DNA from: Dehalococcoidia bacterium
GTDB taxonomy: Bacteria > Chloroflexota > Dehalococcoidia > Lucifugimonadales > UBA3495
DNA length: 64,000 nucleotides
Assembly: GCA_965247605.1 (NCBI GenBank)
Contig: CBDFHM010000011.1
Coordinates: 327,930-391,929 of the forward strand
Reading direction: 5' to 3'
In this document: in pieces, positions 1-64,000 of the stretch
Layout of the letters: every line of letters begins with the position of its first letter
How positions within the stretch are numbered: position 1 is the first letter of the stretch
The notes under the pieces: model-generated
Told to the model about the DNA's origin: nothing
Database searches by the model: none
The model's input: only the letters and a program-made list of their open reading frames with translations
Position numbers and translations under genes: made by a program

Positions 1-1356
1 GTATTGGAGGGTAATATCGTCAGCGTTGGTCCGGCTGTTCCAGGAGTGCTGGCTTTCCAAGGATGGCAACGGAATCAGGGTGCCGTTTCTGGCCGCCGCG
101 TCGGCGGAGCGCAGTAGCCGAAGTTTGGTGGCGTTGGGTCGATCTCCAGCGAGACCCACATCGAACTCGTAGTATTTAGCCAGGCCTTCGGATAGCCAAG
201 CAGGCAGCGCCTTTCCTTGAGCCACGCCGTCAAAAACAAGGTGGACGTACTCATGGACCAGGATCCGCTGCACCTCGGTCCGCAGTAGATCGGTCCGCAT
301 ATAGATGCCTGGTTTGATACCGAAATTTCGATAGTAGCCGTCCTCGAATCCCAGTTCCACGCCGGTTGCCTGGCTTACCATGTCGAGGAGGTCCCGGTTC
401 CCCAGCAGATATAGCTCCGGCACCTGCTCGGTACTGACGCCCAACCGCTGTTCCATTAGCGACGACGCCGTATCCAGCTCAGGCTGGAGGTCCACGGCCA
501 GGGCAGAAGGTACGAGTTGTGAGTAAAATACGTCGGACTCCGAGCCGCGATACCCACTCAAGGGCGTCCCCAGCGTAAACGTTTCCAGCGTGGTGAGGGG
601 CAGTTGCCCAATGTTGTAGCCAACCGCCTTAATCCGGTCACCCAAGCTAATTCTTACCGACCAATTTCCTTCAACGTCCTGGGTCCCGTAGCGTACCCAA
701 TCGGCCCTGCCGTCGCCGTCGGCAAACAAAGTGATGGTGGTGACCGGGTCGCCATTGGTTTGCACCACCCTGACATCGTCCGCAGTGATCCAGTTGTTCG
801 CCAACCCCTGAGGATCGATGAAGGTAACGTCCACTGGCTGCCAAGGTTTCAGACCTTCGGCACTGAAAGATATTTCGCGGCCGGCCAATGGCGAACGCGG
901 TGAGATCCGAAGCATGGCGCCGCCGCCGATGTCCGATACTAACGCTTGCGAGTCCGCTACCGCAGCAGCGAGCGGCGTTGTAGGAGTCTGCTGCGGCACC
1001 GGTACAGGCTCAGGAAGCAGCACCGGTTTAGGCGTAGGCTCGGGAAGCGGCGTAGGTGGAGGAGTTGGCGGCGGAGGCCTGACCGGCGCTGCGGTGGGCG
1101 CCGGTGCGGGGAAAGGCTCCGCGGCCGGTACTATGGGCGCCGCAGGCTCCATGTCGGGGGCTATCGGGTCCGTGGGCGTCGGCGAGGGTGTTGGCTGTGC
1201 CGTGGCCGCTGGTGGCGGAGTCGGTCCCGCGTTTTCGCCCATCGGGGCCACCTGCCCTACCTGCCCGCCGACGGTGACGCAGGCGGTGAGGGCAAGAAAC
1301 AACGCCGCAGCCAGCACCAGCAGGGACCAGCCCCTTACCAAGTTTTCACGAAACAT
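1..1356 (-). CDS. Peptidase-MA-like zinc metalloprotease lipoprotein (3' end runs off the window)
   Basis: Absent from the ORF track because there is no stop inside the window. Manual translation from ATG (1356-1354) stays open to base 1. It reads MFRENLVRGWSLLVLAAALFLALTAC (signal peptide plus lipobox), then a Pro-rich linker of about 110 aa, then ...ILVHEYVHLVF...WLSEGLAKYYE (HExxH plus a downstream Glu, as in the paralog at 52000-53322). The + strand ORFs 818-1507 and 946-1584 are antisense shadows of the Pro-rich linker. Confidence 0.75.
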   Translation of the reverse strand, partial: MFRENLVRGWSLLVLAAALFLALTACVTVGGQVGQVAPMGENAGPTPPPAATAQPTPSPTPTDPIAPDMEPAAPIVPAAEPFPAPAPTAAPVRPPPPTPPPTPLPEPTPKPVLLPEPVPVPQQTPTTPLAAAVADSQALVSDIGGGAMLRISPRSPLAGREISFSAEGLKPWQPVDVTFIDPQGLANNWITADDVRVVQTNGDPVTTITLFADGDGRADWVRYGTQDVEGNWSVRISLGDRIKAVGYNIGQLPLTTLETFTLGTPLSGYRGSESDVFYSQLVPSALAVDLQPELDTASSLMEQRLGVSTEQVPELYLLGNRDLLDMVSQATGVELGFEDGYYRNFGIKPGIYMRTDLLRTEVQRILVHEYVHLVFDGVAQGKALPAWLSEGLAKYYEFDVGLAGDRPNATKLRLLRSADAAARNGTLIPLPSLESQHSWNSRTNADDITLQY

Positions 1357-1637
1357 TCTAAGATCGGGGGGGTGGTCCGAGGCTGGTGTGTTGCTTCCCG
1401 TGGCGCCGGGCCTCCCGAAAATTGCAAAAGGGTTTTTAGAAAGGGTAAACAAGGGCGTACAACCAGTCTGTCACAGCCCCTGCTTACGGGCAAACCACCT
1501 GCCCTGAGGCTGCGTCGCATGATAGGATATTCAAGAGATAATGGTCTGGCTGCTGGCAGTGTTAGCAGAAATCCGTACCGGTAAGGTCTGTTAGGGCCTA
1601 TGAAAACGCCTCGGCGAGGCAAAGCGGGAGCGCAGAT

Positions 1638-2399
1638 ATGAACGTCCACGTTTATACCCAGCCTGGTTGATTCAGTTGCCGGACGGTGGAAGAGTTCCTC
1701 TCGTCCCACGGTGTTCAGTATGAACACCACAATTTGCTAACCGACACCCAAGCTGTTGAGGACCTGCGGAGCCGGGGAATCAAGTCCCTGCCGGTCACCA
1801 TCGTAGACGACACCGAGGTCATCATTGGCTACTACCCCAAGAAGTTGATCCCGGCGTTGAAGCTGGACGTGACCGTGGACTTGTCCGGCAAGACATCGTG
1901 GTTGGCGGAAAAATACGAAGTCGTCATGAGTGCGGCCATCCGCTCCACTCTCCAGTTCTCCCAAGAGCAATTGGATGCCGTCGTGTCGTGGCGGCCCTGG
2001 AGCCTGCGGGACACAATGGTTCACATCTTGTCGTTCCCTGAAGTCGCGTATTTGAGCCACAAGGTCGGCAGCATGAGCTGGGACGACATGGCCGCATCCG
2101 ACGAACGCCTCAAAGCTATCACAACCGGCCCGGCCATCGCCGAGTATGGAGACCAAGTCCGTCAGGACATCATCGAGTTTCTGGGCAGCGGCAACTCCGA
2201 CGCTTTCGACCGCGAGGTCCCCGCCCACTACGGCGGCGAAGTCACGGTGCTCGAACTATTGAACATCATCCTCAGCCACAGCACCCATCACCTGAAGCAG
2301 GTCTACTACTACATGCAGACCGACCTGGGAATGACGCTGGACCGGCCTGCGACCGATGCAGATTTGGAGGGCATCAACACGCCCGACGCGTTGATCTAG
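1638..2399 (+). CDS. Glutaredoxin-like / DinB-fold fusion protein, candidate selenoprotein (in-frame UGA 1668-1670 in a U-x-x-C motif)
   Basis: The track ORF (GTG 1686) lacks the Grx beta1 strand and redox motif. The same frame upstream reads ATG(1638)...MNVHVYTQPG-TGA-FSCRTVEEFLSSHGVQYEHHNL. GGGAG lies 7 nt upstream of the ATG. Hairpins lie at 1681-1706 and 1711-1727, downstream of the UGA. The C-terminal half (...LELLNIILSHSTHHLKQVYYYM) resembles the DinB/YfiT fold. Confidence 0.6.
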
Positions 2400-2419
2400 G
2401 CCCGCAGTAACCAACTCAC

Positions 2420-2456
2420 AAAAAAACGGCCGCCGTATTTCGGCGGCCGTTTTTCT
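2420..2456. terminator. Bidirectional intrinsic terminator between convergent genes
   Basis: Perfect 10-bp stem ACGGCCGCCG / CGGCGGCCGT (2426-2435 / 2441-2450) with loop TATTT, an A-run upstream and a T-run downstream. Confidence 0.75.
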
Positions 2457-2471
2457 CTTTCGAAACCGGAG

Positions 2472-2499
2472 GCTAAAAGCTGATTGCTGAACGCTGAAA
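2472..2499 (+). repeat. Heptamer tandem array (GCTAAAA GCTGATT GCTGAAC GCTGAAA), GCTGAYN family
   Basis: Read directly from the sequence. Same family as the arrays at 38226, 51841, 55446, 55851, 57324 and 58024. Confidence 0.6.
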
Positions 2500-2500
2500 A

Positions 2501-3430
2501 CTAAAAGATGGCCAACGGGTTCACCGGCGATCCGGTAGCGTTCTTGAACCGCAGGGGCGCCACGTTGAACATGAACTCCCAGCGGTTGAGTCGCTCACAG
2601 ACCTGCACCAGCTCCTCGCAGTTGCCAGCGTCGATCAGCCACAATCCCATGCCGACGATGCCTACCTTGTGTATCGGCAGCCCGACCATCGGATAGCCGC
2701 TGGGTTCGGCATCCACCGAGGCGTCTCCTCCCAGGATCGAAACACCCCGCTCTTTGAGCCACGGCAGCGTTTCCGCGTGGAGACCGGGGCGGCCCGACTC
2801 CGGCGGTCCCAGTTCCAAGCGTCGCTTGTACCAGCCAAACCGGACCATCAGGGCGTCGCCTTCCTCCACCCGCACTCCTTGGGCCTTCTCGGCGGCCTCC
2901 AAGTCTTCGATGAACACGCCCTCTCCGGCCTCGAGCCAGGGCTTTCCCTTGACCTTGGCGATGTCCAACATGACGCCGCGGGTGACCACGCCGTTCTGGG
3001 CCTTGTCGATGTCCAGGCTATTAGCCTTGGTCTCCGAGTTGACGTCCGAGGCCGGCCTGCCGTTGTACATCTTGCCGTTCCAAATCTGGTGGCATAATGC
3101 GTCTAAGTGAGTGATGGTCAGACCGTGAAACGAAAAACCGATGAAGTCGGCGGTGCCGCCCGGGCCCTCGTCGGGGCAGGTGTCGCCGGCGCGAACCATG
3201 TAGTGGAGCGGGGGAATGGAGGTGACGTCCGGCGCAATCTCAGGCACGATCAGCCTGGAACAGGTAACGCTGATACCCTCTTTGACCAGGCTTGCCGCCT
3301 GAGCCCTCTTGGCGTCGGTGATCAGGTTTAGGGTGCCCAACTGGTCGTCGGCGCCCCAGCGGCCCCAATTGCTCAGAGATTCGATCCAACCGATGACTTC
3401 GGCCTCTGTTGGTACCTGCCTCGTAACCAT
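2501..3430 (-). CDS. Cyclase family protein (kynurenine-formamidase-like fold)
   Basis: 309-aa ORF. The N-terminus ...SNWGRWGADDQLGTLNLIT and overall pattern are typical of the putative cyclase family. Confidence 0.75.
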   Translation of the reverse strand: MVTRQVPTEAEVIGWIESLSNWGRWGADDQLGTLNLITDAKRAQAASLVKEGISVTCSRLIVPEIAPDVTSIPPLHYMVRAGDTCPDEGPGGTADFIGFSFHGLTITHLDALCHQIWNGKMYNGRPASDVNSETKANSLDIDKAQNGVVTRGVMLDIAKVKGKPWLEAGEGVFIEDLEAAEKAQGVRVEEGDALMVRFGWYKRRLELGPPESGRPGLHAETLPWLKERGVSILGGDASVDAEPSGYPMVGLPIHKVGIVGMGLWLIDAGNCEELVQVCERLNRWEFMFNVAPLRFKNATGSPVNPLAIF

Positions 3431-3553
3431 GGTCCCCTCCTCTATTTGATTCGTGTATTTGGACCCGCCGTCATTCCGGCCCTTCCGCGGATGGGTAAAC
3501 CAGGGCTATTGGTTTCAGCGTGGCCGGAAAATCCCCCCAACCTCCCATTGCGG

Positions 3554-3691
3554 CCTTGCCTCAAAAGTAGACAAAACCATGTCACCCTGAGCACATCGAA
3601 GGGTCTCGTTGGTAAGTTCAGCCTCACTCGAAGTGGCCCGAACCCAGATTCTTCGTCGCTTCACTCCTCAGAATGACAGGTTTGAGGCAAG
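3554..3691. repeat. Nested palindromic repeat cluster (copy A of the two-armed palindromic element, enclosed by an 11-bp outer inverted repeat)
   Basis: Inner arms are CATGTCACCCTGAGCACATCGAAGGGTCTC (3578-3607) and CAGATTCTTCGTCGCTTCACTCCTCAGAATGACAGG (3645-3680). Outer arms are CTTGCCTCAAA (3555-3565) and TTTGAGGCAAG (3681-3691). Related arm sequences occur at 20888, 27061 and 57355. Confidence 0.6.
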
Positions 3692-3785
3692 ACCCCCCTT
3701 GCGAAAGTGGGGCTAGACGCATTGGGTTGGTGGTGCCGTTTGAAACTACGCCGACACAATAGCGCTTCGGTCGATGGCTGGCAAC

Positions 3786-5447
3786 CTACAGGGGGTAGAG
3801 GTCAGCGATGGTGCCGTCTATGTAGAGAATTTCGATGGTGCGGGTGACGGCAGATTCCAGTTGGCCGAGTGCCTGCGGGTCCAACCCCCGGCCCAGCCGT
3901 TCCACGATGGCCGATACCGGTGTCCGGCCGTCGACCAACGACACCGTGCTGGCCACCACTTGGCTGCAGGGTGTTCCTTCGGGCTGGGAGACACTGTTCA
4001 GGGTGTGGCCCCAAATAAACTCCCCTTCGCCCAAGACCGGCCGACGGGCGACTCGTACCCCATCAGCCAACCGAGGCACTGCTGCCAGGACCTGATTGCG
4101 TTGCGGGTCCGAACGCAAGGCCGCCAAGAGTTGTCCCCGCGCCTGGCGGTCCGCCTCCACGGCCCGCACGTTGGAGATAAATTCGGTGGGTGCCTCCCCG
4201 CGGTCCAAAACAGCCCGCTCGTAGCTGCGGGGCGGTTGCCCCGCCACCGCCTGGATGAAGCTGTGCCGAGGTGAATATTTATCGAGGTTCGAAGGGTCCG
4301 TAATGTGCCGGGCCTCCCAGAAATAGGACTCGGTGGTTAGGTTGCTGGAATAAAACAGGCGGGCCAACTCGCGGAACTGGCGGTACTCCTTGTAGTACAG
4401 CTCCTGGTACACCTGCCCGGCGCTCTCCGTCATGTTGCCGTCGGTTGCGGAACCCTGTTTCAATGCCGTGGTCGTGTAGGCTGCGGCCATCACCCCAGAC
4501 ATCAAGGCCAGGTGGACGCCGGAGGAAAATAACGGGTCCACGAAACAGGCGGCGTCGCCGGTGATTATGTATCCGGGTCCCACCAGCTTGTCGGCGGCGT
4601 AGGACCAGTCGCGGACGACCTGGGGCCCCGTTGCCCATTCAGCGTTCTTCAACCGGGTACGGGTCTGCGACGTTTGGGCCAACTGGCCAGCCAGGAATGC
4701 TCGCGCTCCCAGGCGGCGGATACTCTTCTGTCCAGTCTGGTTGTCCACCACCGCCCCCACGCTGGTCCAACCAGTGTGCAGTGGAATGCTCCAGAACCAG
4801 CCGTGCCGGTACGATTCGATGAATATGTTGTTCTCGTCTGGAGGAGGCAGAGGGGTCACGCCGGTGAAATAGGCGTATACGGCCAGGTTTTGGAAGAACG
4901 AGTCCCACCGCCGCACCTGGGTGTGCCTCGCCAGTAGCGCCGATTGCCCCGTGGCATCGACGACGAACCGGGCGGCGATTTCGCCCCGGCGGTTGTCATC
5001 CGAAACGAACCGCACTCCCGCGGCACGGTCGTCTTCGAATATCACCTCGCCGACCCGGTGACCTTCTTCGACAGTTACACCGGTGGCTCTGGCGTTCTCC
5101 AGCAGTAGTTGGTCGAATTGGGGCCGCCATACTTGGTACGAGTGGGGATTCTGGGGGCTGGTCTCTTTGAAATACCAACTCCAAGGCTCTGGGTCTCGCC
5201 CCCAGACCATGGTCGCGCCCCATTTGGGCAAAAACCCGGCCCGCTCCACCGCTGGCATAACCCCCAACTCCTCCAGAATCGGCATGCTGGCCGGCAGCAG
5301 AGATTCTCCCACATGTTCCCGGGGGAATCGGTGGCGCTCCAAAAGCGTCACCTGCCAGCCTTTCCGGGCCAACATGGTGGCCGCCGCGCTACCGGCGGGC
5401 CCACCGCCGATTACCACCACGTCGGGGTGTGGGTCAGGTCTGTCCAC
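3786..5447 (-). CDS. Flavin-dependent halogenase family protein with C-terminal PqqD-like extension
   Basis: GGGPAGS dinucleotide-binding motif. GWFWSIPL matches the WxWxIP halogenase signature. FVDPLFSSGVHLA motif and a conserved Lys context (LPKWGATMVWG). The last roughly 100 aa (VPRLADGVRVARRPVLGEGEFIW...LVDGRTPVSAIVERLGRGLDPQALGQLESAVTRTIEILYIDGTIADLY) follow the PqqD pattern. Confidence 0.7.
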   Translation of the reverse strand: MDRPDPHPDVVVIGGGPAGSAAATMLARKGWQVTLLERHRFPREHVGESLLPASMPILEELGVMPAVERAGFLPKWGATMVWGRDPEPWSWYFKETSPQNPHSYQVWRPQFDQLLLENARATGVTVEEGHRVGEVIFEDDRAAGVRFVSDDNRRGEIAARFVVDATGQSALLARHTQVRRWDSFFQNLAVYAYFTGVTPLPPPDENNIFIESYRHGWFWSIPLHTGWTSVGAVVDNQTGQKSIRRLGARAFLAGQLAQTSQTRTRLKNAEWATGPQVVRDWSYAADKLVGPGYIITGDAACFVDPLFSSGVHLALMSGVMAAAYTTTALKQGSATDGNMTESAGQVYQELYYKEYRQFRELARLFYSSNLTTESYFWEARHITDPSNLDKYSPRHSFIQAVAGQPPRSYERAVLDRGEAPTEFISNVRAVEADRQARGQLLAALRSDPQRNQVLAAVPRLADGVRVARRPVLGEGEFIWGHTLNSVSQPEGTPCSQVVASTVSLVDGRTPVSAIVERLGRGLDPQALGQLESAVTRTIEILYIDGTIADLYPL

Positions 5448-5471
5448 TTCAGTGTCCTGGGATGAAATTCA

Positions 5472-5518
5472 GAATCCCCCCGCCAGCCCCATTGCATCGG
5501 GGAGTTCCGGGGGGATTC
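5472..5518. repeat. AATCCCCCC...GGGGGGATT hairpin repeat (intercistronic)
   Basis: Arms GAATCCCCCC (5472-5481) and GGGGGGATTC (5509-5518), with partly pairing inner segments. Lies between the LLM stop and the halogenase start. Confidence 0.6.
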
Positions 5519-5563
5519 CGTTTTCGCCATTTTTTACCGGTGCCGTTAATAACCGCTGGGCAG

Positions 5564-6841
5564 CTAGTCCCCGCCGTGGCCGCTCTCGACACTCGCTGTG
5601 GTTTCATCTTCCACCGGCTTGCCGGTGGCCGGGTCAACCTCGAAGGAGCTGGGGAGTTCCAGTTCCTTGGCGATTTCTTTCACAGCGGGAATCACTTCCT
5701 CACCCATGAGGCGCAGGCTGCGCATCGCATCGTCGTGGGTCATTGCGCCGTCGCCGTCCCAGAAGAAAACGCTGCCGGGGCGGAGGTACTCCAAGACGTG
5801 GCGTATCTTGGGGATTACGGTCTTAGGAGTCCCCGAGATGATGGTGTAGTCCTTGATTTGTTGCTCGTAGGGTCGCCCGAGAACGCCAGCGGCGCCGCCC
5901 CGATTTGCAGTGGAGAACGCCTGTGTGGGCAGGACCCTCTTGCGGGACGAAAGGCCGGGAAGGTTAACCAAAGCCGGGTTCACTGTACCCTCATTTCCCG
6001 CCAAGAACGGGTTGCTGGGGCCTTGGACGAATTTTCGCCCGGCCTCTTCAGCCAGCTCTTCGGTTTCGTCCACATGCACCTTCCAGAGGTAGCCCAAGTT
6101 CTGCGGACCCGACTCGTAGCCGAGCTCGGCTGCCCGGTCGTGGTACAACTGGAAGGCCTTTTTGGTCGGATCCAGTTCAGTGGATAACATAATGTACGGT
6201 ATTCGCTTCTCGGCCGCCCACATGAGCGAATCGCGGCTCACCACGCCCGGCAGCCATATCTGTGGGTGTGGCTTCTGGTAGGGGCGGACCCACGGATTCA
6301 CGTGCCGGTACTGGTAGTGTTTTCCTTCCCAGCGGAAGGGGCCGGGAGTGGTCCAGGCCTTAACGATAAACTCGTGGGCCTCTTGGAACCGCTCCCAATT
6401 GTAAGGGGGCGGAGCGTTGTGGGCCACGCTCTCGCGGCCGGTTCCCCGGACCCAACCGGAGACCAAGCGGCCGTGGGAAATCATATCGATCATCGAAAGC
6501 TGTTCCACCAGCCAGAGGGGGTCGTCCCAGATGGGCAGGATGTTGCCTAAGAGAACGATCTTCGCCCGTTTGGTGATGCGGGCCAGGATGGAGGCCTCGA
6601 CATTCATGGCGCCGCCCATACAGAAGGCAGTGCCATGATGCTCGTTGAGCATCAGGCCGTCGAAACCCATCTCCTCGGCATACAGCTTTTCGTCCAGGTA
6701 CCGGTTGTAGAGTTGGGCGCCCAGACGGGAGTCATAAATCTCGTTGCTAACGGTCAAGTCCATGATGGGCTTGCCGGTGGCCCCGAAAAAGCCGGAGTCG
6801 GGGTCTTGGTAGGGCCGCTCGGTGAAATAACCGATATGCAT
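5564..6841 (-). CDS. Luciferase-like (LLM class) flavin-dependent monooxygenase
   Basis: Start placed at MHIGYFTERPYQD (ATG 6841-6839) with GAGGA 8 nt upstream. The track's upstream 22 codons lack support. Strongly similar to the paralog at 43195-44394. Confidence 0.8.
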   Translation of the reverse strand: MHIGYFTERPYQDPDSGFFGATGKPIMDLTVSNEIYDSRLGAQLYNRYLDEKLYAEEMGFDGLMLNEHHGTAFCMGGAMNVEASILARITKRAKIVLLGNILPIWDDPLWLVEQLSMIDMISHGRLVSGWVRGTGRESVAHNAPPPYNWERFQEAHEFIVKAWTTPGPFRWEGKHYQYRHVNPWVRPYQKPHPQIWLPGVVSRDSLMWAAEKRIPYIMLSTELDPTKKAFQLYHDRAAELGYESGPQNLGYLWKVHVDETEELAEEAGRKFVQGPSNPFLAGNEGTVNPALVNLPGLSSRKRVLPTQAFSTANRGGAAGVLGRPYEQQIKDYTIISGTPKTVIPKIRHVLEYLRPGSVFFWDGDGAMTHDDAMRSLRLMGEEVIPAVKEIAKELELPSSFEVDPATGKPVEDETTASVESGHGGD

Positions 6842-7055
6842 GGCGTTTGTCCTCTGCAAAAGGCCGCACTGCGGCCATGATTTATACGTGCGAAATGGCA
6901 AGGGCATTATAGCATCGCGGGTAAGTCGGCGGACATTTCAGAGGTCGCGCCGCTCCGCAAGCCTTGGGACTGCGGCTATCTCGTTGAACCGGACCGGAGA
7001 TCAAGGCATCAAACTCTTGTCCAGAACTCCAATTATCGTTAATTCGGAGAACCTA

Positions 7056-8348
7056 TTGTTGAATCCTCTAATCAGCAGTTTCAGAACCGGGAGTGGACGT
7101 AGGTTGTTGTTCCTCTGGATACCTGTATTGCTGCTTATCGCCGCCGCCTGCGGGACTTCCGCCACCGCCACGCCGTCGCCCAGCAGCCCCGCGCCGACGG
7201 AGCCAGGGCGGCAGCCCGGCCCCACCGCCACCGCTCCTTCACCGACCAGCGCCGCCGCAGTCGTCCGGGCAGTTGTGCCACCGTTGGACACCTCCATCAG
7301 CAGCGTGCCGTTGGAGGACATCTTGTTCGACACCTTCGGCTCCACACCGGCTCGTTTTGTCCGGTTGGACCAAGCGTCCGACGAGCTTATTCTCAGACTT
7401 CGAGACGCCATAGCCCCGGTCCTCAATCCGGTGTACGGCGACGCCGATGCCCTGCCTTGGCTTGGAGATGATGACCTGATCATCGGCTACGAGTCAGGGG
7501 ATGACGCCTTTGCCTACCCGATCAACATCCTAAATTTCCACGAGATAGTAAACGACACCATCGGCGGCGTTCCGGTGTTGGTGACCTACTGCCCGCTATG
7601 TTTTAGCGGCGTGGTTTTCAGCCGGGTAGTGGACGGCGAAGTTTTGACCTTCGGCAACACCAGCGCTCTTTACCAATCGGACTTGGTGATGTACGACCAT
7701 CAGTCCGGTTCTTACTGGTTCCAGGTGGGCGGTGAGGCGGTGGTGGGAGCCCGCACCGGCGCTCATCTCACGGCCTTGGCCTCAACGACCATGACTTGGG
7801 GCGAGTGGAGGGGTTTTCATCCGGACACTAGACTAATCACCGGCGCGGAAGGACGGGAAACGTGGTTCGTTAATAATCGGTACGCCCGGTCCTTCTCTGG
7901 AGGGTACCAAGACCGTATTAACGACGAGCAGTTTGTTTTTCCGGTAGACGAGGAAAAATTGGACGGCCGGTTGGCTGCTGGCGAGATCGTGCTCACCGTT
8001 GAAATGGGGGACGCGGTGACTGCCTTTCCCCTTGGATCGGCTGGGAATGCGGCGATCAATAGTGAAGTTGGTGGCGTGCCAATCGTGGTGTTCACCAAGT
8101 CGCAGGGGGCCTCTGTGGGCGCCTTTTCTAGACAGGTTGCCGGGCGTACTTTGTCCTTTGATTATCGTGAGGACCAAGACGATTTTGTGGACCGTGAGAC
8201 CGGGACCTCTTGGAACTCCATCGGTAGGGCCGACAGCGGTCCTCTGGCGGGAGAGCGATTGGAGAGGGTCAGCACCCGCCGCGCGTTCTGGTTCTCCGTA
8301 GCCATATCGTTCCCCGGTGTAGAGCTCTTCACTCCCGGCTCAGGTTAG
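7056..8348 (+). CDS. DUF3179 domain lipoprotein
   Basis: YCPLCFSGVVFSR...FGNTSALYQSDLVMYDHQSGSYWFQ is the DUF3179 core. The probable TTG start at 7056 has GGAGA 5 nt upstream and gives a signal peptide with lipobox (LLLIAAAC). The start is uncertain; the track start at 6840 is very likely too far upstream. Confidence 0.7.
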   Translation: MLNPLISSFRTGSGRRLLFLWIPVLLLIAAACGTSATATPSPSSPAPTEPGRQPGPTATAPSPTSAAAVVRAVVPPLDTSISSVPLEDILFDTFGSTPARFVRLDQASDELILRLRDAIAPVLNPVYGDADALPWLGDDDLIIGYESGDDAFAYPINILNFHEIVNDTIGGVPVLVTYCPLCFSGVVFSRVVDGEVLTFGNTSALYQSDLVMYDHQSGSYWFQVGGEAVVGARTGAHLTALASTTMTWGEWRGFHPDTRLITGAEGRETWFVNNRYARSFSGGYQDRINDEQFVFPVDEEKLDGRLAAGEIVLTVEMGDAVTAFPLGSAGNAAINSEVGGVPIVVFTKSQGASVGAFSRQVAGRTLSFDYREDQDDFVDRETGTSWNSIGRADSGPLAGERLERVSTRRAFWFSVAISFPGVELFTPGSG

Positions 8349-8440
8349 AACCTGAGCCGCCCACAGGCCGAGCCTCTATACTAGCCTCGGGAGTCAGTCG
8401 GTTTACGCGTCGAATCACCGCCTGCGGCGACGAATTTCGC

Positions 8441-8469
8441 TTGACACCCCCAAACGTATATGGTAAGTT
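8441..8469 (+). promoter_or_regulatory. Candidate sigma70-type promoter for hppA
   Basis: TTGACA (8441-8446), 17-nt spacer, TAAGTT (8464-8469), about 45 nt upstream of the hppA ATG. Confidence 0.3.
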
Positions 8470-8514
8470 TCGCACGCCTAATCTCCTGCCTCATTCGCGT
8501 GAGAGAGTCTCTTC

Positions 8515-10563
8515 ATGGAATCCATTATCGTAGCTTTGGCCGCAGGTGGCGTCGCACTGCTGTTTGCGGCCATAACGGCACTCAGAGTTTTGAGAGCCGA
8601 CCCCGGCAACCAACGGATGCGTCAAATCGGGGATGCCATCCGCGAGGGCTCCGCCGCCTTCTTACGCCGGGAATACCTGGTCTTGTTCCCCTTCGTAATA
8701 GTGGTCGCGGGGATTCTTTGGGTTCTCATCGACTGGTGGACCCTGGACGATGCTGTCCCCAAAACGGCCATAGCTTACCTCGTGGGCACCATCTGCTCAG
8801 CCACTGCCGGCTTCGTCGGTATGAACGTGGCTGTACGGGCTAATACGCGCACAGCCGCTGCGGCCATGCACGGGCTTAACCCTGCGCTGCGCGTCGCGTT
8901 TTCCAGTGGCTCGGTTATGGGCCTAACCGTGGTGGGCATCGGGCTCTTAGGTGTGACCCTGCTTTACATCATCTACCAAGAAATTACCGTGGTGGCCGGC
9001 TTCGGAATGGGGGCCAGCTCCATTGCCTTATTCGCCAGGGTCGGCGGCGGCATCTTCACCAAGGCGGCCGATGTTGGCACCGACTTGGTGGGCAAGGTAG
9101 AGGCCGGGATTCCTGAGGACGACCCACGAAACCCAGGGGTCATCGCCGACAATGTGGGCGACAACGTCGGCGATGTAGCGGGGATGGGCGCCGACCTCTT
9201 TGAGTCCTACGTTAGTTCGATCATCGCCGCAATTGCGCTGGCCGTAGCCGTGCCGATATTGGCAGCGGACCCCGATGGTTGGAAAGCCGACCAAGCCGTT
9301 TTGCCGCTTATGCTTGCCGGAGCCGGTATTGTGGCGGCAATTCTGGGTACTTTCGTGGTGCGCAGCAGCGAACGCGCCGAGTTCGGGCAACTGCTGTGGG
9401 CGCTGCGTAAAGGGATTTTCGCCTCTGCTATCCTGATTGGTGTTTTTGCCCTGGTAATAATCCTGGCCATGGACATGGAGTTCGATTGGTTCTGGGCCAT
9501 ACTGGTGGGACTGGCGGCGGGCTTGATAATTGGGTTGTCTACCGAATATTACACATCGTACGAATACCGGCCGGTCCAACGAATCGCCGAAACTACCCAG
9601 ACCGGGGCGGCCACCGTAATGATCAGTGGCCTGGCCACCGGAATGCTGAGCACTGTTATACCGCTGGTGGCGGTGGGTATCACCATCTTGATCTCCTTCG
9701 AACTAGCGGGATTTTATGGTGTTGCTTTGGCCGGTGTTGGCCTGTTGTCGACCCTCGGGATCACCCTCGCCACAGACGCCTACGGCCCAGTAGCCGATAA
9801 TGCTGGCGGAATCGCCGAACAAGCCCAGTTGGATCCGGAAGTAAGGGAGCGGACCGACGCTTTGGATGCGTTGGGGAACACCACCGCAGCCACCGGCAAG
9901 GGGTTCGCCATTGGCTCGGCGGCTCTCACGTCGTTGGCTTTGTTGGCAGCCTACGCCGTTGCGGTGGGCCTCGATGATTCCGGCATCAGCCTGCTGGAGC
10001 ACACAACTATTGTTGGCGTGTTGTTGGGGGCGATGCTGCCCTTCCTATTCTCCGCCTTTACCATGAACGCCGTGGGCCGCGCCGCCTTTTCGATCGTGAA
10101 TGAGGTACGCCGCCAGTTCCGGGAAATTCCGGGGCTAATGGAAGGCACAGCGACGCCCGACTACGCCCGTTGCGTCGATATCAGCACCAGTGGCGCTCTG
10201 AAGGAAATGATTGTCCCCGGATTGATGGCCGTTATAGCACCCGTCGCCACCGGGTTTGTCCTCGGTACCGAAGCCTTGGGCGGGCTGTTGATCGGATCGG
10301 TGGCATCCGGATTCATGCTGGCTATCATGATGGCCAGCGCCGGGGGCGCTTGGGACAACGCCAAAAAGTATGTGGAGTTGGGCCATTTCGGCGGAAAGGG
10401 GTCCGAAGCCCATAAGGCGGCCGTGGAAGGCGATGTCGTGGGCGACCCGTTCAAGGACACGTCTGGTCCTTCGCTCAACATCTTGCTGAAACTGATGGCC
10501 ATAGTTTCCCTGGTCTTCGCGCCGGTATTCTTGAAGGTTACGCCGCTGATAGACAAGATATAG
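8515..10563 (+). CDS. hppA: Membrane-bound proton/sodium-translocating pyrophosphatase (K+-dependent type)
   Basis: GGGIFTKAADVGTDLVGKVEAGIPEDDPRNPGVIADNVGDNVGDVAGMGADLFESY. The GNTTAATGKG segment has Ala at the position that distinguishes K+-dependent enzymes from K+-independent (Lys) ones. Confidence 0.95.
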   Translation: MESIIVALAAGGVALLFAAITALRVLRADPGNQRMRQIGDAIREGSAAFLRREYLVLFPFVIVVAGILWVLIDWWTLDDAVPKTAIAYLVGTICSATAGFVGMNVAVRANTRTAAAAMHGLNPALRVAFSSGSVMGLTVVGIGLLGVTLLYIIYQEITVVAGFGMGASSIALFARVGGGIFTKAADVGTDLVGKVEAGIPEDDPRNPGVIADNVGDNVGDVAGMGADLFESYVSSIIAAIALAVAVPILAADPDGWKADQAVLPLMLAGAGIVAAILGTFVVRSSERAEFGQLLWALRKGIFASAILIGVFALVIILAMDMEFDWFWAILVGLAAGLIIGLSTEYYTSYEYRPVQRIAETTQTGAATVMISGLATGMLSTVIPLVAVGITILISFELAGFYGVALAGVGLLSTLGITLATDAYGPVADNAGGIAEQAQLDPEVRERTDALDALGNTTAATGKGFAIGSAALTSLALLAAYAVAVGLDDSGISLLEHTTIVGVLLGAMLPFLFSAFTMNAVGRAAFSIVNEVRRQFREIPGLMEGTATPDYARCVDISTSGALKEMIVPGLMAVIAPVATGFVLGTEALGGLLIGSVASGFMLAIMMASAGGAWDNAKKYVELGHFGGKGSEAHKAAVEGDVVGDPFKDTSGPSLNILLKLMAIVSLVFAPVFLKVTPLIDKI

Positions 10564-10646
10564 CGGCGTCTCGTCAAGCTGGCTCTTCGGCCCCTTGAAG
10601 GCCCGGAGTCGGCAACTTCGATCTTAGACAGTACATCTTGTAATAA

Positions 10647-10670
10647 GGACCGCTCTTAGGGCGGTCCTTT
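10647..10670 (+). terminator. Intrinsic terminator after hppA
   Basis: GGACCGC - TCTTAGG - GCGGTCC followed by TTT. Confidence 0.5.
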
Positions 10671-11222
10671 CAATTGGGTGAGCCACGATGACATCAATCA
10701 CACTGGCACCCTCCAGGAGGTGCTGGTGAAGACGCCCATCGTCCCACCATGTTGGAAGAGGGACCGACGTACCAGAGGATGACTTGGCGCAGGACTTATC
10801 AATCCGGCGCCAGGTTGACATGCCGTGGGTCCATCTGGTGGACAGAGGCAAGTTCGCGGCGTTGATGGACAGCGTTCGGCAAATCCCCCCGATGATCCCC
10901 CCTGGCATATTCCTCCCGCTCGTGGACAGACCGAGCGGTACCTGTAGTTGCTTGAGGACATACCATCGTCCGAGCCGTTCGTCGGGCCGAATAGAGTTCT
11001 TTTAGAGCAGGTGTTGGCGGCGATGACCGGCGGCAGCAACCCTGACTGGATTGGACGCAACGTCTATAATATTCTGCAACCGTTCGGGCAAGAGTAGGAC
11101 GCTTCAAATGGCTGACGAAGAATCCCAGATGACAGGCGGCCTCAGCCGGTTTCTCAAACGAGTTTTCGGCCCCTTTTCTTCGGGCAAAGGTGGTAGAAAA
11201 TGGGTGGGGAGTGGCGCTGGCC

Positions 11223-12446
11223 TAGTACTCAGTCAACTCGGTTTTGGTAATTGTTTAAGAAAACGTCTAAGGTTGCTACCCTTTTTTAGGAGTGTTGACG
11301 TAGGAGGGTGGCAGCCATGGGACGAGAACGGTATGTGGTCCGGTTGGAAAGGGAAGAACGAGACCAGTTGGAACGACTGATTCGCGGGGGAAAGAGCCCA
11401 GCGCGAAAGGTTGCCCGGGCCCGTATTCTGCTAAAGGCAGATACGGGCTGGGGGGTGATGCGCATCGTGGAGGCGCTGGACACGTCTGCGGGTACGGTGT
11501 GCCGTACCAAGCGGCGGTACCTGGAGGGAGGACTGAAGCGGGCCTTGGAGGAAGATCCTCGGCCAGGACATCCGACCAAACTGGATGAGCGGGGGGAAGC
11601 GCACCTGATTGCCCTGGCGTGCAGCGAGGCCCCTCCAGGCCATGACCACTGGACCCTGCGGCTCCTGGCAAACAAGGTGGTGGAGTTGGGGCTGGCGCCC
11701 TCCATGTCCCACGAGGGAATTCGCAAGCGGTTGAAAAAAACAGTCTCAAGCCGTGGCAGAAGAAGGAGTGGTGTATTCCCCAGGTGAGCGCCGAGTTTGT
11801 GGCGTGTATGGAGGATGTGCTGGACCTTTACGCGGAACCCTATGACCCAGAGCGCCCGGTGGTCTGTTTCGACGAGACCTCCAAGCAGTTGCTGGCGGAA
11901 AAGAGGTCTCCGATCCCGCCCAAGCCGGCACGACGGGAGCGATACGATTACGAGTACCAGCGCAATGGCACCCGAAACCTGTTCATGCTGTGCGAGCCCC
12001 TGGCGGGCTGGAGGCATGTGGCAGTGACCGAACGTCGTACCATGGTGGACTTCGCTCAGCAGATGCGGTGGCTGGCCGATGAAGCTTACCCAGCGTCCGA
12101 GAAGATCCGGGTGGTGCTGGACAACCTCAACACCCACAAACCAGCTTCCCTCTACGAAACCTTCGAGCCCAAGGAGGCTAGGCGAATACGCAAACGCTTG
12201 GAGTTTCACTACACTCCCAAGCACGGTAGTTGGCTCAACATGGCAGAGATCGAGTTCAGTGTCTTGGCCAGGCGAGTCCTGCGCCGGCGTATTGCCGATG
12301 AAGAGACTTTGAGTGGCGAGATCGCGGCCCTGGAGGCAGAACGAAACCAAGCCGGAGCAACCATTGACTGGAGATTCTCCACTGTGGACGCCCGAGTCAA
12401 GCTTCACCATCTCTATCCTGCCAACAATTAGGTTGACTGAGTACTA
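11223..12446 (+). mobile_element. IS630-family insertion sequence (about 1.22 kb) with terminal inverted repeats and TA target duplication
   Basis: The left end is TA-GTACTCAGTCAAC (11223-11237) and the right end is GTTGACTGAGTAC-TA (12432-12446). Counting the flanking TA, this is a 15-bp perfect inverted repeat, with a further TAATTGTT match internal on both sides. The element encloses a two-frame DDE transposase. Confidence 0.9.
11317..12431 (+). CDS. IS630-family DDE transposase, two frames joined at an A7 run (-1 frameshift or transcriptional slippage)
   Basis: ORF A carries an HTH (..RARILLKADTGW..) and ends ...IRKRLKK. ORF B, in the -1 frame, continues (N)SLKPWQKKEWCIPQVSAEFVACMEDVLDLY and carries DNLNTH and GSWLNMAEIEF motifs. 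The A7 run is at 11734-11740. GGAGG lies 9 nt upstream of ATG 11317. Confidence 0.85.
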
Positions 12447-12650
12447 GAAGGAAGCCCCGCCTATACAGCAATGGGTGAGGCACAATCTGGTTTCCTGCCG
12501 CTGGGAACATGCGCGCGATTATTAGTTGAATGTTGTAATTGAGATACGAACGCTTGGCAAGGAATTTTGTCGGACGCACGATGGGTAAAAAGCCGTCCGG
12601 CTTAGGGTTGGGACGAGACCTTAAGTGAGCCTAAACCGCATGAGGTTGGG

Positions 12651-12680
12651 TTGACATAGAATTTAAGGGGGGAATACAAT
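12651..12680 (+). promoter_or_regulatory. Candidate sigma70-type promoter for the nuclease/ATP-synthase operon
   Basis: TTGACA (12651-12656), 18-nt spacer, TACAAT (12675-12680). A GGAGG RBS precedes ATG 12714. Confidence 0.4.
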
Positions 12681-12713
12681 TCTTTTAGAGCCTAGACTAC
12701 GGAGGCGGCGGGA

Positions 12714-13274
12714 ATGCTGGAAATGACAATAGACAGCATACGAGTGAGCCCTATGAACTACCAGAGAGTCGTCATCCTGAAAGAAAAGGATGCCGATAGG
12801 TATCTGCCCATCTGGATCGGTCCCGCCGAAGCCGATGCCATCGCCGTCAAGCTCCAGGAACTGACTGTTCCGCGGCCCCTGACCCATGATTTGTTGAGCA
12901 CCGTCATCGACAGCCTGGGTGGGTCGGTCCAGCACATTCTGGTTAATGACCTTCAGAACGACACCTTCTACGCCAAGATCACCATCCAGACCAATGGAAG
13001 CGCTAAGGAGATCGACTGCCGCCCCAGTGATGCTGTGGCGTTGGCGGTTCGAGTTCAGGTCCCCATCTTCGTCGAGGAATCGGTGCTTGAAAAGGCTGGA
13101 ATCCTCTTGGACAAAGAGACCGGCAAGCCCATAGGCTCTGCGCAAGGGGACGCAACGGAAGCCGATAAGCCGGTGGAAGTAAAGGAAGAGGAACTGCGCC
13201 GGATGTCCGCGTTCACCGACTTCATAGATACACTGGATCTGGAGGACTTCGGTAAGGGCCAGGCCGCCCGGTAA
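12714..13274 (+). CDS. Bifunctional nuclease (BFN/DUF151) family protein
   Basis: ...RYLPIWIGPAEADAIAVKLQELTVPRPLTHDLL...IDCRPSDAVALAVRVQVPIFV is the BFN core. The C-terminal tail is acidic. Confidence 0.8.
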   Translation: MLEMTIDSIRVSPMNYQRVVILKEKDADRYLPIWIGPAEADAIAVKLQELTVPRPLTHDLLSTVIDSLGGSVQHILVNDLQNDTFYAKITIQTNGSAKEIDCRPSDAVALAVRVQVPIFVEESVLEKAGILLDKETGKPIGSAQGDATEADKPVEVKEEELRRMSAFTDFIDTLDLEDFGKGQAAR

Positions 13275-13404
13275 CCCTGGTCCTTCCGGGCAAGGATCAC
13301 CGGCTGGCAAATTAGGCCTCGGCGCACCGGAACGCCTGGGCCTATTTGATTCTTGGCATTGCTGATTCCCTTCGATTGCCCGGATTGACTGGTTCAAAAA
13401 CTTC

Positions 13405-13680
13405 GTGATAGGATTCACCAAGTTCGGCGAGGCCATGGACAAATGGGCTCTGGCTCTTCGGGTGACGGGACTCGGCTGGTACGTGGTCACCTGTGTGCTT
13501 TTGGGTGTTTTGGGCGGTCTGTGGCTGGATAATGTTGCCGGCACCAAGGTCTTGTTTACCCTCTTGGGAGTATTGTTGGGCACCGTGGCGGCATTCTACG
13601 GCCTCTACAAAATGGTCCAGCCCTTTTTGTATACGCCGCCACCGGGTAATCACAGCGGCGATAATCAGGAGAAGTCCTAG
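13405..13680 (+). CDS. AtpZ/AtpI-like small membrane protein
   Basis: Two predicted TM helices (...VTGLGWYVVTCVLLGVLGGLWLDNVAGTKVLFTLLGVLLGTVAAFYG). Lies immediately upstream of atpB, with its stop overlapping the atpB start (taGTG). The start codon is uncertain. Confidence 0.6.
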   Translation: MIGFTKFGEAMDKWALALRVTGLGWYVVTCVLLGVLGGLWLDNVAGTKVLFTLLGVLLGTVAAFYGLYKMVQPFLYTPPPGNHSGDNQEKS

Positions 13681-14759
13681 TGGGTTCGGGCGCCAAGAGA
13701 TACATCCTGCTGGGCCTTTTTGTCGTTTTTGCCCTATTTGTTTCCGGCCTTATCACCGGTGCTATCGGTGCCGGTTTGGTTCAATCCGAAGAGGATGAGG
13801 AAGCAGGGCTAACTGCCGAAGGACCCTTCATACCCAAGCCGGAAGTCCACCTCCCGGCCCAGACCGTGTTTCCAAAAGCAGAACGGGAATACTACCTGTC
13901 ATTCCTGGATGCCGAAAAAAAGGAAAAAGAGCTGGGCGAAGATGCCCTGAGCGAGCACGAGCACGAAATAGTGGAGGAAGGGCCCTTCCGAGGCTCCTTC
14001 AAGTTCATCGTCACCAATACCCTCCTGTCTGCCTGGGTCGCCAGCTTGCTCCTGATCCTCCTTTTCGCGCTGGGCGCCAGAAAAGCCAAGCTGGTCCCGG
14101 GGCGCCTCCAAACCTTCTGCGAGATAGCCTTAGAGGGGCTGCTAAAGTTTGTTGAAGGTGTAGTGGGCAGAGAGCGGGCGCGGTTGCTCTTCCCGGTCAT
14201 CGCCACCATATTTCTCTTTGTAGTGTTCAACGCCTGGATAGGCCTCCTTCCCATCTACCCGTCCTTAGGCTTCATGTCGGGAGACCACATCCAAGTGCAC
14301 TTGCTGCGTCCGGCCGGCACGGATATGAACATGCCTTTGGCGCTGGCGCTGGTATCTTTTGTGTTTGTAGAGTATCTGGGCCTGCGCACGTTAGGCCTCG
14401 GCTACATCACCAAGTTTGTGCGTATAGGCAGCCTGGGCCGGGGCATGAGGGCCTTGGTGCGGCTCCGCTTCTTGGACGCCTTTCAAAATCTCCTGGATTT
14501 CTTTTTCGTGGGGCCACTGGAGGCCTTCAGCGAGGCTGTCCGGTTGATCAGCTTCACCTTCAGGCTTTTCGGGAACATGACGGCCGGGGAGATACTGGTT
14601 CTGGTGTCCGCTTTCCTGGTTCCCTTCGTTGCCACGGTTGGGGTGTATGGTCTGGAGCTGTTGGTAGGCTTCATCCAGGCCCTGATTTTTGCCGGTCTGA
14701 CACTGGTCTTTGCCGCCATCGCCATGACCCCTCACCAACACGAAGCAGAGGCGCATTAA
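13680..14759 (+). CDS. atpB: F0F1 ATP synthase subunit a, with N-terminal extension of about 100 aa
   Basis: The C-terminal FRLFGNMTAGEILVLV motif and TM pattern are typical of subunit a. The N-terminus adds a TM helix plus an acidic segment (EEDEEAG...EKKEKELGEDALSEHEHE). Confidence 0.9.
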   Translation: MGSGAKRYILLGLFVVFALFVSGLITGAIGAGLVQSEEDEEAGLTAEGPFIPKPEVHLPAQTVFPKAEREYYLSFLDAEKKEKELGEDALSEHEHEIVEEGPFRGSFKFIVTNTLLSAWVASLLLILLFALGARKAKLVPGRLQTFCEIALEGLLKFVEGVVGRERARLLFPVIATIFLFVVFNAWIGLLPIYPSLGFMSGDHIQVHLLRPAGTDMNMPLALALVSFVFVEYLGLRTLGLGYITKFVRIGSLGRGMRALVRLRFLDAFQNLLDFFFVGPLEAFSEAVRLISFTFRLFGNMTAGEILVLVSAFLVPFVATVGVYGLELLVGFIQALIFAGLTLVFAAIAMTPHQHEAEAH

Positions 14760-14865
14760 TGCAAACCCCGGAACTGACCGGAGTTAATGGGCTTGGAGGA
14801 AATGTCCACTTTTCTGGGTTTGACCGGGAGTGGGCCAGGCGAGGCATCAACACAAGGGGGATGCA

Positions 14866-14964
14866 ATGGAAATAGTCATCTTCGCTATGGTGGTCGTCAC
14901 CGTGGGTCTGGCAGCAGCCGCGCTGGGTGGCATATTCGCCATCTACGCCTCGCGCCAGGACTGA
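14866..14964 (+). CDS. Small hydrophobic ORF (32 aa) between atpB and atpE
   Basis: MEIVIFAMVVVTVGLAAAALGGIFAIYASRQD forms a single TM helix. AAGGGGGA lies 5 nt upstream of the ATG. It falls below the ORF-track length cutoff. The overlapping 64-aa track ORF (14787-14981) is in another frame and looks random. Confidence 0.4.
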   Translation: MEIVIFAMVVVTVGLAAAALGGIFAIYASRQD

Positions 14965-14999
14965 CAATGCGCCCGGCCTAAATTGAGAATCTAAGATAG

Positions 15000-15281
<282 letters not shown>

Positions 15282-15294
15282 CGGCGGAGTCACA

Positions 15295-15798
15295 ATGCTA
15301 GAGACATTGGGAATCCATTTTCCCAGCCTAATAATCTACCTGGTCAACTTCGTCCTGCTGTTGGGGCTGCTGTATCTGTTCGCCTACAAGCCCATCCTAC
15401 GCATCATGGACCAGAGGACGGACCGCATCCGCGAAAGCCTGGCCGCCGCTGACCAGGCGCGGGAAGAGGCCGCCAGCTCCCATGAGGCTATAGAAGAACA
15501 GCTTAACCAGGCCCGCCGCGAGGGCCAGCGGCTGCTTGACCAGGCGCGGGAGGCCGCCCAGAGATTCCGGGATGAAGAGATGGACCGGGCCCGCCAGGAA
15601 GCGGAGAGTTTCGTTTCCCGGGCCCGCACCGACATCCAACGGGAGAGGGACTCCGCCATTGAAGAGGTACGGGCCAATTTTGGCGACCTGGCCATTACCG
15701 CGGCGGAGAGGGTCCTCCGGCGTTCCCTGGACCGGCAGGCCCACCAAGACCTTATTGCCCAGGTCTTGGAAGAGGGCGAAAGTCTGAGTAGAGGTTAG
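15295..15798 (+). CDS. atpF: F0F1 ATP synthase subunit b
   Basis: N-terminal TM helix followed by a long charged helix. Its position in the operon supports the call. Confidence 0.9.
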   Translation: MLETLGIHFPSLIIYLVNFVLLLGLLYLFAYKPILRIMDQRTDRIRESLAAADQAREEAASSHEAIEEQLNQARREGQRLLDQAREAAQRFRDEEMDRARQEAESFVSRARTDIQRERDSAIEEVRANFGDLAITAAERVLRRSLDRQAHQDLIAQVLEEGESLSRG

Positions 15799-15805
15799 CC
15801 GACCC

Positions 15806-16357
15806 ATGCCGGCGCAGGTCTCAGGTAAGCGTTACGCCCAGGCGATTTTTGAGCTTGCCAGGGAGCAGGACCAACTCGATCGGTGGGCCGGAGACCTTGA
15901 ACTGGTGGACCAGGCGCTGCAGGACGAGGAATTCAAGGCGTTTCTCAAGCACGCCGAGGTCCCCGCAGAAGCCAAGGTCCGGGCCATCAGCACTGTCCTC
16001 AGCGCCGTCCATCCCTTGGTGCAGAACCTGGTCAATATATTGATTACTGGAGGGCTGGTGGACCTGCTGCCTCAGCTATACGAGGCTTACCAAGCGCTTC
16101 TTGATGACCACCTGGGCCGCCAAAGGGTTGAAGTCACTTCTGCGATACCCCTGGAGGACCAAGAGTTGGAGCGGGTCACCAACTTCCTTTCGGGCCTCAT
16201 TAATAAGGAAGTAGTTGTCACTACCGTCGTGGATGAGTCCATTCTGGGTGGCATCGTCATTAGTATGGGAGACCGGTTGTTGGACGGCAGCGCCCGGTCG
16301 AGGCTGGAAGGGCTGCGAAACAGGCTGCATGCCGGGATGCCCCTCCGCCGGACCTAA
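15806..16357 (+). CDS. atpH: F0F1 ATP synthase subunit delta (OSCP)
   Basis: RYAQAIFELA... N-terminus and ...GGIVISMGDRLLDGSARSRLEGLR C-terminus. Confidence 0.9.
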   Translation: MPAQVSGKRYAQAIFELAREQDQLDRWAGDLELVDQALQDEEFKAFLKHAEVPAEAKVRAISTVLSAVHPLVQNLVNILITGGLVDLLPQLYEAYQALLDDHLGRQRVEVTSAIPLEDQELERVTNFLSGLINKEVVVTTVVDESILGGIVISMGDRLLDGSARSRLEGLRNRLHAGMPLRRT

Positions 16358-16411
16358 TCCGCACGGCGTTTATTCGGGGCGGCCGCTAACCGCATAATTA
16401 GGAGAGTCTTC

Positions 16412-17923
16412 ATGGCGACCAGAGGACAGGACATCGTATCGTTAATCAAGCGGCAGATCGAGGAGTTCGGCGGCGAGCTGAGCCTGGTGGATGTGGGGAC
16501 GGTGGTCCAAGTGGGAGACGGTATCGCCAGTATCCAGGGTCTGCAAGGTGTTCGGTCCAACGAGCTGCTGGACTTCGGAAATGACATTTTGGGTCTGGCC
16601 TTGAACCTGGAGGCCGACCTGGTCGGCGCGGCCATTCTTGGCGACCCTAACACAGTCAAAGAGGGCGACCGTGTGCGTTCCACCGGACGGATCATCGAGG
16701 TGCCGGTGGGTGAGGCCCTGATCGGCCGTACCGTGGACCCCCTGGGCCGGCCCCTGGACGGCAAGGGGCCCGTGAACACTCAAGCCACTCGGGCGGTGGA
16801 GCGGGTAGCTCCCAACGTTGTTGCGCGCCAGTCGGTGGATACTCCGGTGCAAACAGGAATCAAGGCGATCGACTCCATGATCCCAATCGGCCGGGGCCAG
16901 CGGGAGCTCATTATCGGCGACCGGTCCACGGGGAAGACCGCCATCGCGTTGGACACGATCATCAACCAGCGGGGCGGAAACCTGATTTGCATATACGTGG
17001 CCATCGGCCAGAAACAGGGGAAAGTTGCCCAGGTGGCTGCCATCCTTGAAGAGCATGGCGCCATGGAGCACACCATCATCGTTAACGCCGGCGCGGCCGA
17101 CGCGGCGCCAATACAGTACATTGCCCCCTACGCCGGCTGCGCCATGGCCGAAGAGTTCATGGACCAGGGGAAAGACGTACTCATTGTCTACGACGACCTG
17201 ACCAAGCATTCCTGGGCCTACCGGCAGATGTCCCTGCTGTTGCGCCGCCCCGCGGGCCGCGAAGCCTACCCCGGCGACATTTTCTACCTGCATAGCCGGC
17301 TGCTGGAGCGGTCGGCCCGGCTGAACAATGATAATGGCGGCGGCTCCATTACTGCGCTGCCTATAATCGAGACGCAGGCCGGTGACGTGGCGGCTTACAT
17401 CCCCACCAACGTGATCTCCATAACTGACGGCCAGATATACCTGGAAACGGAGCTGTTCAACGCGGGCATCCGGCCGGCCGTCAATGTCGGCCTTTCCGTC
17501 TCCAGGGTAGGCGGTGCTGCCCAGACCAGGGCCATCCGCCGGGTAGCGGGAAGATTGCGTTTGGAGCTGGCCCAGTACCGGGAGCTGGCAACTTTCGCCC
17601 AGTTCGGCACGGCAGACTTGGACGCCGCGACCAGGTCACAATTGATCCGGGGCCAGCTAGCCACTGAAGTATTGAAGCAAGGCCAGTACCAACCTTTGGC
17701 TTTGGCTGATGAGGTGACCGGGCTGTTCGCGGTCGACTCGGGGTTGATGGAAGACATACCTTTGGAACAGGCAGGGGCGTTTCAAGAGGGGTTGCTCCGT
17801 TACGTTTCCAGCACCCACCCGGACATCGGGCAGGCCATCACTGAGTCGGGTGATATTTCCTCCGAGACCGAGACCAAACTGACCGAGGCGATAACCGCTT
17901 TCAAGTCGACTTTCACCGCCTAG
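16412..17923 (+). CDS. atpA: F0F1 ATP synthase subunit alpha
   Basis: GDRSTGKT Walker A and overall alpha-subunit sequence. Confidence 0.97.
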
Positions 17924-17998
17924 TGATGCCTGGCGTAATGCTACCCCAATGGACAAATCCGGTCTTGAAATAAAACCGGTCTTGAATAGGAAGAGCAA

Positions 17999-18862
17999 GT
18001 GCCCAACGTAAAGGACCTTCGCCGACGCATCCGCAGCGTGCAGAACACGGGCAAGGTAACCAACGCCATGTCATTGATCGCCGCCTCAAAAATGCGGCGG
18101 GCCCAAACGGCGGTTACTCAAGGGCGCCCCTTTGCCCAGAAAATTCAGGGGGTCATCGCCAATCTGGCGGCACAACCGGCTGACGATGACGCCACCATCA
18201 ATCCCCTGCTGCGGGTAAAACCCTTGCAGAGGGTCGGAATCCTGGTAATAAGTCCGGACCGGGGCCTTTGCGGCGGCATGCACGCGAACCTGAACCGCAG
18301 CGTAGCCCGGTTCGTGTTGGACCAGCCGGCGCCGTCAAGTTTGATCGTGGTGGGACGCAAAGGCCGTGATTTCATGGTGCGCAGCGGCCAAGACGTGAAA
18401 GCGGTATTTACCGACATGGTAGAGCAGCCCGTAGTGGCCGACATTACGGCCATTTCGCGCCTGGTCATGGATTCCTACATCGATGGGGAGGTGGATGAGG
18501 TCCACCTGGCATATACCAAATTTGTGTCCACCCTCTCCCAACAACCGGCCATAGAGAGGCTGCTGCCGGTGACGCCGGCCGCGTTGGCCGCAACGGAGCG
18601 CGTGGGCTACATTTACGAGCCGGACAGCTTGGCCGTTCTCGAGAGCCTGCTCCCGAGGTTTGTGGAGATGGAGGTCTACCACGCCTTGCTGGAGTCGGTG
18701 GCCAGCGAACAGTCGGCCCGTATGGTGGCAATGCGCAACGCCACCGACAATGCCAATGATTTGATGGATGACCTGACTCTGGTCATGAACAAACTGCGCC
18801 AGGATAGCATCACCAACGAATTGCTGGACCTGGTGGGCGGCCAGATAGCCCTAGAAGGTTGA
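17999..18862 (+). CDS. atpG: F0F1 ATP synthase subunit gamma
   Basis: MPNVKDLRRRIRSVQNTGKVTNAM... and C-terminal ...LVMNKLRQDSITNELLDLVGG. Confidence 0.95.
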   Translation: MPNVKDLRRRIRSVQNTGKVTNAMSLIAASKMRRAQTAVTQGRPFAQKIQGVIANLAAQPADDDATINPLLRVKPLQRVGILVISPDRGLCGGMHANLNRSVARFVLDQPAPSSLIVVGRKGRDFMVRSGQDVKAVFTDMVEQPVVADITAISRLVMDSYIDGEVDEVHLAYTKFVSTLSQQPAIERLLPVTPAALAATERVGYIYEPDSLAVLESLLPRFVEMEVYHALLESVASEQSARMVAMRNATDNANDLMDDLTLVMNKLRQDSITNELLDLVGGQIALEG

Positions 18863-18909
18863 ACATAGGTTGAACAAAGGTTGATCGAAAGTTGATCAGG
18901 GACCGATAG

Positions 18910-20319
<1,410 letters not shown>

Positions 20320-20329
20320 AGGGCTGACC

Positions 20330-20767
20330 ATGGCCACCATGCGTTTGGAAATTATTACCGCTGAGAGGCAGGTCTACGCCGACGACGTGGAGCTGGTTGT
20401 CGCCCCGGGTATGGAGGGGCAGTTGGGCATCCTGGCCCATCACGCCCCGCTGATGACTGCCTTGCAACCCGGTGAGATTCTGATTCGAAAAGAGGGCGTG
20501 GACAATTATCTGGCCGTCACCGGCGGGTTCATGGAGGTCATCGGGAATACCGTCACAATCCTGGCCGACGCCTGTGAGCGCTCCGAGGAGATCGACGAAG
20601 ACCGTGCGCAAGCGGCCGTGGACCGGGCTAGGGAGGAGCAGTCTCAACCGGGCGCCGGCCTTCAGTTGGAACGGGTGGCCGCGTCGTTGCGCCGGGCCGA
20701 GGTCCGCCTTAATGTGGCCCGTCGAAGACGCCCAAGGCCCGGGTTGGGAGCGGGGCCCGGAGGGTAA
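20330..20767 (+). CDS. atpC: F0F1 ATP synthase subunit epsilon
   Basis: MRLEIITAERQVYADDVELVVAPGMEGQLGILAHHAPLMTAL. It is the last gene of the operon. Confidence 0.9.
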   Translation: MATMRLEIITAERQVYADDVELVVAPGMEGQLGILAHHAPLMTALQPGEILIRKEGVDNYLAVTGGFMEVIGNTVTILADACERSEEIDEDRAQAAVDRAREEQSQPGAGLQLERVAASLRRAEVRLNVARRRRPRPGLGAGPGG

Positions 20768-20887
20768 GGTCCGGGCGGCGCCGCCTAGGTGCTTGGTCTC
20801 CGACCATGAACCGGGCGTTTTGCCCACGGGTTTCCCATGGCTAACCCGATGTGCGGGTTCATTAAGCATCTCCCAAAAAATAAGGTA

Positions 20888-20998
20888 CTGTCACCCCGAG
20901 TGAAGCGAGGGGTCTGGGGAGGTGGGGTTGCCGCTGGTGGAGGAGATGCCCCACTCCAGATGTTTCGCCGCTGCGGCTGGCTCAACATGACATTTTCG
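20888..20998. repeat. Two-armed palindromic element, copy B (empty; opposite orientation to the GIY-YIG-bearing copy)
   Basis: The left arm is CTGTCACCCCGAGTGAAGCGAGGGGTCTGGGGAGGTGGGG. The reverse complement of the right arm is CGAAAATGTCATGTTGAGCCAGCCGCAGCGGCGAAACATCTGGAGTGGGG, which matches 47 of the first 50 nt of the left arm of the 57355 element. The loop is 21 nt. Confidence 0.8.
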
Positions 20999-21259
20999 GC
21001 GGAATGTTCGCGATTGAGGAGCCTAGGGTCTGGCATCCGGCCACCGGAAACATGCGCACCAGGTTAGCTAGGAATGCCCCTTGCGAACGTCAATAAGAGT
21101 TGAAAATGGACCGTCAGGCCCCTCTCTCACCGGCAAAAGGGCTGCCCCGATACCATCGTGGAGTCGCCTTCCCTGCCACGGCGGCCAATTATACGGTAAG
21201 AGGACCACGGACGGTCCGGGCAGCGGCCGGGGTTGGAGGTGGCCGACGGGCTGGCGCGG

Positions 21260-21922
21260 CTATCGGATATCGGAGCCGCTCAGGTAATAAGTCATAGACT
21301 GGAGAGAGATGACGGGGTCAATGTTGCGTATCCTTACCCCTAACCGTACTTGGGGGGCGATGGGAGCGTAGTTCAGTATGGCCCGGACCCCACAAGCCGT
21401 AAGTAGATCCACGACTTCTTGGGTCTTCTCCGCGGGCACGGCGACGATGGCGATGCTGATGCGCTGGCTCTCTACCAGTTCCTTCAGTTGCTCCAAAGGG
21501 CTAACCGTAAGGTCGCCCACCGCTTCGCCGACCACGGCCGGATTGGCGTCGAAGGCGGCCACCAAACGAAATCCGTCGGGGGTGAATCCAGGATAGCTGA
21601 TGATAGCCCGGCCCAACCGGCCCACTCCGACCACGGCCACGTTCCAGTAGGTGTTCAAACCCAGGATTTCCCTTAGCCTTTCCAGCAAACTGTAGACGCT
21701 GTAGCCGCGGCCCTGCTTGCCGAACCGGCCAAAGTAGCTCAGGTCCTTGCGAATCTGGGCAGGGGTAACCTGGAGCTTTTCTCCCAGTTGCTGGGAGCTG
21801 ACCACGTCCACCTTGTCTTCCAGCAAGCGGCTGAGAATGCGTACATACTGGGGTAGCCGGGCAACGACCACCTCCGGCACCTCGGTCCGGCGGGGCAGTT
21901 GAGGTGGAGAGCTAGATGCCAT
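21260..21922 (-). CDS. rex: Redox-sensing transcriptional repressor Rex
   Basis: ...RLPQYVRILSRLLEDKVDVVSSQQLGEKLQVTPAQIRKDLSYFGRFGKQGRGYSV... followed by a Rossmann GVGRLG segment. Confidence 0.9.
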   Translation of the reverse strand: MASSSPPQLPRRTEVPEVVVARLPQYVRILSRLLEDKVDVVSSQQLGEKLQVTPAQIRKDLSYFGRFGKQGRGYSVYSLLERLREILGLNTYWNVAVVGVGRLGRAIISYPGFTPDGFRLVAAFDANPAVVGEAVGDLTVSPLEQLKELVESQRISIAIVAVPAEKTQEVVDLLTACGVRAILNYAPIAPQVRLGVRIRNIDPVISLQSMTYYLSGSDIR

Positions 21923-22137
21923 TCCAGTTAGGCTCCTTCACCCCTGGCCGTGGGGTGAGGTATACCGGAGAAGGACTGCGAAGCTCGGACAGGTCTAACC
22001 TAAGAAATCAACTCTAGCCATGCGGATGACACGGTTTATAATCTATAATGGCCTTTGATATCCCGTCAAGGACTTTGTGAAAATTAGTGCGAGTTTGCCG
22101 CCATAGCCCCTGTGGGCGTGATTTCGGGAGGTAGGCA

Positions 22138-22431
22138 TTGACCATCGGGTTCTGTCGCCTGGAGCTATACCTGCCGGCGGCTGCCAGCCTGAAAGATAGG
22201 AGGCAGGTGGCCCGCTCCATGACCGCGCGGATACGTAATAAATTCAATGTCGCAGTCTCGGAGTTGGGCGATGATCGTCAGTGGCGGTATCTGACTATTG
22301 GCATATGCTCTTTGAGTAACGATTCAAGCCACGCCAACCAGATGCTGTCGCGCGTAGTCTCCTACGTTGAAGAGAGCCGGGATGACTTCGAACTGTTAGA
22401 CTACTCAACGGAAATGATAGCCGGAATGTAG
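22138..22431 (+). CDS. DUF503 (YlxP-like) family protein
   Basis: CRLELYLPAAASLKDRRQVARSMTARIRNKFNVAVSELGDD.. matches the DUF503 pattern. TTG start with GGGAGG 6 nt upstream. Confidence 0.7.
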   Translation: MTIGFCRLELYLPAAASLKDRRQVARSMTARIRNKFNVAVSELGDDRQWRYLTIGICSLSNDSSHANQMLSRVVSYVEESRDDFELLDYSTEMIAGM

Positions 22432-22508
22432 TAGTCAGAGCATTGCAAGTGGCGGTGGCCCGAGAAACTAGTCACGGGAAAGCTTGATCAGGAAAGGAGA
22501 GAAGATCG

Positions 22509-22703
22509 TTGAGCTACGCAGAAATGGATACGATAGAATCCGGCTTGCGCTTCAAGACCCAGGGAGAGCTGGTGGTCGAGACCACGGGGGTCACTCAGCA
22601 CATCGAGTCCACCAACGTGCACGTCCACGAGGTAGTCATCGTTGAGGGCGATTTCCAGGGTAACAAGTACCTGCACAATCTGGACTACGCAGAGGCACTC
22701 TAG
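22509..22703 (+). CDS. Hypothetical protein (64 aa)
   Basis: TTG start with a GGAAAGGAGAG tract upstream. No recognisable family. Confidence 0.35.
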   Translation: MSYAEMDTIESGLRFKTQGELVVETTGVTQHIESTNVHVHEVVIVEGDFQGNKYLHNLDYAEAL

Positions 22704-22898
22704 TCCTGCTCGTCTCCCATCCAATGTCAAGAAACCTGCATCCGCCCTTTGGGCGCCGGGAAGGGAGATGTTCTCGAGAATCTGGGGCCATGTCGAATTA
22801 AATTAGCCTCATCCGGTGTGACTCGAGAGCCGTGGCGGCACGAGCCACGCGGGACTCCGAGGGCCGGTTGGGGCCTGGGATTACACAGTGGGTACGGG

Positions 22899-23153
22899 TT
22901 AGGCTGGTTGTCCTATACGCTCGTTGATAGCCTTCATCATGTCCTGCAGGTCAGGGAAGAGGTGCGCTTCGGGTGTATGGCGGTGTTCGGCCACAAGCTT
23001 GCCGTCAATAATCACGTCAAACTTTCCATGAGGACCGGGAGTGAGCTTGAAGTTGTCTATATGCTCGCCGGCCCGGGTCAATGCTTCTCCTGCCATCCAG
23101 GCAGCCCGCGGGGCGTGCCCTCAATCCTGGCAGTAGAGTATCTCCAAAGTCAT
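22899..23153 (-). CDS. SelW/Rdx-family selenoprotein (C-x-x-U; in-frame UGA at 23123-23121)
   Basis: The track ORF starts at Met 23096. The same frame upstream reads ATG(23153) MTLEILYCQD-TGA-GHAPRAAWMAGEALTRAGEHIDNFKLTPGPHGKFDVIIDGKLVAEHRH..FPDLQDMMKAINERI. This is the Rdx-fold pattern (YCxxU...AAW...PG.GG.F.V..dG.l). GC-rich hairpins lie directly 3' of the UGA, for example CUGCC-UGGAU-GGCAG at 23104-23090. Confidence 0.8.
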
Positions 23154-23260
23154 TTTTTTCGCGCTGGCCAAGGTGCACCTCCGGCGATAGAAATTTGTAA
23201 CAGCATGATATGGTGGGGTCTAAATTAAGTCAAACACCCAGGCCATTTGGGTCACCTTAC

Positions 23261-24208
23261 TCACCGTGTCCCTGGACCCGGGTCTTGCTCTCCCAGCCCT
23301 GCGGTGAATTCGGCAAGGGCATCCCAGTAGGCAGCCCCGCCAGTGGAGTAGGTATCATTGTGACCTGCTCCAGCCAGCAGCCGGAACTGTTTGGGAGAAT
23401 TGGCCGCCTCGAATAGCTTTCTACCCTGAGACACGGGCACAATTTCGTCCCGTTCACCGTGGAGGATAAGGAGAGGCCGCTCAACCCGCCCGATGCTTGC
23501 CAGGGAGTCGTACCTATTCCGTACCAGCCATTGCACCGGCCAGCGCACCGGTAGGAATGAGGGTATGGTCAATAGGGCCATATCGCTGACGGAGGCGAAG
23601 GGCGAGACCAGAACCATCGCCAGGGGCGGCCGGGAAGAGGCCAGCTCCACAGCTATGGCAGACCCCAAGGACCGGCCAAAGTAGACAATTCTGTCCGACT
23701 CAACGTCGGGCCGTGCGCGCAGGTATTCCAAGGCGGCGCGGGCGTCCCGGTAAGTTCCCTGCTCGGTTGGCCTTCCCTGGCTCCTACCGTAGCCCTGGTA
23801 ATCGAAGATAAACTGGTTGACTCCCAGCCGGTGGTGAACCAGCGCCACCTCGTCCACTCGATGGCTTATGTTTCCCCCGTTGCCGTGGAACCAGAGCCAG
23901 GTCAGGTCCGTCTCGCCAGGCACGTACCATCCGTGCAACTGGGTACCGTCTTCGTTGTGGAAGATCACCTCTTCGTATTGCAGACCCAACTGGGCGGGCG
24001 TATAGGCAATGTCCTTGGTGGGGAAGAACAAGTACCGTTTCTCGATTTGCGTCCAAATTATCGCTGCCATCACCGCCAGACCCAAGACAATTCCAAGGAC
24101 AATTGCCGCCCCCAGTCGTCCCAATTGGCGCAACACACCGTTTCTGGACCAATCGCCGATTGCCCAACCCAGAGATGGCCGGGGCATTGCCCAAAGCTTC
24201 ACCGGCAT
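23261..24208 (-). CDS. Alpha/beta hydrolase, N-terminal membrane anchor
   Basis: HGNGGNISHRV, GYGRSQG and GRSLGSAIAVELA (nucleophile elbow) motifs. The start could instead be an internal Met. Confidence 0.75.
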   Translation of the reverse strand: MPVKLWAMPRPSLGWAIGDWSRNGVLRQLGRLGAAIVLGIVLGLAVMAAIIWTQIEKRYLFFPTKDIAYTPAQLGLQYEEVIFHNEDGTQLHGWYVPGETDLTWLWFHGNGGNISHRVDEVALVHHRLGVNQFIFDYQGYGRSQGRPTEQGTYRDARAALEYLRARPDVESDRIVYFGRSLGSAIAVELASSRPPLAMVLVSPFASVSDMALLTIPSFLPVRWPVQWLVRNRYDSLASIGRVERPLLILHGERDEIVPVSQGRKLFEAANSPKQFRLLAGAGHNDTYSTGGAAYWDALAEFTAGLGEQDPGPGTR

Positions 24209-24418
24209 ATCCCCATGACCGGATTCAGGAGCGTCGTGAACGGCAGGCTCAAATCAATCATGGTAGCCCCGGTGTGACAATTGAAAGGCTGTGGTTCCCT
24301 AATAATACGTGTCCGGGTCACCAGCCCAATAAGGGGACTTGACCCGCCACCACTGGCACAACCTCAACACGGTTTAGTGGGGCGATCCGGGCAGTGGCCC
24401 TCGTTCGTCTCGGTGGGG

Positions 24419-24655
24419 CTAAGGCCTGGGGCGCAACTCCGCCGGGCGGCTTTTAGGGTAGGTTTCAATCTCCTGCGTTATGGAGGCCAGACGGCCGGCG
24501 ATGTCCCGCACTTCCGAGGTGTAGGCCTCGCACGTGGTGCACCAAATCTGCTCTTTGGAAGAGAGCATCATGTTGTCTTTCTTGACCGTGAAGGTCCCGA
24601 TCTCGCCGTGGCACCGGCCACAGATCTGGACAATCGTCACTTCTTCGCCCGGCAT
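24419..24655 (-). CDS. Small zinc-ribbon protein (78 aa)
   Basis: MPGEEVTIVQICGRCHGEIG...IWCTTCEAYT has two CxxC pairs. AAGAGG lies 9 nt upstream of ATG 24655. It follows directly after the CCG-domain gene. It is the C-terminal part of the longer track ORF 24419-24943. Confidence 0.45.
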   Translation of the reverse strand: MPGEEVTIVQICGRCHGEIGTFTVKKDNMMLSSKEQIWCTTCEAYTSEVRDIAGRLASITQEIETYPKSRPAELRPRP

Positions 24656-24699
24656 GGATATCTGCCTCTTATGGTGATGGCCGCTATAGCAGCAGCCTG

Positions 24700-26728
24700 T
24701 TAGTCCTCCAGGCTTTCCGCCAGAATTTCCAGTACATCCCGGGACTGCTTCTCCCCTTCCATCCCCTTGGACTGAATGCCCTCGGTGAGCATTTGCAAGC
24801 AGAAGGGGCAGGAAACCCCCACCGTGTCCGCCTGGGTCTCCAGGAAATGGCCGGTGCGAACGTGATTGATCCGCTCGCCTTGGCTTTCCTCGATCCACAT
24901 ATGGCCACCGCCGGCGCCACAGCAGAATCCGCGCTCCCGGCACCTGTTTCCCATCTCGACCAGCTCCAGCCCCGGAATTGCTCTGGCGATGTCTCGGGGT
25001 TGGTCGTAGATGCCGTTGTGGCGGCCCAAGAAGCAGGAATCATGATAAGCCATCGTGGTATTGACCATCTTGATAGGCTTCACCCGCCCTTGTTTGATCA
25101 GCTCATCGATGAACTGGCTGTAGTGGAGCACCTCGTAATTCCCGCCAAATTGGGGGTACTCGTTGCGCATTGTGTTGAAGCAGTGGGGGCAAATGGTGAC
25201 GATCTTTTTAACGTTGTACCGGTCCAGTGTTTCTATGTTCTGCTGGGCCAGGACTTGGTAAAGATACTCGTTGCCCATTCGCCGGGCCGGGTCGCCTGTG
25301 CACGTCTCCTCATCTCCCAGGATGGCGAAGTCGACTCCGGCTGACTTCAAGACCTTGACCATAGACCTGGCCACTCCCTGGCTACGCTGCTCCAACGCCC
25401 CGGTGCAACCCACCCAAAAGAGGATTTCCGCGTCGGGCTTTTCCGCCAGCGTGGGGACCTCCAACCCTTCGGCCCAATCGGTGCGGGAATACTGGGTGCC
25501 TCGCCAGGGATGGCCCCGTTGTTCTAGGCTCAGCAAGGCGTTCATACCCGTTTCCGGTATCTTGGACTCCTCCAACACTAGAAAACGGCGCATGTCCATG
25601 ATGGTGGGGACGTGCTCCACCACCACGGGACACTCCTCCATGCAGGCCCCACATGACACGCAGTCCCAGATGGCCTGCTCGGCAATTGCATTACCCAGGA
25701 TGGGCGCCGGCTCCACGTGCTCCGGGTTTCGCGCCCCCTGGTGACCGATGGCCACCATGTGATCTTTCAGGTTCTCCACAATGTGCATCGGCGACAGGAC
25801 TTTCCCGGTAAGGTTGGCCGGGCAGACATCGGAGCAGCGGCCGCACACGGCGCAGGCGTAGCCGTCCAAAAGCTGTTTCCACGTGAAGTCCTGCACCCGG
25901 GCCGGCGCCGAATTTTTCGGTGTTTTCCAGGTCTATGGGGGCCAAAGCGCCGCGGGGCTCCAGTGATCGAAAGAAGGCGTTCATGGGCGAGGCAACCATG
26001 TGCATGTGCTTGGAGAAGGGGATGTAGATGGCGAATCCCAGGATTATCCCCAAGTGCGTCCACCAGAATATGCCCTGCAGTGTGTTGGCCGCGCCCGTGC
26101 CTATACCCAGGTCCGTAAACCAGTCGCCCAGGGCGCCGCCTATGAGAACTTCGGATTCGGGCCCATGGCCCCCCTGGGCCACATAGAAGGAGTGGGTGAG
26201 TATAGTTGACAGCATGAGCCCGGCGATCAAGCCAACCACGATCACCGAGTCCAGGTTACGGGTCAGGTCAAAGCTCAGCCGGCGTGGCCTGACCACCCAT
26301 CGCCGCACCAATGCCCAGGCCAGCATCAGCAATAACACAGCCGCCGCAATTTCGAGGTAGCTGCTGTAGACGCGGACTCCGGTGCCGGTCAGAAGCTTCT
26401 CCGGGAAGGCCCGCCAGATGGAGCCGCCGAAGATGAAGATAACGTAGCTGAGGAGAAGGAGAGGAACCCCCAGAATATTATGCGTGGCCCAATCCCGCCC
26501 AGTCCCCGGACCGCACCCTCTGAAGCACCCGGCTCTGGCCCAAGACAATGACCAAGGCCCCATTGAGCCGCACAAGCGGGCGGTCAAACTGGCCACCTCT
26601 TTGCCCTGTCGAATCAGGCGCAGTACCCGGTTGTAGAACACATAGCCGGACACCGCGCTGACCAGAACCAGTGCCAGGTACACGCCCACCCAGATGGGCA
26701 GTGATCCTATGTCTCCCGGAGGAACCAT
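24700..26728 (-). pseudogene. Membrane-anchored Fe-S oxidoreductase (HdrD/DsrK-like: 2x[4Fe-4S] plus 2 CCG domains fused to a multi-TM domain), interrupted by at least 4 frameshifts
   Basis: The C-terminal frame (24700-25896) has CAVCGRCSDVCPA, CVSCGACMEECP and two CCG-type Cys motifs. The membrane part (to 26728) switches frame around 25896-25901 (...ENTEKFGAG | RVQDFTWKQLLD). It also switches frame three times within 26455-26600, where the sensible reading QFDRPLVRLNGALVIVLGQSRVLQRVRSGDWAGLGHA / IIFWGF / LLLLSYVIFIFGG lies in three different frames. Confidence 0.75.
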
Positions 26729-27060
26729 GAACTTTAAGTACTCCTTTAGGTCTAGAGCAAAGACCGTACCGGCTTCGCAGTAACTCTGGGTACCTTTCTG
26801 CTACCTAAAAGACCAACGATTGAGAATCAATCTTGGCCGGACCCTAGTGTATCACGGTCTCGTCCGGTCACGGACACGATCCGAAGGCCATGGCTGGAGG
26901 TCCCAGTTAGATGCGTCTTTCACCATATACTCCGCGCCCGCTCTAGCCCAGTAATCAATATCCCGCTCGGTACTATCGGAGCATCCCAAAGCATGGTGAG
27001 GGCCGGAGATGCTTATAGAGGCCCAAGGCGGGTGAGTGGGCAGATTCACCTAAATTCGGC

Positions 27061-27193
27061 CGAAAATGTCATGTTGAGCCAGTCTGCCTGTGGCGGACGA
27101 AATATCAGGGGCGGGGCGCCTCATCCGCGCCGGTCTGCCCCTCCTCCCCATCCTACCGCGGAAGGACTCGCTTCACTCGTGGTGACAGAATCG
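27061..27193. repeat. Two-armed palindromic element, copy C (empty, diverged)
   Basis: Left arm CGAAAATGTCATGTTGAGCCAGTCTGCCTGTGGCGGACGAAATATCAGGGGCGGGG, a 21-nt loop, and right arm CCCCTCCTCCCCATCCTACCGCGGAAGGACTCGCTTCACTCGTGGTGACAGAATCG. Confidence 0.7.
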
Positions 27194-27231
27194 TTGTAGC
27201 TGGGGCATGCTACTAAATTGCGCACAATGCG

Positions 27232-28242
27232 TTAGATACCTTTCACATGGGGTATCACCTCCCGCCCCATGACCTCGATCTGGTGCAGTGGGCGCTCCTG
27301 GTCCATACCCGGCCATTGCATCCGGAAAATGAGGTAGTTGACGCCCAGTTCATCGCCGTATCGTCGTATCTCCTGCACCACCTGAGCGGGGGAGCCCAAG
27401 AGAAACCGGTCCTTGGCCAGTTCCGGGAATGGCATGGTGAAGTTCTCCTCGCCCGGCATGACCTTATCCTGGCCCCATGAGGCGTAGGCCGCATACTTTC
27501 CCTCCAGGTACGGTTGGGATTCTAGATAGGCCGTTTCCTGGTCCTGGGCCAGGTAAAGCTCGCGCATCATGGGTAGAACCTCGGGGATTGGTTGACCCGC
27601 CCGGTCCAACTCGGTGCGGTACAGGGCAAGTTGTTTCGCCAGCGCCGGGACCGTGGAATGGGGGTTCACCAACCAGGGATAGCCCCACCGGGCCGCCCGC
27701 CGAATGGCTGAATCGCCATTGGCCGCCACCCAGATGGGTGGGTGTGGCTTCTGGACCGGCCGGGTGGAGGGCTTCACCTTGGGCACCTGGTAGTATTGCC
27801 CGTGGTGCTCCACCTCTTCTTCGGTCCAGAGTCTTTTCATAACATCAAGCGCCTCCCTCAGCCGGCCTACCCGCTGGCTGCGCTCCGAACCGAAGGCGGT
27901 ATACTCTTCATCCCGGTAGCCCAGGCCAACGCCGAACACAAACTTGCCGCCGCAAATGGCGTCCATGGTGGCGACGCTTTCGGCCAGGTCCACCGGATTG
28001 TGCAGGGGTACCAGAATCACCGTTGAGGCCACTTCCATGTCACCCGACTCGGCGGACAGCCGGGCCAGCAATGGGAAATTTGCGCTCATCTGGTAGGGCG
28101 CGGACAGGTAATGCTGGCCCGCACAGATCAGGTCGAAACCGGCCCGGCGCGCCGCGCGAACCTGCTCCACGCTTTCTTGTATCTTAAGGGGCATCGACTC
28201 CCCAGGCAGGTATTGAGCGTTGATGAAGAGTCCCAGTTTCAT
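27232..28242 (-). CDS. Luciferase-like (LLM class) flavin/F420-dependent oxidoreductase
   Basis: 336-aa intact ORF with typical LLM TIM-barrel motifs (..GFDLICAGQHY.., ..PHPPIWVAANGDSAIRRAARWG..). Confidence 0.8.
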   Translation of the reverse strand: MKLGLFINAQYLPGESMPLKIQESVEQVRAARRAGFDLICAGQHYLSAPYQMSANFPLLARLSAESGDMEVASTVILVPLHNPVDLAESVATMDAICGGKFVFGVGLGYRDEEYTAFGSERSQRVGRLREALDVMKRLWTEEEVEHHGQYYQVPKVKPSTRPVQKPHPPIWVAANGDSAIRRAARWGYPWLVNPHSTVPALAKQLALYRTELDRAGQPIPEVLPMMRELYLAQDQETAYLESQPYLEGKYAAYASWGQDKVMPGEENFTMPFPELAKDRFLLGSPAQVVQEIRRYGDELGVNYLIFRMQWPGMDQERPLHQIEVMGREVIPHVKGI

Positions 28243-28439
28243 GGCCGCTCCTTTGTTGATTCGGACTGGGGGTTCAGGCCGCTCCCCCTAAATAGGGTCT
28301 TCCGTGAAGGTTCCAGTTCAGTATTCAAGTCGCCGGGCAATCGGTTTTACAATTCAGGAATTTCCCTTGCCACAGATGTATGGAAAGGTTACAATCCCTC
28401 AGTCCTGAATCCCAACCACCTTCTAGAGGGAAGATCGGC

Positions 28440-29241
28440 ATGAAAATCGCGCGGTTTCGAGCCGGTAGAAGGGTGGCCTTCGGAGTGGTAAGGGACGACG
28501 AAATTACCGAAATCAGGGGCAGCATCTTTACCCGGTTCAGGCTCACCGATAACCGGCTTCCGCTGTCCGAAGTGACTCTACTGCCCCCCCACCGAACCCT
28601 CGGGGATTTGGGGGCCGGGGCTGAATTCCGCCAACCATTCGGCCCCAGGCGCACTAAGTGGGGAAGACCCGGGAAAGAACGGGCCCCGGCGCCCCGAACC
28701 CTGGCACAAGGGAAGGAACTCATTGACCGGCCACGGGGACCCAATCATCATTCCCAGGGATTCGGTTGGGGAGGTTCATTGCCTGGGGGAGGCCGTGGCC
28801 GTCATCGGCAGGAATTGCCGCCGAGTCTCGCCCGCCGATGCCCGCCGGTATATCTTGGGCTATGCCTGTGGCAACGATGTCTGCGATCAGACTTGGCAGA
28901 AGGATGATACCACCATGTGGAGGGCCAAGGGTTCTGACACCTTTGCCCCGGTGGGTCCCTGGATCGAGACGGACATCAATCCTCAGGAGCTGGACTTAAT
29001 CGTTCGCCTGAATGGCGAGGAAGTCCAGCGGGTGAGCACTCGGGATATGTATTTCACCTTCGCGGAGATCGTTAGTTGCATGAGCCAACAGGTGACCCTG
29101 CGCCCCGGCGACCTGGTATTTTCCGGGACGAGCGCCGTCACCAGCGCCATAAAGCCGGGGGATTTGGTGGAGGTGGAGATACCGGGAATTGGCGTGCTGA
29201 ATAATCCGGTCGCCGCCGAGTACGACGCTTCGGCCCCATAG
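28440..29241 (+). pseudogene. Fumarylacetoacetate hydrolase (FAH) family protein, frameshifted at a C7 run
   Basis: MKIARFRAGRRVAFGVVRDDEITEI...LLPP sits in frame 0 up to the C-run at 28584-28590. The text continues as PPTEPSGIWGPGLNSANH...NSLTGHGDPIIIPRDSVGEVHCLGEAVAVIG... in frame +1. Removing one C restores a single 266-aa ORF. Confidence 0.8.
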
Positions 29242-29243
29242 GG

Positions 29244-30512
29244 CTAGAAACGGAGCAGTTTGCGGAAAAGCTTGTCGCTGCGGTGAGGACCCACCACGGC
29301 CAGACGTAGCTTATCGGGATCGAACAGGCGCCGGCCGACCCGCGCGGTATCCTCCGGCGTGACGGCGTCTATTTCTTGAACCACATCATCCGGGGTAGCC
29401 ACATGGCCCTGCAGTAGCTCTTGGACCCCCAGCCAGCCGGCAACTGCCCTGGTGTCCTCCATTCGCAGAAGCATACGCCCCTTGGCATACTCCTTGGCCT
29501 TGGCAATTTCCTGCGGCGGTGGTTCCTCGTGCATGTTCCTAAACTCGCCTACCACTGCTTTGATCGCCGCCCGGCTTTTCTTCGGCTCGACCCCGCAGTA
29601 GACCACCAGAGACCCACAGTCGCGGAAATTGGAGGAGGAGCTGCCGACATCATAAGCCAGGCTCTGCTGCTCCCGCAGATTCTGGAACAACCTGCTGCTC
29701 ATTCCATCCCCGAGGATAATGTTTAGAATGGCCAAGTTGTAGCGGTCCGGGTCCTCAAGTGAGAGTCCCGGCAAGGCTATGCATACGTGTGACTGGTCCG
29801 TCCTCCGCTGCTCCACCCGGACCACCGGCTCAGGATCGCCGCCGGTTGCCGGTTCCCAGGCCAGGGAGGTACGCGGTTGCCAATTGTGGGTCGCTTCACC
29901 CACCAGGTCGACTACCTGCTGGTGGGTGATGTTGCCGGCCACCGCGACCACGGTGTTGGCCGGGTTGTACTGCTGCTCCATATACTCCCGGATGCTTTCC
30001 TGGGAGATTTGGCTTACCGAGTCGGGCGTGCCACCCACGTCCCTCCCCATCGCCTGGTCCGGCCACAATGCCTCGTCGATGAGCAAGTCCGCCCTGTAGC
30101 TAGGGTGGTCGTAGGTCATGCGTAGCTCTTCTTGTATGACCTCCCGCTCCTTCTCAACCTCCACGGAGTCCAACAGGGGATTCAGGATCATATCCAAGAG
30201 CACGGAGAAGGCCGTTTCGAAATGAGGCTGGGCAACCTTGCACCAGAATGAGGTCATCTCCCGGTCAGTGCTGGCGTTCATCACGCCACCCACTCCTTCG
30301 ATGGCCTCACTAACCTCCTGGGCGGTGGGCCAGTGCTTGGTTCCCTTGAAGGGCAGGTGCTCGATGAAGTGGGAGATGCCGGCCAGCTCGGGCACTTCGT
30401 ATCTCGAGCCCGCGCCCACACAAATCGTGATGGCCACAGACCTAGTGTGCTCCATGGTTGAGGTCAAGACCCGAAGCTGGTTGTCCAAGACGGAACGTTG
30501 GTACATTTTCAA
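29244..30512 (-). CDS. M16 (pitrilysin/insulinase) family zinc peptidase
   Basis: HFIEHLPFKGT (HxxEH inverted zincin motif). 422 aa. Confidence 0.85.
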   Translation of the reverse strand: MKMYQRSVLDNQLRVLTSTMEHTRSVAITICVGAGSRYEVPELAGISHFIEHLPFKGTKHWPTAQEVSEAIEGVGGVMNASTDREMTSFWCKVAQPHFETAFSVLLDMILNPLLDSVEVEKEREVIQEELRMTYDHPSYRADLLIDEALWPDQAMGRDVGGTPDSVSQISQESIREYMEQQYNPANTVVAVAGNITHQQVVDLVGEATHNWQPRTSLAWEPATGGDPEPVVRVEQRRTDQSHVCIALPGLSLEDPDRYNLAILNIILGDGMSSRLFQNLREQQSLAYDVGSSSSNFRDCGSLVVYCGVEPKKSRAAIKAVVGEFRNMHEEPPPQEIAKAKEYAKGRMLLRMEDTRAVAGWLGVQELLQGHVATPDDVVQEIDAVTPEDTARVGRRLFDPDKLRLAVVGPHRSDKLFRKLLRF

Positions 30513-30620
30513 CTCACCGATTCATTTCACCAAAAAGGTTGCTCGCCAAGAATCATTCAACTGACGTGTCAGAGGAGCTACGGATGCGTCCGCCATACCC
30601 GTGGCGCCGCTGAGAGGAAC

Positions 30621-31256
30621 CTAGGAGGTCAGCCATGATACGTCGCCCTGGAGGTCCGACGGGTGGGTCCTGGAGGCAAAGTCCTGATATTGCTGCCGGG
30701 CTTCACCGATGGTGGTGTCGTCGCCGTGTCCCGGATAGACGGTGGTCTCGTCGGGCAGAACCAGGAGCTTCTTCGTGATGCTATCGATGATCTGGTGCAG
30801 AGCTTCGGGACTGCCGGTCCTACCCGGCCCGCCGGGGAAGAGGGTGTCCCGGAGAAGAGATGGTGCCCGAACAGAAAACAACGGGCGCCCTCGGTATGGC
30901 CCGGCGTGGCTAGAACTTGAAGCTCCCGGTTGCCGAACTTGACCACGTCCCCGTCTTTAAGCTCCAATGCCGGAGGCCTGGGCAGGCGCTGACGTCCTCA
31001 ACGCCAATACCTACCGGGGCGTCCACGCTCCCCGTGATCTCGCCAAAGCCCGCCAGGTGGTCCCCATGGCGGTGAGTAATGAGTATGCTTTTAATCTTGA
31101 CGTCGCCGATGGCGTTCAATATCTTTTCCGGCTCGGCGGGGTGTCGATAATGACACCTTCGTTGGTCTCAGGGCAGACCACTATGTAGCCGTTGTTGTTA
31201 AGGGAGCCCATATTAATCTTGGTGATTCGTATGTCGCCATCGTAATGGAGGGGCAT
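30621..31256 (-). pseudogene. MBL-fold metallo-hydrolase (glyoxalase II-like), three frameshifts
   Basis: The reading is MPLHYDGDIRITKINMGSLNNNGYIVVCPETNEGVIIDTP | AEPEKILNAIGDVKIKSILITHRHGDHLAGF... | LELKDGDVVKFGNRELQVLATPGHTEGARCFLFGHHLFSG | DTLFPGGPGRTGSPEALHQIIDSI...VYPGHGDDTTIGE. The frame changes fall at the G4 run 31138-31141, AA 30966-30967 and CCC 30848-30850 (+ strand coordinates). GGAGG lies 7 nt upstream of the ATG. Confidence 0.8.
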
Positions 31257-31314
31257 TAGTATCCTCCGGAGCGTGATTTAATTCCTAGCATGATTCTAAC
31301 AGACCGGCGGGAGG

Positions 31315-34300
31315 TCACAAAATGGGTTTAACTGAATCTCTCAATTCCCCTAGGGAACGGGGCGTCGGGACATTAGCCTGAAACATGTTGCGAGGCTCAC
31401 CGTTCTGCGCACACTGAAAGAGGCCGCCAACAATTAGTCGTCCGCCGCTGCCGCGACAGGCTGGAGGTCCTGGCGGGCGGGCGGCCTCCAGGGCTTTCCG
31501 CAGATATGGGCCGGTGTGGGAGCGGCGGATCCGGGCAATCTGTTCCGGCGTTCCGGTGGCGACGACGTATCCACCCTTGTCGCCCGCCCCGGGCCCCAGG
31601 TCGATGATCCAGTCGCTATTCTTAATGATGTCCAGGTTGTGCTCAATGAGCAGCACCGAGTTTCCGCTATCCACCAATCGGTGCAGCACTCGCAGCAGTG
31701 CGGCGCAGTCCTGGAAAGACAGGCCGGTGGTGGGCTCGTCCAGCAAATACAGTGTCTTCCCGGTGGCCCGCTTGGACAGCTCGGTGGACAGCTTCACCCG
31801 CTGGGCCTCGCCTCCCGAAAGGGTCGTGGCGGGTTGCCCCAGCCGGATATAACCCAAGCCCACGTCCCGTAGGGTTTCCAGCTTTGACTTGATACGAGGG
31901 AAATTGAAGAAAAACTCCAGCGCCTGATCTACGGTCATGTTCAAAACATCGGCGATACTCCGGTCCCGCATGGTGACTTCCAGGGCTTCCCGGTTGTAAC
32001 GGCCGCCCCTGGCAGATCTCGCAGGGAACGGTGACGTCGGGCAGGAATTGCATCTCGATCTGGTTGTAGCCCTCCCCCTGGCAGGCCTCGCACCGGCCGC
32101 CCTTGACGTTGAATGAGAACCTGCCGGGAGCGTAGCCCCGGACCCGGGCCTCGGGCAGGCTGGCAAACAGCTCCCGGATGGGGGTAAAAGCTCCAGTGTA
32201 GGTGGCTGGGTTGGAACGAGGGGTGCGGCCGATGGGTGACTGGTCGATGTTGACCACCTTGTCGATGTTCTCCACCCCCAGCAGCTCGTCGTGGTCTCCC
32301 GGCAGGTCTCTGCCACGGTACAGGATCTGGGCCATCTTCTTGTACAGAACCTCGTAGGCCAGGGAGCTCTTTCCCGACCCGGAGACCCCGGTGATGCAGA
32401 TCAGCAACCCCAAAGGCAGCTCCACGTCGATGCTCTTGAGGTTGTTCTGTCTGGCGCCCTTGATCGTCAAGGTCTTGCCGTTGCCTGCCCGGCGCTCCCC
32501 AGGCATCGGGACCACTTTCCGGCCGCCGAGGTACTGGCCGGTCACCGACTCCGGAATCTGGATGACCTCATCGATGGTCCCGGTGGCGACTACGCGCCCT
32601 CCGTGTTCCCCGGCCCCTGGTCCCATATCCGCGATGTAATCGGCGGCCCGCATCATCGCCTCATCGTGCTCCACAACGATCACCGTGTTCCCCATGTCCT
32701 TCAACCGGGTCAGAGTGCCTATGAGGAGATGGTCGTCGTGGGGATGCAATCCCACCGTGGGCTCATCGCAGACGTAGAGCACCCCGGTCAGCCCCGAGCC
32801 GATTTGAGTGGCCAATCGAACCCGCTGAGCTTCGCCGCCCGACAAGGTCCTGGCTGTGCGGCCCATGGTGATGTAGTTCAGGCCGATGTTTTCCAGAAAC
32901 CGCAAGCGGCCTTCAATCTCCTTTAGTATCTGATTGCCGATGATCTTCTCACGGGGCGAAAGGGTCTGCTGGGGGTGTTTCCCCGGCGCGTCGGGATCAA
33001 TCTCCCGCACCCAATCCAGCGCCTTGCTCACGTTCTTGGCACAGACGTCCATAATTCCCAAGCGGCAGACCTTGACCGCCAGGGCTTCCGGCCGCAGGCG
33101 CTTGCCGTCACAGGTCCGGCAGGTCCGCGCCGCCATATAGCGCTCAATTTCCTGACGTGTGTGGTCGGATTCGGTCTCCCGGTGACGGCGGGACAGATTT
33201 GGGATCACTCCCTCATATGTGGTTTCCCAGCTATAGGTCTGGCCCCGATGGGTTTTGTGGCGTATTGTGACCTTCTTGGAATTGTTGCCATAGAGGATAA
33301 GATCTAGCTGTGCCTGAGTGAGGTCTTTAACTTGGGTCTTTCCTGAGAAGCCGTGGGAAGTGGCCACCGAGTCCATCAAGCTCATATACCAACCGCTGGA
33401 CGCCCCAGAGCGAGTCCACGGCGCCACCGCTCCTTCCAACAGGGAGAGTGACTTGTTGGGAATGACCAGGTTCGGGTCCACTTCCAACTTATATCCAAGG
33501 CCGGTGCAGTCGGGGCAAGCGCCGTGGGGGCTGTTGAAGCTGAAAGTGCGCGGTTCTATTTCAGGGAGGCTGATACCGCACCGCACGCAGGCAAACTGCT
33601 CCGAGAATACAAGCTGCTCCTTCTCCCCTTCCCGATCCACCTGCACCACGCCGTCGCCTTCCCGCAGGGCTGCTTCCACCGACTCCGCGACCCTGGTGGT
33701 CTCCGTATCCGGGCGGATGATCAGCCGGTCCACCACGATTTCGACGTAGTGCCACTTCTTCTTGTCCAGGTTCAGGTCACCCATCTCGTCCAGGGCATGG
33801 ACCGTGCCGTTAACTCGAACTCTGACGAAGCCTGCCTTGCGGGCCTCTTCAAACACCTCCCGGTGCTCCCCCTTCTTGCGCCGCACCTTGGGAGCCAGGA
33901 CCAGGATCCGGCTACCTTCGGGCAAGGCCATGATGGCGTCGACGATCTGCTGGATCGTTTGCCTCTCCACCGGCCGGCCGCACTTGGGGCAGTGGGGACG
34001 CCCAACGCGGGCGAATAGAAGGCGGAGGTAATCGTAGACCTCCGTGACGGTGCCCACGGTGGAGCGAGGGTTGTGGGAAACCCCCTTCTGGTCGATAGAT
34101 ATGGCCGGAGAGAGCCCTTCGATATAGTCCACGTCGGGCTTGTCCATCCGGCCCAAGAATTGGCGGGCGTAGGCGGAGAGGGACTCGACATAACGGCGTT
34201 GTCCCTCGGCATAGATGGTGTCAAAGGCCAGGGAGCTCTTACCGGAACCGGACACGCCGGTGATGACCACCAGCTTACCCCTGGGGATAGTGATGTCAAT

Positions 34301-34357
34301 ATTCTTGAGGTTGTGCTCCCGGGCTCCTTTTACGAAAATGTAATCTTGGGCCATCAC
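31315..34357 (-). pseudogene. uvrA: Excinuclease ABC subunit A, one frameshift at a C4/G4 run (3' end uncertain)
   Basis: The N-terminus [51 protein letters not shown] is followed by all UvrA modules. The frame switches at 32006-32009 (...PCEICQG | [21 protein letters not shown]...). Which stop (31315 or about 31434) is used cannot be decided by eye. Confidence 0.9.
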
Positions 34358-34460
34358 TTCCCACCTGAGACGCTTTATTCGACAATCATTGTAGCATCGG
34401 CGGGGGCATCGCGGGAGCGCTCCGGCCCGAAAAGCCGTTCAAAGTAGCCTTTGCGGAATA

Positions 34461-35000
34461 GTGCAGAAACGTGCTATAGTGTGTTTGGGAAGGCTTGAGG
34501 AGATCCAAATGGACGTCGGAAGAGAGGATTTTGAGGCGGGGGTCTATGGTAACGCGCTAGACCTCGTGATGCAATCTTTGTCGAAGGGCCAACCTCTTAC
34601 TGAACAGGAAATTCAGTCCGAGACCGGCCTGGAAACCGAGTCGCTGAATCTTGCCCTGGCGAAGCTTCAGGAACGCCGCCGAATCGAACAGAGATGGCTT
34701 GGCCCTTCCGCCTATTACGTAGCGATAACGGCAGCGCCGCGCCAGAAATGGTACACCATCGATGAGTCGGCCAGTTACCTTCGAGTTTCACGACGGACGA
34801 TGTATCAGATTATTCGTGACGGTCAAGTTGCAGCCTACCGTGTGGGATCGAGAGGACACCGTAGGCTCAAGCTGGACGACCTGGAAAGTTTGATGCGCTT
34901 GGAGGATTCCGAGAATTTACAGGCCATGACCGCGGCGGCCGATCCGGTATTGGCGGAACTCTGGGACAACGAGAAGGATGCTGCGTACGATCGAATATAG
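34461..35000 (+). CDS. Excisionase-type HTH DNA-binding protein, putative antitoxin
   Basis: YTIDESASYLRVSRRTMYQIIRDGQVAAYRVGSRGHRRLKLDDLESLM is an HTH_17/excisionase-family motif. It overlaps the downstream MazF-like gene by 23 nt. Confidence 0.6.
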   Translation: MQKRAIVCLGRLEEIQMDVGREDFEAGVYGNALDLVMQSLSKGQPLTEQEIQSETGLETESLNLALAKLQERRRIEQRWLGPSAYYVAITAAPRQKWYTIDESASYLRVSRRTMYQIIRDGQVAAYRVGSRGHRRLKLDDLESLMRLEDSENLQAMTAAADPVLAELWDNEKDAAYDRI

Positions 35001-35331
35001 CCGCGGTGATGTGGTCTTGGTTAGCTTCATGTTTAGTGAGGAAACCGGGGCCAAAAGGCGTCCTGCCGTTCTTCTTACCTCGGAAGCCTACCAAAGAGGC
35101 CGGCAGGAAGTAATAGCCGCCGCTATTACAAGCAATACAGACCGGATGTTTGTCGGCGATTTCCTTATCGATGATTGGCAGGACGCCGGTCTCATTCATC
35201 CGTCAGTGGCTACAGGTGTGATTAGGACCATAAAGCAAGGGATGATCAACCGCGTACTGGGCAGCCTCTCCCGCCGAGACATGGATGCCGTCGACTACTA
35301 CTTAAAACTGAATCTAGACCTGGTGGACTGA
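34978..35331 (+). CDS. PemK/MazF-family toxin
   Basis: YSRGDVVLVSFMFSEETGAKRRPAVLLTSEAY...VIAAAITSNTDR matches the PemK/MazF pattern. Confidence 0.7.
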   Translation: MLRTIEYSRGDVVLVSFMFSEETGAKRRPAVLLTSEAYQRGRQEVIAAAITSNTDRMFVGDFLIDDWQDAGLIHPSVATGVIRTIKQGMINRVLGSLSRRDMDAVDYYLKLNLDLVD

Positions 35332-35363
35332 CGGGTTGGGCCAGGTCAAATCTGAAGTCAGAC

Positions 35364-36161
35364 GTGATGCAAAGCCTATTTAAGACTTCTAAAGTCTTCA
35401 TTGGAGTGGTCCATCTGCCGCCGTTGCCCGGGTCTCCACGGTGGGGCGGCGACATGGACCGGGTGCTGGCTCAAGCCCAAGAAGAGGCCCAGGTTCTGGA
35501 AGCAGGGGGCGCCCACGGCATAATCGTGGAAAACTTCGGCGATGCTCCCTTCCGCATCGGGCGAGTGGACCCGGTTACCGTCTCCGCCATGACCATGGCG
35601 GTGGACCGGGTGCGGCGAGTTACCGCCTTGCCGTTGGGTATCAACATGCTGCGCAACGACGCACTGTCGGCGCTGGCCATTGCCGCCGCAACCTCAGCAG
35701 AATTCATCCGGATCAACGTGCATTATGGCGTGATGGCAGCCGATGAGGGATTGGTTGAAGGGGAGGCCCACGCCACCCTGCGCCGGCGGAGGGAGCTGGG
35801 CGTCGATGTCAAGATACTGGCCGATGTACTGGTGAAGCACGCCGTACCGTTGGGTCCGGTGGACCTGGGTCTGACCGCACGCGAGACCGTATCCCGGGGT
35901 CTGGCCGATGGCCTTATAGTGTCCGGACCGGTCACCGGGCAACCTGCCGCGGCCTCCGATGTAGCAACGGTCCGGAAAGCCGTCCCCGAAGGCTTCATTC
36001 TGGTGGGCAGCGGCGTCGACGAAGCCAACGCCGAGAAGCTCTTGTCCCTGGCCGATGGGGCAATCGTCGGCACCAGCTTGAAACGGGACGGCGTGGTTTC
36101 CAATACCCTTGACCCCGAGCGGGTCAAGGGTATTGCTGAATTAATAAGAAACATGGGCTAG
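35364..36161 (+). CDS. BtpA/SgcQ family protein
   Basis: FIGVVHLPPLPGSPRW...GIIVENFGDAPF...GINMLRNDA is typical of the BtpA family TIM barrel. Confidence 0.75.
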   Translation: MMQSLFKTSKVFIGVVHLPPLPGSPRWGGDMDRVLAQAQEEAQVLEAGGAHGIIVENFGDAPFRIGRVDPVTVSAMTMAVDRVRRVTALPLGINMLRNDALSALAIAAATSAEFIRINVHYGVMAADEGLVEGEAHATLRRRRELGVDVKILADVLVKHAVPLGPVDLGLTARETVSRGLADGLIVSGPVTGQPAAASDVATVRKAVPEGFILVGSGVDEANAEKLLSLADGAIVGTSLKRDGVVSNTLDPERVKGIAELIRNMG

Positions 36162-36216
36162 TGCCGGCCGGTGCAGGCCCCAGGCAGATAGTTCTTTGGG
36201 CGGAGTCCGGTCCCGC

Positions 36217-37596
36217 CTAACCGGCGCCAAGCTCTCGCTCCGTCTGGCCTATACCCCGGTCCATGGCCGACAGCAGCTCGTCAACCTCTCCACGGGTGAT
36301 GCACAAGGGAGGCGCTACGTTGATGGCGTTACCCCCGGTCAGGATGATTCCGTTCTCGGAGAAGGCCTGGGTCAACCGGCTGCCCAGCTCGGCTTCGGCG
36401 GGGAAATATTCCTTGGTCTCCCGGTCTTGGACTATCTCCAGGGCGCACATTAGGCCCAAGCCCCGGGCGTCGCCGATGATGGTGTGTTTTTCCTTCAGCT
36501 CCTTCAGACCATCCAGCAGGTAGCTGCCCATCTGGGCCGAATTCTCCACCATACCCTCGCCTTGCATAATTTCTAAGTTTTTAAGGGAGGCGGCAGCGGC
36601 GACGGGGTGGCCGCCGAAGGTGATGACGTGGCGGAAGGCGGCCTTCTGGCTGCCGATAAAGGAGTCGGCGATGGGCTTGCGCACGATGGCCCCGCCCATG
36701 GGAATGTAGCCGCTGGTTATCCCCTTGGCCACCGTCATGATGTCCGGGGTTATCCCCCAGTGCTCGCAGGCAAACATCTTGCCGGTCCGCCCGAAACCTG
36801 TTATCACCTCGTCGGCGATGAGCAGGCAGCCGTGGCGGTCACAAATCTCCCGTAGCATAGGCCAGTAGTTGGGACCGGGCACCACCGCGCCCAGGGGGCT
36901 GGACACCGGCTCGGCAATCACCGCGGCCACCGTCTCCGGCCCCTGGAATTTAATAATGTCTTCAATGGCATTGGCGCACCGCTCGGCGCACTCTTCGGGG
37001 GTCGTGCCGCCGTACTCGCATCGATAGGGATTGGGCTGAGGGCCGTGGAAGCACCCGGCCAGCAGGGGCTCGTAGTCGGTCTTGGGCTGGGCCGGTGATC
37101 CGCCCAGGGCCAGCGCGCCCAAGGTGGCCCCGTGGTAGGAGCCTTTACGACTGATGAACTTGACCCGATTGGGTTCACCCATTCTTTTGAAGTAGGCCCG
37201 GGAAACCTTCATGGCCGTCTCCACCGCCTCAGAGCCGCCGCTGGTGAAGAAGCAGCGGTTTAGGTCTCCGGGGGTCATCCCGGCGATCTTCTCCGCCAGG
37301 CGTACCGTGGGCTCGGTGGTCGTGCCCATGGGCATGTAGGTCAGCTTGAGCATCTGCTGGTAAGCCGCATCGGCAATCTCGGTGCGGCCGTAGCCCACGT
37401 TCTTCAGCCACAGTCCGGACATGGCGTCGAGGAAGGTGCGGCCCAGGGCGTCGGTCACGTGAACCCCGTGGCCCTCCACGAATATATCCGGCTGCCCCTT
37501 TTCCGCCATGTCGCTGGGCTCTCTCAGATATATCCACAGGTGTTCCAGCGCGGAATCTTGTAGCTCCTTGACCTGGGTCTCGGTGTGGGTAGCCAT
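36217..37596 (-). CDS. Class III pyridoxal-phosphate aminotransferase (omega-transaminase-like)
   Basis: FFTSGGSEAVETAMK, LIADEVITGFGRTGKMFACEHWG and IMTVAKGITSGYIPMGG (PLP Lys) motifs. Confidence 0.85.
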   Translation of the reverse strand: MATHTETQVKELQDSALEHLWIYLREPSDMAEKGQPDIFVEGHGVHVTDALGRTFLDAMSGLWLKNVGYGRTEIADAAYQQMLKLTYMPMGTTTEPTVRLAEKIAGMTPGDLNRCFFTSGGSEAVETAMKVSRAYFKRMGEPNRVKFISRKGSYHGATLGALALGGSPAQPKTDYEPLLAGCFHGPQPNPYRCEYGGTTPEECAERCANAIEDIIKFQGPETVAAVIAEPVSSPLGAVVPGPNYWPMLREICDRHGCLLIADEVITGFGRTGKMFACEHWGITPDIMTVAKGITSGYIPMGGAIVRKPIADSFIGSQKAAFRHVITFGGHPVAAAASLKNLEIMQGEGMVENSAQMGSYLLDGLKELKEKHTIIGDARGLGLMCALEIVQDRETKEYFPAEAELGSRLTQAFSENGIILTGGNAINVAPPLCITRGEVDELLSAMDRGIGQTERELGAG

Positions 37597-37821
37597 CGTG
37601 TTTCCTCCGTAAGCTTTCAGCTAAATGGTAAGGGCCTTCTTGATTAGTCGTCTAGCGAAACTTTCAGCATAGGTGCCGGAGCCTATTGGTGCACTGTCGG
37701 ATGCGGATACCTTTATACAGCAAGGGTATGACGCCCCTCTCTGATGTTGCCCCAGTTTAGCACCGGAGCCAGCCCGCCACAATCTGAACCTGGAGACCCC
37801 TCGGGAGCTGAGAATCGCCCG

Positions 37822-38067
37822 ATGGCTGGCGGGTATCCCGTTGGGCTAAAATGCATTGCAATCCGTTTCAGGGGGTATAGCGCGTTGGCCACCGAGCGCC
37901 AGATCCAAAAGGTATTATCGAACCTGTCGGAATTTCAAGCGTGCACGAACTGTGGGACCAGGTTTCGTTTCGGGGATGTGGAGTGTCCCCATTGTGGGGC
38001 CGACCTTGAGGATTACCTGCGACAGTGGGCAGAAGATCTGATTAACGAACTTGAGTTGCCCGCTTGA
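37822..38067 (+). CDS. Hypothetical small zinc-ribbon protein
   Basis: ..CTNCGTRFRFGDVECPHCGADLEDY... The start is uncertain and no RBS is evident. Confidence 0.3.
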   Translation: MAGGYPVGLKCIAIRFRGYSALATERQIQKVLSNLSEFQACTNCGTRFRFGDVECPHCGADLEDYLRQWAEDLINELELPA

Positions 38068-38225
38068 CTATAGCCTGCCGGTGCGTGACCAAGGAGCGGC
38101 GCCTGATCCGAACCATGTGATGAATGACGATTCCACCGCCCTTCATCCAGGCCCCTTCGCCCCTGGATGCAAGGTTGAAGCACCCAACGGTTTAGGATAA
38201 GCTGGCCAACGATACAGTCACCAAT

Positions 38226-38253
38226 CTGATAGCTGAACGCTGACGGCTGATAG
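38226..38253 (+). repeat. Heptamer tandem array (CTGATAG CTGAACG CTGACGG CTGATAG)
   Basis: Read directly. Ends 18 nt upstream of the ATG at 38272. Confidence 0.6.
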
Positions 38254-38271
38254 CCTGCGGAGCGTGACAAC

Positions 38272-41214
38272 ATGGCCACCACCAAGGATAGAATTCGCAA
38301 AGGAGAGCGGGAGGAGCTGGCCCAGGAGCTGAAGCGCCGAGTATCCGGAGAAGTCCGTTTTGATCCCTTCTCCCGGGTCCTCTACAGCACCGACGCCAGC
38401 ATCTACCAGATGGAGCCGGTGGGCGTGGTCATCCCCCGCTCGGTGGAGGACGTGCTGGCGGTGGTGGAGGTGGCTAGGGATAGCGGGGTGCCGGTGCTGC
38501 CCCGGGCCGGCGGCACCAGCCTGGCGGGCCAGACGGTCAACCACGCCATCGTCATCGACTTCAGCAAGAACCTGAATCAGGTCCTCGAGATCAACCCAGG
38601 AGAGCAATGGGCTCGCGTTCAGCCGGGCATCGTTTTGGACCAGCTAAACCGGGAGCTGGCGGCTCACAATCTCCAATACGCTCCCGACCCCACCACTGCC
38701 AACCGGGCCTGTGTTGGGGGCGGTATCGGAAATAATAGCTGTGGCGCTCATTCGGTCATTTACGGCAAGACCCTGGACCATGTGCAAGAGCTGCAGGTTG
38801 TGCTGGCCGACGCCAACCAGGCCCATTTCCGTCCACTAACCAACCAAGAGCTGGAGGCCAAGCTAAGCGGCACCGGCTTGGAATCGGACATTTACCGAGG
38901 TGTGCGCGGCATCGCCAGAGACAACTTCGCCGAAATCCAGGCCCGCTACCCCAAGATCATGCGCCGGGTCAGCGGTTACAACCTGGATGAGTTTCTTACC
39001 GACGATTCCTTTAACCTGTCACGGATGATTGTGGGCTCCGAAGGCACCCTGTCTGTGATGACCGAGGCCAAGGTCAACCTGGTCACCCGGCCCACTATGA
39101 CAGGATTGTCCGTGCTTCACTTTGTCGACATCGTGCGGGCCGCCGAGGCCACCCGCGAGGTGCTGAAGCACGATCCTTCTTCGGTGGAGGTGATGGACAA
39201 GATTCTGCTGGACCGGTCCCGGGAGTCCCTGGGCCACTCGCAAAGTCTCTCCTTCATCGAGGGTGATCCCGGGGCTTTGCTGGCGGTGGAGTTCTACGGC
39301 GAGTCGGAAGCCGAGCTAGAGGCCAAGATGAACGCCCTCAAGGAGGACATGGCCCATCGGCGGCTGAGCTACGCCTGCGTCAATCTGATGGACCGGGGCG
39401 CCCAGGCCACCGTCTGGAACGTGCGGAAGGCCGGCCTTGGCCTGCTAATGAGCATCCACGGCGACGCCAAGCCCTTGCCCTTCGTGGAGGACACGGCGGT
39501 AGATCCCGAGAATCTGGGGGAGTTCGTCCGCCGGTTCGATGAGATCGTGCGAAGCCACAACACCCAAGCGGCTTATTACGGCCACGCCAGCGTGGGCTGC
39601 CTCCACATCCGGCCCCTGGTCAGCCTCAAAGACCCCCAGGGCATCGCCACCATGGTTTCCATCGGAGACGAGATCAGCGACCTGGTGCGGGAGTTTGGCG
39701 GGTCCATGAGCGGCGAGCACGGCGACGGCATCGTTCGCGGCGTCTGGACAGAAAAGATGTTTGGACCGCAGATATACGAGCTCTTTCGGGACCTAAAGCG
39801 GACCTTCGACCCTCAGGGCATCATGAACCCCGGCAAGATAATCGACTGTCCTCCCATGACCGAGAACCTGCGCTACGGTCCCGATTATCAGACCAAGTCA
39901 ATCTCCACGAGTTTGGACTTTTCCCTGGACAACGGTTACGCCGGCGCCGTGGAGATGTGCAATGGCATGGGCGCCTGCCGCAAGCTCGACGGCACCATGT
40001 GCCCATCCTACATGGCCACCCGGGATGAGGAGCACTCCACCCGGGGCCGGGCCAATCTGCTGCGGGCCGCGCTGTCGGGCTTGCTGCCCGAAGGAGCCAT
40101 GACCAGCAAGCGGCTCCATGACGCTCTGGACCTGTGCCTGGAGTGTAAAGGCTGCAAGGCGGAGTGCGACTCGGGCGTGGATATGGCCAAGCTAAAGTCC
40201 GAGTTTCTGGCCCAGTACCACCAGGCGAATGGCCTGGCCTTTCGTGATCGGGCTATCGCTCACATCAACCGCATCAACCGCCTGGGCAGCGCCTTTGCTC
40301 CGATCTCTAACTGGGCGGCTCGGAGTCCCGTGGGCAAGCTGTTCTCCCGTGTTTTTCTTGGCGTGGACCAGCGACGGTCCTTGCCCCCCTTCGCCCGGAA
40401 GACTTTTGCAAAGTGGTTTGAGGAGCGTCAGGGCCAGAACCCTCCTTCATCACCCATTACGAACGGAGGACTACAGGGAGGTAAACCCGTAGTCCTGTTT
40501 AATGACACGTTCATGGACTACAACTATCCCCAGGTTGGCAAGGCCGCCGTGGAGCTGTTGGAGGCCGCCGGTTTTCGGGTCACTCTGGCCAACGCCCGGT
40601 GCTGTGGACGCCCCATGATATCCAAGGGACTGTTGGATGAGGCCGCAGACCATGCTCGCTACAACGTGGACCTGCTCCACGCCTATGCCAGCCAGGGAAT
40701 CCCCATTGTCGGCTGCGAGCCGAGTTGTCTGCTCACCTTCCGAGACGAGTACCCGGAGCTTCTGAAGGACGAAAAGTCCCGGACGGTGGCCGCCCACACT
40801 TACATGATCGACGAGTTCCTGGTGATGCTGCAGGATAACGGCGATCTAGAGCTTGAGTTTAGCGACGTGGCCAGAAAGGTCCTGTTCCACGGCCACTGCC
40901 ACCAGAAGTCCCTGGTGGGCACGGCCAGCTCCTTGCGGGCGCTGCGCTTGCCGCCGGGCTACCAGGTTGAGCTGGTCAACTCTGGATGCTGCGGCATGGC
41001 CGGGTCCTTCGGCTTCGAGCGGAAACACTACGACATTTCCATGGACATAGGCGAGCAGGCGCTGTTCCCGGCGGTGCGGGCCAAAGAGCCGGACTGGGAT
41101 ATCGCGGTGATGGGCGTTTCTTGCCGCCAGCAGATAGAGCACGGCACCGGCCGCCAGGCCAGGCACCTGGTCGAGGTGCTTCGGGACGCGCTGGCTGCTC
41201 CGGTCAATGCCTAG
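38272..41214 (+). CDS. FAD-linked oxidase fused to Fe-S/CCG domains (YdiJ / GlcD-GlcF fusion-like 2-hydroxyacid dehydrogenase)
   Basis: The N-terminal FAD_binding_4 pattern (PRAGGTSLAGQ) is followed by a 4Fe-4S dicluster (CNGMGACRK...C, CLECKGCKAEC) and two CCG-type domains. 980 aa, similar in length to E. coli YdiJ. Confidence 0.8.
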   Translation: MATTKDRIRKGEREELAQELKRRVSGEVRFDPFSRVLYSTDASIYQMEPVGVVIPRSVEDVLAVVEVARDSGVPVLPRAGGTSLAGQTVNHAIVIDFSKNLNQVLEINPGEQWARVQPGIVLDQLNRELAAHNLQYAPDPTTANRACVGGGIGNNSCGAHSVIYGKTLDHVQELQVVLADANQAHFRPLTNQELEAKLSGTGLESDIYRGVRGIARDNFAEIQARYPKIMRRVSGYNLDEFLTDDSFNLSRMIVGSEGTLSVMTEAKVNLVTRPTMTGLSVLHFVDIVRAAEATREVLKHDPSSVEVMDKILLDRSRESLGHSQSLSFIEGDPGALLAVEFYGESEAELEAKMNALKEDMAHRRLSYACVNLMDRGAQATVWNVRKAGLGLLMSIHGDAKPLPFVEDTAVDPENLGEFVRRFDEIVRSHNTQAAYYGHASVGCLHIRPLVSLKDPQGIATMVSIGDEISDLVREFGGSMSGEHGDGIVRGVWTEKMFGPQIYELFRDLKRTFDPQGIMNPGKIIDCPPMTENLRYGPDYQTKSISTSLDFSLDNGYAGAVEMCNGMGACRKLDGTMCPSYMATRDEEHSTRGRANLLRAALSGLLPEGAMTSKRLHDALDLCLECKGCKAECDSGVDMAKLKSEFLAQYHQANGLAFRDRAIAHINRINRLGSAFAPISNWAARSPVGKLFSRVFLGVDQRRSLPPFARKTFAKWFEERQGQNPPSSPITNGGLQGGKPVVLFNDTFMDYNYPQVGKAAVELLEAAGFRVTLANARCCGRPMISKGLLDEAADHARYNVDLLHAYASQGIPIVGCEPSCLLTFRDEYPELLKDEKSRTVAAHTYMIDEFLVMLQDNGDLELEFSDVARKVLFHGHCHQKSLVGTASSLRALRLPPGYQVELVNSGCCGMAGSFGFERKHYDISMDIGEQALFPAVRAKEPDWDIAVMGVSCRQQIEHGTGRQARHLVEVLRDALAAPVNA

Positions 41215-41331
41215 ACGGGCTTGGGGCGGGCTAGTTTGTTCTTCCCCGCTTTGCGAAGGGCAGTTATGCCCAAACGTCAAGTAATTATCTTTGACCTCCA
41301 GTTAGTGTTTAGTTGCTTGGAACAAAAAAGA

Positions 41332-41889
41332 TCATCGTATTTCCCTGAGTTGGTGGGGTAAACACTGAGGTAACAATTCAGTATCAACCGTTACCATCTT
41401 CTGGCAAACGACAAGCGTTTCTAAGTGAGTCCCTACGGGGTACAAGGTATCGACGATTTTGGTGACATTGAGCACGATTGCGTTCCCGTCTTTAAGCTGA
41501 AAGAGCCCTTTCCAAATGACGAATTCTGTATCTGTGGATTTAATCAGTTGGCCTCTAAAATAGAGAACGGGTGGGATTGAATCGATGGGTCCGCCCCTGT
41601 CTGCCCAAGCGGCAAGGCTATATCGATCGAAATTGTTGAGCAGTTTTTCATAGCTAACGACCTGGGCCCTTTCTTTAAGGTCTGCAAACGGCATGTCACT
41701 ATAGCTGACTATCTCAGTAGCTTCAGTGTCGAATATAATCTCATCGCGCGGCAATCCAGCTGGGCTTTCTTCATCTTCATCCGAGCACCCGGTGGATACT
41801 GAAGCAACTATCAGGACCACTATCAGAATTCCGCCACCAACGATTAGCCACCGCTTCCAGTCCCTATTTTGTTGTTTCGATGTAAACAT
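41332..41889 (-). CDS. Hypothetical lipoprotein, locally low-GC gene
   Basis: MFTSKQQNRDWKRWLIVGGGILIVVLIVASVSTGC gives an anchor plus lipobox. The body is visibly more AT-rich than its neighbours. The track's 286-aa form extends upstream through the intergenic spacer into the 3' end of the upstream SMP-30 gene, and that extension is discounted. Confidence 0.5.
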   Translation of the reverse strand: MFTSKQQNRDWKRWLIVGGGILIVVLIVASVSTGCSDEDEESPAGLPRDEIIFDTEATEIVSYSDMPFADLKERAQVVSYEKLLNNFDRYSLAAWADRGGPIDSIPPVLYFRGQLIKSTDTEFVIWKGLFQLKDGNAIVLNVTKIVDTLYPVGTHLETLVVCQKMVTVDTELLPQCLPHQLREIR

Positions 41890-42017
41890 TCCGGGGCCGG
41901 TGCCAATAATTGTTCTATGGCTGCAAAGATCTTGCAGACAAAGCGATTCTACTCCCGATGCGTCATAGACATCCGGTTTGCGGTCGAGCGAGTCTGCAGA
42001 TGTAGAGCGGCTACTAA

Positions 42018-42938
42018 CTACCTCCCCACCGGCACCGGCAAACCCGCGATCTTTAGCTGGATGCTCCCCAAAGTATTGCGGGTGGTGAAGAACAGGGTCT
42101 TCCAGTCGCTGCCGCCCCAGGCGATGTTTGTCGTGCCCGCCGCCCCGTGCACGATGGTGCCTAGGTGCTTGCCGCTGGGGTCCAACACCCAAATGCCACC
42201 TGACCCTCCGCAGTACATATTCCCTTCCACATCGACCTTCATCCCGTCGGGCGCTCCCGGCCGTTCACCCCTTAAGGTAGCGTAAACGCGGTCCGAGGCG
42301 AGAGCCAGCGTCCCGTTGGGCTGCAAGTCGAAGGCTCTGATGTGCCCTTTTCGGGAGTCGTTGACGTACAGCACGCTCTCGTCGGGAGAAAAGGCCAGTC
42401 CATTGGGGATGACAAAATCCCCCACCAGTAGAGTCAGGGTCCCCAAGTCCGGGGTTACCCGGTACACTCCGGAAAATCCCAGGTCCCACTGGTTTGCCGC
42501 CGCCGGGCTGGTCCAGGGGTCGGTGAAATATATGCAGCCGTCCGACTTAACCACCACGTCGTTGGGGCGGTTTAGCTGTCTGCCCTGGTAGCTGTTGGAC
42601 ACGACCGATATGCTCCCGTCATGCTCTAGGCGGGTCACCCGGCGAGAGTCGTGCTCGCAGGCGATCAGCCGCCCCTGGAGGTCCCGGGTCAGACCGTTGG
42701 CCCGGTTGGTGGGCTCGTGAAAGAGGGAAACTCCCTCCCCGGCAGCCCACTTCATCCGCCGGTTATTGTGGATATCGCTGAAGAGTAGGTAACTTCCTTC
42801 TTTCCACCAGAGCGGTCCCTCGGCCGGTCCCTGGTCGCCGCCATAACCGGTGCCCAACTCCTCGATCTGTTGGTTCTGTGCAACTATGCGCTCCAGCTCC
42901 GGAGCGATCTGCTCTATCGGCATAACTGCCTCCTTCAA
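42018..42938 (-). CDS. SMP-30/gluconolactonase/LRE family protein
   Basis: ..EGPLWWKEGSYLLFSDI.., NRANGLTRD, RPNDVVVKSDGCIYFTDP and PNGLAFSPDESVLYV are beta-propeller motifs. Confidence 0.85.
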   Translation of the reverse strand: MKEAVMPIEQIAPELERIVAQNQQIEELGTGYGGDQGPAEGPLWWKEGSYLLFSDIHNNRRMKWAAGEGVSLFHEPTNRANGLTRDLQGRLIACEHDSRRVTRLEHDGSISVVSNSYQGRQLNRPNDVVVKSDGCIYFTDPWTSPAAANQWDLGFSGVYRVTPDLGTLTLLVGDFVIPNGLAFSPDESVLYVNDSRKGHIRAFDLQPNGTLALASDRVYATLRGERPGAPDGMKVDVEGNMYCGGSGGIWVLDPSGKHLGTIVHGAAGTTNIAWGGSDWKTLFFTTRNTLGSIQLKIAGLPVPVGR

Positions 42939-43194
42939 GTTGCTCTCAAAGTTGCTCGTTTGGGGAATTATAATACCAATTCATCACGGCCGGCATACCT
43001 TTACCCGGCGGCGTGGGAAAATGAGCTTGCCACGGCCTGCGCGAGTCCATATAATGGCTTCGTTCCCTATGCACCACATGGCCTCACGCAACGGAGGCAG
43101 CAACCGTAAATGTGTGTGCGCATGCCGTCGTATCACGGCATGACAGGCCCTCTTCCGGTGAAATCAGGCGGTGAATTTAGGCAAGGAGGCAACT

Positions 43195-44394
43195 ATGGTT
43201 GATCAACTAGCCCGGCCCAAGGATAAAGTAGAAGTCTACTGGTTCTCGGAGCAACCCAACGGTTACATCAACGACGAGATACTCAATCAGTACGATTCGG
43301 GGCGTCTTGGCTTTCCCAACACCCACTTCGATCCGGAAAAGGCCCATGTACTGTACAACGAGTACCATGAGCAATACGCCTTGGCCGACGAGATGGGATT
43401 CGACGGCATTATGAGCAACGAGCACCACGCAGCCTACTGGTGCATGAAACCTGCCGTTAATCTGGATGCTGCCGTCATCTCGAAAGTCACCAAAAACGTG
43501 AAGATAGCCATCCTGGGCAACGTCATCGCCATCAATGACCCCATTAGAATGGCAGAAGAGATTGCCATGCTGGACTGCTACTCCGGTGGCAGAATTATCT
43601 CCGGATTCGTGAGGGGTGGCGCCGTCGAGAGCCTACAGGGCGGGATCGACCCCACGACGAACCGGGAGCGGTTCGAGGAGGCCCACGACCTTATCATCAA
43701 GTGCTGGACCGAGCCGGGGCCATTCCGCTATGAGGGAAAATATTACCACAACCGGGTCGTAAACCCATGGGTACTGCCCATGCAGAAACCCCACCCAGAC
43801 ATCTGGTTCCCCGGCACTGGTAGCCCGGAAAGCGTAGTGTGGGCCGCCAGCCACGGCCATCCCTACATGAACCTTGGGGCGGCATTGGACGTCACGATGT
43901 GGTTGAAGGACATTTATATCGACACATCCAAGGAAGCTGGGTACACGCCCGGACCGGAGCACTTCGGCTACCTGCTCAAAGCCTTTGTGGCCGACACCGA
44001 TGAGAAAGCCCAGGAGATTGGACGCCAATACATGTGGACCGAGCAAAACCGCATGAAGGGTCCTGCCGAGCACAACGACCCGCCCGGATACCAGTCCCGG
44101 GAGGCGCTAAGGGTGAAGCGGCAGCGGCCGACAGGCCAATTCGGGGGCGTTACCAACCGTATGACCTATGAGCAGCAGCAAGACATTAACATCGTCATCG
44201 TGGGTAGCCCGGAGACCGTAACCAGAAAGCTGACGGAGACCATAGAGAAGCTCAACCCCGGCTACCTGCACATCTACGGAAACGAGGGCGCCATGCCCCA
44301 TGCCGACGTGATGCGCTCCATTGAGCTGATGGGGCAAGAGGTAATCCCCGCCCTGCACGAGATCAAGCTGCGACCCTACGAACAGGCCCGTTAA
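43195..44394 (+). CDS. Luciferase-like (LLM class) flavin-dependent monooxygenase
   Basis: Start placed at ATG 43195 with AAGGAGG 6 nt upstream. Paralog of 5564-6841 (shared ...NEHH..., GRIISGFVRG, WTEPGPFRYEGKYY, KPHPDIWFPG). Confidence 0.85.
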   Translation: MVDQLARPKDKVEVYWFSEQPNGYINDEILNQYDSGRLGFPNTHFDPEKAHVLYNEYHEQYALADEMGFDGIMSNEHHAAYWCMKPAVNLDAAVISKVTKNVKIAILGNVIAINDPIRMAEEIAMLDCYSGGRIISGFVRGGAVESLQGGIDPTTNRERFEEAHDLIIKCWTEPGPFRYEGKYYHNRVVNPWVLPMQKPHPDIWFPGTGSPESVVWAASHGHPYMNLGAALDVTMWLKDIYIDTSKEAGYTPGPEHFGYLLKAFVADTDEKAQEIGRQYMWTEQNRMKGPAEHNDPPGYQSREALRVKRQRPTGQFGGVTNRMTYEQQQDINIVIVGSPETVTRKLTETIEKLNPGYLHIYGNEGAMPHADVMRSIELMGQEVIPALHEIKLRPYEQAR

Positions 44395-44408
44395 CACTAC
44401 CCGGAGAC

Positions 44409-44451
44409 AATCCCCCTTAGCCCCCTTTTCCAAGAGGGACTAAGGGGGATT
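44409..44451. repeat. AATCCCCC...GGGGGATT hairpin repeat (terminator-like, after the LLM gene)
   Basis: Perfect 12-bp arms AATCCCCCTTAG (44409-44420) and CTAAGGGGGATT (44440-44451). Confidence 0.65.
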
Positions 44452-44528
44452 TAATCTAGTAACCTGACCTCCCGTTTTCTTGGTAGAAGATCCGAGGTCC
44501 AATCAGAAAATGTCTAAGGAGGTTCACC

Positions 44529-44888
44529 ATGGCGTTCAAGCTCAATCATATTCACCTTAAGACGCCAGATCCCCAGAAGACGGCCCAGTTCTACGTGGAC
44601 AACCTGGGCGCCAAGATAATTGGAGAGGCCGGTAGCAACGGTTTGCGGATGGACCTGCATGGCCTCACTGTGAACGTAACCAAGTTCATCGATAGCCAGT
44701 CCCACGAGCAGAAATATGGCATGGAGCACATCGCCATAGATACTGACGATATGCCCAACCTGGTGGCCAAGCTAAAGGCCAGTGGGGCGAAGGTCCTGGA
44801 GGAGACGACGGTGGGCAACGGCCGCAAGGTCTGTTTCTTCGAAGGCCCCGACGGCGTCCATCTTGAATTTCTGGAAGTCCAGAACTAG
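44529..44888 (+). CDS. VOC (glyoxalase/bleomycin-resistance/dioxygenase) family protein
   Basis: LNHIHLKTPDPQKTAQFYVDNLGAK...GMEHIAIDTDDM...FFEGPDGVHLEF. Confidence 0.8.
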   Translation: MAFKLNHIHLKTPDPQKTAQFYVDNLGAKIIGEAGSNGLRMDLHGLTVNVTKFIDSQSHEQKYGMEHIAIDTDDMPNLVAKLKASGAKVLEETTVGNGRKVCFFEGPDGVHLEFLEVQN

Positions 44889-45078
44889 CGGGCTCTCGGA
44901 ACGCGGTAAATGCCGCCCGGAGTCCCTTGTTTCCGAATGCCCTAGCTACTCGTCTTTTCTTTCCCGGTCTCTTCTCTCCTATTTGAGAGGCGTCGGGAAG
45001 GGGCTTATGCATGGTCTACCGGCTTCCACAGGACCGCCAGATTTAGGACCCCAAATTGCTTTGCTCTTGGAGGATTGA

Positions 45079-45732
45079 ATGTTGTACGAACTTCGCGTAT
45101 ATGACGCCATGCCGGGCAAGCTGGGCGCGCTGAACGACCGCTTTGCCAATCATACGACTGGCTTCTTCAAAAACCACGGTATCGGGATGGTGGGGTTCTG
45201 GACCGCAGTAATCGGCACCAGCAACCAGCTCACCTACATATTGAGCTTCGATGACATGGCCGACCGGGAGAAAAAATGGAGCGCTTTTCAGGCTGACCCC
45301 GGCTGGCACAAAGCGCGGGCCGATTCTGAAACCGATGGGCCCCTAAACGCCAGGGTCCAGAACAGCTTCATGCAATTGACCCCCTACTCGCCTCAGCCCA
45401 AGATCAACACCAATCTCCAGGAACTTCGCGTCTACCACGCCGTGCCCGGCAAACTGCCGGCCCTTAACGCCCGGTTCGCCGACCATACCACCCACCTGTT
45501 CGAGAAGCACGGTATCAAAAACGTCGGCTATTGGACCCTGGACGTGGGGACCAGTAATCAGTTGTTTTACATGGTGGGGCACGCCAGCCTGGCAGACCGG
45601 GAGAAGAACTGGGCTGCTTTCGGCTCCGACCCCGACTGGCAGAAGGCCAGGGTCGAGTCGGAGAAAGGCGGACCCCTCACGTCGCAAACCCACAGCTCCA
45701 TCCTACAGCCCACCGCCTACTCCCCGCGCTAG
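45079..45732 (+). CDS. Tandem NIPSNAP domain protein
   Basis: Two internal repeats, MLYELRVYDAMPGKLGALNDRFANHT.. and LQELRVYHAVPGKLPALNARFADHT... Confidence 0.8.
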   Translation: MLYELRVYDAMPGKLGALNDRFANHTTGFFKNHGIGMVGFWTAVIGTSNQLTYILSFDDMADREKKWSAFQADPGWHKARADSETDGPLNARVQNSFMQLTPYSPQPKINTNLQELRVYHAVPGKLPALNARFADHTTHLFEKHGIKNVGYWTLDVGTSNQLFYMVGHASLADREKNWAAFGSDPDWQKARVESEKGGPLTSQTHSSILQPTAYSPR

Positions 45733-45827
45733 CGGGCCGGGGCGCCGGATGTACCGTTGGCCTGCACCGGGTTAGGGCAACTGCCGGTGCTGATAAGATG
45801 TACGCGCGCCACTTGTTAGCGCTGGTG

Positions 45828-45857
45828 ATAATCCCCCCTTGGCCGAGGGGGGATTAT
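45828..45857. repeat. AATCCCCCC hairpin repeat (perfect 12-bp stem)
   Basis: ATAATCCCCCCT - TGGCCG - AGGGGGGATTAT. Confidence 0.65.
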
Positions 45858-45893
45858 GATGTTTGGGCCGCCCTGGCAACTGGAGCGTCAACA

Positions 45894-45922
45894 TTGACGG
45901 CTCTCTAATCCCTGTCTACAAT
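45894..45922 (+). promoter_or_regulatory. Candidate sigma70-type promoter flanked by CGTCA/TGACG palindromes
   Basis: TTGACG (45894-45899), 17-nt spacer, TACAAT (45917-45922). The -35 element sits inside the palindrome CGTCAACATTGACG (45886-45899). A second palindrome, CGTCACGTTAACGTCAA, lies at 45937-45953. Confidence 0.35.
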
Positions 45923-45997
45923 CGCGGTCATTATAGCGTCACGTTAACGTCAATCGCAGGGGAGCGGTCCTGAGGAGTTCAGGTCCGTTCGTGCAGC

Positions 45998-46035
45998 GGG
46001 ACGGCGTCTGCTATCTGGGACGGCGTCCGCTATCT
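45998..46035 (+). repeat. Tandem 19-bp direct repeat upstream of the ATP-NAD-kinase-like gene
   Basis: GGGACGGCGTCTGCTATCT followed by GGGACGGCGTCCGCTATCT (one mismatch). Ends 24 nt before ATG 46060. Confidence 0.7.
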
Positions 46036-46059
46036 TAAGTAAGAACCAGACCTAGGAGG

Positions 46060-47091
46060 ATGGCCTTGGCGTTGGTGGGAATAATCGCTAATCCGGCGGC
46101 CAGCAAGGATATCCGCCGGTTGGTGGCCCAGGGAAGAGTGGTCCCCGACTGGGAAAAAGTGAACATTGTACGGCGGGTACTCCTGGGGTTGGAGGCCGTT
46201 GGCGCCCGCCGGGTGGTGGCCATGCCCGACAGCTCGCACCTGGTGGAGCGGGCCAGGGACGACTCCAGTCTATCCCTTGACTTGGAAATGCTGGACATGC
46301 CCGCCATGTACGTCGAGGGCGACACGGTACGGGCCGCTGCTTTGATGCAGGAGATGGCTGTCGACTGCCTGGTGACCCTGGGGGGAGACGGCACCAACCG
46401 TGCTGTTGCCAAAGGCTGTGTCTCAATACCCTTGGTTGCGATATCAACCGGTACTAACAACGTGTTTCCCGTCATGATAGAGGGTACCCTGGCGGGCTTG
46501 GTCGCCGGCCTGGTGGCTAACGGTAAGCTGGACTTGGAGACCGTTTCCGTGGTCAGCAAGACCCTGGAGGTGTACGTCGACGGCGAGTACCGGGATGTGG
46601 CGCTGGTAGACGTGGCCTTGTCCCGGGAGCGCTTCGTGGCCACCAGAGCCATCTGGGATATCAAAACCATCTACCAGGTTTTCCTGACCCGGTCCGAGCC
46701 CGCCGCCATAGGCCTGTCCGCGGTGGGGGCCCGCTTGTCCTCGGTATCCATGGCCGACCCGGGAGGACTGTACTATGTGCTCAACGGCCCAGAGGAAACA
46801 GCGACGGATGCCCGCGGCCGTATCGCCGACGGCTCTTCCGCTCTCGTATTAGCGCCCATCGCTCCTGGGATGATCCCCCAGGTAGACATTTCCTCCTGGG
46901 GTCCTTTGGTTGCCGGAGAGCGCGTGGCGGTGGAGAGGCGCCAATATACCGTTGCCTTGGACGGGGAGAGGGCCTTCAGTGTCAACGGCAGCCAGCAACT
47001 GGAAATAGCCCTCCAACACAATGGGCCGCCCGTGGTACAGCCGGAAATGGCACTCCGGCAGGCGGCGGCCCAAGGGCTATTTAGGTTGTAG
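46060..47091 (+). CDS. ATP-NAD kinase family protein
   Basis: The VTLGGDGTNRAV motif and a length of about 340 aa fit the NAD-kinase-like (AcoX-type) family. Confidence 0.6.
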   Translation: MALALVGIIANPAASKDIRRLVAQGRVVPDWEKVNIVRRVLLGLEAVGARRVVAMPDSSHLVERARDDSSLSLDLEMLDMPAMYVEGDTVRAAALMQEMAVDCLVTLGGDGTNRAVAKGCVSIPLVAISTGTNNVFPVMIEGTLAGLVAGLVANGKLDLETVSVVSKTLEVYVDGEYRDVALVDVALSRERFVATRAIWDIKTIYQVFLTRSEPAAIGLSAVGARLSSVSMADPGGLYYVLNGPEETATDARGRIADGSSALVLAPIAPGMIPQVDISSWGPLVAGERVAVERRQYTVALDGERAFSVNGSQQLEIALQHNGPPVVQPEMALRQAAAQGLFRL

Positions 47092-47172
47092 CTGCCCGCA
47101 AGGGCGCTCCTATCTCACCCGTCTCACCCAGCTTGGCCATCGGCCCCGCCATCACCGTCCCGGAGAAGATAT

Positions 47173-47913
47173 TTGCTATCCGGCCTCGACCTGTTGATCG
47201 CCCTTACCATCATTTTGGTTGGGGCCACAGTCATGGGCACCCTGGGATTCGGGTTGGGCCTGGTGACGGTGCCCGTTTTGATGGAGCTGGTAGACCCACA
47301 ATCCGTAGTCATTATTGTCAACGGTAGTATCGCAGTATTAATGCTGTTGGTGCTGCTGCAGGTCCGCCAACACCTGGACCTGCGGTTGGCGGGAGGGATG
47401 GCCCTGGGGGGGTTGGCGGCAACACCCATCGGAGTGCTGGCTCTGGATACCGCCAACCCCACCGTGCTGCGGTTGGCTATAGCTCTGGTTATCGTGGCGC
47501 TGGCGGTATTGAGCCTGTTCCGCGTCCAGTTGCCCCTTGCCCATAAAAGGCCGGCCGGGCCTGTTTTGGGTTTCCTGACGTCTCTGTCCGTGACGACACT
47601 TAGCATCGGCGGACCGCTGGTTGCCATTTACGGTGTTACACGGGGCTGGACCCCTCCTGTCATGAGGGCGTCCCTGGCCATCTTCTTCATCGTATTTGAG
47701 GTCGCGGCACTATCGCTGTACGCGCTGTCCGGTCTGGCTGATAAGGAAGACGCCGCCAACATCGCGGTTCTGCTGCCCGCTGTTTTGGCAGGCTTCGCCC
47801 TGGCTACAGTGCTCGTAGGGCGAATGAACGCGCCTGTTTTTCGTTACGCAGCCATCGCGGTCATAATCGCCGGTGGCCTGACGCTACTGGGGCGGGAAAT
47901 TGCTAGGCTGTAG
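47173..47913 (+). CDS. TauE/SafE (TSUP) family anion exporter
   Basis: About 8 TM segments with an internal duplication pattern typical of TSUP proteins. TTG start. Confidence 0.65.
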   Translation: MLSGLDLLIALTIILVGATVMGTLGFGLGLVTVPVLMELVDPQSVVIIVNGSIAVLMLLVLLQVRQHLDLRLAGGMALGGLAATPIGVLALDTANPTVLRLAIALVIVALAVLSLFRVQLPLAHKRPAGPVLGFLTSLSVTTLSIGGPLVAIYGVTRGWTPPVMRASLAIFFIVFEVAALSLYALSGLADKEDAANIAVLLPAVLAGFALATVLVGRMNAPVFRYAAIAVIIAGGLTLLGREIARL

Positions 47914-48036
47914 ATAGGGCTGGCACAGGTCGAAATTACCTGGAAACGGTACTAGACGCCACTTCCACCGGGACCTGCCGCGTTGGGAAATCAGGGCCAA
48001 GCGGTGGGTCCGGCGTGGGCCGGGCGGGTCAAGTCC

Positions 48037-48957
48037 CTACTCGCCCAGGTAGTGATAGGCCGCCAAAGCGGCGGTTATTCCATCACCAACGGCCGCGCCT
48101 AGCTGACGGGTCGATTCCGCCCTGGCGTCGCCGCAGGCATAAACCCCTGGAATGTTGGTCCGCATGTGGATGTCGGTGTAGATATGGCCCTGGGGATCCA
48201 TATCAAGATTGTCTTTCAGGTAATCCGTGTTGGGGTGGAAACCAACATAGATGAAGGCCGCCGCCGCGGGATAGTCGTAAACCTTGCCGCTCTTCAGGTC
48301 TTTGACCCGAGCGGCCTCCAGAATTTCGTCGCCAACGAACTCCTCAACCACGTGGCTCCACAGGAAATTCACATTTGGGCTGGAGAAGGCCCGTTCCTGG
48401 AGAACTTTAGTTGCCCGGAGCTCGTCCCGTCGGTGAATCACGGTAACGGAGTTGACTATGGCGCTCAGGTAAAGCCCTTCGTCTATGGCCGAATCACCCC
48501 CGCCTATCACCAACACATCCTGCCCCCGGAAGAAGTTACCGTCGCAGACGGCGCAGTAGGATACGCCCTTACCCGCAAATTGATCTTCGCCGCCAACACC
48601 CAGCTTGTTGTGGGCGCCGCCGGTTGAAATTATGATGGTCTTGGCGGTGTAGTCTCGTTCGTTGGTGTGGACTACCTTTACCGGCTGGTCCAGTTCGTCC
48701 AGACCCTCCACCTCCAAGTACTGCAGCTCGGCGCCAAAGCGCAGCGTCTGCTCCTCCATATCCATCGCCAATTGGGGACCTTTGATGCCGTGAGGGAATC
48801 CCGGGTAGTTCTCGATTTCGTCGGTGATCATGAGCTGACCGCCCGATCCCAGGCACTCAACGATCAGAGTCTTCATCATGGCGCGGGCGGTGTAAAGTCC
48901 GGCGGAAAGTCCCGCGGCCCCAGCACCCAGAATGACAACGTCATAATCAGCATCCAT
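48037..48957 (-). CDS. trxB: Thioredoxin-disulfide reductase
   Basis: GAGAAG FAD motif, CAVC redox centre, GGGDSA NADPH motif and GVYACGD. Confidence 0.9.
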   Translation of the reverse strand: MDADYDVVILGAGAAGLSAGLYTARAMMKTLIVECLGSGGQLMITDEIENYPGFPHGIKGPQLAMDMEEQTLRFGAELQYLEVEGLDELDQPVKVVHTNERDYTAKTIIISTGGAHNKLGVGGEDQFAGKGVSYCAVCDGNFFRGQDVLVIGGGDSAIDEGLYLSAIVNSVTVIHRRDELRATKVLQERAFSSPNVNFLWSHVVEEFVGDEILEAARVKDLKSGKVYDYPAAAAFIYVGFHPNTDYLKDNLDMDPQGHIYTDIHMRTNIPGVYACGDARAESTRQLGAAVGDGITAALAAYHYLGE

Positions 48958-48991
48958 ACCTGCGGGTTTCCTCCTGACCTGGGCTATCGAA

Positions 48992-49937
48992 CTATCTGGC
49001 GGTCCGCACGGCCTTCCTAAAGGATTCTACCGTCTTGTGTAGTCCATCTTCAAGCTTCACCTGGGGAGTCCAGCCCAAATCCTGTGCTGCCCTCGTGCTG
49101 TCCAGGCTGATCTGGTAAACCTCGCCGGGCCGCCTGGGACCGCGCTCCGGGTCCCACTTGTATGTTGTGATGCTCTTGAGCAGCTCGAAGATTCGGTTGA
49201 CGCTGGTCCCCTGGCCGGTTCCGATGTTGTACGATGTGCCATCGCCCCGATCGATGGCGAGGATGTTGGCGTTTACCACGTCTTCGACGGAAACAAAGTC
49301 CCGTTCCTGGTTTCCATCGCCGAATATCTGTGGTTGTTTCCCTTCCAGCATGGCCTGGGTGAATATGGCAACTACTCCACCCTCGCCGTGGGGGTCTTGC
49401 CTGGGGCCGTAAACATTGCCGTTAGCGCAAGGATACATAGTTAATCCGGTGCAGACGCCGGTACAGCTCAAGGTACTGCTCGCCAAGGTACTTGGACAAG
49501 CCGTAGGGTGACAATGGCGCCACCTTGTGACTGTCGCTACATGGGTTGGATTCCGGCTCCCCATATACGGTCCCGCCGCTGGAGGAATAGATGAATTTCT
49601 CTATTCCGCAACGCCTGGCAGCCTCCAGCAGGCGCAGCGTGCCCAATACGTTGATCTCACCGTCCTTCACTGGGTCTTTGGTGGACCTGGAAACGCTTGT
49701 CTGCGCCGCCAGGTGAAAGACGAGGTCTGGCTCTTCCCGCTGGAATACCTCAGAGAGCGAAGGATGGGTGATGTCTACATGGTGGAAGGTCGCGGCCGGA
49801 TTCAGGTTTTTCAGCTTGCCCGTGCTCAGGTTGTCGGCTATTACCACCTTGTATTCCATAGACAACAACCGGTCCACCAGATGGGAACCAATAAATCCGG
49901 CGCCGCCGGTCACTAGGGCCGTCTTGGTTTGGGCCAT
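48992..49937 (-). pseudogene. NAD-dependent epimerase/dehydratase (GalE-like), single frameshift
   Basis: MAQTKTALVTGGAGFIGSHL...SPYGLSKY...INYVSLR reaches TAA, then continues in another frame as ..NGNVYGPRQDPHGEGGVVAIF... Deleting one T of the TT at 49422-49423 (+ strand) gives LRYGNVYGPRQ. Confidence 0.8.
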
Positions 49938-50202
49938 CGTTCCCCTACCTTCCCCCTTAGTTACATTCCACCAAGTATGATAATTCACAGGTATGATAAT
50001 CCTCTTGGGATGGGTAACACAATGGTGTGGGTGAGCTTTCCGGCAATTGTGTTCTGCCCTGCTGCCGCGCGGGAACAGCTGCGCCATCTGTTTGGCCGAA
50101 ACAATGCCGGTTAGGCCTGTGTCTAGTTCGCCACTATGTTGTGTGTTACATTTGCTTCTTGAAATCTGATACTAACTTGGACCGGTGTGAGGAGAACAAA
50201 AC

Positions 50203-51099
50203 ATGGCAGAGCGGATCGGTTTTATCGGACTGGGGATTATGGGCAAGCCGATGGCTCGAAACTTGCTTAAAGCTGGCTATTCATTGACGGTTTTCGACAT
50301 CGTTGGTGAGCCTGTGGAGGAGCTGGTGTCAGAAGGAGCGGCCGGCGCCGGTTCCAACCGGGAGGTGGCCGCCGCCAGCGACAAGATCATCACCATGCTT
50401 CCCGACTCCGCCGACTCTGAGATGGCAATTTTGGGACCCGATGGAGTTCTGGAGGGTGCCCGGCCCGGCGCCATCGTTATCGATATGAGCTCCATCGCGC
50501 CCCTGGTATCCCAGAAAATCGCCGCTGAATGCGCCATAAAGGGCGTGGAGATGTTGGACGCCCCAGTTAGCGGCGGTGAGCCGGGCGCCATAAATGCCGC
50601 CTTAGCCATCATGGTTGGCGGCCAGCAAGATGTTTTCGATGGCTGCTACGACCTATTGAAGACCATGGGCAGCAATGTGGTCTTGACCGGAGACATTGGG
50701 GCCGGAGGCATAACCAAGCTCGCCAACCAGATCATTGTTGCGGCCAACATCGAGGCACTGAGCGAGGCGTTGGTGTTGTCACAAAAGGCTGGGGTTGATC
50801 CGGAAAAGGTGTTCAACGCCATCAGAGGGGGGCTGGCCGGGAGTGCCGTGATGGAAGCCAAGGGTCCGATGATGCTGGACCGTAATTTTCGGGCCGGCTT
50901 CCGCGTGCGCCTCCACCAGAAGGACCTGCGCAACGTATTGCAGACCGGACAGGAGCTGAATGTCCCCCTGCCGGTAACTGCCCTTTTGCAGCAGATGCTG
51001 GGGGCTTTGATCAACGACGGCGAAGCCGATGCCGACCACTCCGCGATCCTTCACTTTTTGGAGAACATGGCCCACGTGGAAGTCAAGCGGGGCGGCTGA
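50203..51099 (+). CDS. NAD(P)-dependent 3-hydroxyacid dehydrogenase (HIBADH / tartronate-semialdehyde reductase family)
   Basis: IGFIGLGIMGKPMARNLLKAGY Rossmann motif and the family-typical C-terminal domain. Confidence 0.85.
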   Translation: MAERIGFIGLGIMGKPMARNLLKAGYSLTVFDIVGEPVEELVSEGAAGAGSNREVAAASDKIITMLPDSADSEMAILGPDGVLEGARPGAIVIDMSSIAPLVSQKIAAECAIKGVEMLDAPVSGGEPGAINAALAIMVGGQQDVFDGCYDLLKTMGSNVVLTGDIGAGGITKLANQIIVAANIEALSEALVLSQKAGVDPEKVFNAIRGGLAGSAVMEAKGPMMLDRNFRAGFRVRLHQKDLRNVLQTGQELNVPLPVTALLQQMLGALINDGEADADHSAILHFLENMAHVEVKRGG

Positions 51100-51105
51100 C
51101 CTCGC

Positions 51106-51822
51106 CTACTGTCCGCCGGTTGTGGTTATCTCAATGGTCAGGATGCGCAATGTTTCAGTGGGAACTGAAGCCTCACCCCTCGCTGATTGACGCACCGGAG
51201 TGTTGGCAAGTTGGTCCACAGTATCCATGCCCAGGATCACCTCGCCGAATATTGTAAAGTTGGGTTGAAGGCCCACGTCGGTACCGTGGACAATAAAGAA
51301 CTGGCTGCCATTGGTATTTGGTCCGGCATTTGCCATGGCCACTATTCCTTTAGAGTAGCCCCTGGTCACCGGTTCGTCCTGGAAGCTGTAGCCGGGCCCT
51401 CCCGCGCCTGTTCCCGTGGGGTCGCCCGTTTGAATCATAAAGTCACGGATCACGCGGTGAAAGGTCACCTCGTCGTAGAAGCCCTCCCGGGCAAGAAATA
51501 CGAAGTTGTTTACCGTAATTGGCGCCTCCTCAGCGAACAATTCCAGGGTGATCTCCCCTTTGTTGGTGCTGATGACTGCCTTATAGCTGGCAGCCGGGTC
51601 AATAGTCATCAGAGGAGGCTGAGCGAATTGCTTGAAGGTGCGGCCGCCGGCAGCGCTCAATTCCGGGGTGGCCGTGCTCACGGCAGGCGGAGTCGGGGTG
51701 TCGGCGATTCGCAGTAGGTCACCAGGGGTCTCCGTAGGCGGCGGAATTGGGGTAGGCTGGATGATACATCCGGCCGCCAGCAAGGCCGCGAAAAAGACCC
51801 ACAACCAACGTGTTATCTTCAT
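51106..51822 (-). CDS. Cyclophilin-type peptidyl-prolyl isomerase lipoprotein
   Basis: Signal peptide plus lipobox LLAAGC. VNNFVFLAREGFYDEVTFHRVIRDFMIQTGDP and SKGIVAMANAGPNTNGSQFFI. Confidence 0.9.
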   Translation of the reverse strand: MKITRWLWVFFAALLAAGCIIQPTPIPPPTETPGDLLRIADTPTPPAVSTATPELSAAGGRTFKQFAQPPLMTIDPAASYKAVISTNKGEITLELFAEEAPITVNNFVFLAREGFYDEVTFHRVIRDFMIQTGDPTGTGAGGPGYSFQDEPVTRGYSKGIVAMANAGPNTNGSQFFIVHGTDVGLQPNFTIFGEVILGMDTVDQLANTPVRQSARGEASVPTETLRILTIEITTTGGQ

Positions 51823-51840
51823 CGGTGCTTCCTAAAATAG

Positions 51841-51949
51841 CTGTCAGCATTCAGCGATCAGCGATCAGCGATCAGCGATCAGCGATCAGCGGTCAGCAGT
51901 CCTCAGGCCTACTCCTGATGGCTGACGGCTGATCGCTGATCGCTGATCG
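51841..51949. repeat. Inverted pair of heptamer arrays: (NNNTCAG)x7, including CGATCAG x4, facing (CTGANNG)x5
   Basis: The sequence is CTGTCAG CATTCAG CGATCAG CGATCAG CGATCAG CGATCAG CGGTCAG, a spacer of about 25 nt, then CTGATGG CTGACGG CTGATCG CTGATCG CTGATCG. The two arrays can pair as a long hairpin. It lies between the peptidase-MA stop and the PPIase start. Confidence 0.85.
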
Positions 51950-51999
51950 CTCGCAAAGCTTGGCCCAGAGCATACCAGAAAGTCCGGGCATGGTGAAAG

Positions 52000-53322
52000 T
52001 TAACGGCGATAGTCGTCGTAAAAGTCTTGCAAGGTCGGGTCCTCCCACGGCTGGAGCCCTTCCTCTGTGGGACGGACCGGACGAAGCTTTCTCTTCAAGG
52101 AGCTGCCTGCCACCAAGAACAGTACGAACAGGGCCAGGCCCCCCAAAATCCATGCATCGAAGTAGAGGAAAGGCGAGGGTCTGTCGGGCTCTCCCGGTGC
52201 CGGCGCCGCTGGCCCTGAGGGATTGCCGGCCCACCGCGACTCCAGGCCGTTTACGTCGAACCCGTAGGTGCGCTCCATCGCTGCGTTGATGGTGCGGCCC
52301 TGAGTGAGCTGTGTCAGCAGCCGTTTAAAGGCCTCGGCCCCATGTTCCTCCATCAAATAGGCAACCACGCTTTCGGATTTCCGGTAGAAGGTGCCGATGG
52401 CCTGGGCCGTGCCGGGTTGGCTGGACATGGCGCTGAGAGGCAGGCCACGGGAGCTTAGACTAGTGCCGCTATACGCCCTGGAGTTGGGTTCCACGTAGCT
52501 GGCGAAGCCTTCGTCCAGCCAGGCGGGCACGGGGAGAGCGCCCGGTCCCAACGCTTGGTGCAACATGAGGTGGGCGGCTTCGTGAACGATGATTCGCGGC
52601 TGGAAGCCCAACCCTACAAACACTCCGGTGGCTGGGAAAGAGAAGCCGGCGTAAACCCCCTGGGCGGTGATGGTCTGGCTCTGGCGAGGGAAGGCGGCCA
52701 CGGCTTCGGACCGGCGGTTGTAGATGATTCCCTTCATCGGCCCCGGGTCTCCGGCCGGGAGAATGCGGGCGATGCGCGCCAACTGCGGCTCCACCTGATC
52801 GACTACCGATGTCACCCGCGACTCGCTAATATCGTGGTAGCGCAAGACCAACGGGCCCGCCTGGACTTCATTCCACTGGAAGCGGGTGTCTGCATATTCC
52901 AGGGTGGCTAGCGATGTCTGAATTTCATTGCCCAGGGAATCGCGGATGATGTAGTAATACTCTACCTGTGTCCCGGGAGGAAGGTAGACGCTCCCCGAGG
53001 TGTCCAGGTCAAGAATGGCTGTGATTCTCTGCCCCGGATCAAATTTGGGATAGGCATAGGACCAGATCCCATCCTCCAGGGCTCGGTAATACAGCCGTAT
53101 TTCTACAATCTCTCCGTCCGCCTCGGCGGTCAGGTCGAAGCCCAATCCGCCGGGGAATTTGGCCTCCAGCTGGTCACTGACCACCCGTATCTCACCGCCA
53201 GAGGCCTGGACCGGCAGCGAGGTCAGCCAGAGGGCCAGGGCGGCGGCCAGGACCAGAGCCCCGAGAAGGACCGGCCGGCCAAGGCATTTGCGGCGCCCGG
53301 ATGTGAAGAGGGGGAATGGCAA
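52000..53322 (-). CDS. Peptidase MA-like metalloprotease with C-terminal TM anchor
   Basis: IIVHEAAHLMLHQ (HExxH) and WLDEGFASYVE. N-terminal signal and a C-terminal TM helix. TTG start with AGGAG 10 nt upstream. Confidence 0.75.
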   Translation of the reverse strand: MPFPLFTSGRRKCLGRPVLLGALVLAAALALWLTSLPVQASGGEIRVVSDQLEAKFPGGLGFDLTAEADGEIVEIRLYYRALEDGIWSYAYPKFDPGQRITAILDLDTSGSVYLPPGTQVEYYYIIRDSLGNEIQTSLATLEYADTRFQWNEVQAGPLVLRYHDISESRVTSVVDQVEPQLARIARILPAGDPGPMKGIIYNRRSEAVAAFPRQSQTITAQGVYAGFSFPATGVFVGLGFQPRIIVHEAAHLMLHQALGPGALPVPAWLDEGFASYVEPNSRAYSGTSLSSRGLPLSAMSSQPGTAQAIGTFYRKSESVVAYLMEEHGAEAFKRLLTQLTQGRTINAAMERTYGFDVNGLESRWAGNPSGPAAPAPGEPDRPSPFLYFDAWILGGLALFVLFLVAGSSLKRKLRPVRPTEEGLQPWEDPTLQDFYDDYRR

Positions 53323-53545
53323 GGTGGGTAGACTCCTGTGATTCTATTATACCCTTGGAGGGCGTTTGATAACGGCGGCCCTAGTGGCGGTACCAGTGGT
53401 TCTGGCAATGGTCGCTGGCGAGCGAAGGTTAAGAAAATCTCCCCACCCCCTTTTAGGAGGGCGAGGGATTCAGGATAGCGCGGTAATGGCCAACCCCGCA
53501 CGCCACCAGTTGTGCTGGAATCGCCGATTCCAGGAACATATTGGT

Positions 53546-55174
53546 CTAGGATTCTTGGGCCAGGGATGCCTTCACTTGAGTGGCCACGTCCGCCGGAACC
53601 CACTGGGTCCAGACGTCCTCGTTAGTCCTCAGGTAGTAGATGGCCGCCTCGTTCCATCCCTTGTCGTTGTCGGCCTTCCAGGCAGCCAGTTCTGCCAGGG
53701 GTAGAGCGCCGACGAACATCTTCCCTAGAAACTCGACCACCTCGGGGGCACGATCCGTAAATGCGGAGGAAACCCCGGTATGAATGTCCGCTACCGGAAA
53801 AGCGCACCCGATGGTGGACTCGTAGGGTTCCGACTCAATCGCCGCTACAATGGCGGCCTGGCACTCAGGGGTCCATTCGGGCTCTTCCAACAAGGTCATG
53901 TCCAGCTCTGCGATTATCTTGGTGGGCTCCCAATAGTAGGAGACCACGGGCTCTCCGGCGGCGTACGCCCCTATAATGTTGGCATCTATGGCCTCGGCGG
54001 AGCCGGGCTCCAACAGGTTGAAAGTATCATACAGGCCGTAGGCGAATCACTTGGCCCGGATTATCTTCTGACACCTCCAGCCGATGATGCAGTTGGTGAC
54101 GACTCCCTTGGATGGGTCCTTCGGGTCCTGGAACAGCTCTATGAAGTTGGGCAGGTCCAGCACCGACTCCAAACCGGGGTTCTGCTCGATCACGTAGGTG
54201 GGCACGTAGATACCTTGCGTGGAAGTCGCCAGTATTTGCCCCACAGCGCCGTATTCAACGTTGTCTCCGGTTCCCGCCAGGTCCACCAGATTGCCGGAGG
54301 CCACGTTTTCTTCATACCAGTCCTGTTGGTTTTGTCGCCACATCTCCATGTTCACGTCCAGGTCGCCCGCGGGCAGAGCTACTTTCATGGTGCCTGTGGT
54401 CCCGGTGATCTGCTCCACCGGGTAGCCATAGCCGTGCTGGGTGATGTACATGGCGATGGCGTTGTGCTCCTGGATGGTCTCCCACTGGGGGTCGTGGAAT
54501 CTGACAACCTCTTTGGCTGTAGGAGCTGTCGGCGCAGACGTGAGAGTTGGAACTGGCGCAACCGCCGGTAGGGGTGTCGAGCTAGCTACTGCTTCCCGTT
54601 CCGCCGTCACCGGCACAGCTTTGGTTGCCTCTACTTCCACCGCAGCCGGCGTTGGCCCCAGGGTGGGCGTAGGAGTCGGAGCCGGAGTCTCGGCCGGAGT
54701 CTCGGTAGGAGCAACCACTGCAACCGTGCTGCCATCGCCCTCACCGCCGCCGTCACCTCCGGCGACCAAGACCAGTCCCACCACTGCTGCTATAACGACT
54801 GCCACCAGCCCGATGGCTACGGGAACGACGGGAAACCGGCGCCCTCCCTCTGGCACGGGAAGGCCGAGCACCTGCCGGTGGGCGACGGTCCCTTCTTTCT
54901 CGATGAAAAACTGCTCTTGTCCTTGGGCGCCGGTGAACTGGCCCTGGGGGCGGAAGGACAGGGTGACCATGTAGTGGTCTTCCGTCTCATTGTCCTCGAC
55001 GACCTCGAAGGCCATCGGGACGTTCCTGAAACGGCGTCCGTACGCGCCGGGGTCCTCCCTGGCGGTTCGCATGGCCAAGACCCGGGCCTGGTCCAACGAG
55101 ATATAGCCCAGCGCCTCTCCCGCCGAGTCGAACTCGAACTTCTGCTCCTCTTTTTCGCCCTGATCTTCGGCCAT
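53546..55174 (-). pseudogene. Glycine-betaine/choline-type (ProX/OpuAC-like) substrate-binding protein with cytoplasmic N-domain and TM anchor; in-frame TGA at 54049-54047
   Basis: The two track ORFs (54047-55174 and 53546-54013) are in the same frame and are separated only by TGA: ...NCIIGWRCQKIIRAK-TGA-FAYGLYDTFNLLEPGSAEAIDANIIGAYAAGEPVVSYYWEP... The segment aligns by eye with E. coli ProX [21 protein letters not shown]...FYYTWTPYW. Confidence 0.7.
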
Positions 55175-55389
55175 GGGGACCTCTATAGCCTCTTGAGCCC
55201 TCTTGGCGGCACTCCAGCCCTTGCGGCAACCGGACGGCCTTGTAAGCCATTATTGGGGTGACGCGTTGTTCAGTCAAGGACGGACATCGGGACAGCGATA
55301 CACGGAGCAGCCATTGGTGGGGCGGTGAACATTATCCGTAATTTTAAACTTTGGTTAATCATAATTCGAAAAACCATGACCGGCGGTGA

Positions 55390-55419
55390 TTGATAAGCCG
55401 TACATCCGTTCTATATAAT
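55390..55419 (+). promoter_or_regulatory. Candidate promoter with LexA (Cheo-box-like) site for the mutasome cassette
   Basis: TTGATA (55390-55395), 18-nt spacer, TATAAT (55414-55419). The spacer contains CGTACATCCGTTCT (55399-55412), compared with the Gram-positive/Dehalococcoides-type consensus CGAACRNRYGTTYC. There are 3 mismatches, one of them in the GAAC half. Confidence 0.3.
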
Positions 55420-55445
55420 CCCGAAGCTATTCCACGTGTGGGGAG

Positions 55446-55507
55446 CAATCAGCCGTCAGCGGTCAGCAATCAGCCCCCACCCCAAAGCTGAGAGCTGATA
55501 GCTAAGA
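55446..55507. repeat. Inverted heptamer arrays immediately upstream of the four-helix-bundle gene
   Basis: CAATCAG CCGTCAG CGGTCAG CAATCAG, then CCCCCACCCCAAA, then GCTGAGA GCTGATA GCTAAGA. ATG 55509 follows. Confidence 0.75.
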
Positions 55508-55508
55508 A

Positions 55509-55868
55509 ATGAAAGACTTTAGAGAGTTGAAAGTCTGGGAGAAGGGCCATCGGTTGGCCTTGGCTGTTTACAAGGCGACTGCCGCGTTTCCAAAAGATGA
55601 GCTGTACGGGCTGACCGGCCAAATCCGGCGGTCTTGCGTGTCTATCCCAGCCAATATTGCCGAAGGTTGCGGCAGGAATGGAGATGCCGAGCTTGCCCGT
55701 TTTCTCCAGATCGCCATGGGCTCGGCCAGTGAACTGGAGTACCACATCCTACTCGCCCACGATATCGGCTTACTGAGTAACGCAAGTTACGAGCAGCTTT
55801 CACTAGATACGACCGAGGTTAAGCGAATGTTGGCATCCTTCATCCATACACTGAAAGCTGACCGCTGA
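55509..55868 (+). CDS. Four-helix-bundle protein (23S rRNA-intervening-sequence protein family)
   Basis: FRELKVWEKGHRLALAVYKATAAFPKDELYGLTGQIRRSCVSIPANIAEGCGR...FLQIAMGSASELEYHILLA is the family signature. Confidence 0.85.
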   Translation: MKDFRELKVWEKGHRLALAVYKATAAFPKDELYGLTGQIRRSCVSIPANIAEGCGRNGDAELARFLQIAMGSASELEYHILLAHDIGLLSNASYEQLSLDTTEVKRMLASFIHTLKADR

Positions 55869-55892
55869 AAGCTGACCGCTGATGGCTAAAAG
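55851..55892 (+). repeat. Heptamer tandem array spanning the 4HB stop and the imuB start
   Basis: CTGAAAG CTGACCG CTGAAAG CTGACCG CTGATGG CTAAAAG. The TGA stop is at 55866-55868 and the imuB ATG at 55882-55884. Confidence 0.8.
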
Positions 55893-57087
55893 CTTGATTG
55901 CTTGCCTGCTGGTAACCCACCTTCCCGTAAAAGCGGAGATAGGGCGCTATCCCCAGCTCCGGGGAAGGCCGGTTGTCATAACTGAGAGCTATGGCTCAAA
56001 GGAGCTGGTGCTGGACAGCTCCCCCGAGGCCCGGGGCGTTGCCGCCGGCATGTCCTTTCAGGAAGCCGTGTCCCGGTGCAAGGACGCGGTCCTGCTCCAG
56101 GTGGATGCTCCCTACTACGAGTCGCGCTTCGACGCGGTGGTCCGCTCCCTGGAGGGGAGAAGCCCCCTGGTGGAGAAGGGCGAGTTGGGCTGCGCTTACG
56201 TGGGGCTGGGCGGTCTGGAAGCAATGTACGGGGGCGAGGCCAGGCTGATAGCGACCTTGCTCCAGGCGGCGCCCCCTGAGTTCAATCCCCGTATCGGGGT
56301 GGCCGCTGGAAAGTTTCCGGCCTACGTCGCCGCGGTAACCAGCAGCAGCGGCCGGGCCACCAGGGTGCCCCGGGACGCCGCAGGGTTCCTCAAGGAGTAC
56401 TCCATAGACCTGCTGCCCCTGTCCTGGGAAAACAAGTCCCGCCTGCACCACTTCGGGCTGCACACCCTGGGCCAGTTGGCCGCCCTGCCGGTGGGGTCCG
56501 TCCAGGCCCAGCTAAAGTCTGAGGGCAGGAGGGCTTGGGAGCTGGCCGGCGGCATCGACTCCAGTCCCTTGGCGCCCTACCAGCGCGAGGAGGTAGTTGA
56601 TGAGTTCCTCACCTTTCCTTCACCCACCGTAGACCGCCACGCCATCCTGATGGGCCTGGAGATCTTGCTGGGCAGGGCCTTTGCCCGCCCGGAAATCAGG
56701 GGCAGGTATGTCCGCACCGCCACCGTCGAGAGCCAGGTTGGGCCGAGAAAACCTCCCTGGTCCCGGCGCTTCCCTTTCAAGGATGCGGTGGGCAGCAAGG
56801 AGAAGGCCCTGTGGGTCCTGAAAAGCCGGCTGGATACAATGCTGGATACAAGGGCCCTACCCGGACCTCTGGAGGATATGAAGCTGACTTTGGCCGGGTT
56901 CACCGGCGAAACCGGCATCCAGGCTAGCCTTTTCTCCGACGTCCGCCGGCGGGAGCAGCTCCGGGAGATGATGCGCCAGTTGGAGGCGCTCCTGGGTTGC
57001 AAGCCGCCCATCTACCAGGTAAAGGATGTGGAACCATGGTCCAGAGTTCCCGAAAGACGTCAGGCCCTGGTCCAATTCGAGCCCTGA
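55882..57087 (+). CDS. imuB: ImuB-like inactive Y-family DNA polymerase
   Basis: Y-family fold (..SPLVEKGELGCAYVGLGGLE.., ..LPLSWENKSRLHHFGLHTLGQLAALP.. HhH). The N-terminal acidic catalytic motif is replaced (LLVTHLPVKAE). It lies upstream of dnaE2. Confidence 0.75.
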   Translation: MAKSLIACLLVTHLPVKAEIGRYPQLRGRPVVITESYGSKELVLDSSPEARGVAAGMSFQEAVSRCKDAVLLQVDAPYYESRFDAVVRSLEGRSPLVEKGELGCAYVGLGGLEAMYGGEARLIATLLQAAPPEFNPRIGVAAGKFPAYVAAVTSSSGRATRVPRDAAGFLKEYSIDLLPLSWENKSRLHHFGLHTLGQLAALPVGSVQAQLKSEGRRAWELAGGIDSSPLAPYQREEVVDEFLTFPSPTVDRHAILMGLEILLGRAFARPEIRGRYVRTATVESQVGPRKPPWSRRFPFKDAVGSKEKALWVLKSRLDTMLDTRALPGPLEDMKLTLAGFTGETGIQASLFSDVRRREQLREMMRQLEALLGCKPPIYQVKDVEPWSRVPERRQALVQFEP

Positions 57088-57323
57088 ACCTTCCCGTACC
57101 CCTGGCCGTTGAAGAGGATGCCCACCAGAAGCCCCTGGCCCTTACCCTGCGAGGCCGAAGGTTCGAGGTGGCCTCCATAGACGACCTGTGGGAAATCGGC
57201 GACCAGTGGTGGCGGGAGAAGGCCGTGTCCAGGAAGTATTACCAGGTAGCCATTGGGGAGGGCAGACGCATCACCATCTTTCGGGACCTGATTTCCGGGG
57301 GATGGTACCGGCAGAAGGGTTAG
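57036..57323 (+). CDS. Small conserved-looking hypothetical protein downstream of imuB (start uncertain)
   Basis: ...LALTLRGRRFEVASIDDLWEIGDQWWREKAVSRKYYQVAIGEGRRITIFRDLISGGWYRQKG. The only ATG in frame (57036) overlaps the imuB 3' end by about 50 nt. Confidence 0.45.
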   Translation: MVQSSRKTSGPGPIRALNLPVPLAVEEDAHQKPLALTLRGRRFEVASIDDLWEIGDQWWREKAVSRKYYQVAIGEGRRITIFRDLISGGWYRQKG

Positions 57324-57351
57324 GCGATCAGCTATGAGCAGTCAGCTATCG
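57324..57351 (+). repeat. Heptamer tandem array (GCGATCA GCTATGA GCAGTCA GCTATCG)
   Basis: Read directly. Abuts the left arm of the GIY-YIG element. Confidence 0.55.
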
Positions 57352-57354
57352 GTA

Positions 57355-57746
57355 CGAAAATGTCATGCTGAGCCAGCCGCAGCGGCGAAGCATCTGGGGT
57401 GGGGCTGAACTCTGTAGTGAACCAATACTACGTTTACATCATGTCCAGCCATCGAGGGACGCTCTACATCGGCGTAACCAACAACCTTCTACGCCGAGTG
57501 CATGAACACCGCCATAAACTTGTAGACGGATTCACCAAAAGGTATAACGTCTCAAAGCTAGTATATTACGAGGTAACAGAGAATATTGAGTCTGCGATTG
57601 TGCGAGAGAAGCAGATCAAAGGTTGGCTGCGCCGTAAGAAGGTTGACCTTATTGAATCGTCGAATCCCTATTGGATTGACTTGGCCGAAGCGTGGAGTGG
57701 GAGCCCCGCCACCCCAGACCCTTCGCTTCACTCAGGGTGACAATTC
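57355..57746 (+). mobile_element. Two-armed palindromic element, copy D, carrying a GIY-YIG nuclease gene in its loop
   Basis: The left arm (57355-57405) is CGAAAATGTCATGCTGAGCCAGCCGCAGCGGCGAAGCATCTGGGGTGGGGC. The reverse complement of the right arm (57703-57746) is GAATTGTCACCCTGAGTGAAGCGAAGGGTCTGGGGTGGCGGGGC. The same two arm types flank only 21-nt loops at 20888-20998 and 27061-27193. Confidence 0.7.
57399..57740 (+). CDS. GIY-YIG nuclease family protein (UPF0213-like)
   Basis: YYVYIMSSHRGTLYIGVTNNLLRRVHEHRHKLVDGFTKRYNVSKLVYYEVTENIESAIVREKQIKGWLRRKKVDLIESSNPYWIDL. The true start may be GTG 57417. The last 14 codons run into the right repeat arm. Confidence 0.8.
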   Translation: MGLNSVVNQYYVYIMSSHRGTLYIGVTNNLLRRVHEHRHKLVDGFTKRYNVSKLVYYEVTENIESAIVREKQIKGWLRRKKVDLIESSNPYWIDLAEAWSGSPATPDPSLHSG

Positions 57747-57802
57747 TCGCCCCTATGCATCGGTTTCTTTCGGGCCAAAAAGGAGATGTGACGTTCAAGA
57801 GT

Positions 57803-58041
57803 GGTCTTGCGTGTCTATCCCAGCCAACATTGCCGAAGGTTGCGGCAGGAATGGAGACGCTGAGCTTGCTCGGTTCCTCCAGATCGCCATGGGTTCGGCC
57901 AGTGAACTGGAGTACCACCTTATGCTCAGTCGCGACCTCGGCTTGCTGACTGCTGTAGAACACAAGCAACTTACTGCAGACACCACGGAAGTGAAGCGTA
58001 TGCTTACATCCTTCATTCAAACTCTAAAAGCTAACCGCTGA
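57803..58041 (+). pseudogene. 5'-truncated second copy of the four-helix-bundle gene
   Basis: From GGTCTTGCGTGTCTATCCCAGCC onward it is near-identical in nucleotide sequence to 55636-55868 (SCVSIPANIAEGCGRNGDAELARFLQIAMGSASELEYH...). The first 42 or so codons are missing, replaced by the GIY-YIG element plus about 56 nt. Confidence 0.8.
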
Positions 58042-58071
58042 CCCTGATAGCTGACCGCTGATGACTGATAG
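58024..58071 (+). repeat. Heptamer array spanning the truncated-4HB stop and the dnaE2 start
   Basis: CTAAAAG CTAACCG CTGACCC TGATAG CTGACCG CTGATGA CTGATAG. The TGA is at 58039-58041 and the dnaE2 ATG at 58061-58063. GCTGACCGCTGATG is shared with the imuB start. Confidence 0.8.
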
Positions 58072-61000
58072 CTTCGTATACGCCGAACTCCACTGCCACA
58101 GTAACTACTCTTTCCAGGAGGGGGCCTCCTCCGTGGAGGAGCTGCTGGTACGCTCCAGGGACCTGGGCTACCAGGCCCTGGCCCTGACCGACCACGACAA
58201 CCTATGCGGGGCGATGCACTTTGCCCAGGTTGCCCGGAGCCTGGACGTGCAGGCCATCACCGGAGCGGAGGTCACCCTCAAGGACGGCTCCCACCTGACC
58301 CTTCTGGCCGAGACGCGGCAGGGATACAGCAACCTGTGCCGGATGATCTCCTACTCCCACATTGCCGGCGATCGCAGGAACCCCGGCCTGGAGCTCAAAT
58401 ACCTGCCGGAGTTGGCCCAGGGCATCATCCTGCTCACCGGCTGCCGGCAGGGGCCGGTGCCGGCCCTTGTGGCCCAAGGACGCCACCGGGAGGCCGAAGA
58501 CGCGCTGGCCCAGTACCTGGACTGGTTCGGTACGGCCAACGTCTTCGTGGAGCTGCAGCAGAACCTGATCAAGGGCGACACCACGCGTAACCGGCGGCTC
58601 ATGGAGCTGGCCCGCAAGTTTGACCTCGCGCCGGTGGCCACCAACAACGTCCACTACCACATCCCGGAGCGCCACCGGCTCCAGGATGCCCTGGTGGCCA
58701 TCCGCAACAACCAGAGTCTGGAGGAGACCCACCGGGAACGCCGCCCCAACGGGCAGTTTTACCTCAAGCCTCCGGCGGAAATAGCGGACCTGTTTCGTGA
58801 GTGCCCCCAGGCCGTGGCGAACACCCTGCGGATAGCCGGCCGGTGCACCTTTGACATTACCAGGGACCTGGGCTACCGGTTTCCCGACTACCCGGTGCCC
58901 CAAGGTTTCACTTCCCAGAGCTACCTGGAGCACCTGTGTTACCAGGCCGCCGAACGCCGCTACGGCGGCATCAACGAAAAAGTAAAGACGCGGCTGGAGG
59001 AGGAGTTTCGCCTGATCCAGAAACATGACCTGGCGGGGTTCTTCCTGATTTACTACGAGATCATTCAGATGGCCCGGCAGATCATGATCGAGCTGGGCCT
59101 GAGCGAGGTGGAGATACCCCTGGAAGAGCGTCCGCCGGGAAGGGGCAGGGGCTCCTCGGTGGCCATGCTGGTGGGCTACCTCATCGGTCTCTCCCACATC
59201 GACCCACTGGAGTTCAACCTCTCCCTGGATCGTTTTCTCTCCGACGACATGGGCTCGGTCCCCGACATCGACCTGGACTTTCCCCGCAACATCCGGGAGG
59301 AGCTGATCAAGCGGGTGCACCAGAAGTGGGGATGGGACCATGCCACCCTCACCGGGATGATCAGCACCTATCGGATGAAGGGCGCCATCCGGGACCTGGG
59401 CAAGGCATTGGGGCTTCCTTCACAGGAGGTGGACAAGCTGGCCAAGCGGGTAGATTCTCACAGTGCCAGGGAGCTGGAGCTGGAGATGCGGTCGCTGCCC
59501 GAGTTCCGGGAAAAGGTGGACTTTCCCGGGTGGCGCGACCTCATCGACCTGGCGGCCCAACTGGACGGGTTCCCCAAGTACCTGGCCCAACACCCCGGCG
59601 GCATGATTATCAGCTCCTCTCCACTCATCGACATGGTGCCGGTGCAACAGGCGGCCATCGATGAGCGCTACATCTGCCATTGGGATAAGGACAGCATCGA
59701 CCAGGCCGGCTTCGTGAAGATCGACTTTCTGGCCCTGGGCGCCTTGTCCCAGATGCAGGAAACCCTCCAGCTTATCGAGGAGCGGGAGGGCCACTACATC
59801 GACCTGAGCCGCATCGATTTCGAGGACCAGGCAGTGTACGGGATGATGCACCGGGCCGATACCATCGGAATATTCCAGGTGGAGTCGGCGGCCCAGATGC
59901 AGACCGTCCCCCGCATCAAGCCCGTGAACCTGACCGACATGGCCTATGAAGTAGGGGCGGTACGTCCCGGCGTTGGGGTCAACGACGGGGTCACCCAGTT
60001 CATTCAGCGGCGTACGCAGAATGTACCCTGGGACTACGACCATTCCTTGGAACGGCGGGCCCTGGAACGGACCCTGGGCATCATCCTGTTTCAGGACCAG
60101 GTAAACCAGGTGGCCATGGACGTGGCCGGGTTCACCGCCGTGGAGGCGGACCAGCTCCGGCGGGCCTTTAACCGGAGGAACAACCAGGACTTGATCGCTT
60201 TCTACTGGGAAAAGTTTCGGCAGGGGGCCGTTGACCTGGGCGTTCCCGAGGACGTGGCCCAGAAGATCTTCAAGAAGTTCAATGGCCACTATATGTTTCC
60301 CGAGTCCCACGCCTTCGCCTTTGGCGCCACCGCTTACCATATGGCCTGGCTCAAGTATTACTATCCCTTGGAATTCTTCGTCGCCATCTTCAACCAGCAG
60401 CCCATGGGGTTCTACAATACGGAAACCTTGAAGGAGGATGCCCGGCGCCACGGAATAACCGTCCTCAACCCGGACATCAACGCCAGCATGGAGAAGTGCA
60501 TCGTCAAAGACGAGTCCCTGCTGCTGGGGTTCCTGTATGTAAGAGGTGTGGGAGAAACTGGTGCGGAGGCGATTGTCCAGGCAAGGGAGGGGGATGGCCC
60601 CTTTGCCAGCCTGGCCGATGTGATGCAGCGGACCGGGTTGCAGCAAGAAGCCGTGGAGAACCTGGTGAAGGCCGGGGCCTTGGACTCTCTGCAAACTGTT
60701 GCGGGAATCCCCCCTAGCCCCCCTGAAATCCCCCCAACCCCCCTTTACGAAAGGGGGGCACGGGGGGATTTTGGTGAGCCCTCAGGCGGTGTAAGGGCGA
60801 TTCGCGAATCGCCCCTACAAGACACACCTGTTGAACCCGTTCGTGGTGAGCTTGTTGAACCACGAGCGGTGCCTGGCTCGGTGCCTGGTTCAATCGAAAA
60901 ACCGGACCGGGACAAGCCGGACCGCAGGACAGCCCTATGGGAGGTGGGGCTGCGCTATCACCCCGTTGGATACCAGCAGCCGCTGCCCCTTCCCGTGGAG

Positions 61001-61429
61001 CAGGACATGGCCCAGTTACCTCAGCAGAGCGGGTGGGACGTCATGGTTGATGAATACCATACCCTGGGCCTGCATCCAGCGGGGCACCTGATGGCTATGC
61101 TCAGGCCTCATCTTGCCCCGGGGATTTTGAGCAGCCGGGAAGTCCCGGAACTGGCCGATGGCACGGAGGTAACGGTGGCCGGCCTGGTAATCCGCCGGCA
61201 GCGGCCCTTGGCCAAGGCGGTGTTTATCACCCTGGAGGATGAGTTCGGGCATGTCCCCCTGGTGGTATGGCCCAAGGTCTTTTTTCGATACCGCCGGGTG
61301 ATACGCGAGCCGGTGCTCATTGTGCGCGGCACGGTTTCCAAGCGGGATGGCACCATGAACATAGTGGCCCGGCACGTGGTCAGCGCCAGGAGCGCCCGCC
61401 ATTTACCCAAGGCGAAAAACTGGCAGTAG
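58061..61429 (+). CDS. dnaE2: Error-prone DNA polymerase III alpha subunit DnaE2 (with in-frame insertion of about 75 aa)
   Basis: PHP domain YAELHCHSNYSFQEGASSVEEL, the polymerase core, HhH, and a C-terminal OB fold (VTVAGLVIRRQRPLAKAVFITLEDEFGHVPLVVWP). Lies downstream of imuB. Confidence 0.9.
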   Translation: MTDSFVYAELHCHSNYSFQEGASSVEELLVRSRDLGYQALALTDHDNLCGAMHFAQVARSLDVQAITGAEVTLKDGSHLTLLAETRQGYSNLCRMISYSHIAGDRRNPGLELKYLPELAQGIILLTGCRQGPVPALVAQGRHREAEDALAQYLDWFGTANVFVELQQNLIKGDTTRNRRLMELARKFDLAPVATNNVHYHIPERHRLQDALVAIRNNQSLEETHRERRPNGQFYLKPPAEIADLFRECPQAVANTLRIAGRCTFDITRDLGYRFPDYPVPQGFTSQSYLEHLCYQAAERRYGGINEKVKTRLEEEFRLIQKHDLAGFFLIYYEIIQMARQIMIELGLSEVEIPLEERPPGRGRGSSVAMLVGYLIGLSHIDPLEFNLSLDRFLSDDMGSVPDIDLDFPRNIREELIKRVHQKWGWDHATLTGMISTYRMKGAIRDLGKALGLPSQEVDKLAKRVDSHSARELELEMRSLPEFREKVDFPGWRDLIDLAAQLDGFPKYLAQHPGGMIISSSPLIDMVPVQQAAIDERYICHWDKDSIDQAGFVKIDFLALGALSQMQETLQLIEEREGHYIDLSRIDFEDQAVYGMMHRADTIGIFQVESAAQMQTVPRIKPVNLTDMAYEVGAVRPGVGVNDGVTQFIQRRTQNVPWDYDHSLERRALERTLGIILFQDQVNQVAMDVAGFTAVEADQLRRAFNRRNNQDLIAFYWEKFRQGAVDLGVPEDVAQKIFKKFNGHYMFPESHAFAFGATAYHMAWLKYYYPLEFFVAIFNQQPMGFYNTETLKEDARRHGITVLNPDINASMEKCIVKDESLLLGFLYVRGVGETGAEAIVQAREGDGPFASLADVMQRTGLQQEAVENLVKAGALDSLQTVAGIPPSPPEIPPTPLYERGARGDFGEPSGGVRAIRESPLQDTPVEPVRGELVEPRAVPGSVPGSIEKPDRDKPDRRTALWEVGLRYHPVGYQQPLPLPVEQDMAQLPQQSGWDVMVDEYHTLGLHPAGHLMAMLRPHLAPGILSSREVPELADGTEVTVAGLVIRRQRPLAKAVFITLEDEFGHVPLVVWPKVFFRYRRVIREPVLIVRGTVSKRDGTMNIVARHVVSARSARHLPKAKNWQ
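60700..60925 (+). repeat. Cluster of three hairpin-repeat modules embedded in-frame in dnaE2
   Basis: Module 1: AATCCCCCCTAGCCCCCCTGAAATCCCCCCAACCCCCCTTTACGAAAGGGGGGCACGGGGGGATTT (AATCCCCC family). Module 2: GGGCGATTCGCGAATCGCCC, a perfect 20-bp palindrome. Module 3: CCGTTCGTGG...CCACGAGCGG. Together they translate as IPPSPPEIPPTPLYERGARGDFGEPSGGVRAIRESPLQDTPVEPVRGELVEPRAV. Confidence 0.7.
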
Positions 61430-61500
61430 CGCACTCAATCCTAGCGCAAGCGGCCCACAAGCACAGCCCCCGCAAACACGGCCAGACTGAAGACGGGGGT

Positions 61501-63354
61501 TCAGTTCCCTATTAGCGACACCGGAGGAAGATACGGTCCAAGGTACTCAGCTTCCCACCAGGCGCCGTCGGCGCGTTTGGTGGAAAAATCGGTGAAACTG
61601 TATTCGTATAGCTCCGCTCGTACAAAGCGGGGCGGTTTCTCGGGAAATGGGTTGTGGTCCAGTAGTTGGAGAACGTCGGGGGACCCCTGCAACAGCCGCT
61701 CCGCGAAGCTTATGAACCATTGATTTTGCTGGTAAGTACCCAGCGCCGCGAACCACATCTGCCAGTCCAGCCGGGGTTGGTGCGGTTGCGCCCATCGTGG
61801 CATGCGGCCCAAATCACCGGGTTTATATTTGAATTCATAGTCGCTCCAGGTCTGCCCGTCGTTGGAGCCTTGAACCCGGATCTCCCGACGTGAGGTCGTC
61901 ATGTTCGCGAACAGGCCATAGGAGTTAACCACCCGGAAAGGCCCCACCCACCTCATCAGCGTGGCAGCGGGTTCGGGCACGCTGCCGGAAAACGTCCTCA
62001 CCATCTGGAATACCCCCACGTAGAGAACTAATGCCGCCAGAAGGGCCAGGGCCCCATTGCGCAGCGGTAGACGTCTTTCATCGGTCGCGGCGCGCGCAAA
62101 CAAGCCCCTGATCCACCCAGGTAGCCGGCGGCGAACGGCAGCGTCATCCAACAGAAAGAGGCACAAGCCTAAGACCAGCAGGTTGAAGAAATTGAAGTTT
62201 CCCGAGAGAAGGAATACTAGATTTAGGCCGGCTATGCAGGCGGCGGCAAAGAACCGCAATCGCCGGGGAGCGAATATCAGAAACGGGACAACCAACTCTA
62301 CGGACAGCACCATGAATACGGAAGTCTTTTGGAACCACTCGGGTAGCTGATGCAGGTACCAAGAGGTAAATAAGGGTAGGGGCTGTGTTTCAAAATGAAA
62401 GTTTAGCGCGGTGAGACCCCGCCAGGTGGGGTCCCCGCTCAGCAGCTTGACCGCGCCGGATAGAAACATGAACTTGAATACCAAGGCACGAAACAGAAAC
62501 ACCACCGCCGGTCCGGGAAGGGTGAGGAATATCGCTAGGAAACCCACTTCCAGCAGGAGGCTGTCCCACTGGAACGCCATGAACACCTGACCCGCCGAGA
62601 CCAGAGAAAGGTAGAGGATAAACAGTGGCGCCAGCCAGATGCGCGGCTTTACCCCCAGGATCAGCATGGTGGAAAATACGCCGCCGGCGGCCACCACGGC
62701 CATCAGGGCTGCGTTACTGGAGTTGATCCAGAACAGGGTTGGCACAAGCCGGTAGCTATCAAAACCCAGCGATTGGTGGACCTTATCCAGGAAATCACCG
62801 GCGGGCAAAATTCCCTGCGAGCCAATCAGGCCATTGATCTGGACCCCGAAGGAAATGAATGCAATCAAGTAGATGATGCCCAGGACCCGGAGGAACAGAG
62901 AGCAAACCAGACGGTATTCGGGCGGCTGGGGGTGCTGGCCATAAAAGAATCTGGTTGGATAGTAGAATAACGATCGATGCTCGGCGACGAAGCGATATAT
63001 CCACTGGGATAGTGCCGGGAATCCCCACAGGTGCTGGTGGAGCCAGAGAAGCCAACCCTGGCCGGGAGCGTGGTCCAGAGTTCGGAATACAGCGTGGGCG
63101 CCGGTCAGTACCTGCCCATCGGGCATAATGAGGTGTATCGCTGCTTGAAAGGCTGCGGGCGACACCTGGGGAAAATGTTGGAAGACTTCCTGGTAGGGGG
63201 CGTATGAGACCCGCTCCCCGGTTAACCGTCGCCAGTAGTCTACCCACAGGCGGCAAAAACGGCAGTCGCCGTCAAACACCAATAACGGGAGACTGGGGCT
63301 AGTTTCGTTCATTGGAGACTTGAAAGCGCTGAGTCCGCAGGCATCCTTTGACAA
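61501..63354 (-). CDS. DCC-type thiol-disulfide oxidoreductase (DUF393) fused to a lipase-maturation-factor family membrane protein
   Basis: N-terminal LLVFDGDCRFCRLWVDYW (DCC motif), then a multi-TM region, then C-terminal ...VVNSYGLFANMTTSRREIRVQGSNDGQTWSDYEFKYKPGD...RLDWQMWFAAL, typical of the LMF family. The start may be the internal Met (MNETSPS). Confidence 0.7.
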   Translation of the reverse strand: MSKDACGLSAFKSPMNETSPSLPLLVFDGDCRFCRLWVDYWRRLTGERVSYAPYQEVFQHFPQVSPAAFQAAIHLIMPDGQVLTGAHAVFRTLDHAPGQGWLLWLHQHLWGFPALSQWIYRFVAEHRSLFYYPTRFFYGQHPQPPEYRLVCSLFLRVLGIIYLIAFISFGVQINGLIGSQGILPAGDFLDKVHQSLGFDSYRLVPTLFWINSSNAALMAVVAAGGVFSTMLILGVKPRIWLAPLFILYLSLVSAGQVFMAFQWDSLLLEVGFLAIFLTLPGPAVVFLFRALVFKFMFLSGAVKLLSGDPTWRGLTALNFHFETQPLPLFTSWYLHQLPEWFQKTSVFMVLSVELVVPFLIFAPRRLRFFAAACIAGLNLVFLLSGNFNFFNLLVLGLCLFLLDDAAVRRRLPGWIRGLFARAATDERRLPLRNGALALLAALVLYVGVFQMVRTFSGSVPEPAATLMRWVGPFRVVNSYGLFANMTTSRREIRVQGSNDGQTWSDYEFKYKPGDLGRMPRWAQPHQPRLDWQMWFAALGTYQQNQWFISFAERLLQGSPDVLQLLDHNPFPEKPPRFVRAELYEYSFTDFSTKRADGAWWEAEYLGPYLPPVSLIGN

Positions 63355-63469
63355 ACAGATGTGCCCGGGTCGGCGGGATGGGCTGTAAAGCCGTGGCGTC
63401 CGCTGCCGGCTTGGACACGGACGAGGCCGTTGGGTCAGGAATTACAGTGAGCGGAGATAGAGCGGCAGC

Positions 63470-63895
63470 CTATTCGGCAGACGCCTCCAGATCGGCCTTC
63501 ATCTTGTTGAGAAACTTTTTGTCAGGGCCGGAAGCGATCATGCCAAATAGCAGCTTCATAGGCAGCATCAAGGCCGGAATCTTCGTAATCGTGCCCTGCC
63601 GAGTGACCCTGGTCCCTTCCACTTGCTGAGCGGCGGTCATGGTGAAATCCAACTCCCAGTTGTTGGGCATCACCGAGTGGAACGTGAACCGCTCGTTGGG
63701 TCTCATTTCGGTAACAGTCAACCGGTCGGGAGTCTTACCCTGGTGTGATGACGTGTAGGTGTTGCCCACCGCCGGGGGGCCTTCCTGACCGGCTTCTATG
63801 CTTAATTCGTGGGTTGCCCACTTGGTGTGGCGAGTCAGATCGCACATGGCCTTGAATACCTCGTCCACTGGTGCCTGAATGTTTATGCTGGGCAT
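63470..63895 (-). CDS. SRPBCC (START/polyketide-cyclase-like) family protein
   Basis: Start placed at MPSINIQAPVDEVFKAMCDLTRHTKW with AGGAGG 5 nt upstream. Typical SRPBCC N-terminus. Confidence 0.7.
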   Translation of the reverse strand: MPSINIQAPVDEVFKAMCDLTRHTKWATHELSIEAGQEGPPAVGNTYTSSHQGKTPDRLTVTEMRPNERFTFHSVMPNNWELDFTMTAAQQVEGTRVTRQGTITKIPALMLPMKLLFGMIASGPDKKFLNKMKADLEASAE

Positions 63896-64000
63896 TGTGC
63901 CTCCTACTGCGGTTCGTCCCACCCCAACAACACATACCACAAGCTAACGGCTATCGAATTATACTATGGACAAAGCCGGCTACACCATTGGCCTTGCTAT

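Follow-up and report, generated by a model that had tools for sequence, protein, structure and literature searches.

Proteins of the DinB superfamily are numerous and mostly of unknown function. The known thiol S-transferases among them, including Bacillus subtilis YfiT/BstA (1rxq) and the mycothiol S-transferase of Mycobacterium tuberculosis (8f5v), are single-domain four-helix bundles that use free bacillithiol or mycothiol, and none carries a fused redox domain or selenocysteine (Sec). Sec-containing glutaredoxins are also already known. Grx1 of Clostridium oremlandii, for which structures of the Cys variant cGrx1 are available (7c10/7c12), is a free-standing protein of approximately 85 residues from an anaerobic Firmicute, with Sec as the first residue of a UxxC motif after strand beta1. 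The related NrdH-redoxin and YruB types are characterized by CVQC and WSGFRP signatures, and are usually reduced by thioredoxin reductase.

A glutaredoxin (Grx) module joined to a DinB domain is likewise present in databases, in a Cys-containing form and under generic names. This sister family, with the same Grx-DinB_2 architecture, comprises at least 1,599 proteins, mostly from Burkholderiales, among them representatives in Ramlibacter, Xylophilus and Burkholderia sp. PAMC 26561 that are named "glutaredoxin domain-containing protein," "DinB family protein" or "NrdH-redoxin" and are themselves uncharacterized. The earlier note on this DNA had regarded a Sec-redox module fused to a DinB/YfiT-like domain as a combination it did not recognize as described; given how widespread the Cys form is, the architecture itself is not new. 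Conversely, our searches of the literature for selenoproteins with DinB, glutaredoxin-DinB fusions, and SAR202 with selenocysteine retrieved no description of a Sec form or of any DinB-domain selenoprotein, and two review tables of selenoprotein families hold no DinB entry under several alternative names.

The locus considered here lies close to the start of a 64-kb stretch of DNA, referred to below as the window, and contains the following elements.

1626-1630, plus strand: Shine-Dalgarno-like GGGAG, 7 nt 5' of the ATG, from direct reading of the sequence.
1638-2399, plus strand: complete coding sequence of the proposed Sec-containing Grx-DinB fusion, 253 residues from ATG 1638 through the UGA-Sec codon at 1668 to TAG 2397-2399, from translation.
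1668-1670, plus strand: in-frame UGA, proposed to be read as Sec (U11), the first residue of a U-F-S-C redox motif (1668-1679); the TGA is kept in orthologues, and in alignments with the Cys forms it falls on the first Cys of their CSSC motif.
2426-2457, plus strand: GC hairpin followed by a T-run, resembling an intrinsic terminator, 27 nt 3' of the stop codon, from a terminator scan and direct reading.

Read directly, the frame that begins at ATG 1638-1640 gives MNVHVYTQPG-TGA(1668-1670)-FSCRTVEEFL and stays open for 253 codons until TAG 2397-2399, which bears out the start codon, the in-frame TGA and the GGGAG box that had been pointed out beforehand. Apart from U11 and C14 the translated protein has neither Sec nor Cys, and the gene is monocistronic in this genome. 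The mechanical list of open reading frames instead starts the gene at GTG 1686, giving a product of 237 aa, and it was correctly observed that such a product has neither beta1 nor the active-site loop, both of which are encoded upstream. The public gene calls of this protein are all shortened in a similar manner, to 237, 233, 221 or 214 aa. Because the UGA has been taken as a stop, some 1,000 database entries appear as a truncated "DinB family protein" from which the active site is missing. NCBIfam contains no dedicated model for the fusion, and the scores against its Uxx-star, NrdH and YruB models stay under the respective cutoffs; a dedicated model would mend those entries across the SAR202-type Chloroflexota.

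Comparison with orthologous loci provides the principal evidence that the UGA is translated. Of the orthologous loci that extend over the Sec codon, 80 in all and one per species, every one has TGA there; protein identities are 63-81%, the pattern is far beyond chance, and neither TGC nor TGT was found at this position in any orthologue. The same codon is present in loci L082, L083 and L085; two divergent relatives, with 27% and 39% identity, carry it. Codon-type, period-3 conservation begins at ATG 1638 and runs through the TGA in a single frame, with none 5' of the ATG. Over codons -9 to -1 the first and second positions are near-invariant while the third is variable (entropy 1.0-1.8 bits). 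Two database homologues that appear "full-length," P0059 and P0090, were examined as possible Cys forms and both were rejected: in P0059 (locus L084) the codon is CGA, on a contig of 2x coverage with fragmented neighboring genes, and the "W" of P0090 stems from a TGA that was translated under a different genetic code.

These data bear directly on whether the TGA could be a true stop, in which case a short peptide of 10 codons, possibly a leader with a regulatory role, would precede a separate DinB protein lacking the Grx module and starting from GTG 1686 or a later ATG. The shortened public gene calls agree with such an arrangement, and in this genome GTG 1686 would be usable as a start. However, the downstream start is not conserved, as a non-start codon (CTG, TTA, GTA, CTT or CTA) stands at its position in 52 of 82 orthologues, whereas every orthologue has a start codon and Shine-Dalgarno sequence 5' of the TGA, with purine-rich GGAG or GGGGA boxes; this start is an ATG at the position of ATG 1638 in 71 of 82, with the remainder starting nearby upstream. 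Homologues that begin at around residue 17 and lack the CxxC strand would have spoken for the shorter protein; the homologues are indeed annotated with starts near residue 17 or later, but their DNA retains the beta1 strand, the TGA and the upstream initiation signals. A protein made from 1686 would be a thioredoxin fold without beta1 or an active site, while the 10 codons before the TGA can be matched, residue by residue, to the beta1 strand and active-site loop of glutaredoxins and of the Cys forms. Together with the single conserved frame through the TGA, this makes termination at codon 11 very improbable.

Neither does the gene behave as a pseudogene or as the product of a sequencing or assembly error for TGC or TGT. 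A single window cannot exclude such an error, and one relative (the L084 locus) does differ from TGA, but the 80 assemblies are independent and include many complete long-read chromosomes, the gene outside the TGA is under purifying selection, and the exceptional CGA comes from the low-coverage contig noted above. On the comparative data this explanation appears effectively refuted, with a probability close to nil.

If the UGA is decoded as Sec, a bacterial selenocysteine insertion sequence (SECIS) would be expected shortly 3' of it, and two hairpins in this region were considered.

1681-1706, plus strand: candidate bacterial SECIS hairpin GGACG-GU-GGAA-GAG-UUCC-UCU-CGUCC, with a 5-bp lower stem, an internal loop, a 4-bp upper stem and a GAG apical loop, beginning 10 nt after the UGA.
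1710-1728, plus strand: second hairpin, GUGUUC-AGUAU-GAACAC at 1711-1727, extended to 7 bp with an AGUAU loop; an accessory or incidental structure.

Bacterial SECIS elements have an apical loop approximately 16-37 nt from the UGA, with a G in the loop. The GAG loop of the first hairpin lies 21 nt from the UGA. Its pairing is conserved (94.1% and 96.1% of cells paired across 71 distinct sequences, against 34-54% in slid controls), and pair 18-35 is G-C in 38 sequences, U-A in 23 and U-G in 3, amounting to one compensatory switch, which may represent one or two evolutionary events in a region that is also under protein-coding constraint. In locus L028 the hairpin reads GGAG/CUCC. Around the candidate SECIS hairpin, over codons -2 to +4, synonymous positions are frozen. 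The thermodynamic picture is more modest: both hairpins occur in the minimum-free-energy fold, taken by itself the first hairpin does not exceed shuffled sequence in stability (z = -0.52), and the 66-nt segment containing both gives z = -2.08. A de novo RNAalifold consensus was weak at this position (-2.6 kcal/mol), recovering four of five outer-stem pairs with a different inner stem, and support for the hairpin was taken from the pair counts and not from this consensus. The second hairpin is paired in 91.5% of cells and broken in the clade of L004-like sequences, and its loop lies some 46 nt from the UGA, too distant to be the main SECIS. Both hairpins had been proposed to sit where a SECIS is expected; of the two, 1681-1706 is the candidate, being conserved and showing a compensatory change, and 1711-1727 is less conserved and more remote. 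A scan of the whole window at Rfam gathering thresholds gave no matches, and thus no catalogued RNA family covers the hairpins.

Independent evidence for Sec decoding comes from a second gene in the window.

22899-23153, minus strand: SelW/Rdx-family CxxU selenoprotein gene, with TGA at 23121-23123.

This gene reads MTLEILYCQD-TGA-GHAP, matches Pfam Rdx (4e-13) and TIGR02174 (36.7 bits, cutoff 34.2), and has a hairpin 3' of its UGA. It had been put forward as a further case of UGA at a Cys position, and it is a real SelW-like gene, although its TGA stands at the second Cys position of the motif (CxxU) and not at the first. Within the 64-kb window, Pfam annotation of 40 open reading frames revealed no selA, selB or selD, and ARAGORN found no tRNA, including tRNA-Sec. 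Support for the Sec machinery is indirect, from the SelW-like gene and from relatives: the organisms of loci L059 (UBA1141) and L055 (isolate 10f4566d) are reported as Sec-pathway-positive with 49 and 46 selenoprotein genes (PMC13326102), and BSepDB lists these two orthologue-bearing genomes, catalogued members of the SAR202-type Chloroflexota, among the ten most selenoprotein-rich bacteria.

The UGA could nevertheless be recoded to another amino acid, either to Cys through a Cys-tRNA with a UCA anticodon and a SelB-like factor, or to Trp or Gly through a lineage-wide change of code. The inserted amino acid cannot be told by sequence comparison alone, one gene caller did place W at the site in orthologue P0090, and UGA-to-Cys recoding systems have been proposed in uncultured bacteria. 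Mukai et al. 2017 (PMC5424206) does not address such recoding in Dehalococcoidia. Against a reassigned code, TGA ends ordinary genes in the window (9 of 44 long open reading frames, for example that of ATP synthase gamma, in which the Pfam match reaches the end of the profile), and the genetic code is therefore not reassigned. Furthermore, residue 11 is the nucleophile of a CxxC-type redox motif, where Sec is classically found, and its codon lies at the expected distance from a SECIS-like hairpin, while the canonical SelW-like gene in the window and the Sec pathway catalogued in orthologue-bearing genomes both point to Sec. We regard insertion of a different amino acid as improbable. Taken on the comparative sequence evidence, the UGA is recoded, and 1638-2399 is very probably a selenoprotein gene.

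The predicted product consists of two domains, which were scored against Pfam with Cys substituted for the TGA.

1644-1853, plus strand: thioredoxin-fold domain of the glutaredoxin/NrdH type, spanning residues 3-72 and containing U11-x-x-C14 and cis-Pro P52 (Pfam PF00462).
1893-2321, plus strand: DinB_2/YfiT-like four-helix-bundle domain, residues ~86-228 (Pfam PF12867, AF2 model and Foldseek).
2022-2024, 2277-2279 and 2289-2291, plus strand: putative metal-binding triad H129, H214 and H218, invariant, with the HxxxH aligned to 3gor.

The Pfam Glutaredoxin profile PF00462 matches residues 3-59 (37.2 bits, cutoff 22.9) and DinB_2 PF12867 matches residues 107-222 (37.9 bits, cutoff 24.8), the latter, together with Foldseek matches to YfiT and its relatives, upholding the earlier assignment of a C-terminal DinB/YfiT-like domain. 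An AF2 model of the fusion (pLDDT 88, pTM 0.84) gives the N-terminal module a beta-alpha-beta-alpha-beta-beta-alpha layout in which U11-F-S-C14 precedes helix H12-23.

Compared with C. oremlandii Grx1, the N-terminal 73 residues of the fusion present the same fold, with Sec first in the UFSC motif, and Foldseek aligns them with cGrx1 at 38-40% identity and a TM of 0.89-0.95. Here, however, it makes up the first third of a fusion protein of 253 residues from aerobic marine Chloroflexota. NrdH-redoxin (TIGR02194) and YruB (TIGR02196) are the best NCBIfam matches, at 52-56 bits, and share with the fusion a similar size, the CxxC position and a G-[FY]-x-P segment after beta4. These scores do not reach the curated cutoffs, 85.75 and 88.55 (52.0 bits against 85.75 for TIGR02194), so that the protein is not an equivalog, and it lacks the CVQC and WSGFRP signatures in their exact form.

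For the DinB domain, a single sequence compared with PDB sequences returned only marginal matches and a comparison of folds was needed. Foldseek identified YjoA (3dka), YfiT, DR0053 (6iz2) and the M. tuberculosis mycothiol S-transferase with a probability of 1.00, and all share the four-helix bundle. Relative to these four structures the TM, normalized to the target, is 0.6-0.8 at 11-19% identity, with the H...HxxxH triad conserved; the HxxxH of the fusion also aligns with DHEIHH of 3gor. Canonical glutathione S-transferases (GSTs) follow a comparable logic, in which an N-terminal thioredoxin fold presents a thiol to an all-helical substrate domain, but their Foldseek similarity is weak (TM ~0.3, rmsd 12-17 Å) and the helical domain here has DinB topology. 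The resemblance is analogy at most and not homology.

Full-length Cys forms of the Grx-DinB protein do exist, and their Cys aligns with the TGA. They share the two-domain architecture, a length of approximately 255 aa and a CxxC aligned with UxxC, but are only 19-26% identical to the Sec form in alignment A2, carry WQPGCSSC where the Sec form has Sec, and have WHxAQHTRQ in place of SHSTHHLKQ as the DinB motif. Across this distance the cis-Pro, the His triad and R102/Q106/R119/Y198/Q221 are common to both forms and invariant, with H129, H214, H218 and P52 unchanged in 60 Sec and Cys forms. We can therefore describe the protein with good confidence as a 253-residue selenoprotein of SAR202-type marine Chloroflexota, in which a Grx-like module with a UGA-encoded first active-site position is joined to a DinB domain.

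These comparisons enable us to propose a model for how the protein may be made and may act. Translation would begin at ATG 1638, aided by the GGGAG Shine-Dalgarno sequence, and the ribosome would insert Sec at UGA 1668, most likely directed by the stem-loop at 1681-1706 recruiting SelB with Sec-tRNA(Sec). The product would combine an N-terminal NrdH/glutaredoxin-like thioredoxin fold bearing U11-F-S-C14 with a C-terminal DinB/YfiT four-helix bundle whose three-histidine putative metal site is intact. In this model, either a substrate or an adduct of a low-molecular-weight thiol would be bound and activated at the putative metal site, the tethered pair of selenol and thiol would act on it in cis as a nucleophile or as the reductant of a mixed disulfide, and the pair would end as a U11-C14 selenenylsulfide, to be re-reduced by a system of the thioredoxin-reductase type. 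The conserved fusion to a redox module in which U11 and C14 are the sole chalcogen residues is a strong hint of thiol/selenol chemistry at the putative metal site. The in-cis sequence of metal-site activation, selenol/thiol attack and selenenylsulfide formation is drawn by analogy with the bacillithiol transferase YfiT/BstA, mycothiol S-transferase and Sec-glutaredoxin, and we offer it tentatively.

It is conceivable that the protein is a genuine selenoprotein with independent domains, the Grx acting as a general tethered Sec-disulfide reductase and the DinB domain using a free low-molecular-weight thiol. Each domain does match free-standing families, none of the Foldseek results is a solved structure spanning both Grx and DinB domains, and gene neighborhoods differ between lineages. 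However, the fusion has been kept between the Chloroflexota Sec and Burkholderiales Cys forms down to 22-28% identity, and each domain has residues that never vary. In addition, the pTM of 0.84 suggests that the domains are arranged in a defined way, and the protein contains no Cys or Sec beyond U11 and C14. Independence of the two domains seems rather unlikely to us, but is a reading to be taken seriously.

The genomic context hints at a possible substrate for the in-cis model. In 45 of 80 loci the gene is followed on its own strand by one for a GMC oxidoreductase, with a gap of 19-130 nt in approximately 31 of those; this neighbor is absent from the present window. The frequency of this downstream GMC-type FAD oxidoreductase in relatives hints at a substrate that arises, oxidized or electrophilic, from the oxidation of organic matter. 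Around the Cys forms the neighborhoods are of another kind: an NMT1/ABC transporter operon, and LysR with TctC. The window itself holds housekeeping genes (H+-PPase, the ATP synthase operon, Rex, UvrA and DnaE) and oxidoreductases. It is possible, if speculative, that with this protein the DinB superfamily gains its first selenium-dependent member: a self-contained enzyme, GST-like, whose DinB metal center would receive a selenolate carried by the protein itself (U11) instead of a free low-molecular-weight thiol. Such an enzyme may be linked to detoxifying or reducing the products of the GMC and flavin oxidoreductases that these bacteria apply to recalcitrant organic matter.

The Chloroflexota Sec form and the Burkholderiales Cys form provide a tractable Sec/Cys pair for experiments. 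The fixation of Sec, with no Cys replacement in 80 species, adds to the evidence of selenium dependence in these Chloroflexota. Judging by record titles, the hosts of the orthologues are mostly marine or sponge-associated Chloroflexota.

Direct reading of the sequence bears out each sequence feature of the gene model proposed in the earlier note, in which a glutaredoxin-like module carrying UGA-encoded selenocysteine (Sec) is fused to a DinB domain (Grx-DinB):

1626-1630, + strand: GGGAG, 7 nt 5' of ATG 1638
1638-1640, + strand: ATG start codon
1668-1670, + strand: in-frame TGA, preceded by MNVHVYTQPG and followed by FSCRTVEEFL
2397-2399, + strand: TAG stop codon, with the frame open from the ATG and 253 codons in total

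The mechanical ORF list does, as that note said, begin this gene at GTG 1686, yielding a product of 237 aa. With Cys substituted for the TGA, residues 3-59 match Pfam Glutaredoxin (37.2 bits, cutoff 22.9) and residues 107-222 match DinB_2 (37.9 bits, cutoff 24.8). U11 and C14 are the sole Cys/Sec residues of the protein. Downstream lie a terminator and then a convergent cyclase gene. Upstream, positions 1-1600 hold only low-complexity Gly/Arg-rich ORFs on the + strand. The - strand there encodes a Pro/Thr-rich protein that appears to extend past the window start and clusters with a 758-aa ORF in relatives; this gene and the Grx-DinB gene are divergent, with about 300 nt between them.

With the extended protein as query, 996 homologues were found. 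All but two of the best 120 are annotated in N-terminally truncated form (237, 233, 228, 221, 214 or 211 aa); where a name is given it is 'DinB family protein', in MAGs of Chloroflexota, Dehalococcoidia or SAR202. The annotations begin near residue 17 or later, but the DNA retains the upstream peptide, the TGA and a start codon. In a scan of one genome per species, with 80 loci whose tblastn alignment spans residues 1-253, the codon is TGA in 80 of the 80 loci reaching it and TGC or TGT in none, and the preceding peptide is kept as V[HQ]VYTxPG. Per-codon entropy across the orthologues shows coding-type conservation beginning at the ATG, ten codons before the TGA, with codon positions 1 and 2 nearly invariant, position 3 at 1.0-1.8 bits, and no periodicity 5' of the ATG. 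Every orthologue has, 5' of the TGA, an in-frame start with a purine-rich box before it (counting codons from the TGA, ATG at -10 in 71, at -15 in 8 and at -12 in 1; TTG at -10 in 2), and at the place of GTG 1686, 52 of 82 have a codon that is not a start. Two far more distant relatives (27% and 39% identity), likewise annotated in truncated form, conceal the same codon (VFYRVG-TGA-FTC and LYYRPG-TGA-FSC).

The two apparently full-length database entries were rejected as Cys forms. The Trp of P0090 is TGA under another translation code (locus L085), and the Arg of P0059 is CGA on a 2x-coverage contig with fragmented neighbouring genes. TGA keeps its ordinary meaning as a stop in this genome: of the 44 long ORFs in the window it terminates 9, among them that of ATP synthase gamma, where the Pfam match reaches the profile end. 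TAG is the commonest stop among these ORFs (24), followed by TAA (11), with TGA the rarest; our impression is that such usage is out of the ordinary at 59% GC, and the low TGA share may be linked to the frequent decoding of UGA as Sec in this lineage. The Sec form also occurs outside Chloroflexota, in the sponge-associated Candidatus Entotheonella sp. DD2 (CAZZSM010000001.1, gene 3001-3762, with TGA, 65% identical), a sign that the gene may have spread by horizontal transfer.

An exhaustive search over 50%-identity representatives recovered full-length relatives, at 22-28% identity, in which the first Cys of WQPGCSSC falls at the TGA position, the alignment to Cys-containing homologues that the earlier note had called for. 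A follow-up search put this Cys-form family at no fewer than 1,599 proteins with Pfam Glutaredoxin and DinB_2, all under generic names; those listed from cultured organisms belong to the Burkholderiales (Ramlibacter, Xylophilus, Burkholderia and Herminiimonas). Judged from sequence, the two forms make a classical Sec/Cys pair. Invariant in the joint 60-sequence alignment are P52 (the thioredoxin-fold cis-Pro), H129, H214, H218, R102, Q106, R119, Y198, G200 and Q221.

No tRNA, Rfam match, selA, selB or selD was found within the 64-kb window. Sec decoding in this lineage is nonetheless independently documented: the BSepDB analysis was confined to species possessing the Sec pathway, and 'Dehalococcoidia bacterium UBA1141', with 49 selenoprotein genes, and 'Dehalococcoidia bacterium 10f4566d-ab44-49ae-b774-fc9f760c6436', with 46, stand in its top ten for selenoprotein number (PMC13326102); these are the organisms of loci L059 and L055, both of which carry the TGA Grx-DinB gene. 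The window itself holds a further, canonical selenoprotein gene, given first below, and three other genes of note:

22899-23153, - strand: SelW/Rdx-family CxxU selenoprotein gene, TGA 23121-23123, above the curated TIGR02174 cutoff
24700-25896, - strand: CCG/4Fe-4S (GlpC/HdrD-like) oxidoreductase gene
38272-41214, + strand: CCG/4Fe-4S (GlpC/HdrD-like) oxidoreductase gene
53546-55174, - strand: OpuAC-like (glycine-betaine-type substrate-binding) gene, TGA 54047-54049, two same-frame ORFs

The first, put forward earlier as a second UGA-at-Cys case, proved to be a canonical SelW/Rdx gene; it has a hairpin (CUGCC-UGGAU-GGCAG) about 20 nt 3' of its UGA, and standard gene callers would miss or truncate it. 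A 'Fe-S oxidoreductase-like' family is entered among selenoprotein families in a review table. The OpuAC-like gene is split by a single in-frame TGA (KIIRAK-TGA-FAYGLY) into halves corresponding to the two halves of Pfam PF04069, and is either a pseudogene or possibly a third selenoprotein gene, one for which no Cys partner is obvious.

Both hairpins that the earlier note placed at the SECIS site, at 1681-1706 and 1711-1727, are present in the minimum-free-energy fold of 1668-1733, but only the first is retained as a candidate, the second being too distant from the UGA and broken in one clade. Hairpin 1 begins 10 nt 3' of the UGA; an internal loop separates its lower stem of 5 bp from an upper stem of 4 bp, which is capped by a GAG loop. 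Across 71 distinct 66-nt segments, each taken from the TGA onward, pairing is kept in 94% and 96% of the cells, versus 34-54% with the partner column slid. At the inner pair of the lower stem, 38 sequences have G-C, 23 have U-A and 3 have U-G, the switch to U-A combining a synonymous ACG-to-ACU change with a second-position change in a downstream codon; in locus L028, GGAG/CUCC replaces GGAA/UUCC along with Phe-to-Leu. The compensatory G-C to U-A switch may go back to just one or two events, hairpin 1 by itself shows no extra stability against shuffled sequence (z = -0.52), and RNAalifold's own consensus for the region is weak. Synonymous sites are nearly frozen from codon -2 to +4, and the GGU ahead of the UGA does not vary among 80 distinct sequences. 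Hairpin 1 is probably the SECIS.

Glutaredoxins that contain Sec form a family already established in the literature (PMC13188914), and a 2008 count of selenoproteins in ocean metagenomes included 'Grx-like UxxC' ones (PMC2398784). The proposal that a Sec-redox module joined to DinB is undescribed holds in part: the Cys version of the fusion is already in databases, but a DinB-domain selenoprotein is absent, under any name tried, from two review tables (2022, 2026), and full-text literature searches returned no description of this one. No NCBIfam release 20 model attains its cutoff on the protein, and the BSepDB homology method could have captured its N-terminal module as 'Grx'. Public gene calls among the best 120 homologues are all truncated, P0059 and P0090 excepted. 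We conclude that Grx-DinB is a well-supported selenoprotein, conserved widely but annotated wrongly as a rule, whose main value lies in the functional clue that it offers to the DinB superfamily.

An AlphaFold2 model built on the joint Sec/Cys alignment is a confident two-domain structure (pLDDT 88, pTM 0.84). Its N-terminal 73 residues superpose on cGrx1 of Clostridium oremlandii, a known Sec-glutaredoxin in its Cys variant (38-40% identity, TM 0.89-0.95), and also on NrdH and BC3987. For the C-terminal domain the matches are YjoA, YfiT, DR0053 and the M. tuberculosis mycothiol S-transferase, and its HxxxH lines up with the HxxxH in a DinB-fold protein of solved structure; structure comparison found no solved structure spanning both domains. 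By analogy with DinB-type thiol transferases and Sec-glutaredoxins, the protein may carry out thiol/selenol chemistry assisted by a metal; the tethered UxxC would act in cis and be recycled by a thioredoxin-reductase-type system.

Gene neighbourhoods offer a hint to function that is suggestive only. A same-strand GMC-family FAD oxidoreductase gene (MKYDxIxIGAGSAGS) is next downstream in 45 of 80 loci (within L004-L070), lying 19-130 nt past the Grx-DinB stop in about 31 genomes, and the two may form an operon; this window lacks the GMC gene. In Burkholderia sp. PAMC 26561 (CP014306.1, locus L087) the Cys form is the last gene of an operon encoding an NMT1-type binding protein and an ABC transporter, of NitT/TauT type as judged from the binding protein. 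A distant Sec form (JACPQA010000214.1, locus L082) also adjoins an NMT1 gene, and these neighbours may indicate a tie to organosulfur or sulfonate uptake.

Follow-up and report, generated by a model that had tools for sequence, protein, structure and literature searches.

A SelW-like gene with a predicted selenocysteine codon and an intragenic SECIS-type hairpin in a Dehalococcoidia bacterium

The window analyzed here is the whole stretch of 64,000 nucleotides (64 kb) taken from a Dehalococcoidia bacterium, and the locus under study lies on its minus strand. Translation of the window from 23153 down to 22899 gives MTLEILYCQD, a stop symbol, then GHAPRAAWMAGEALTRAGEHIDNFKLTPGPHGKFDVIIDGKLVAEHRHTPEAHLFPDLQDMMKAINERIGQPA and a second stop symbol, and the frame runs as MTLEILYCQD-TGA-GHAPRAAWMAGE...IGQPA-TAA. 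The mechanical ORF list represents this locus by a truncated 65-aa piece alone, which starts with Met at ATG 23096 and covers 22899..23096. A sequence-only reading of the same DNA had proposed that this ORF extends upstream on the minus strand through a TGA at 23123-23121, and the frame is confirmed by the translation. The full coding sequence of the SelW-like/Rdx selenoprotein is placed at 22899..23171 (minus strand) on the basis of translation, the Pfam Rdx and TIGR02174 matches and the pN/pS values, with its start taken from orthologue comparison. It consists of 90 codons followed by the TAA stop at 22901-22899, and reads MASAKKMTLEILYCQDUGHAPRAAWMAGE...IGQPA. The in-frame TGA, the predicted Sec codon, occupies 23121..23123, and the TGC Cys codon of the CxxU redox motif occupies 23130..23132 (both on the minus strand). 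We hold with high confidence that this is the gene of a small redox protein, genuine but ordinary, in which the in-frame TGA is a predicted selenocysteine.

The orthologue set was made of 80 loci from a one-genome-per-species scan, which together with the window gives 81 sequences. All 80 loci are from MAGs of Dehalococcoidia, Chloroflexota or SAR202, and many of these assemblies are complete chromosomes. The conserved neighbours among these loci are an upstream same-strand alpha/beta-hydrolase (70 loci), DUF503 (67), Rex (58), a CCG/4Fe-4S oxidoreductase (56) and the beta and epsilon subunits of ATP synthase (54 each). Since this neighbourhood is kept in most of the 80 loci, the gene is a stable chromosomal one, neither mobile nor decaying.

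The start of translation was analyzed by comparison of the orthologues. The sequence-only reading had taken ATG 23151..23153 (minus strand) as the start, which probably does not hold, because this position carries a non-start codon (CTG, CTT, TTA and others) in 42 of the 81 sequences and none of the 39 sequences having a start codon there shows an SD-like motif ahead of it. In 77 of the 81 sequences an SD-like motif is found 4-16 nt before an in-frame ATG, GTG or TTG which lies 5-9 codons upstream of that position. In the window this codon is the probable true start TTG at 23169..23171, preceded at 6 nt by the Shine-Dalgarno sequence GGAGG at 23178..23182 (both minus strand); the closest relative (L001) shares the same GGAGG-N6-TTG arrangement and has TTA at the position of ATG 23153. 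Judged from these alignments, translation probably starts at TTG 23171 and gives a product of 90 aa, in which the former start would be the internal Met7. Further upstream, a sigma-70-like promoter match TTGACT-17-TATCAT is located at 23205..23233 (minus strand), in the interval that separates the hydrolase gene from the SelW-like start; one such site was found against 0.5 expected from shuffles. A terminator-like hairpin stands directly after the hydrolase stop at 23252-23236 (minus strand). Both are consensus matches only, and taken together they suggest that the SelW-like gene may be transcribed on its own.

Family assignment was done with the 84-aa product counted from ATG 23153, in which the TGA was entered as Cys, and also with the 65-aa ORF alone. 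With Pfam Rdx (PF10262) the 84-aa product scores 49.8 bits, where the cut-off is 22.6, and the match (E = 4e-13) extends over profile positions 2-73 of 74. With NCBIfam TIGR02174 CXXU_selWTH it scores 36.7 bits, the cut-off being 34.2. The 65-aa ORF alone reaches 19.1 bits, which is under the Pfam cut-off of 22.6, and the Pfam match therefore passes only with the TGA read through. The NF041051 SelTWH_Campy equivalog gave 38.7 bits against its cut-off of 88, so the protein falls outside that equivalog group. The full-length protein is a member of the SelW/Rdx family, in agreement with what the sequence-only reading had claimed.

The nearest solved structures by sequence are six bacterial SelW-related proteins, namely 3DEX (SAV_2001), 2FA8 (Atu0228), 2P0G (V. 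cholerae), 2OKA, 2OBK and 2OJL, which show 27-35% identity and have in common with the window protein the YCxxC/U motif followed by xxxRAAW, GxF and FP. The stretch YCQD-TGA-GHAPRAAW aligns with YCTQ-C-RWLPRAAW, and YCQD-TGA lines up with YCTQC or YCRQC in 3DEX, 2FA8 and 2P0G, so that the Cys at 23130-23132 matches the first Cys of CxxC and the TGA stands at the second. These solved proteins thus have Cys at the Sec position of the window protein. The fold test was done on a full-length homologue (P0003) which is 69% identical to the query. Its AlphaFold model (pLDDT 89.8, pTM 0.79) has a beta-alpha-beta-beta-beta-alpha topology with a strand at 6-13, a helix at 16-36, a sheet and a C-terminal helix, and the redox motif sits where the strand 6-13 ends and the helix 16-36 starts. 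In a Foldseek comparison of this model with the PDB the top 21 matches are all bacterial SelW-related proteins with TM 0.70-0.85, the six solved proteins having the same fold at an rmsd of ~2.7 Å, and the matches that come after them are thioredoxins and MIEN1 (2LJK).

The SelW-like gene belongs to a well-known family and to a class already known for heavy use of Sec. SelW-like CXXU proteins are established as selenoproteins and abound in marine bacteria; in the Sargasso Sea data no other selenoprotein family had as many genes, the count for SelW-like being 48 (PMC1088965). Organisms that use Sec contain few Cys homologues of SelW-like proteins, or none (PMC1794560). The Sargasso Sea and GOS SelW-like CXXU proteins (Zhang, Fomenko and Gladyshev 2005, PMC1088965; Zhang et al. 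2006, PMC1794560) resemble the window protein in their size of ~80-100 aa, in the N-terminal CxxU, in a SECIS placed within the coding region just after the UGA and in the G of the small apical loop. Eukaryotic Rdx proteins (SelW, SelT, SelH, SelV, Rdx12, MIEN1) have in common with it PF10262/TIGR02174, CxxU or CxxC and a thioredoxin-like fold, but their SECIS is described as lying in the 3'-UTR and being of a wholly different type, whereas the signal in the window is inside the CDS. No paper was found in the literature that deals specifically with the SelW-like family in SAR202/Dehalococcoidia.

Selection on the frame was measured by a Nei-Gojobori-style count over all sequence pairs. The pN/pS value is 0.21 upstream of the TGA, 0.20 from the TGA to Met20 and 0.24 downstream, in the annotated ORF, and the other two frames give 1.5-1.6. 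Similar values on either side of the UGA mean that one frame is under the same protein-level constraint throughout. This result bears directly on the explanation that the TGA is a real stop, under which the locus would fall into two products, an upstream peptide of 16 codons (MASAKKMTLEILYCQD) and an independent 65-aa protein from ATG 23096. ORF finders and public gene callers do give exactly the 65-aa product, and the TGA codon does terminate other genes of the window. Against this, the 65-aa product stays under the Pfam cut-off as given above, would miss the redox motif together with strand beta1 and the first part of helix alpha1, and the stretch between the TGA and Met20 is under the same purifying selection as the rest. 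An SD-like motif stands ahead of Met20 (23096) in just 6 of the 81 sequences, and one of the orthologues (L027) has ATT there. The equal constraint on both sides of the UGA strongly disfavours a leader peptide with a separate 65-aa protein, for which we see only a very slim chance, and it speaks just as strongly against a sequencing error.

The records of public databases were also surveyed for this locus. The identical 65-aa product is recorded on two public contigs of ~1 kb each, and a homologue search among about 5.8 billion proteins brought 134 relatives. Among the 120 matches listed of these 134, most are called at 56-76 aa with ~65-82% query cover, a pattern which is expected if gene callers stop at the TGA. 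The SelW-like gene is routinely truncated at its TGA by gene callers, and is a textbook example of selenoprotein mis-annotation.

The TGA is present at the same codon in 81/81 sequences from independent assemblies, and the Cys of the CxxU motif in 80/81. That the TGA arose from a TGC/TGT Cys codon, as an error of sequencing or assembly or as a lesion in a pseudogene, could be suspected from a probable 1-nt indel in a neighbouring gene near 25897-25903 and from one relative which is visibly decayed. In that relative, the SelW-like copy at L080:3001-3240 has Phe in place of the redox Cys and two extra in-frame stops while the TGA is kept; either the copy has decayed or the assembly is of low quality here. 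The unbroken presence of the TGA in independent assemblies, several of them complete long-read chromosomes, stands against such an error, and so does the observation that no member carrying the histidine set described below has Cys at the TGA codon. We consider an error or lesion to be next to impossible.

A reassigned genetic code, in which TGA means Trp or Gly, was weighed in the same way. The few full-length database homologues have W at the TGA position (two to three: P0003, P0079, P0147), which is what such a code would leave behind in the records, and these entries are best explained as gene calls made under a TGA=Trp code. The true stops of the 81 orthologues are TAG in 36, TGA in 23 and TAA in 22, and the window open frames of at least 250 codons (n=41) end with TAG in 21, TGA in 10 and TAA in 10. 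The sequence-only reading had named three genes of the window with genuine TGA stops, at 55866-55868, 57085-57087 and 51097-51099, and all three were verified as TGA. Because TGA terminates 23/81 orthologues and other genes of the window, including these three, the case is one of local recoding without reassignment of the code, as that reading had it, and the chance of a reassigned code is negligible.

The candidate SECIS hairpin CUGCC-UGGAU-GGCAG was placed at 23090..23104 (minus strand) from its geometry and covariation, with the 5' stem CUGCC at 23104-23100, the loop UGGAU at 23099-23095 and the 3' stem GGCAG at 23094-23090. Its stem counts 5 bp and its loop 5 nt, of which the second and third are G, and the distance from the UGA is 16 nt to the stem and 21 nt to the loop. 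The published bSECIS consensus has an apical loop of 3-9 nt with a G within its first two positions, a stem of 4-16 bp, a distance of 16-37 nt between UGA and loop and an MFE of -7.5 kcal/mol or lower (PMC13188914). The hairpin lies within the published ranges for loop, stem, G and spacing (PMC13188914), and it is alike to the bSECISearch criteria (PMC13188914, Fig. 2) in the 5-nt loop, the 5-bp stem, the G-G at loop positions 2-3 and the 21 nt. It differs from the consensus bSECIS in being very short, with U and U as N1 and N2 of the loop, which are unable to pair. The bare hairpin has an energy of -7.3 kcal/mol against the criterion of -7.5, and the local 29-nt fold has -9.5; a local fold at or below -7.5 is found in 68 of 73 distinct orthologous sequences. 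The 66-nt SECIS region, which is GC-rich, folds no better than its shuffles (z = 0.11), and ~6% of random positions or UGA triplets in the window precede an equally good SECIS-type hairpin, so that geometry alone is moderately informative.

The comparative evidence carries more weight. The loop together with the closing pair corresponds to the Trp-Met codons of the AAWMA motif, and the conserved residues Ala-Ala-Trp-Met-Ala dictate four of the five stem pairs, which therefore carry no independent information. Only the fifth pair (alignment columns 30/42) is free to vary, as it links two Ala codons at their synonymous third positions. At this pair UA is found in 30 sequences, GC in 25, CG in 8 and other or unpaired states in 10, the covariation score was reached in 0/500 shuffles, and at least 9 independent Watson-Crick switches were counted on the gene tree, which was built by neighbour joining with the hairpin masked. 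The covariation of pair 30/42 is the decisive evidence for a SECIS. The hairpin is conserved, it covaries and it stands at the right place after the UGA.

The sequence-only reading had offered two GC-rich hairpins after the UGA. CUGCC-UGGAU-GGCAG, the second of them, is upheld both by its bSECIS geometry and by covariation at a synonymous site; the other, GGCA(C)GCCC-CGC-GGGCUGCC, was given up, having no covariation (499/500 shuffles were at least as good) and a loop only 10 nt from the UGA. An alternative register, GCCUG-GAUGG-CAGGC, was rejected as well, since compensatory changes are missing from it and the largest clade disrupts its pairing.

The form of the stem was compared among clades with columns 26-47 of alignment A2. 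In the largest clade (L028-L078, with CWD...GHAGRAAWMAS) the stem is GGCC-UGGAU-GGCC with a bulged A and three more pairs (CGC/GCG). Five loci (L016, L018, L022, L023 and L079) have a C-C mismatch in the stem, which can be accommodated by a bulged C. The predicted hairpin architecture thus appears to drift among clades around a constant loop UGGAU.

The machinery for Sec was searched in the window and among the relatives. ARAGORN found no tRNA in the 64-kb window, and no Rfam family reached its gathering score there, so there was no match to a curated SECIS or tRNA-Sec model. SelA, SelB and SelD were absent among ten size-matched window ORFs searched with NCBIfam. In their matched part these ten ORFs are a pyrophosphatase, a flavin-dependent halogenase-like protein, an aminotransferase, LLM oxidoreductases and an M16-type peptidase-like protein, the last having weak sub-threshold PqqF/pitrilysin matches, and four of the ten are without a match. 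No tRNA-Sec was found by ARAGORN in the 60 loci scanned of the 80 related ones. One orthologue (L068) comes from SAR202 cluster bacterium bin87, where it lies on contig MPNC01000001.1. In the publication of this MAG, MPNC00000000 is given as bin87, a Chloroflexi member of the SAR202 clade, and the COG table there counts SelA 3, SelB 1 and SelD 1 for bin87; all five SAR202 bins of the bin87 study have SelA, SelB and SelD. The ten bacteria richest in selenoproteins according to BSepDB include two Dehalococcoidia MAGs, one with 49 and the other with 46 selenoprotein genes. As the window itself showed no Sec genes, the machinery of the source genome is deduced from these relatives, and from them we infer that SelB-dependent Sec insertion takes place in the source genome.

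This is also the point at which read-through without Sec has to be weighed, that is, near-cognate insertion of Trp or Cys at the UGA stimulated by the hairpin. In its favour are the want of visible Sec machinery in the 64-kb window and the indirect route by which Sec is assigned to the UGA. On the opposite side, the UGA stands exactly at the catalytic Cys position of the redox motif, the hairpin conforms to bSECIS geometry, its loop lying 21 nt from the UGA and carrying G at position 2, and the lineage encodes SelA, SelB and SelD along with many selenoproteins. We rate such read-through as very unlikely. The explanation as a whole, a Sec-encoding SelW-like gene whose UGA is recoded through a SECIS, we regard as highly probable.

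On this explanation the locus would encode one 90-residue SelW-like (Rdx-family) selenoprotein with a thioredoxin-like fold, with Cys14-x-x-Sec17 as its active site, where strand beta1 passes into helix alpha1. Translation would most likely start at TTG 23171 behind GGAGG, and the ribosome would pass the UGA at 23123-23121 without terminating. CUGCC-UGGAU-GGCAG, 16 nt downstream, would act as a bacterial SECIS and recruit SelB.GTP.Sec-tRNA(Sec), whereupon Sec would be inserted and translation would go on to the TAA at 22901-22899. Motif and fold alone point to the protein being most likely a selenol/thiol oxidoreductase, in which a selenenylsulfide would be formed and resolved.

The window protein differs from canonical SelW-like proteins by five invariant histidines (in UGH, HGKF, EHxH and AH) and by a 4-residue insertion before FPD. 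These histidines (13, 42, 57, 59 and 64 in the 84-aa numbering) are invariant in 81/81 sequences, and their codons in the window lie at 23117-23115, 23030-23028, 22985-22983, 22979-22977 and 22964-22962 (minus strand). The solved SelW-related proteins have W, G, R and E at the places of His13, His42, His57 and His59 and are without the His64 insertion. The segments KLTPGPHGKF and EHRH, which the sequence-only reading had taken as a general SelW-like signature, are instead specific to this His-rich subfamily. Every member with the histidine set has the TGA and none has Cys there, while four peripheral relatives (P0145, P0150, P0155 and P0156) which carry Cys at the TGA-aligned position, and are hence CxxC proteins, are without the five histidines. 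The subfamily is compact, as an exhaustive profile search over 1.84 billion representatives yielded no more than 36 clusters. Another relative (P0131, a representative cluster of 87 aa), with EYRHDRGHALRAAW, has Arg at both the Cys and the Sec positions and is possibly a non-redox derivative of the SelW-like family.

The invariance of the five histidines hints at a metal-handling site or a proton relay by the CxxU motif. It can further be speculated that the subfamily is Sec-obligate and that its histidines form, together with Cys-x-x-Sec, a metal/selenium site, which would make the protein a metallochaperone, a detoxifier or a selenium-delivery protein and no plain oxidoreductase; we think this rather unlikely.

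Two other loci of the window were observed in the course of the survey. A second candidate selenoprotein is located at 1638-2399 (plus strand), beginning MNVHVYTQPG-U-FSC..., with a UxxC motif and its TGA at 1668-1670. This ORF joins an N-terminal Glutaredoxin domain, whose match covers profile positions 1-58 of 60 and runs across the TGA, to DinB_2. Its predicted hairpin GGACGG.GGAA-GAG-UUCC... has a loop that begins 21 nt past the UGA, as does the hairpin of the SelW-like gene. The presence of this candidate in the same window adds to the case for Sec in the SelW-like gene. The ORFs at 25691-26728 and 24700-25896 (minus strand) overlap by 206 nt in different frames, and the latter is a CCG + 4Fe-4S HdrD/GlpC-like protein. 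In the related loci that were checked (~44 having both parts) there is one continuous ORF, ...EKFGAG-R-VQDFTWKQ..., and the window has one extra C in the GGCCCGGG run near 25897-25903, which is either a true frameshift or an indel of the assembly. The overlap had raised the question of a third Sec site in the GlpC/HdrD-like gene; the idea was rejected, because the overlap comes from this 1-nt insertion or frameshift and there is no TGA.

The SelW-like locus is a clean teaching case of dual coding, since the hairpin is written into the codons of Ala-Ala-Trp-Met-Ala and one set of bases thus carries protein sequence and RNA signal at once. The loop and closing pair fall on Trp and Met, which have a single codon each, and the one free stem position covaries through synonymous Ala codons. 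Biochemical work could reasonably be directed at the His-rich, Sec-only subfamily. Re-annotation is straightforward, with the start codon linked to the SD motif and the TGA read as Sec. Most of the listed public relatives are fragments of 56-76 aa without the active site, and through such fragment gene calls the selenoproteome of SAR202/Dehalococcoidia is under-counted and the family is made to resemble a domainless hypothetical protein.

Follow-up and report, generated by a model that had tools for sequence, protein, structure and literature searches.

Mutasome operons that join an inactive Y-family polymerase (PolY), a stand-alone ImuB C-terminal domain (ImuB-C) and DnaE2 without ImuA have already been published, and RecA has been proposed as the stand-in for ImuA in this architecture (PMC6511836, PMC12926913). 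In Coxiella, the 23S rRNA intervening sequence has an inverted-repeat stem that RNase III cuts, and tandem heptamers precede its four-helix-bundle (4HB) ORF. TAACTGA heptamers lie directly before start codons without a ribosome-binding site (RBS) in Beggiatoaceae, cyanobacteria and Bacteroidetes. The 4HB element analysed here follows the same plan as the Coxiella sequence. We examined a 64-kb stretch of DNA (the window) and compared its locus with 86 related Dehalococcoidia/SAR202 loci, covering ±8 kb at each. The mutasome operon is of the imuA-less type, and its 4HB genes and heptamers probably belong to small mobile elements that colonised the operon, not to the repair machinery.

Gene content of the imuA-less operon

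Profile matches and comparison with the related loci showed the locus to be an SOS-type mutasome operon, of the imuA-less kind, of a marine Dehalococcoidia (SAR202-related) bacterium. Its genes encode, in order, the inactive PolY (401 aa), ImuB-C (95-aa ORF) and DnaE2 (Table 1), a set kept without imuA in essentially all 86 loci. All elements listed in the initial annotation were present at the positions it gave. It had also seen no RecA-like gene, in agreement with our search by single-sequence queries, which detected no RecA- or ImuA-like ORF among the 25,074 six-frame ORFs of the window and the 86 loci; an imuA elsewhere nearby, a question it had raised, was likewise absent near every related locus. 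Its description of the cassette as atypical, with a 4HB protein in the imuA position, was not upheld: the imuA-less type is published, and the 95-aa ORF supplies ImuB-C. Following the literature proposal, the housekeeping RecA presumably replaces the absent ImuA.

Table 1. Features of the mutasome locus (positions in the window)
Feature	Position	Strand	Evidence or remark
Sigma-70-type promoter, TTGATA-18-TATAAT	55390..55419	+	11/12 positions match
LexA/Cheo-type box, GTACATCCGTTC	55400-55411	+	inside promoter spacer
Slot-1 upstream arm, (TCAGCNN)n	55442..55481	+	left terminal inverted repeat
Inner array, (GCTGANN)n	55487..55507	+	ends directly before 4HB ATG
Intact 4HB gene, 119 aa	55509..55868	+	23S rRNA intervening-sequence protein family; PF05635, E=8e-39; TIGR02436
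Slot-1 downstream arm, (GCTGANN)n	55850..55894	+	holds 4HB TGA and imuB ATG (55882)
imuB-like gene, 401 aa	55882..57087	+	catalytically inactive Y-family polymerase, N-terminal part of split ImuB; PF00817
Stand-alone ImuB-C, 95 aa	57036..57323	+	hhalign, tblastn, DUF6504
Slot-2 upstream arm, (TCAGCNN)n	57324..57350	+	begins directly after ImuB-C stop; I4
GIY-YIG mobile element	57361..57743	+	PF01541; inverted repeats I5, predicted to pair
GIY-YIG left inverted repeat	57361-57405	+	
GIY-YIG gene	57399-57740	+	PF01541
GIY-YIG right inverted repeat	57703-57743	+	
Spacer before truncated 4HB, ~55 nt	57744-57801		
5'-truncated 4HB copy	57802..58041	+	family residues 41-119, frame still open; PF05635 profile positions 38-106 only
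Slot-2 downstream arm, (GCTGANN)n	58030..58072	+	holds 4HB-remnant TGA and dnaE2 ATG (58061)
dnaE2, error-prone Pol III alpha paralog, 1122 aa	58061..61429	+	NF004225 'error-prone DNA polymerase', E=5e-271

In the imuB-like protein, the catalytic 'SIDE' of Dpo4/Dbh aligns to 'ELGC', with loss of the catalytic carboxylates. G103, aligned to the catalytic Asp, was invariant in 18 homologs, as were a QASLF clamp-type motif and a RecA-NT-like motif (EQLREMMRQLEALLG) near the C-terminus. The gene is not frameshifted, because its homologs are uniformly 393-401 aa; each is then followed by an ORF of ~95 aa. In the window this ORF, whose identity the initial annotation did not recognise, shares 52 nt with the end of imuB, read in a different frame, and aligned with residues 426-502 of a 520-aa Azospirillum ImuB (hhalign probability 92.8%, E=4e-7). 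All tblastn matches to it lay at the 3' end of annotated imuB genes, DUF6504 was matched in 12 of the 29 members of its family, and the ORF was found in essentially all 86 loci. By these alignments, it is the detached ImuB C-terminal domain.

The dnaE2 product also matches PHP and DNA_pol3_alpha. Most relatives start dnaE2 with ATG-TAC-GCC; in the window and its closest relative (L007) the start is displaced upstream into the heptamer array and reads ATGACTGA..GTATACGCC. Upstream of the imuB-like gene, 81 of the 86 loci carry a G[A/T]AC-N4-GTTC box with a -10 element after it; the LexA box of the window is of the GAAC-N4-GTTC type. The distance from this box to the imuB start was 48-140 nt where the leader before imuB (slot 1) was empty and 450-670 nt where it was occupied.

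Heptamer-armed elements in two slots

Comparison among relatives showed that the 4HB genes and heptamers are not mutasome parts but belong to a small mobile element with the build of a 23S rRNA intervening sequence. Its arms, (TCAGCNN)n on the upstream side and (GCTGANN)n on the downstream side, are terminal inverted repeats that flank a 4HB gene oriented with the host operon, and the order in the loci was always upstream arm, small gene, downstream arm. The heptamers are far above chance: 29 copies of GCTGANNGCTGANNGCTGA at two mismatches or fewer were counted in the window, where 0.2 would be expected. Arrays numbered 52 in the cassette regions (253 kb) versus 6 in the flanks (1066 kb). The arms are inverted repeats of 13-37 nt, matching at 31 of 32 positions in one relative (L021). 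In slot 1 of the window, the pairs I2 and I3 (30-31 nt) are 80-81% complementary to 55851-55894, the inner array and upstream arm could form a local hairpin, and the 4HB gene starts directly after the inner array without a Shine-Dalgarno sequence. In slot 2, at the ImuB-C/dnaE2 junction, 27 nt of the upstream arm (I4) are 81% complementary to 58046-58072. As a direct repeat (D1), the two 4HB copies match over 239 nt at 80% identity; identity is 92% over the central 120 nt and falls to 68% in the 3' half. The truncated frame is open and protein-like, which a pure pseudogene need not be; this counts against the mobile-element reading.

Inserts, 4HB genes and heptamer arrays were all missing from the 37 basal loci of an NJ tree, and the remotest of these relatives have an ordinary Shine-Dalgarno sequence before imuB. 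In the derived clade, the contents of the two slots (4HB, DUF559, GIY-YIG or remnants) are interchangeable, and matches to these three families all fell within the slots on the operon strand, with none in the flanks. Many loci now carrying DUF559 or GIY-YIG keep a 4HB 3' remnant before dnaE2. Occupied slot-2 loci retained the upstream arm in 15 of 23 cases and the downstream arm in 13 of 23, compared with 0/19 and 1/19 in the compact loci surveyed, where the ImuB-C-to-dnaE2 spacer is ≤150 nt. In L097, whose imuB is 94.7% identical in nucleotides to that of the window, a GIY-YIG::truncated-4HB composite occupies slot 1 and an intact 4HB gene slot 2; this composite is ~94% identical to the window slot-2 unit, with mosaic identities. 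The GIY-YIG element is present in L001 and absent in L002, which retains a solo repeat. In metagenome contigs, its repeats reach a depth of 1400-5400 versus ~10 for the flanks, and repeat-to-repeat joints without the gene occur; metatranscriptome contigs showed repeat abundance alone. 'Empty' arm-to-arm hairpins were found in the window (51837-51953) and in metagenome contigs. For the heptamer-armed element, neither a transposase nor an integrase was identified.

Homologs of the 4HB protein number more than 8000 and reach 75-80% identity across phyla. An NC10 genome also carries the arms-plus-4HB unit between cheA and cheB, and an actinobacterium carries it between methylmalonyl-CoA mutase subunits (75-78% protein identity); the NC10 copy has an inner array before the 4HB ATG, laid out as in the window. 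The basal loci without inserts and the same unit in unrelated operons support the proposal in the initial annotation that the 4HB-plus-heptamer unit is a selfish cassette at gene 5' ends. It had further taken 4HB-less relatives with ordinary RBSs as a sign of a strain-specific selfish insertion; the selfish part stands, and the strain-specific part falls, the insertions being common to the whole derived clade.

We infer that one copy entered slot 2 in the ancestor of the derived clade and that a narrower subclade acquired another in slot 1. Other small mobile genes, which encode GIY-YIG and DUF559 nucleases and bring inverted repeats of their own, would later have invaded these elements; in the window, the slot-2 4HB gene appears to have lost its 5' half to the GIY-YIG element. 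The two slots may exchange their contents by gene conversion.

Start codons, predicted folds and alternative readings

The start strings of imuB (55871-55893) and dnaE2 (58050-58072), reported earlier as alike, lie in 31-mers of 87% identity (D2). The TGA stops previously placed 13 and 19 nt before the two ATGs were confirmed, as was the lack of a Shine-Dalgarno sequence, with no GGAGG-like motif in the 20 nt upstream of either ATG. The element takes the place of all the DNA that separates the stop of one gene from the start of the next, and its downstream arm therefore abuts, and in this lineage has supplied, the start codons of imuB and dnaE2. In minimum-energy and centroid folds, 55871-55887 pairs with 55451-55467 (17 bp including one G.U), enclosing the imuB AUG, and the slot-2 arms are paired in both; the predicted long-range stems enclosing the imuB and dnaE2 AUGs had z-scores of -2.7 and -3.6. 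This AUG-in-stem arrangement is limited to the window's lineage.

Translational coupling of imuB and dnaE2 to the 4HB frames is plausible on sequence grounds, because in compact relatives dnaE2 is coupled to the stop of ImuB-C (overlapping or ≤10 nt apart, with no Shine-Dalgarno sequence) and the downstream arms offer a TGA in each of the three frames, in many relatives 7-26 nt ahead of dnaE2. Ribosomes on 4HB or other frames would terminate at these TGAs and could re-initiate, which would restore the stop-start coupling of the compact relatives. Paired arms would form a long stem enclosing both AUGs, a possible substrate for RNase III like the stems of rRNA intervening sequences.

It is possible, though rather unlikely, that the arms exert functional post-transcriptional control of the mutasome operon, the stem hiding the imuB and dnaE2 starts and small-ORF termination-reinitiation or RNase III unmasking them; in a variant, the (GCTGANN)n arrays would be Shine-Dalgarno-independent initiation sites, like the TAACTGA repeats that precede RBS-less starts in the three groups named above. 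The AUGs inside predicted helices are consistent with such control, as are the lack of Shine-Dalgarno sequences at imuB, dnaE2 and 4HB, the three-frame TGAs, the 4HB 3' end kept before dnaE2 even where the 5' part is replaced, and a strong GGAGGAGG-ATG mini-ORF in L001-L003 that is fused to the last 4HB codons and ends 20 nt before dnaE2. However, arm mismatches comprised 7 G.U versus 14 A.C, and without a G.U excess nothing indicates selection for an RNA stem. Retention of the two arms is nearly equal, the AUG lies outside the arm in most relatives, and the nearest stop is 50-68 nt from the start in several. By a rough estimate, an ORF of ≥15 codons ending ≤30 nt from a start is expected by chance in about half of cases, and basal relatives run the same operon without arms or inserts.

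Recruitment of the 4HB protein as a mutasome subunit or chaperone in ImuA's place, also raised in the initial annotation, is very improbable. In its favour, 4HB genes are found repeatedly in both slots in the derived clade, in every case with the orientation of the operon and the LexA-box promoter upstream, and relatives of this family (Avd) bind nucleic-acid enzymes in diversity-generating retroelements (the bAvd match of the window protein is weak, E=1.6e-4). Close homologs (76-96% identity) lay in the same mutasome cassette in every context looked up, as functional association predicts, but orthology explains this too. Against recruitment, none of the 37 basal loci with intact operons has a 4HB gene, a slot within the clade may hold DUF559, GIY-YIG, remnants or nothing instead, one of the two window copies is truncated, and the contents are swapped in L097. 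The unit also sits in chemotaxis and mutase operons of other phyla, and published analyses give the ImuA role to RecA via a RecA-NT motif, and the window polymerase-like protein keeps one of that type.

That the arrangement arose by a recent insertion confined to this strain, or as an artefact of assembling a repeat-rich metagenome bin, is effectively refuted: highly repeated heptamer arrays and GIY-YIG inverted repeats could cause mis-joins in a metagenome-type assembly, but the same part order recurs in assemblies made independently from different samples, long contigs and closed chromosomes among them, and orthologous junctions are conserved base for base.

The preferred reading thus remains that of mobile elements colonising an imuA-less operon. 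Control by the arms, if real, would be compatible with this selfish origin and would place a second gate on the expression of the mutagenic polymerase.

Gene content and control of the polymerase operon

We read the sequence and listed the ORFs between positions 54800 and 64000. The gene order given by the initial annotation was exact and every element that it had listed was present, but it had passed over the identity of the 95-aa ORF as ImuB-C.

Features of the polymerase operon, with positions in the window and the matches obtained
Feature	Position	Match
Candidate promoter, TTGATA-18-TATAAT	55390-55419	11/12 positions match
Intact four-helix-bundle (4HB) gene	55509-55868	PF05635, E=8e-39; TIGR02436
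Y-family polymerase homolog ("imuB")	55882-57087	PF00817
Stand-alone ImuB-C ORF, 95 aa	57036-57323	
GIY-YIG gene	57399-57740	Pfam/NCBIfam
4HB fragment	end at 58041	profile positions 38-106 only
dnaE2	58061-61429	best NCBIfam model "error-prone DNA polymerase"

Related loci were collected from species-representative Dehalococcoidia/SAR202 genomes (80 loci), with others added by exact-protein look-up, and six protein families and the heptamer arrays were mapped onto this set. The cassette contains a DnaE2-type error-prone Pol III alpha paralog, whose best NCBIfam match was NF004225 (E=5e-271; 902 bits, slightly below the 939-bit cutoff), and the Pfam domain set agreed. The DnaE2 linker carries an in-frame insertion of 74 aa (60695-60919, residues 879-952) that is missing in most relatives, residue 878 directly abutting 952 in L004, L010, L015, L021, L045, L063 and L077. 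The DNA of this insertion is palindromic and MITE-like (CCCCCC..TTT..AAA..GGGGGG and GGGCGATTCGCGAATCGCCC), and its first motif resembles the inverted repeats around the DUF559 genes of loci L002 and L004.

Rather than a canonical single ImuB, in which an inactive Y-family core is fused to ImuB-C, the window holds a 401-aa core and a 95-aa ORF as separate, overlapping reading frames, and the same split layout was found in all relatives except one. In the exceptional locus (L070:4705-6174), core and ImuB-C apparently form one 489-aa ORF, which would represent a fused ImuB-like form within a split family. A frameshifted imuB was ruled out as the source of the two ORFs: the homologs of the 401-aa protein are uniformly 393-401 aa long, and therefore the gene is not frameshifted; in the related loci, L070 apart, a conserved ORF of about 95 aa comes next and has a "MVxN" start of its own. 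The tblastn matches of the 95-aa ORF in plasmids lay without exception at the 3' ends of genes annotated as imuB, and the two that were looked at closely were in canonical imuA-imuB-dnaE2 cassettes. The family also matched DUF6504 weakly (12 of 29 members), and its hhalign profile aligned with residues 426-502 of the 520-aa Azospirillum ImuB (probability 92.8%, E=4e-7). Because of these tblastn, DUF6504 and profile matches, we assign the 95-aa ORF, on homology, as a stand-alone ImuB-C domain. No ImuB-C structure exists among solved structures, and no literature on DUF6504 was found.

Structure matches of the polymerase-like protein were of the DinB/Dpo4 type only, and the window imuB product had no exact protein record. 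The alignment placed the catalytic "SIDE" of Dpo4/Dbh opposite "ELGC" in the 401-aa protein. Across 18 homologs, G103 (opposite the catalytic Asp) and the N-terminal T12-H13-L14 were invariant, and in our reading of the alignment these residues stand in place of the D-x-D region. The 401-aa protein is, as judged from these positions, a Y-family homolog without catalytic carboxylates. Its C-terminal tail has a QxSLF clamp-type motif followed by EQLREMMRQLEAxLG, conserved in the 18 homologs and RecA-NT-like by pattern only. In four basal loci (L059, L060, L061 and L075), another Y-family homolog, a partial one that covers query residues of about 23-280, is found 1-2 kb upstream of the cassette.

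A G[A/T]AC-N4-GTTC box was found between the -35 and -10 elements in 81 of the 86 loci. The sequence GAAC-N4-GTTC is the Gram-positive-type LexA site and is recognised also by Dehalococcoides LexA. Because the box is so widely conserved and corresponds to this site type, the operon is very probably SOS-regulated. The small slot genes probably have no promoter of their own and would be transcribed from the LexA-box promoter. Upstream of the operon, on the minus strand (53546-55174), a gene for an OpuAC-type glycine-betaine-binding protein seems to be split, with a 375-aa ORF covering the first half of the Pfam profile only and an adjoining 155-aa ORF resembling the second half; a stop codon, a frameshift or an assembly error could be the cause.

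The initial annotation had also stated that no RecA-like gene was visible, and none was found among the ORFs of the window and the 86 loci. When the six-frame ORFs of these loci and the window (25,074 in total) were searched with phmmer, neither E. coli RecA (E<=1e-3) nor either of two ImuA proteins from alphaproteobacteria (E<=10) had a match, and the Pfam lists of the neighbouring genes contained no RecA/ImuA-like gene. The combination of an inactive PolY, a stand-alone ImuB-C and DnaE2 without ImuA has already been published, as the "Kyrpidia tusciae type" (Timinskas & Venclovas 2019, PMC6511836) and as "DnaE2X-iPolY-ImuB-C-RecA" (NAR 2026, PMC12926913), and RecA has been proposed there to bind the RecA-NT motif instead of ImuA (PMC6511836, PMC12926913). 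The window operon has in common with this variant, compared at the level of DnaE2 as a whole, the inactive Y-family polymerase, ImuB-C as a gene of its own, a dnaE2 belonging to the operon, the LexA-type box and the lack of imuA nearby; the tail motifs of its polymerase homolog resemble, by pattern, the clamp-type and RecA-NT motifs of the variant. It differs in an overlap of about 50 nt between the polymerase-like gene and the ImuB-C ORF and in its interruption by mobile elements. Chloroflexi are absent from the text of PMC6511836 and Chloroflexota from that of PMC12926913. These results indicate that the operon is another case of the already-described imuA-less mutasome type. The missing imuA, which the initial annotation had listed as atypical, is thus a property of a known variant and no anomaly for the 4HB gene to explain, and recruitment of the 4HB protein in place of ImuA is unsupported.

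Heptamer-armed 4HB elements in two operon slots

The heptamers were far beyond chance: the three-unit GCTGANN pattern occurred 29 times in the window against 0.2 expected, and 52 arrays were counted in 253 kb of cassette regions compared to 6 in 1066 kb of flanks. The order was invariably (TCAGCNN)n, gene, (GCTGANN)n. The two arrays, hereafter the arms, form genuine inverted repeats, 13-37 nt long and matching at 31 of 32 positions in locus L021, and arm pairs closing a stem around the 4HB ORF were found in the minimum-energy and centroid folds of the window, in 16 non-redundant pairs and in other phyla. Rfam had nothing for the arms, only sub-threshold miRNA-like matches on the hairpins, and no rRNA at the locus.

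In a neighbour-joining tree of the polymerase-like protein, none of the 37 basal loci had a 4HB gene or a heptamer array, and the relatives most distant from the window had an ordinary Shine-Dalgarno sequence before the first gene. The spacer from ImuB-C to dnaE2 was <=150 nt in 19 loci surveyed; in several of these compact loci it was shorter than about 20 nt, and the dnaE2 start overlaps, or almost overlaps, the ImuB-C stop. Two slots are present in a derived clade, one in the imuB leader (slot 1) and one at the ImuB-C/dnaE2 junction (slot 2), the latter occupied in more loci than the former. They hold a 4HB, DUF559 or GIY-YIG gene, remnants of these, or combinations, always on the operon strand, and the flanks have no such gene. 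At slot 2, upstream and downstream arms were found in 15 and 13 of the 23 occupied loci, respectively, compared to 0 and 1 of the 19 compact loci, with no preferential retention of the downstream arm in the occupied set. In many loci that now carry DUF559 or GIY-YIG before dnaE2, the last 4HB codons and the downstream arm persist. Because this remnant and arm remain in loci with nuclease genes, 4HB appears to be the original slot occupant, the nuclease genes with their own inverted repeats having probably arrived later. The selfish-cassette alternative of the initial annotation is supported, in a clade-wide and dynamic form.

Heptamers without a 4HB gene also occur in the window. Between two minus-strand genes, 51837-51953 consists of (TCAGCGA)x6.7, a 17-nt loop and (TCGCTGA)-type units, with a predicted duplex energy of -75 kcal/mol and sub-threshold miRNA-like Rfam matches only; it looks like the 4HB-flanking arms without a gene between them, and such "empty" arm-to-arm hairpins were seen in metagenome contigs as well. 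A forward array at 38225-38250 ends about 20 nt before the ATG (38272) of a 980-aa gene, and another at 2472-2504 abuts the stop of a minus-strand gene (2501-3430), after a terminator-like hairpin.

The GIY-YIG element is present in locus L001 and missing from L002, where a solo repeat remains. Its inverted repeats of about 45 nt (57355-57405 and 57700-57745) had a word depth of 1400-5400, compared to about 10 for the flanking DNA, in marine sediment metagenome and metatranscriptome contigs, and they are among the most abundant short sequences there. Many repeat-to-repeat joints lacked the GIY-YIG gene and had only 10-20 nt between the repeats; therefore, miniature copies exist. The public metatranscriptome runs are contig fragments, which reveal repeat abundance and the "empty" joints of other loci, not processing sites. 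Flanked by inverted repeats, polymorphic among close relatives and accompanied by gene-less miniature copies, the GIY-YIG gene has the hallmarks expected of a mobile element.

Contents also appear to have moved between the slots. The imuB gene of locus L097 is 94.7% identical in nucleotides to that of the window, yet the slots are swapped (L097:1760-4445 compared to window 55430-58075). Slot 1 of L097 holds a composite of GIY-YIG and truncated 4HB that is about 94% identical to the slot-2 composite of the window, a spacer of roughly 55 nt included, while the 3' half of this composite is of the window slot-1 type; slot 2 of L097 has an intact 4HB gene of the slot-1 type ahead of dnaE2. The crossover lies in the central 4HB region, where the two window copies are 92% identical, compared to 68% further 3'. 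By their sequence, these mosaics point to ectopic gene conversion or homing between slots.

4HB proteins 75-78% identical to that of the window were found in NC10 and Actinobacteria genomes. The NC10 gene (L099:2790-3420) lies between cheA and cheB, and the actinobacterial gene (L101:2890-3430) between two methylmalonyl-CoA mutase subunit genes. Both units are co-oriented with the operon, have the same arms and fill the spacer from stop to start. In the NC10 unit, the inner array precedes the 4HB ATG and the host ATG lies 9 nt past the outer array, so that the cheB homolog has the same heptamers-before-start arrangement as imuB and dnaE2. Because the arms-plus-4HB unit recurs in these operons, we regard it as a mobile element of wide host range. 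A diversity-generating retroelement, with 4HB as its Avd protein, was rejected: no locus had a reverse transcriptase among the neighbours, and the bAvd/Avd matches of the 4HB protein were weak and below the cutoff.

Start codons within the arms

The two start-codon strings that had been described for imuB and dnaE2 are real, the surrounding 31 nt being 87% identical. The 4HB-frame stops lie 13 and 19 nt 5' of the two polymerase ATGs, and no GGAGG-like motif precedes either start, all as first reported. If an element takes over the whole spacer, the following gene would receive the downstream arm as its 5' context. The dnaE2 start has shifted into the array both in the window and in L007, its closest relative (ATGACTGA...GTATACGCC, compared to ATGTACGCC), and several imuB homologs have heptamer-coded N-terminal extensions, for example MLTADRS. 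For both slots, RNA folding predicts pairing between the upstream arm and the distal downstream arm, with the imuB AUG in a helix of 17 bp and the dnaE2 AUG in that of slot 2 (z-scores of -2.7 and -3.6); most relatives have the AUG outside the arm. Selection on the stem at the RNA level found no support, as the 16 arm pairs had 7 G.U and 14 A.C mismatches and showed no G.U excess. The arms behave as DNA inverted repeats.

Translational coupling to the 4HB frames, as proposed initially, would involve termination at the arm TGA and re-initiation at the polymerase ATG. This reading is attractive because dnaE2 is coupled to the ImuB-C stop in compact relatives, because the arms provide TGA in every frame, and because in loci L001-L003 a GGAGGAGG-ATG mini-ORF stops 20 nt short of dnaE2; judged on these arrangements, it is reasonable. 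A survey of upstream ORFs at both starts in all loci cannot tell coupling from chance, since short ORFs ending <=30 nt away are too common by chance to discriminate between the two.

Relation to known elements and significance

Intervening sequences (IVS) of 23S rRNA that encode S23p/4HB proteins are known in Coxiella, Leptospira and others (PMC4990558). They share with the window element a PF05635 gene framed by stem-forming terminal inverted repeats, tandem heptamers right before the start of an ORF without a good ribosome-binding site, and decay of this ORF in some lineages. The Coxiella IVS is cut by RNase III in the stem at the first heptamer (PMC4990558), whereas RNase III cleavage of the window element is a prediction only. 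Unlike these IVS, the window element lies between protein-coding genes, from a stop to the next start, not in a 23S rRNA helix, and its arms are themselves heptamer arrays, of GCTGANN rather than GACAGAT. In CPR bacteria, the same rRNA insertion sites hold 23S_rRNA_IVP or homing-endonuclease genes (PMC11270868), which parallels the sharing of slots by 4HB and nuclease genes in the window clade.

TAACTGA-type heptamer direct repeats have been described before start codons in Beggiatoaceae, cyanobacteria and Bacteroidetes (MacGregor 2015, PMC4679880); Chloroflexi are absent from that text, and the repeats were not linked to 4HB genes. As in those repeats, forward arrays in the window end a few nt from a start without Shine-Dalgarno sequence and carry stops in three frames, an arrangement found for imuB, dnaE2 and the 4HB gene itself, and at times they reach into the end of the preceding ORF. 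The two repeat types have only the CTGA core in common; the window units are GCTGACC, GCTGAAA, GCTGATA and GCTGATG, with ACTGATA units as occasional members of the arrays. The window arrays further differ in forming inverted pairs around a small gene. The Correia/NEMIS elements of Neisseria are miniature inverted-repeat elements that are transcribed together with adjacent genes and cleaved by RNase III. They resemble the window elements in having inverted repeats next to gene starts within transcription units, mRNA hairpins and abundant gene-less copies; they have no sequence relationship to the window elements, some copies of the window type carry a gene, and processing is only predicted here. 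No description of heptamer-armed 4HB elements inside operons was found in the literature. What is new is a heptamer-armed, IVS-like element that sits in mRNA operons, harbours nested nuclease genes and exchanges contents between slots.

A broader reading, which we put forward as speculative and rather doubtful, is that heptamer-armed 4HB elements form a widespread, undescribed class of operon-dwelling mobile elements with their own expression module. Found in Chloroflexota, NC10 and Actinobacteriota at least, they would amount to "intervening sequences of mRNAs", each substituting for the spacer between two co-transcribed genes. The inner (GCTGANN)n array would start the element's own ORF, and the outer array would end translation in all frames and let it begin again at the host gene; in addition, a stem of the RNase III type could form from the arms. 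GIY-YIG/DUF559 genes would home into the elements and move between slots by gene conversion, and in this operon the result would be an extra translational gate on mutagenic polymerases. If true, this reading would link three unexplained observations, namely S23p-encoding rRNA intervening sequences, CTGA-type heptamers before starts without ribosome-binding site and scattered GIY-YIG/DUF559 genes.

Dehalococcoidia/SAR202, which are abundant in the deep ocean and sediments, carry a split-ImuB, imuA-less mutasome under a LexA-type box; the gene architecture was kept in 86/86 fetched loci, and the 95-aa gene should be annotated as ImuB-C instead of hypothetical. The locus naturally documents how selfish DNA became nested in an essential-looking operon, in which a heptamer-armed element would have entered two spacers, followed by invasion of nuclease-gene elements and exchange of content between the copies. 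Because of these nested slots and the arms-plus-4HB unit in unrelated operons of other phyla, the results suggest that "intervening sequences" are not confined to rRNA, and CTGA-type heptamer arrays before start codons may be footprints of such elements. If imuB and dnaE2 translation is affected by the arms, the amount of error-prone polymerase made after DNA damage would be under the control of a mobile element.

Follow-up and report, generated by a model that had tools for sequence, protein, structure and literature searches.

A GIY-YIG nuclease gene between outward-facing hairpin repeats, and pairs of these repeats without a gene, in an uncultured Chloroflexota-like lineage

Why does one small nuclease gene lie between two copies of a hairpin repeat that elsewhere in the same stretch of DNA occurs in pairs with no gene between them? 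The locus is part of the 64-kb window (the whole stretch of DNA that was analysed), and the initial annotation had read it as a "filled" site accompanied by "empty" ones, arising either from a GIY-YIG gene that homes into the loop of a dispersed palindrome or from a hairpin-ended element whose other copies have lost their cargo. Such an architecture was published in 2025: the Ssn proteins are ~94-aa single-domain GIY-YIG proteins (CDD cd10448) that bind an oriented hairpin repeat, named NTS in Neisseria and SRM generally, as ssDNA only, and cut a few nt upstream of it; an SRM is found near 71% of Ssn homologues, and 42% of homologues lie between two of them (Chenal et al. 2025, Nat Commun 16:2388, PMC11893778). 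These authors likened NTS-ssnA-NTS to an insertion sequence and to RAYT/REP and left mobility as a hypothesis (PMC11893778), and a literature search found no later paper on Ssn mobility. The window and its relatives form a small natural experiment on the mobility of repeat dimers and gene in an uncultured Chloroflexota-like lineage. What is new here, by comparison of sequences, is that one gene-less dimer (B) is precisely absent from the corresponding site of a related genome and that the slot of the imuB-dnaE2 operon in which a 401-bp gene unit lies differs between relatives; this adds modest comparative evidence that dimers without a gene are mobile and, less often, the gene unit too.

The gene unit and its hairpin arms

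The ssn-like gene (57417..57740, + strand; GTG start, 107 codons, a single GIY-YIG domain of Pfam family PF01541) sits between two hairpin repeats whose heads point outward, one a forward arm (57361-57397), the other a reverse arm (57714-57742). The left arm as a whole (57355..57405, + strand) is made up of a CGAAAA leader, that type-1 SRM hairpin, which has the form TGTCA-TGCTGAG-loop-CGAAGCA-TCTGG, and the G-rich inner extension CTGGGGTGGGGC. The right arm (57696..57746, - strand) contains the type-2 SRM hairpin, which on the minus strand reads TGTCA-CCCTGAG-TGAAG-CGAAGGG-TCTGG; its inner extension and that of the left arm are complementary. The arm matches given below and the PF01541 match (E = 3.8e-15) confirm the earlier placement of a GIY-YIG gene between two arms at 57355-57746. 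That both ends of the reading frame run into the arms is correct for the 3' end; at the 5' end it would be so only with an alternative GTG start at 57399, and the GTG at 57417, 12 nt beyond the left arm, is the likelier start. The complete SRM-ssn-SRM unit, which we call copy D, is 401 nt long (57355..57755, + strand) when bounded by comparison with the related genome L083, and its last ~10 nt may derive from the gene for a 23S_rRNA_IVP (IVP) protein. The unit begins directly after a 7-nt repeat array (57323..57350, + strand) that lies upstream of a truncated IVP unit, and it stands in place of the 5' part of that unit's four-helix-bundle gene copy, of which codons ~43-119 are present (57803..58041, + strand). 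This copy aligns to 55630-55868 at 80% identity and matches PF05635 profile positions 38-106, so the first ~42 codons of the adjacent gene copy are indeed missing, as had been noticed.

All eight arms in the window begin TGTCA, and their stems, of the kind ATGCTGAG/CGAAGCAT, contain two G.A positions. Their layout is TGTCA, a 5-nt stem half, GAG, the loop, CGA, the complementary 5 nt and TCTGG, where the GAG/CGA part is a tandem G.A flanked by a G-C pair and the 5-nt halves vary yet stay complementary (ACCCT/AGGGT, ATGCT/AGCAT, ATTCT/AGAAT, ACCCC/GGGGT, ATGTT/AACAT). An ATGYT stem with the 13-nt loop CCAGCCGCAGCGG characterises type 1, and an ACCCY stem with the loop TGAAG type 2; the two types recur together as heterodimers in B, C and D. 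The G-rich inner stretch CTGGGGTGGGGC of each arm is complementary to the inner end of its partner.

Could the similarity of the arms be due to chance, or to purely local duplication? The GC-rich composition would favour this, as would the mostly unremarkable thermodynamics: nearest-neighbour folding energies of single-stranded DNA were no better than those of shuffles for five of the six arms or dimers folded (z from -0.6 to +1.0), the minus strand of pair A alone reaching z = -2.5. The hairpin claim rests on covariation because the energies are not significant for these five sequences. Among 136 distinct arms of the CTGAG/CGAAG type, collected by their fixed positions only from the window and 98 fetched loci, 117 show perfect complementarity at the three free stem positions, with eight different triplets. 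In addition, a structural scan for an HGTC head, an 8-position stem with at most two mismatches, a loop of 3-24 nt and a CYNB tail found seven hairpins in the window, compared to a mean of 1.12 (sd 1.05, maximum 4) in 100 dinucleotide-preserving shuffles. The arms of A, B and D account for six of these hairpins; the arms of C are too degenerate to pass. As the copies are also distributed over 54 kb and the arrangement is found in more than ten phyla (see below), we give chance or local duplication virtually no weight, and the shuffles (7 versus 1.1) and the covariation refute it as the source of the arms.

The published SRM pattern, HGTCWYN(0-2)YYVSBRHN(0-5)WNVSBRGN(0-2)RNCYNB, matches no arm in the window, and its one match there (1469-1498; 0.7 expected) is unrelated. 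The arm heads (TGTCAT/TGTCAC) and tails (ATCTGG/GTCTGG) fit this pattern; the middles deviate from it in their CTGAG/CGAAG stem and their longer loops. This CTGAG/CGAAG class, missed by the published pattern, matters for repeat censuses and for new tools built from Ssn and its ssDNA targets. The SRMs correspond to the CGTC/TGTC-tagged REPs, catalogued in 2013 as abundant repeats, which have stems starting from A-T pairs, form mostly head-to-head dimers and "lack a dedicated transposase" (Di Nocera 2013, PMC3733652). The window arms have the tag, the 8-9 bp stem from A-T and the short tail that define these REPs, with type-2 stems beginning A-C instead of A-T. An Rfam search gave no gathering-level match in the window, none at E <= 10 around D and only sub-threshold matches around B; one of the latter, Hammerhead_3 (14.6 bits, E = 1.5), was rejected, as the arm has no CUGANGA core and the gathering score is 48.5.

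The encoded protein consists of a ~93-aa core and ~14 residues of read-through into the right arm (SGSPATPDPSLHSG). PF01541 covers residues 9-81 of the 113-aa ORF, the only other Pfam match is a sub-threshold, overlapping one to the GIY-YIG-like T5orf172, and neither the Pfam search nor the AF2 model contains a second domain such as a DNA-binding one. The model is one compact GIY-YIG fold with a mean pLDDT of 85 and a disordered tail (residues 101-113, pLDDT below 50), and its best fold matches are UPF0213 protein BH0048, Slx1 and UvrC. The label "UPF0213-type" that the protein had been given is imprecise, since the match to BH0048 (PDB 1ZG2) is weak (E = 4e-4, 27% identity); UPF0213/YhbQ-type proteins and Slx1 share the GIY-YIG fold and are the best structural matches, but their sequence similarity is weak and flanking SRM repeats have not been reported for those families.

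There are at least 1363 homologues of the protein, and in 33 that were aligned Y4/Y7, Y17, R26, E64 and N83 (numbered from GTG 57417) are invariant. Tyr17 and Glu64 carry the same numbers as catalytic residues of N. meningitidis SsnA (Y6, Y17 and E64; PMC11893778), an equivalence drawn from position alone. Judged by its context, the protein probably falls within the Ssn clade that Chenal et al. 2025 described. Twelve homologues (48-63% protein identity) bear canonical NTS-type motifs, for example TGTCATTCCCGCGCAGGCGGGAATCCAG, on both sides. The left arm encodes the N-terminal extensions (CHSERSEESG) of some homologues, and the C-terminal tails PDPSLHSG and PPQTLRFAQGDK of others are one DNA arm in two reading frames, which indicates that the arm is conserved as DNA and not as protein. 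By analogy with the Neisseria and Wolbachia enzymes, the protein would bind each hairpin solely as single-stranded DNA and in one orientation (TGTCA-forward). Cleavage would follow ~3 nt 5' of the TGTCA head; for the top strand this predicts a cut near 57357/57358, and for the bottom strand one near 57745/57746. The two predicted cuts, on opposite strands, fall just outside both ends of the unit.

Gene-less pairs in the window and arms in other phyla

Three gene-less pairs of these repeats, A, B and C, are present in the window. Pair A (3580..3678, + strand), which was not on the initial list of copies and was found by a motif scan, has the arms TGTCACCCTGAG..CGAAGGGTCT (+) and TGTCATTCTGAG..CGAAGAATCTGG (-), 35 nt apart. 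Pair B (20837..21010, - strand) sits between atpC and a convergent gene and consists of a type-2 arm (20889-20917, +), a 20-nt spacer, a type-1 arm (20956-20992, -) and a tail of ~51 nt (20838-20888). The two arm types of D thus do recur without a gene at 20889-20992: the left arm of D (57355-57405) is 94% identical over 51 nt (48/51) to the reverse complement of 20948-20998, and its right arm (57696-57742) is 85% identical over 47 nt to the reverse complement of 20889-20935. Pair C (27060..27250, + strand) has degenerate type-1 and type-2 arms and a spacer and tail of the same family as those of B; here the two arm types recur at 27067-27193, and the description of a more diverged third copy holds, as 27054-27211 matches both arm types, more weakly. 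All four pairs, D included, are intergenic, and all four are head-to-head dimers.

The 20-nt spacer nTCTCCTCCACCAnnGGCAA and, beyond the type-2 arm, a tail of ~55 nt are common to B, C and one dimer of the related genome L087; D lacks both. These dimers form a non-autonomous lineage of their own, with nothing but the arms in common with the gene unit, and are not recent copies of D that have lost the gene, so the proposed loss of cargo does not account for them.

Arms were also sought beside homologues in 80 loci, taken from one-genome-per-species contigs of more than ten phyla and containing 82 homologous genes. A forward arm lies upstream, within 250 nt, of 47 of these genes and a reverse arm downstream of 44; 56 have an outward-headed hairpin on at least one side and 35 on both. 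Pairing of arms around GIY-YIG homologues is therefore recurrent outside the window, and the condition that had been set for rejecting mobile cargo, a lack of such pairing, does not apply. The CTGAG/CGAAG variant is common beside homologues in more than ten phyla. Gene-less head-to-head pairs near homologues number 33, in 26 of the 80 loci, versus 16 tail-to-tail and 22 tandem pairs. A general linkage of ssn to imuB-dnaE2 was considered and rejected, since among the 80 loci only the Chloroflexota genome L001 shows it; its absence from the other 79 makes the link specific to this lineage.

Presence and absence in related genomes

Relatives of the window genome were recovered through ImuB and an identical AtpE. 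Two of them cover the positions of D and B. Across imuB/DUF6504, L082 and the window are 95.5% identical; at the position of D, L082 has, after the heptamer array, an intact IVP 5' end. No arms are present there in the first 206 nt of the IVP gene, at which point the contig ends, and an ssn gene could lie further along in that slot. L087 is 87-91% identical across the atp operon, and its atpC site lacks precisely window positions 20837-21010, which is the B unit as delimited independently by comparison of the copies; this site likewise has no arms, and a B-like unit of 83% identity lies between other genes of L087. No target-site duplication is seen. We note that the difference at B between the window and L087 could be an insertion or a precise loss.

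From these comparisons, the units come or go whole. The "filled versus empty site" reading of the locus does not hold, since at the positions matching D (in L082) and B (in L087) the arms are absent too, and absence of the whole unit argues against homing of the gene into the loop of a pre-existing dimer. GIY-YIG homing endonucleases occur in phages and organelles, and a gene of this kind could in principle enter the loop of a gene-less dimer by repair from a gene-bearing copy through the ~50 nt of arm homology; the arms of B and D, 94% and 85% identical, would be similar enough for short-patch recombination. However, in a relative lacking D the matching position is devoid of both arms and gene, D itself does not carry the spacer and ~55-nt tail that are conserved in the dimers, and the protein has no second, DNA-binding domain, while the characterised Ssn enzymes spare duplex DNA (PMC11893778). 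We consider such homing very improbable. The broader idea that mobile DNA is involved fares better, having some support from the presence/absence differences between relatives, and comparison of the related genomes suggests that the gene-less pairs move.

The gene unit at window positions 57355-57755 (401 nt) is 93.5% identical to positions 5957-6357 of L083, where the unit is in a different slot of the same operon: in L083 and L084 it lies upstream of imuB, in place of codons 1 to ~79 of the other IVP copy, and their downstream slot is occupied by a DUF559 gene. The downstream slot holds the ssn unit in the window, in L094 and L095 and in L001, the closest species-level genome; the upstream slot holds it in L083/L084 and in L096-L098. 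The homologues of L094-L098, on either side, are 77-85% identical, and close homologues stay in this operon down to ~71% protein identity (L001, L094-L098). A promoter-like site upstream of the ssn-like gene is conserved in the operon, and the ssn unit has diverged between relatives about as much as the host genes (93.5% versus 93.2% identity). The simplest reading of these sequences would be long residence in the imuB-DUF6504-dnaE2 operon with occasional relocation. The junction at which TCAGCTATC is followed by GGT after the heptamer array is common to copy D and L083, and because both junctions follow the same array end, recombination of one IVP unit with the other, and not transposition, may have caused the change of slot.

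The alternative is that the entire 401-bp SRM-ssn-SRM unit is an autonomous, actively transposing IS-like element, with Ssn cutting outside the heads and the dimers as its MITEs. An IS-like architecture was noted by Chenal et al. (PMC11893778). The unit is discrete, being present at 93.5% identity in non-matching positions of the window and L083, its boundaries lie within a few nt of the cut sites predicted by analogy, and in L085 a copy of 86% identity, interrupted by a premature stop, follows a Mo-hydroxylase gene, an unrelated context. Against active transposition, the homologues that remain in one operon to ~71% identity, diverging like host genes, fit vertical residence; IVP units with heptamer arrays occupy both slots, so that homologous recombination could explain the slot change; and the right flank of D possibly includes a short IVP fragment. 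The 64-kb window contains only one ssn copy. The inverted arms put the two cleavable orientations on opposite strands. Finally, GIY-YIG nucleases, as is established for the superfamily, form no covalent DNA intermediate, so that such a protein alone cannot join strands. We therefore judge an autonomous IS-like unit to be unlikely.

A proposed model: a resident nuclease and dispersing dimers

The reading that we prefer, and consider quite probable, is that D is an Ssn-family gene in SRM hairpins, that A, B and C are SRM dimers of the CGTC/TGTC REP kind, and that the system as a whole is REPIN-RAYT-like. The last part follows from the precise absence of B from the matching site of L087 and from the different operon slots of the gene unit. 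According to this model there would be one resident nuclease gene in the operon, and the short gene-less dimers would be the dispersing, non-autonomous part. The substrate would be single-stranded, for example the lagging-strand template or displaced or incoming strands, and the SOS response is a possible setting for cleavage because the gene lies in the imuB-dnaE2 operon. Spread of the dimers would presumably need Ssn cleavage together with host replication and repair; since GIY-YIG enzymes make no covalent intermediate, copying would have to use these host functions. That the gene-less dimers are truly mobile and depend on the resident Ssn nuclease for their spread is a more specific proposal, which we put forward tentatively, with somewhat less than even confidence. 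If it is true, a REPIN-RAYT-like system would operate on a GIY-YIG single-strand nuclease, this would be a new, host-repair-dependent route of transposition, since no covalent DNA intermediates are formed, and the long-missing mobilising enzyme of CGTC/TGTC-tagged REPs would be identified.

Hairpins and Ssn might instead be domesticated by the host for genome maintenance, for example to restrict incoming or displaced ssDNA, so that mobility is irrelevant; in a variant of this explanation the hairpins are REP-like transcript or topology elements, and the dimers spread by ordinary duplication or recombination. Ssn has been demonstrated to limit transformation in N. meningitidis (PMC11893778), and a host role would agree with the long residence in an SOS-type mutagenesis operon, the conserved promoter-like site upstream, the intergenic location of every dimer and the position of B between convergent genes. 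It leaves unexplained, however, the precise presence and absence of B and the 83%-identical unit elsewhere in L087, and terminator-like features were looked for and none were found. We regard domestication as possible but rather unlikely. It is compatible with the preferred explanation, and the two are not mutually exclusive.

The resident-nuclease model can be set beside several known systems. The resemblance to Ssn/SRM (PMC11893778) extends to a small single-domain GIY-YIG protein (~95-107 aa), oriented repeats on both sides (head HGTCWY, stem of 8 bp, tail RNCYNB), and hundreds of homologues across phyla in the same context. The arms here differ in belonging to the CTGAG/CGAAG class, whose stem contains a tandem G.A and whose loops are 5-13 nt long, all outside the published pattern, and in having G-rich inner extensions, the left complementary to the right. 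The host is a Chloroflexota-like lineage as opposed to a proteobacterial symbiont, and the comparative evidence for turnover of gene-less dimers is particular to the present case. With the CGTC/TGTC REPs, which include dRS3 of Neisseria and RPE-4/6 of Rickettsia (Di Nocera et al. 2013, BMC Genomics 14:522), the window repeats share the TGTC head, an 8-9 bp stem from A-T, short loops (in the type-2 arms), an intergenic location and an organisation mainly as head-to-head dimers, often heterodimers. For those REPs no dedicated enzyme was found, and no Chloroflexi are reported for CGTC repeats (PMC3733652), whereas the type-1 arm here has a structured 13-nt loop and the dimers a conserved ~55-nt tail.

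REPIN-RAYT systems (Bertels and Rainey 2011, PMC3116915; Nunvar 2010, PMC2817692) similarly have a nuclease gene between inverted, presumably recognised repeats, gene-less inverted doublets dispersed in intergenic DNA, and turnover of these doublets, with a gene that is apparently vertically resident and present in one copy. The enzyme here is a GIY-YIG protein and not an HUH/Y1 (IS200-like) tyrosine transposase, so the resemblance is functional and architectural only, and the repeats are not GTAG-tagged. The IS200/IS605 elements have in common with the unit a very small size and sub-terminal hairpins recognised in ssDNA; their HUH transposase cleaves both ends on the same strand, whereas the arms of D have opposite-strand orientations and its protein a different catalytic fold.

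Small genes in the imuB-DUF6504-dnaE2 operon

The ssn gene, which encodes an Ssn-family GIY-YIG nuclease, lies in the second (downstream) of two intergenic positions of the imuB-DUF6504-dnaE2 operon, and in related genomes these same two slots are occupied by DUF559 genes (Vsr-like endonuclease, PF04480), at 5500-5990 and 7450-7900 of locus L081, 7940-8375 of L083 and 5518-5829 of L096. The DUF559 genes of these relatives are flanked by G/C-rich inverted repeats of their own, and in L081 a remnant of the 3'-end of an IVP gene (23S_rRNA_IVP / four-helix-bundle) adjoins them. Because DUF559 genes fill the same two slots, the operon is a hot spot at which three kinds of repeat-flanked small genes, IVP, Ssn and DUF559, alternate. 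The IVP gene of L082 has an in-frame TGA near codon 41 (L082 1165-1175) and the ssn copy of L085 a premature stop that leaves 85 amino acids (L085 5540-5560). Each of these two small genes is decaying in certain lineages.

Repeat systems with and without cargo

In the window each IVP gene (TIGR02436) lies between inverted arrays whose 7-nt repeats are of the CAGCGAT/CAGCTAT type; the bracketing pairs are at 55444-55475 and 55851-55895, and at 57323-57350 and 58044-58074. A gene-less inverted pair at 51839-51951 has 41-nt arms that are 88% complementary and separated by a 10-nt spacer, and single arrays occur in two further places, 2473-2503 and 38226-38256. The heptamer arrays are the window's second repeat system found both with and without cargo.

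The hairpin repeats that flank ssn (SRM) also form a BIME-like cluster in the downstream slot of a more distant relative (L095 1985-2640), where a gene-less head-to-head SRM dimer comes first, then ssn, whose left arm is degenerate, with its right arm, and finally one more SRM. In L083 and L096 the corresponding units of the upstream slot have a left arm that differs in the type of both stem and loop, suggesting exchange of arms among copies. A partnerless SRM-like hairpin, CGTCATACCCTTGCTGTATAAAGGTATCCGC, at 37703-37733 on the minus strand of the window may be a chance match, since dinucleotide-preserving shuffles yield about 1.1 matches per window.

Promoter-like site and the ORF between imuB and dnaE2

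Upstream of the IVP gene copy IVP-1 and of imuB is a promoter-like site, TTGATA-18-TATAAT (11/12, 55390-55419), that is retained in L081, L083 and L096 and is immediately preceded by GTAC-N4-GTTC. It may be a LexA/SOS-controlled promoter, in which case ssn would be co-expressed with the mutagenesis cassette. The small ORF at 56997-57323, which overlaps the end of imuB, has a weak DUF6504 match (E = 0.0027, below the cut-off), and its position between imuB and dnaE2 is kept in all relatives examined.
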